A stretch of DNA of 5,241 bases from Octopus sinensis (lineage: Eukaryota), in assembly GCF_006345805.1 (NCBI RefSeq), contig NW_021830143.1:1-5241 (forward strand), given 5' to 3'. Of the stretch, positions 1-5,241 are shown in pieces. How positions within the stretch are numbered: the stretch's first letter is position 1; each line of letters opens with the position of its first letter. Below the pieces are notes generated by a model, which saw nothing but the letters and a program-made list of their open reading frames with translations, was not told the DNA's origin and did no database searches. The position numbers were made by a program, and so were the translations under genes.

Positions 1-95
1 TGGTTGTCCTGAAAACCAATGGCAATCTACCAGAGTACATTTAAAACAAATAAACCAAGACAAGAAACAACCGTAATTAAAAGATTACTTCCGTT

Positions 96-117
96 CTAAT
101 AAACACAACGAGCAAAC
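96..117 (-). other. Putative 22-nt spliceosomal intron near the helicase stop codon
   Basis: Minus strand GTTTGCTCGTTGTGTTTATTAG. Removal gives ...DPNSYERK*, close in length to the usual UAP56 C-terminus. The unspliced reading (SYGLLVVFIRTEVIF*) is also open, so this intron is less certain. Confidence 0.65.
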
Positions 118-562
118 CGTAGCTGTTGGGGTCGATCTTTTCAGGCAACTCATTAATAGTCACTTCGAACCTCTTCTGGACATCATTGAGCACTCCATTG
201 TCCGTACTGTTGGACACAAATCGTCCCGAAACGACCAGCCCTGGCAACTCGATGGAGGAAACTGTCCGCATCGTCAGGCATGTCGTAGTTGAAGACCACA
301 TTCACCCTCTCAATGTCCATTCCCCTCCCAAACAAATCAGTAGCAACGAGTATCCTCTTCTCAAAGTCTTTAAACAGTTGATATCTCTTAAGTCTCTCTT
401 CCTGCTGCATTCCCCGGTGGATGCATATCACTTCAAAATTCCCCGAGAGAAGTAGTTCGGTCAATGCAACCTCGTCTTGACGTTCTCCTCCAACTTGACA
501 TAGTACTGCTGCAGTCCGTGGAGGGTGAGTTTAGACTGGTCGTCGATGTATATCTCCAATGG

Positions 563-586
563 CTACACATTCGAGAACACACTCAC
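563..586 (-). other. 24-nt spliceosomal intron in the helicase gene
   Basis: Minus strand GTGAGTGTGTTCTCGAATGTGTAG, with a canonical GTGAGT donor. It is phase 0 and ends in an in-frame TAG. Removal restores the conserved KFMQD|PLEI junction exactly. Confidence 0.92.
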
Positions 587-715
587 ATCCTGCATAAACT
601 TGAGACAGACAGGGCGAATGGACTTGGGGAGAGTGGCACTGAACATGTGTGCTTATTTCCGTGCATTACTTCCCTGAATACAAAATTTTTCATTTTTTTT
701 AGTCATTTAGTTTTA

Positions 716-720
716 TTGGT
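716..720 (+). repeat. Left 5-bp target-site duplication (TTGGT) of the Ginger-type element
   Basis: TTGGT immediately precedes the terminal TGT at 721 and is identical to 2429-2433. Confidence 0.9.
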
Positions 721-773
721 TGTCACGCGCCATAAATGAAACGCGTGCCTAAAGTGAAACGCCGTGACCTTGA
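721..773 (+). repeat. Left TIR of the Ginger-type element
   Basis: TGTCACGCGCCATAAATGAAACGCGTGCCTAAAGTGAAACGCCGTGACCTTGA matches the reverse complement of 2375-2428 with 5 substitutions and 1 indel. It contains TGAAACGC twice (737-744, 755-762). Confidence 0.93.
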
Positions 774-997
774 ATTTAACCTTCAATTAAGCTCTTGACA
801 ATTATCAAGTCAATATTAAAGATGATTGCGCACTTTGAGATAATATTATCGAAATGAGATTTGCCAACATTGTAAAGGATGATCAGGAGTATAAGAATAT
901 TCTTGATTTTTTAATAAATAATACAATACCAGAAGATTTTTCAAGACTAAAAAGATTTCGTTTTCTCAAAAAATGTAAAAATTCGTAAATTCTGGAG

Positions 998-1019
998 GTA
1001 CTATTAAATCTAATGATAG
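998..1019 (+). other. Putative 22-nt intron in the integrase gene
   Basis: GTACTATTAAATCTAATGATAG, with branch-like CTAAT at 1010-1014. Splicing plus one extra A in the 977-981 run gives KKCKKFVNSGGVLYYK. The call depends on assuming that frameshift. Confidence 0.6.
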
Positions 1020-1290
1020 GTGTGCTATATTATAAACAATCTAATGGAAACAAAATATTGGTAATTGCCTCAAATGATTTCGAATCCATGAAACTGCATT
1101 GTGAAAGGATTCATTCAATTTATCACTATGGATTTAATAAAATGGAAGAGTATTGCAAAAATAATTTTTGCATAATCAATCGAAACATAATTAGGGATGT
1201 AATATCATCATGCCACAAATGTCAGCGAAGTCAGCCCTTAAAGACAAAATATCCACTAGTCAACATAGTAGCCAAAGAACCTCGAGAACG

Positions 1291-1314
1291 GTTCATTCAA
1301 TAGCTTATTTTTAG
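1291..1314 (+). other. 24-nt intron in the integrase gene, just before the first catalytic Asp
   Basis: GTTCATTCAATAGCTTATTTTTAG. It contains the in-frame TAG at 1301 that ends the listed 1013-1303 ORF. Removal gives EPRERYQVDLVD, the expected entry into the rve core. Confidence 0.85.
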
Positions 1315-2374
1315 CTATCAAGTTGATTTAGTCGATCTTTCGTTTTATGCAGATATAAATGATTCCTATAAATATCTTATGAATGTCATAGATATTTATT
1401 CAAAATTTTGCTTTGCTAAAAAAATAGAAAATAAAGAAGCAGTTACAGTTTCGGAATCATTGAAAACTATATTTCTTTCCTATGGTCCACCAAAAATTCT
1501 GCAGTCTGACAACGGAACATAATTTGTTAATTCAGAAATAACGTCATTATGTGAAGAATTTAAAATAATTCATAAAAGGGGACGTCCAAGACATCCAGAA
1601 TCACAGGGACAAGTGGAGCGTTGCAATCAAACCATTTGCAGATGGATTCAAAAAGAACTCACAGACAAACAGAAAAAATGGGTGGATGTGTTAGAAAAAA
1701 TTGTATATCAGTACAATATTTCAATTCATTCTTCTATAAATATGTCACCATTTATGGCTTTTTTCCGAACAAGAGGATATAACATTTCTTAATATAATGA
1801 TGATGAATTAATTGAAGAACATGAAAATCAAACTATCATAAATGACAAATATCTTGAAAGAATGGAACGAAATTTTTCAAAAACATTGAAAGAAATTGCA
1901 ATTGGAAATAATGTTTTGCTGAAAAAAGATTTTGATACAATCAAAGGACGAAGAAGCGAAAATTAGAATCTTTTTATCATCAACAAATCTTTACTGTTGA
2001 AGATTTAATTTCAAATAATAGAGTTAAAATAAAAGATCAAGATGGAAATGAAAAAATAGTATTTAAATCACAAGTTAAAAAAATTTAGACAGGTAAATTT
2101 TCAGGTTAAAATATTTTTAATTTTTTGGTAATTTTAAAATGGCTAACCATTATTTAAATAAATTGTTAATCTTTCAAACGATAATAATAAAAAATTCCAA
2201 GAAAGAAAGAAAAAAAAAGTAAGCAATTGGGTGGCTAAGGGAATTGTCGAGAGCCTGAGGGTCAGCTCAACGATGCCGCGCTGCGTATTGAGTGGCAAAA
2301 AAAATTGATTTCTCGTTTTATTCCTGTTTTCATCAAAGGATTGTTATTTTTTTTCGAGGTTTTTTGTGGTTTTC

Positions 2375-2428
2375 TCAAGGTTCACAGCGTTTCACTTTAG
2401 GCACGCGTTTCATCCATTGCGCGCGACA
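2375..2428 (-). repeat. Right TIR of the Ginger-type element
   Basis: Reverse complement reads TGTCGCGCGCAATGGATGAAACGCGTGCCTAAAGTGAAACGCTGTGAACCTTGA, matching 721-773. Confidence 0.93.
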
Positions 2429-2433
2429 TTGGT
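2429..2433 (+). repeat. Right 5-bp target-site duplication (TTGGT)
   Basis: Directly follows the terminal ACA and is identical to 716-720. Confidence 0.9.
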
Positions 2434-2483
2434 TTTCGTTCAGTTTCCTCTAAATAGTTCATAATTATGTATTTTTATTAATA

Positions 2484-2506
2484 CAGTATAACCTCCATTT
2501 GGGGCA
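2484..2506 (+). repeat. Left TIR of the pogo/Tigger element
   Basis: CAGTATAACCTCCATTTGGGGCA is the exact reverse complement of 4369-4391. Confidence 0.97.
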
Positions 2507-2630
2507 GACCTCTGGCTTGGGGAACCTCTATTTTTGGGGAAACCTCTATTTTTGGGGTAGTTTGAAAAGGATATAATTTTTATGCGGTAATTTCCAAATT
2601 TAGAAATTACCGGAACCTCTAAGTGGGGCA
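2507..2630 (+). repeat. Left subterminal repeats of the TIR core (ACCTCY-N5-7-GGGG), likely transposase-binding sites
   Basis: Copies at 2508-2522 (ACCTCTGGCTTGGGG), 2523-2539 and 2541-2557 (AACCTCTATTTTTGGGG), and 2614-2630 (AACCTCTAAGTGGGGCA). All are in the left-TIR orientation. Confidence 0.85.
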
Positions 2631-2729
2631 CAGGATTTTTAATTTATATACATATTTGCTATTAAAATTAAAATTAATTATATAAAATTTCATTTGGAAG
2701 CCTCGTGTAATTTTTGTATTCTTGTTGTT

Positions 2730-4166
2730 ATGGCTCGTAAGCTTAGTCTTGAGTTAAAGATCAAAATTGCCAAGGAATTAAGTGAAAATAAACATCTTAC
2801 TGAACGAGATATTGTAGATAAGTACAAAATTAGTAAAGGTTTTTTATTAATGTAAGTTTTTAGGCGCTGTGTCACGTATTAAAAAAAATTATCTCAATTT
2901 TTTTAATACTGGGGCTGTTCAAACAGATTTTCCCAGAAATATTCAACGCTCTCCTCATACTTTATCCCAAAAATTGGATAAAATTGTTTTTGAGGCTTTC
3001 ACCAAGACAAGGGAAGAATTTATTCCTGTGTCCGGTCCTCTTTTAAAAAATATTGCTTCCAAAGTAGCAAGGATGTTGAATTATTCGGCGTTCAAAGGGT
3101 CCAATGGCTGGTTGGAAAAATTTAAGAAAAGACATATGTTGTCATTTAAGACAATTAGTGGAGAGAAAAACTCTTCCGATGTTTCTTCGCTTGATATGTT
3201 TTTTTCCAAGTATGATGAATACGTAAAAGAATATGGTCTTCAAAATATTTTTAATTGCGACGAAACTGGGTTATATATTAAAAGGATACCTTCAAAATCA
3301 TTTGTAAGTTCGGATGAAGATTGTTTCGGAATTAAAAGGAGTAAAGAAAAATTCACTATTCTTTTGTCGGTCAGTGCTTGTGGCGAAAAATTGAAGCCAT
3401 TGTTAGTAGGAAAATATAAATCCCCACGTTGTATGAAAAACTTTAACCCTGAAGAACATGGAGTTTCATATTCATCATCTAAAAACAGTTGGATGACATC
3501 AGAAATATTTATTACATGGCTCACCATTACAAATGAACAAATGATTACGCAAAAGAGAAAAATTGTTTTGTTACTTGATAACGCAAGCTGTCACAAATAT
3601 ATCCATCTTTCCAACATTGAATTGTTTTTTCTCCCAAAAAATACAACCTCATTAATTCAACCGTTAGACATGGGTATTATTAAATCTTTCAAGTCCAATT
3701 ATCTTAACGCTTTATTGGATTTTACTCTTTATTTTGAGGACGTTGAGTTACAAATGGTTAATTTAAAAAATAAATCTTTGTCATGTCGTAAAATTGTTGA
3801 ACAAACGTGGCAAAATTTAAATCCTTAAACAATAACGAATTGTTGGGAAACAATTAATAACTCTCGGCAACAGATTCCTAGTTCAATTTTTTAGTTGACA
3901 GTGACGAAGAAAATTTGGACACGATAATTGCAGACGTAATTGCTGAAAATGAAGAACATGATGATGAGTCAATATATGATCAAACTGAATGGAACTGTTC
4001 ACACTTGGACACGATAACAGCAATGAATAACCTTGAAGAGAATATTCACCGTTTGTTTCCAGATGCGTTAAAAGACTATTACAATTTCATAAAAATATTG
4101 GGCATAAATATGAAGAAATCTGCAACAGGAAACAAAATAACAGATTATTTTTGTGTAATAGAATAA
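2730..4166 (+). pseudogene. pogo/Tigger transposase (~470 aa reconstructed), with one intron, one nonsense codon and one frameshift
   Basis: Exon 1 (2730-2838, MARKLSLELKIKIAKELSENKHLTERDIVDKYKISK) joins exon 2 (2864 onward, GAVSRIKK) to form a CENP-B/psq-type HTH. Second HTH: IPVSGPLLK...FKGSNGWLEKFKKRH. Catalytic Asp residues in NCDETG (3259), LLLDNASCH (3577) and IQPLDMGII (3667), giving DD29D. TAA at 3826-3828 interrupts NLNP*TITNCW. A frameshift at 3887-3892 leads into an acidic tail ending KITDYFCVIE* (4166); AATAAA overlaps the stop. Confidence 0.93.
2839..2863 (+). other. 25-nt intron in the transposase HTH region
   Basis: GTTTTTTATTAATGTAAGTTTTTAG. If retained, the frame hits TAA at 2853. 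Removal joins two frames into ISKGAVSRIKK and supplies the ATG that the listed 2869 ORF lacks. Confidence 0.9.
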
Positions 4167-4316
4167 AAATTTTTTTCTACTTGAAAAATACTCTAATTAT
4201 CAATAAAATTAGTGGAAAACATGTTTAAATGTTCTTAAAAATACTTTATTTATTTATAAATTAATGAAAAATATGCTAAAACTATTAAAATTTTTATAAA
4301 AATAAAGAAAATTTCA

Positions 4317-4353
4317 GACCTCCATTTTTGGGGAAACCTCTATTTTTGGGGCA
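4317..4353 (+). repeat. Right subterminal repeats, in the same orientation as the left-end copies
   Basis: GACCTCCATTTTTGGGG (4317-4333) and AACCTCTATTTTTGGGG (4335-4351). Bases 4324-4351 are identical to 2530-2557. Confidence 0.88.
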
Positions 4354-4368
4354 ATTTTTCAAAATTGA

Positions 4369-4391
4369 TGCCCCAAATGGAGGTTATACTG
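4369..4391 (-). repeat. Right TIR of the pogo/Tigger element
   Basis: TGCCCCAAATGGAGGTTATACTG, followed by TA. Confidence 0.97.
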
Positions 4392-4587
4392 TAGCTAAAA
4401 CCACTATACATTACTCATCACACCAACAAAGTCGTATTTATAATATTTAATAATTTAATAAAATACAAGCGAAATTTTAAAATTAATCAAAAACCAATTA
4501 AATCTTTGAATATTAAGGATGATGATTTTTGGGGTAACTATTGGTGAGTCTCTAATGTCATTACATGTAGTTTTTCACCCCCAGCAG

Positions 4588-5153
4588 TTACTCCAGAAAC
4601 TCGAGGGCAGTCCTGATTTGAGAAGGGCGGAATATTTTTTTGTCCGTTTTGGCCACGAGACTTTCGATGAGTTCTGAAAAGTCAAGATGAACAAGTTTGT
4701 GTGTCAGCAGAATGGACAATCTGGAGACGCAGGTGGTCTGCATTGTCGTACTTTTCAACTCGAGTCCGTGCTTCACCAGCAATCTGAGCAGATTCTGTCC
4801 CCCTGTCGACACTTCCTGAACATTAGGTGGAGCACTCGCATGGCTTTGAGAGCATTTGAGAGTTTACTGTCGCAAATGCGGTTGATCACGTGGGGCATCA
4901 TTCTGGTGATGAACGAGTCTCTTTGTTGACCCAGCTGGGTTATGCACGTTTTGGTCAACGACAGGAATTTCTGTCGATTCGTCCAATTCGGGTCGACTGA
5001 CAATTTCCGCAGGGATTTGCACACAAAGTCAAGGTTATCCTCCACCGAGTCATTGAGGAGGGATGTGATTTCTTCCTCAATGTCTTCTGAGTGTCTTTCC
5101 GAATAGATTGTCTGTTCACAATTGTTGTTATCCACAAATGAACAACAATTATT
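4588..5153 (-). pseudogene. TOGARAM1: HEAT/TOG-domain gene fragment resembling the first TOG domain of TOGARAM/FAM179/Crescerin; frameshifted, with both ends unresolved
   Basis: Listed ORFs 4773-5135 and 4588-4812 join if one base is added to the C5 run at 4799-4803: ...DPNWTNRQKFL...HVINRICDSKLSNALKAMRVLHLMFRKCRQGGQNLLRLLVKHGLELKSTTMQTTCVSRLSILLTHKLVHLDFSELIESLVAK...RTALEFLE*. This parallels my recollection of human TOGARAM1 TOG1 (ALQILHICLKR...VLRTLIQQGLE...LPILLT...LDLTEVIISLARKL). The assignment is family-level and from memory. An in-frame TGA lies upstream at 5156-5154 and no ATG was found. Confidence 0.6.
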
Positions 5154-5241
5154 TCAACGACAATTATGATTCCTACTTCCGAAGTGGCAATCATCTGAAC
5201 TACTCCTCACCCCCCTGCCCCACGAAATGGGTCAAGACTAT

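Follow-up and report, generated by a model that had tools for sequence, protein, structure and literature searches.

Gene content and transposons of the window

The window analyzed here, a stretch of 5,241 nucleotides, corresponds to contig VCDQ01006390.1 in assembly GCA_006345805.1 (Octopus sinensis), as the matches P0001 and L001 show. We found two unrelated DNA transposons side by side, as the initial annotation had recognized, one of Ginger2 type with an rve integrase and one of pogo/Tigger type with DDE_1 and HTH_Tnp_Tc5 domains. The features of the window are as follows.

85-652, minus strand: relic of a DEAD-box helicase gene of UAP56/DDX39 type, covering the C-terminal half (Pfam Helicase_C, E=2.5e-22)
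96-117, minus strand: candidate 22-nt GT-AG intron ahead of the final 3 codons of the relic (C-terminus of orthologue-like length)
563-586, minus strand: 24-nt GT-AG intron, phase 0, in the helicase relic (top of 43 GT-AG candidates)
716-720, no strand: target-site duplication TTGGT, left copy (right copy 2429-2433; read from the sequence)
721-2428, plus strand: Ginger2-type cut-and-paste element, 1708 bp (rve, E=6.4e-16; repeat search)
854-2088, plus strand: integrase-type transposase gene, defective, stop TAG at 2086-2088 (alignment with homologues P0241-P0255)
998-1019, plus strand: doubtful 22-nt GT-AG segment (excision shifts the frame in the window copy)
1291-1314, plus strand: probable 24-nt GT-AG intron, phase 2 (length divisible by 3, in-frame TAG inside)
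2484-4391, plus strand: pogo/Tigger-type element, 1908 bp (TA flanks at 2482-2483 and 4392-4393)
2730-4166, plus strand: pogo transposase gene, defective, stop at 4164-4166 (C-terminus compared with copy 2 on L002)
2839-2863, plus strand: predicted 25-nt GT-AG intron, phase 1 inside a Gly codon of the first helix-turn-helix domain (profile and sister family)
4588-5241, minus strand: second host gene, helical-repeat protein of uncertain identity, extending past the window end, stop TAA at 4588-4590
4816-4835, minus strand: likely 20-nt GT-AG intron of the second host gene (joins two ORFs)

The helicase relic ends at a TAA (85-87) and its upstream exons are absent. Compared with orthologues, it has lost some 73 nt near 470 and some 17 nt near 222, seen against P0121 and P0134 as 24 and 6 missing residues with frame changes. 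The locus had been described simply as a host gene; what is left is a 5'-truncated UAP56 relic with internal deletions. A weak match to TPR_DNAAF5 was the sole Pfam hint for the second host gene.

The Ginger2-type element is bounded by terminal inverted repeats (TIRs) of 47 nt (721-767 and 2382-2428; 89% complementary) with termini TGTCA...ACA. The match to Integrase_H2C2 (E=1e-4) fell under Pfam's cut-off, and the H, H, C and C residues were invariant in the homologue alignment. A gypsy-like integrase (H2C2 and DDE) without reverse transcriptase or RNase H, TIRs of the TGTNR form and a target-site duplication within the 4-5 bp range fit an element of Ginger2 type, and KRBA2-like proteins were among the integrase homologues. 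The pogo/Tigger assignment was given by DDE_1 (E=5e-36), HTH_Tnp_Tc5 (E=2.5e-11) and perfect TIRs, CAGT...ACTG, between TA dinucleotides; the repeat arms measure 25 nt including the flanking TA (2482-2506 and 4369-4393), and subterminal 18-nt repeats were detected at 2517-2557 and 4318-4357 (repeat search, TRF).

Both transposon copies in the window are dead, carrying in-frame TAA stops and 1-nt frameshifts. The Ginger2-type gene contains TAA codons at 983-985 (in frame only if exon 1 is read through), 1520-1522 (at the Glu of DNGxEF in homologues) and 1790-1792, as well as a 1-nt deletion near 1938 that is not an intron. The pogo gene is broken by an in-frame TAA at 3826-3828 (Glu in homologues) and by the loss of 1 nt from a T-run near 3884-3895. 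Certain 1-nt lesions could stem from long-read assembly error instead of true decay. The fragmented ORF track, previously ascribed to introns, is due also to the in-frame TAAs and the 1-nt deletions near 1938 and 3884.

Probable micro-introns in the host and transposon genes

The five GT-AG segments of the initial annotation were all present with their reported positions, lengths and GT...AG ends, the two in the host gene being read on the minus strand. However, GT..AG pairs 20-30 nt apart occur 140 times on the plus strand and 117 times on the minus strand of the window (68 and 51 times, respectively, within 96-2863), so that homology alone can decide which of them are introns. Each GT-AG removal of 12-60 nt near a site was scored against profiles of homologues from which the window had been excluded. 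The segments at 563, 1291 and 2839, said to restore conserved motifs, were each the top GT-AG removal by this score; removal of 998-1019 breaks the frame, and 96-117 is only plausible.

In the helicase relic, removal of 563-586 raised the score from 71 bits unspliced to 85 bits (43 candidates) and gave KFMQD/PLEIYIDD (slash, junction), where orthologues have KFMQDPMEVYVDD. Removal of 96-117 leads to a C-terminus ending in PNSYERK and the stop codon, and scored 36.5 bits versus 34.9 unspliced and 37.5 for the alternative 88-117, values among which the profile cannot separate; an intron at 96-117 is plausible. Removal of 4816-4835 from the second host gene yielded one frame of at least 176 residues.

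The strongest case is the pogo segment at 2839-2863 (GTTTTT...TTTAG), whose 25 nt fall in the host intron size class. Its removal ranked first of 22 candidates with 453 bits, compared with 441 for the next and 15.8 for the unspliced form, and produced KYKISKG/AVSRIKK, to be compared with KGTISRIRK and KGSVFRIKK in P0002 and P0005. Weak helix-turn-helix matches crossed the junction in the spliced form only, and retention of the segment leads to an immediate stop (KGFLLM*). In addition, comparison of intron positions with homologous elements showed that this position is conserved in a diverged sister pogo family (56% amino acid identity), of which three copies on two other contigs of the assembly have a GT-AG intron at the identical codon and phase (29 and 30 nt in the two copies on L002, 30 nt on L005). 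The conserved position implies that the family kept working with the segment in its gene and would have to splice it out; on these comparisons the predicted 25-nt intron is firm.

For the Ginger2-type gene, removal of 1291-1314 ranked first of 32 candidates (188 bits versus 175 unspliced) and gave EPRERYQVDLVDL, in gapless alignment with ERFQIDLIDM and similar sequences, the first catalytic Asp included; with the segment retained, the reading ends at once (ERFIQ*). The segment is a probable intron by these homology scores. A second full Ginger copy was not found, the fragment at 3240-3886 of L002 being 5'-truncated, and with a single copy compared the 24-nt segment could be an insertion peculiar to this dead copy.

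The segment at 998-1019 behaved differently. Removal of its 22 nt scored 14.8 bits and lost the downstream zinc-finger and DDE frame, whereas removal of 21 nt, or of 22 nt with a 1-nt repair by the junction, gave 115-117 bits versus 105.6 for read-through; homologues are without the 7 codons concerned. Splicing at this segment cannot give the window copy an open frame, and an intron here is doubtful.

These data also bear on the possibility that the short transposon segments are small insertions or duplications in dead copies, with GT...AG ends by chance. The frequency of GT..AG pairs at such spacing, the other lesions in both copies, the single copy representing the Ginger family and the failure of the 998-1019 removal to restore a frame all speak for it. 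It is nevertheless improbable, as the sister pogo family has the segment at the same codon phase, its surrounding exons are still protein-like while the intron has diverged in sequence and in length to 29-30 nt, and the proposed segments are each the locally top-scoring GT-AG removal, with sizes matching host introns. The initial claim of host-style micro-introns in both transposons is upheld for at least one GT-AG segment of 24-25 nt in the gene of each. In style, these introns have a weak 5' site beyond the GT and are AT-rich (75-84% AT), like host introns.

Host and transposon introns were alike in length, at 20-25 nt on the window contig and 25-30 nt on neighbouring contigs.

The expectation that annotation would miss such micro-introns was confirmed by the RefSeq model P0001, which uses the pogo donor with an acceptor 63 nt further on, resulting in a wrong 88-nt intron and a DNA-binding domain short of 21 residues. 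A near-identical transcript-derived protein was not found in a collection of 5.8 billion proteins.

Likely host of the window

Although the contig is labelled as octopus, the host is most likely a dicyemid mesozoan, e.g., Dicyema, a parasite of the octopus kidney, an identity that we infer from gene and intron features. The genes are animal genes read in the standard genetic code, with introns mostly below 30 nt. Nine GT-AG introns of 25-29 nt interrupt a TOP1 gene on another contig of the assembly (500 kb), and without them the gene forms a single uninterrupted ORF of about 600 amino acids in the standard code, with a TAG stop; the stop codons of the host genes are TAA or TAG. No dicyemid sequence came up in the collections searched. 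The best database identity of the helicase was just 63%, and every named match was an animal. The median intron of dicyemids is 27 bp (PMC6543705), among animals introns below 30 bp are confined to dicyemids and myxozoans (PMC13644364), and the source animal of Dicyema japonicum is O. sinensis (PMC6736024). At 20-24 nt, the host introns of the window fall slightly short of the 25-29 nt seen on the TOP1 contig, and more than one species may therefore have contributed the two contigs.

Membership in a deposited O. sinensis assembly and a RefSeq gene model would fit a contig that is truly octopus DNA, for instance parasite DNA transferred into the octopus genome. This is very unlikely, considering that related contigs of 116-500 kb carry compact housekeeping genes with 25-29 nt introns, unlike octopus genes, and that the helicase, in view of its identity to animal UAP56, is too divergent for a mollusc orthologue.

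Equally unlikely is a ciliate or other protist that reads TAA and TAG as amino acids, which would render the transposon genes intact. Every in-frame stop of both transposon genes is a TAA, two of them sit at a conserved Glu of homologues, and several ciliate groups typically have micro-introns (PMC13644364). Yet the helicase relic and the second host gene end at TAA where orthologue length and ORF end predict it, TOP1 runs for about 600 codons without an in-frame TAA or TAG up to its terminal TAG, the 1-nt frameshifts persist under any genetic code, and the named best helicase matches are all animals. Overall, we consider it likely that the window is DNA of a micro-intron animal, most likely a dicyemid, with two inserted transposons whose host-size introns were probably gained.

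The O. sinensis reference appears to include at least three contigs of parasite DNA, namely the window and two more, with sizes of up to 500 kb. RefSeq proteins of such contigs carry the octopus label, and, as the pipeline is unable to place introns of 25 nt, their models are wrong.

Proposed origin and significance of the transposon introns

Continuous genomic ORFs across the intron sites were found in relatives of the elements, namely in Dictyocoela (L007), Nosema granulosis (L008), L003 and the Logan contigs L004 and L006; the closest genomic pogo relatives, from microsporidia, have no intron at the 2839-2863 site. Because these closest relatives have uninterrupted ORFs across the sites, intron gain is favoured over shrinkage. 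Of the two origins originally offered, shrinkage or gain, these ORFs speak for the latter.

In the favoured reading, a Ginger2-type element of 1.7 kb and a pogo/Tigger element of 1.9 kb inserted in the AT-rich spacer between the UAP56 fragment and the second host gene, with transposase genes split by spliceosomal introns of the host size class. If a copy were active, its pre-mRNA would lose the segments to the host spliceosome, which deals with GT-AG introns of 20-30 nt, and the spliced message would encode a complete first helix-turn-helix domain for pogo and, for Ginger, a complete segment holding the first catalytic Asp. The introns were probably gained after the families had entered the micro-intron lineage. 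More generally, dicyemid transposon families may have gained spliceosomal introns and kept them across divergence, with lengths following the local host optimum, a generalization that we offer tentatively and consider doubtful at present. If true, the genes of transposons would report naturally on the limits that a miniaturised spliceosome sets on introns, and perhaps on its part in creating them, and a need for micro-intron splicing could also limit horizontal spread. Restriction of the elements to micro-intron hosts is speculation.

Micro-introns in transposon genes whose relatives are uninterrupted at the same sites look like intron gains that can be dated, and like cases of intron maintenance, under a miniaturised spliceosome. 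Additionally, transposases will be under-called in dicyemid genomes, about half of which are repeats, when annotation relies on ORFs or on standard gene models.

Comparison with known systems

The pogo/Tigger element resembles other members of the Tc1/mariner superfamily in its DDE_1 and HTH_Tnp_Tc5 domains, TA duplication and short perfect TIRs starting from CAGT. The Drosophila pogo element has two ORFs joined by the splicing of one short intron (about 55 nt), whereas the intron in the window is 25 nt long and lies inside the first helix-turn-helix domain.

Ginger2/Tdd DNA transposons were described by Bao et al. 2010 (PMC2836005) and gave rise to KRBA2 and SCAND3 (PMC3575427). In common with them, the window element encodes an rve-type DDE integrase that includes an H2C2 zinc finger, has TIRs ending in TGTNR (TGTCA in this case), a short target-site duplication (TTGGT) and KRBA2-like homologues, and lacks a reverse transcriptase. 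It differs in its size of 1.7 kb, compared with 2.7-6.7 kb for the listed families, and in its TTGGT target, which departs from the RTATAY preference given for Ginger2 (PMC2836005). Ginger1 genes have 1-4 introns of unstated size (PMC2836005), compared with a probable 24 nt here.

The transposase ORFs of the Paramecium elements Sardine, Thon and Anchois were rebuilt minus predicted introns, and a potential intron was noted in the DDE transposase ORF of Anchois (Arnaiz et al. 2012, PMC3464196). These are likewise transposons in a micro-intron host (about 25 nt), but the host is a ciliate and the elements are germline-limited Tc1/mariner elements, with introns that are predicted only, mentioned in a supplementary legend, and no between-family conservation of position reported (PMC3464196).

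Dicyemid host introns are GT-AG introns of 20-30 nt with weak motifs (Ogino 2010; Lu 2019, PMC6736024; Zverkov 2019, PMC6543705), a description that the transposon introns fit, although it concerns host genes. Transposon terms are absent from the main text of the dicyemid genome descriptions PMC6736024 and PMC6543705, the former naming only LINE-1 retrotransposable elements. The initial suggestion that such introns had not been described in transposons does not hold, given the host-type introns of Ginger1 (PMC2836005) and the predicted ones of the Paramecium elements (PMC3464196); with host-type introns already known in transposons, the present case is neat, not unprecedented.

Gene content and state of the elements

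The window comprises two host genes separated by an AT-rich spacer, which contains two complete-looking transposons:

85-652, minus strand: C-terminal half of a UAP56/DDX39 helicase, a relic identified by homology and the Helicase_C profile
721-2428, plus strand: Ginger2-type element; its TIRs are 47 nt long, its ends read TGTCA...ACA, and TTGGT is duplicated at the target
2484-4391, plus strand: pogo/Tigger element; its TIRs are perfect and start CAGT, TA is duplicated on either side, and 18-nt repeats lie in subterminal position
4588-5241, minus strand: second host gene with a probable 20-nt intron at 4816-4835

Compared with its orthologues, the helicase relic lacks the N-terminal half with all upstream exons. 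Two internal stretches are absent as well, one of about 73 nt near 470 (24 codons, KLF...QRC) and the other of about 17 nt near 222 (KGLGVT), with frame shifts at both places. The fragment represents a duplicate that has decayed or else an artefact of the assembly. In the second host gene, excision of the 20-nt GT-AG segment 4816-4835 (minus strand) fuses two ORFs into one frame, and this segment is probably an intron, among the shortest seen here. The AT content was 69-72% in the transposon coding sequences (854-4166) versus 52-55% in the adjoining host exons (118-562 and 4836-5241). Scanning the window for Rfam families, tRNAs, and tandem repeats brought up nothing relevant except the pogo subterminal repeats, and an exact-protein database look-up of the window ORFs (pogo, 319 aa; host, 120 and 93 aa) matched no record.

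The product of the element at 721-2428 is an integrase of the rve type that has an H2C2 finger, and the features of the element fit Ginger2 as defined previously (PMC2836005); KRBA2-like proteins occur among the homologues of the integrase. The transposase of the element at 2484-4391 is of the pogo/Tigger type and contains the domains DDE_1 and HTH_Tnp_Tc5. A search for further Ginger copies recovered just a 5'-truncated fragment in L002 (VCDQ01002911.1, 500 kb, from the same assembly as the window) and, in another Octopus sinensis contig (L003), a distant copy that has no intron. Two copies of a sister pogo family are nested at 9700-13430 of L002, where the first copy is interrupted in its C-terminal coding region by the second; positions 11500-11565 contain an inverted piece of the C-terminus.

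Judged by their reading frames, both transposon copies in the window are dead. In the Ginger gene there are TAA codons at 1520-1522 and 1790-1792, the frame is disturbed at 997/1019, and one nucleotide is deleted near 1938; in the pogo gene, TAA occurs at 3826-3828 and a T-run near 3884 has lost one nucleotide. Some of the single-base lesions may stem from errors in long-read assembly. Further introns were ruled out as the source of the C-terminal frame changes, as no GT-AG removal improves the profile score; single-base repairs raise it by 46 bits near 1938 and by 34 bits near 3884.

In both transposons, an in-frame TAA occupies the position of a conserved Glu (1520-1522 in DNGxEF and 3826-3828 in xETIxNC), which is consistent with GAA-to-TAA transversions. 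This feature lay behind an initial suspicion of a reassigned genetic code, namely that of a ciliate reading TAA and TAG as sense codons. That reading was rejected, since TAA and TAG serve as terminators of the host genes and the TOP1 gene on L002 has no in-frame stops.

Evaluation of the candidate micro-introns

All five GT-AG segments described in the initial annotation as micro-introns are present on direct reading of the sequence. Because GT..AG pairs 20-30 nt apart are so frequent (140 and 117 on the two strands of the window), homology was used as the test, and all possible GT-AG excisions of 12-60 nt in the vicinity of each site were scored against homologue-derived profiles:

2839-2863 (pogo): top candidate, 453 bits versus 15.8 unspliced
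1291-1314 (Ginger): top candidate, 188 bits versus 175 unspliced
563-586 (helicase, minus strand): top candidate, 85 bits versus 71 unspliced
96-117 (helicase, minus strand): 36.5 bits versus 34.9 unspliced and 37.5 for the alternative 88-117
998-1019 (Ginger): 14.8 bits as annotated, 105.6 with read-through, and 115-117 once 21 nt are removed or a 1-nt repair is made

Three of the five segments (2839, 1291, and 563) thus hold as the best candidates at their sites; in particular, excising the 24-nt segment 563-586 re-forms KFMQD/PLEIYIDD in the helicase. Removal of 96-117 gives a C-terminus of sensible length, and the scores do not set it apart from the alternatives. The weak one of the set is 998-1019, which fails as annotated: homologues lack those seven codons, yet the 22-nt excision puts the frame out, and the segment is workable solely through a 21-nt removal or one added base at the border of the exon (e.g., in the donor G-run). 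Among its alternative donors and acceptors, neither profile scoring nor sequence reading found a canonical in-frame choice.

The case for the 25-nt pogo segment as a true intron is convincing at the level of comparative sequence. Its removal yields KYKISKG/AVSRIKK, which matches KGTISRIRK and KGSVFRIKK of intact relatives; weak HTH matches cross the junction in the micro-spliced form only, and with the intron retained the protein would stop after five extra codons. The sister pogo family (56% amino acid identity to the window pogo) is represented by three copies on L002 and L005 (VCDQ01013367.1, 116 kb, same assembly), each with a GT-AG segment of 29-30 nt at the same Gly codon and in the same phase, with a different sequence. 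The flanking exons of this family are still protein-like despite divergence; therefore, the elements bearing the segment must have been functional, which requires splicing.

The expectation that annotation would miss such introns was borne out for pogo. The RefSeq/Gnomon model (2730-2838 joined to 2927-3828) uses the true donor (2839), but places the acceptor at 2926, 63 nt downstream, and the resulting 88-nt intron deletes 21 residues of the DNA-binding domain.

Origin of the contigs

The pogo protein search matched a RefSeq protein of 336 aa that is annotated as 'tigger transposable element-derived protein 6-like [Octopus sinensis]' and encoded by the window contig itself; the window corresponds to the full length of VCDQ01006390.1 in assembly GCA_006345805.1. 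The window sequence does not look like octopus DNA. The left-flank helicase showed 63% identity to the best of 1739 matches, every named one being from an animal, and once nine GT-AG segments of 25-29 nt are excised, TOP1 on L002 reads as a single ORF that runs for about 600 codons to a TAG stop. The structure of these genes, including the 24-nt helicase segment, therefore indicates that the source genome is compact, uses the standard code, and has micro-introns. Among animals, introns of less than 30 bp are confined to dicyemids and myxozoans (PMC13644364); the median dicyemid intron is 27 bp (PMC6543705), and Dicyema japonicum has been obtained from the kidneys of O. sinensis (PMC6736024). 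Given the micro-introns, the standard code, and this literature, the best inference is that the contigs are dicyemid in origin.

The window, L002, and L005 all carry compact genes with introns of 20-29 nt and apparently derive from a parasite of the kidney, probably a dicyemid; their RefSeq proteins are labeled Octopus sinensis. Intron lengths, in host genes and transposons alike, were 20-25 nt in the window versus 25-30 nt in L002/L005, and two dicyemid species may be mixed into the assembly. The recognition of parasite contigs annotated as octopus genes is a practical by-product, perhaps as useful as the intron observation.

Relatives and probable intron gain

The closest relatives with genomic sequence were compared at the intron sites. 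The pogo relative of Dictyocoela muelleri has a continuous ORF over the site (1407 nt for 468 aa), as does one on a Logan contig. The Ginger relative of Nosema granulosis is likewise continuous (1275 nt for 424 aa), as is one on a Logan contig, and the copy on the 1.3-Mb O. sinensis contig L003 is intronless. The initial annotation had left shrinkage and gain as alternatives; these uninterrupted ORFs favor gain in the micro-intron lineage, which for pogo would have preceded the split of the two pogo families, and do not favor shrinkage.

The closest named relatives of both unrelated transposons belong to amphipod-infecting microsporidia (Dictyocoela muelleri, Cucumispora dikerogammari, and Nosema granulosis), at 33-47% identity:

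pogo: protein matches P0005, P0006, P0008, and P0033
Ginger: protein matches P0243, P0250, P0256, and P0257

Two microsporidian contigs (L007 and L008) and the two Logan contigs are AT-rich (28-32% GC); therefore, the kinship could be either old horizontal transfer among parasites or compositional attraction. No TIRs were found in the short flanks of the microsporidian and Logan relatives.

Comparison with known transposon introns

Spliceosomal introns in transposons are commonplace, and splicing is needed by P, Ac, and Drosophila pogo. The idea that such introns were undescribed does not stand: Ginger1 genes have 1-4 introns (PMC2836005), and for Paramecium, whose own introns are micro-introns, the Sardine and Thon ORFs were given with predicted introns excised, and the Anchois transposase was noted to have a potential one (PMC3464196). 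No mention of transposon introns was found in two dicyemid genome papers (PMC6736024 and PMC6543705). A deficit of stopless 3n introns in Paramecium has been explained by nonsense-mediated decay of unspliced mRNA, according to Jaillon 2008 as cited in PMC3464196; the Ginger segment 1291-1314, whose 24 nt are a multiple of three and include an in-frame TAG, shows the same pattern. The initial annotation is confirmed in part as observation and supported in part as interpretation. As transposon introns are already known, including the predicted ones of Paramecium, the present case adds a further host lineage to a familiar kind of phenomenon, and it brings a useful argument from conserved position.
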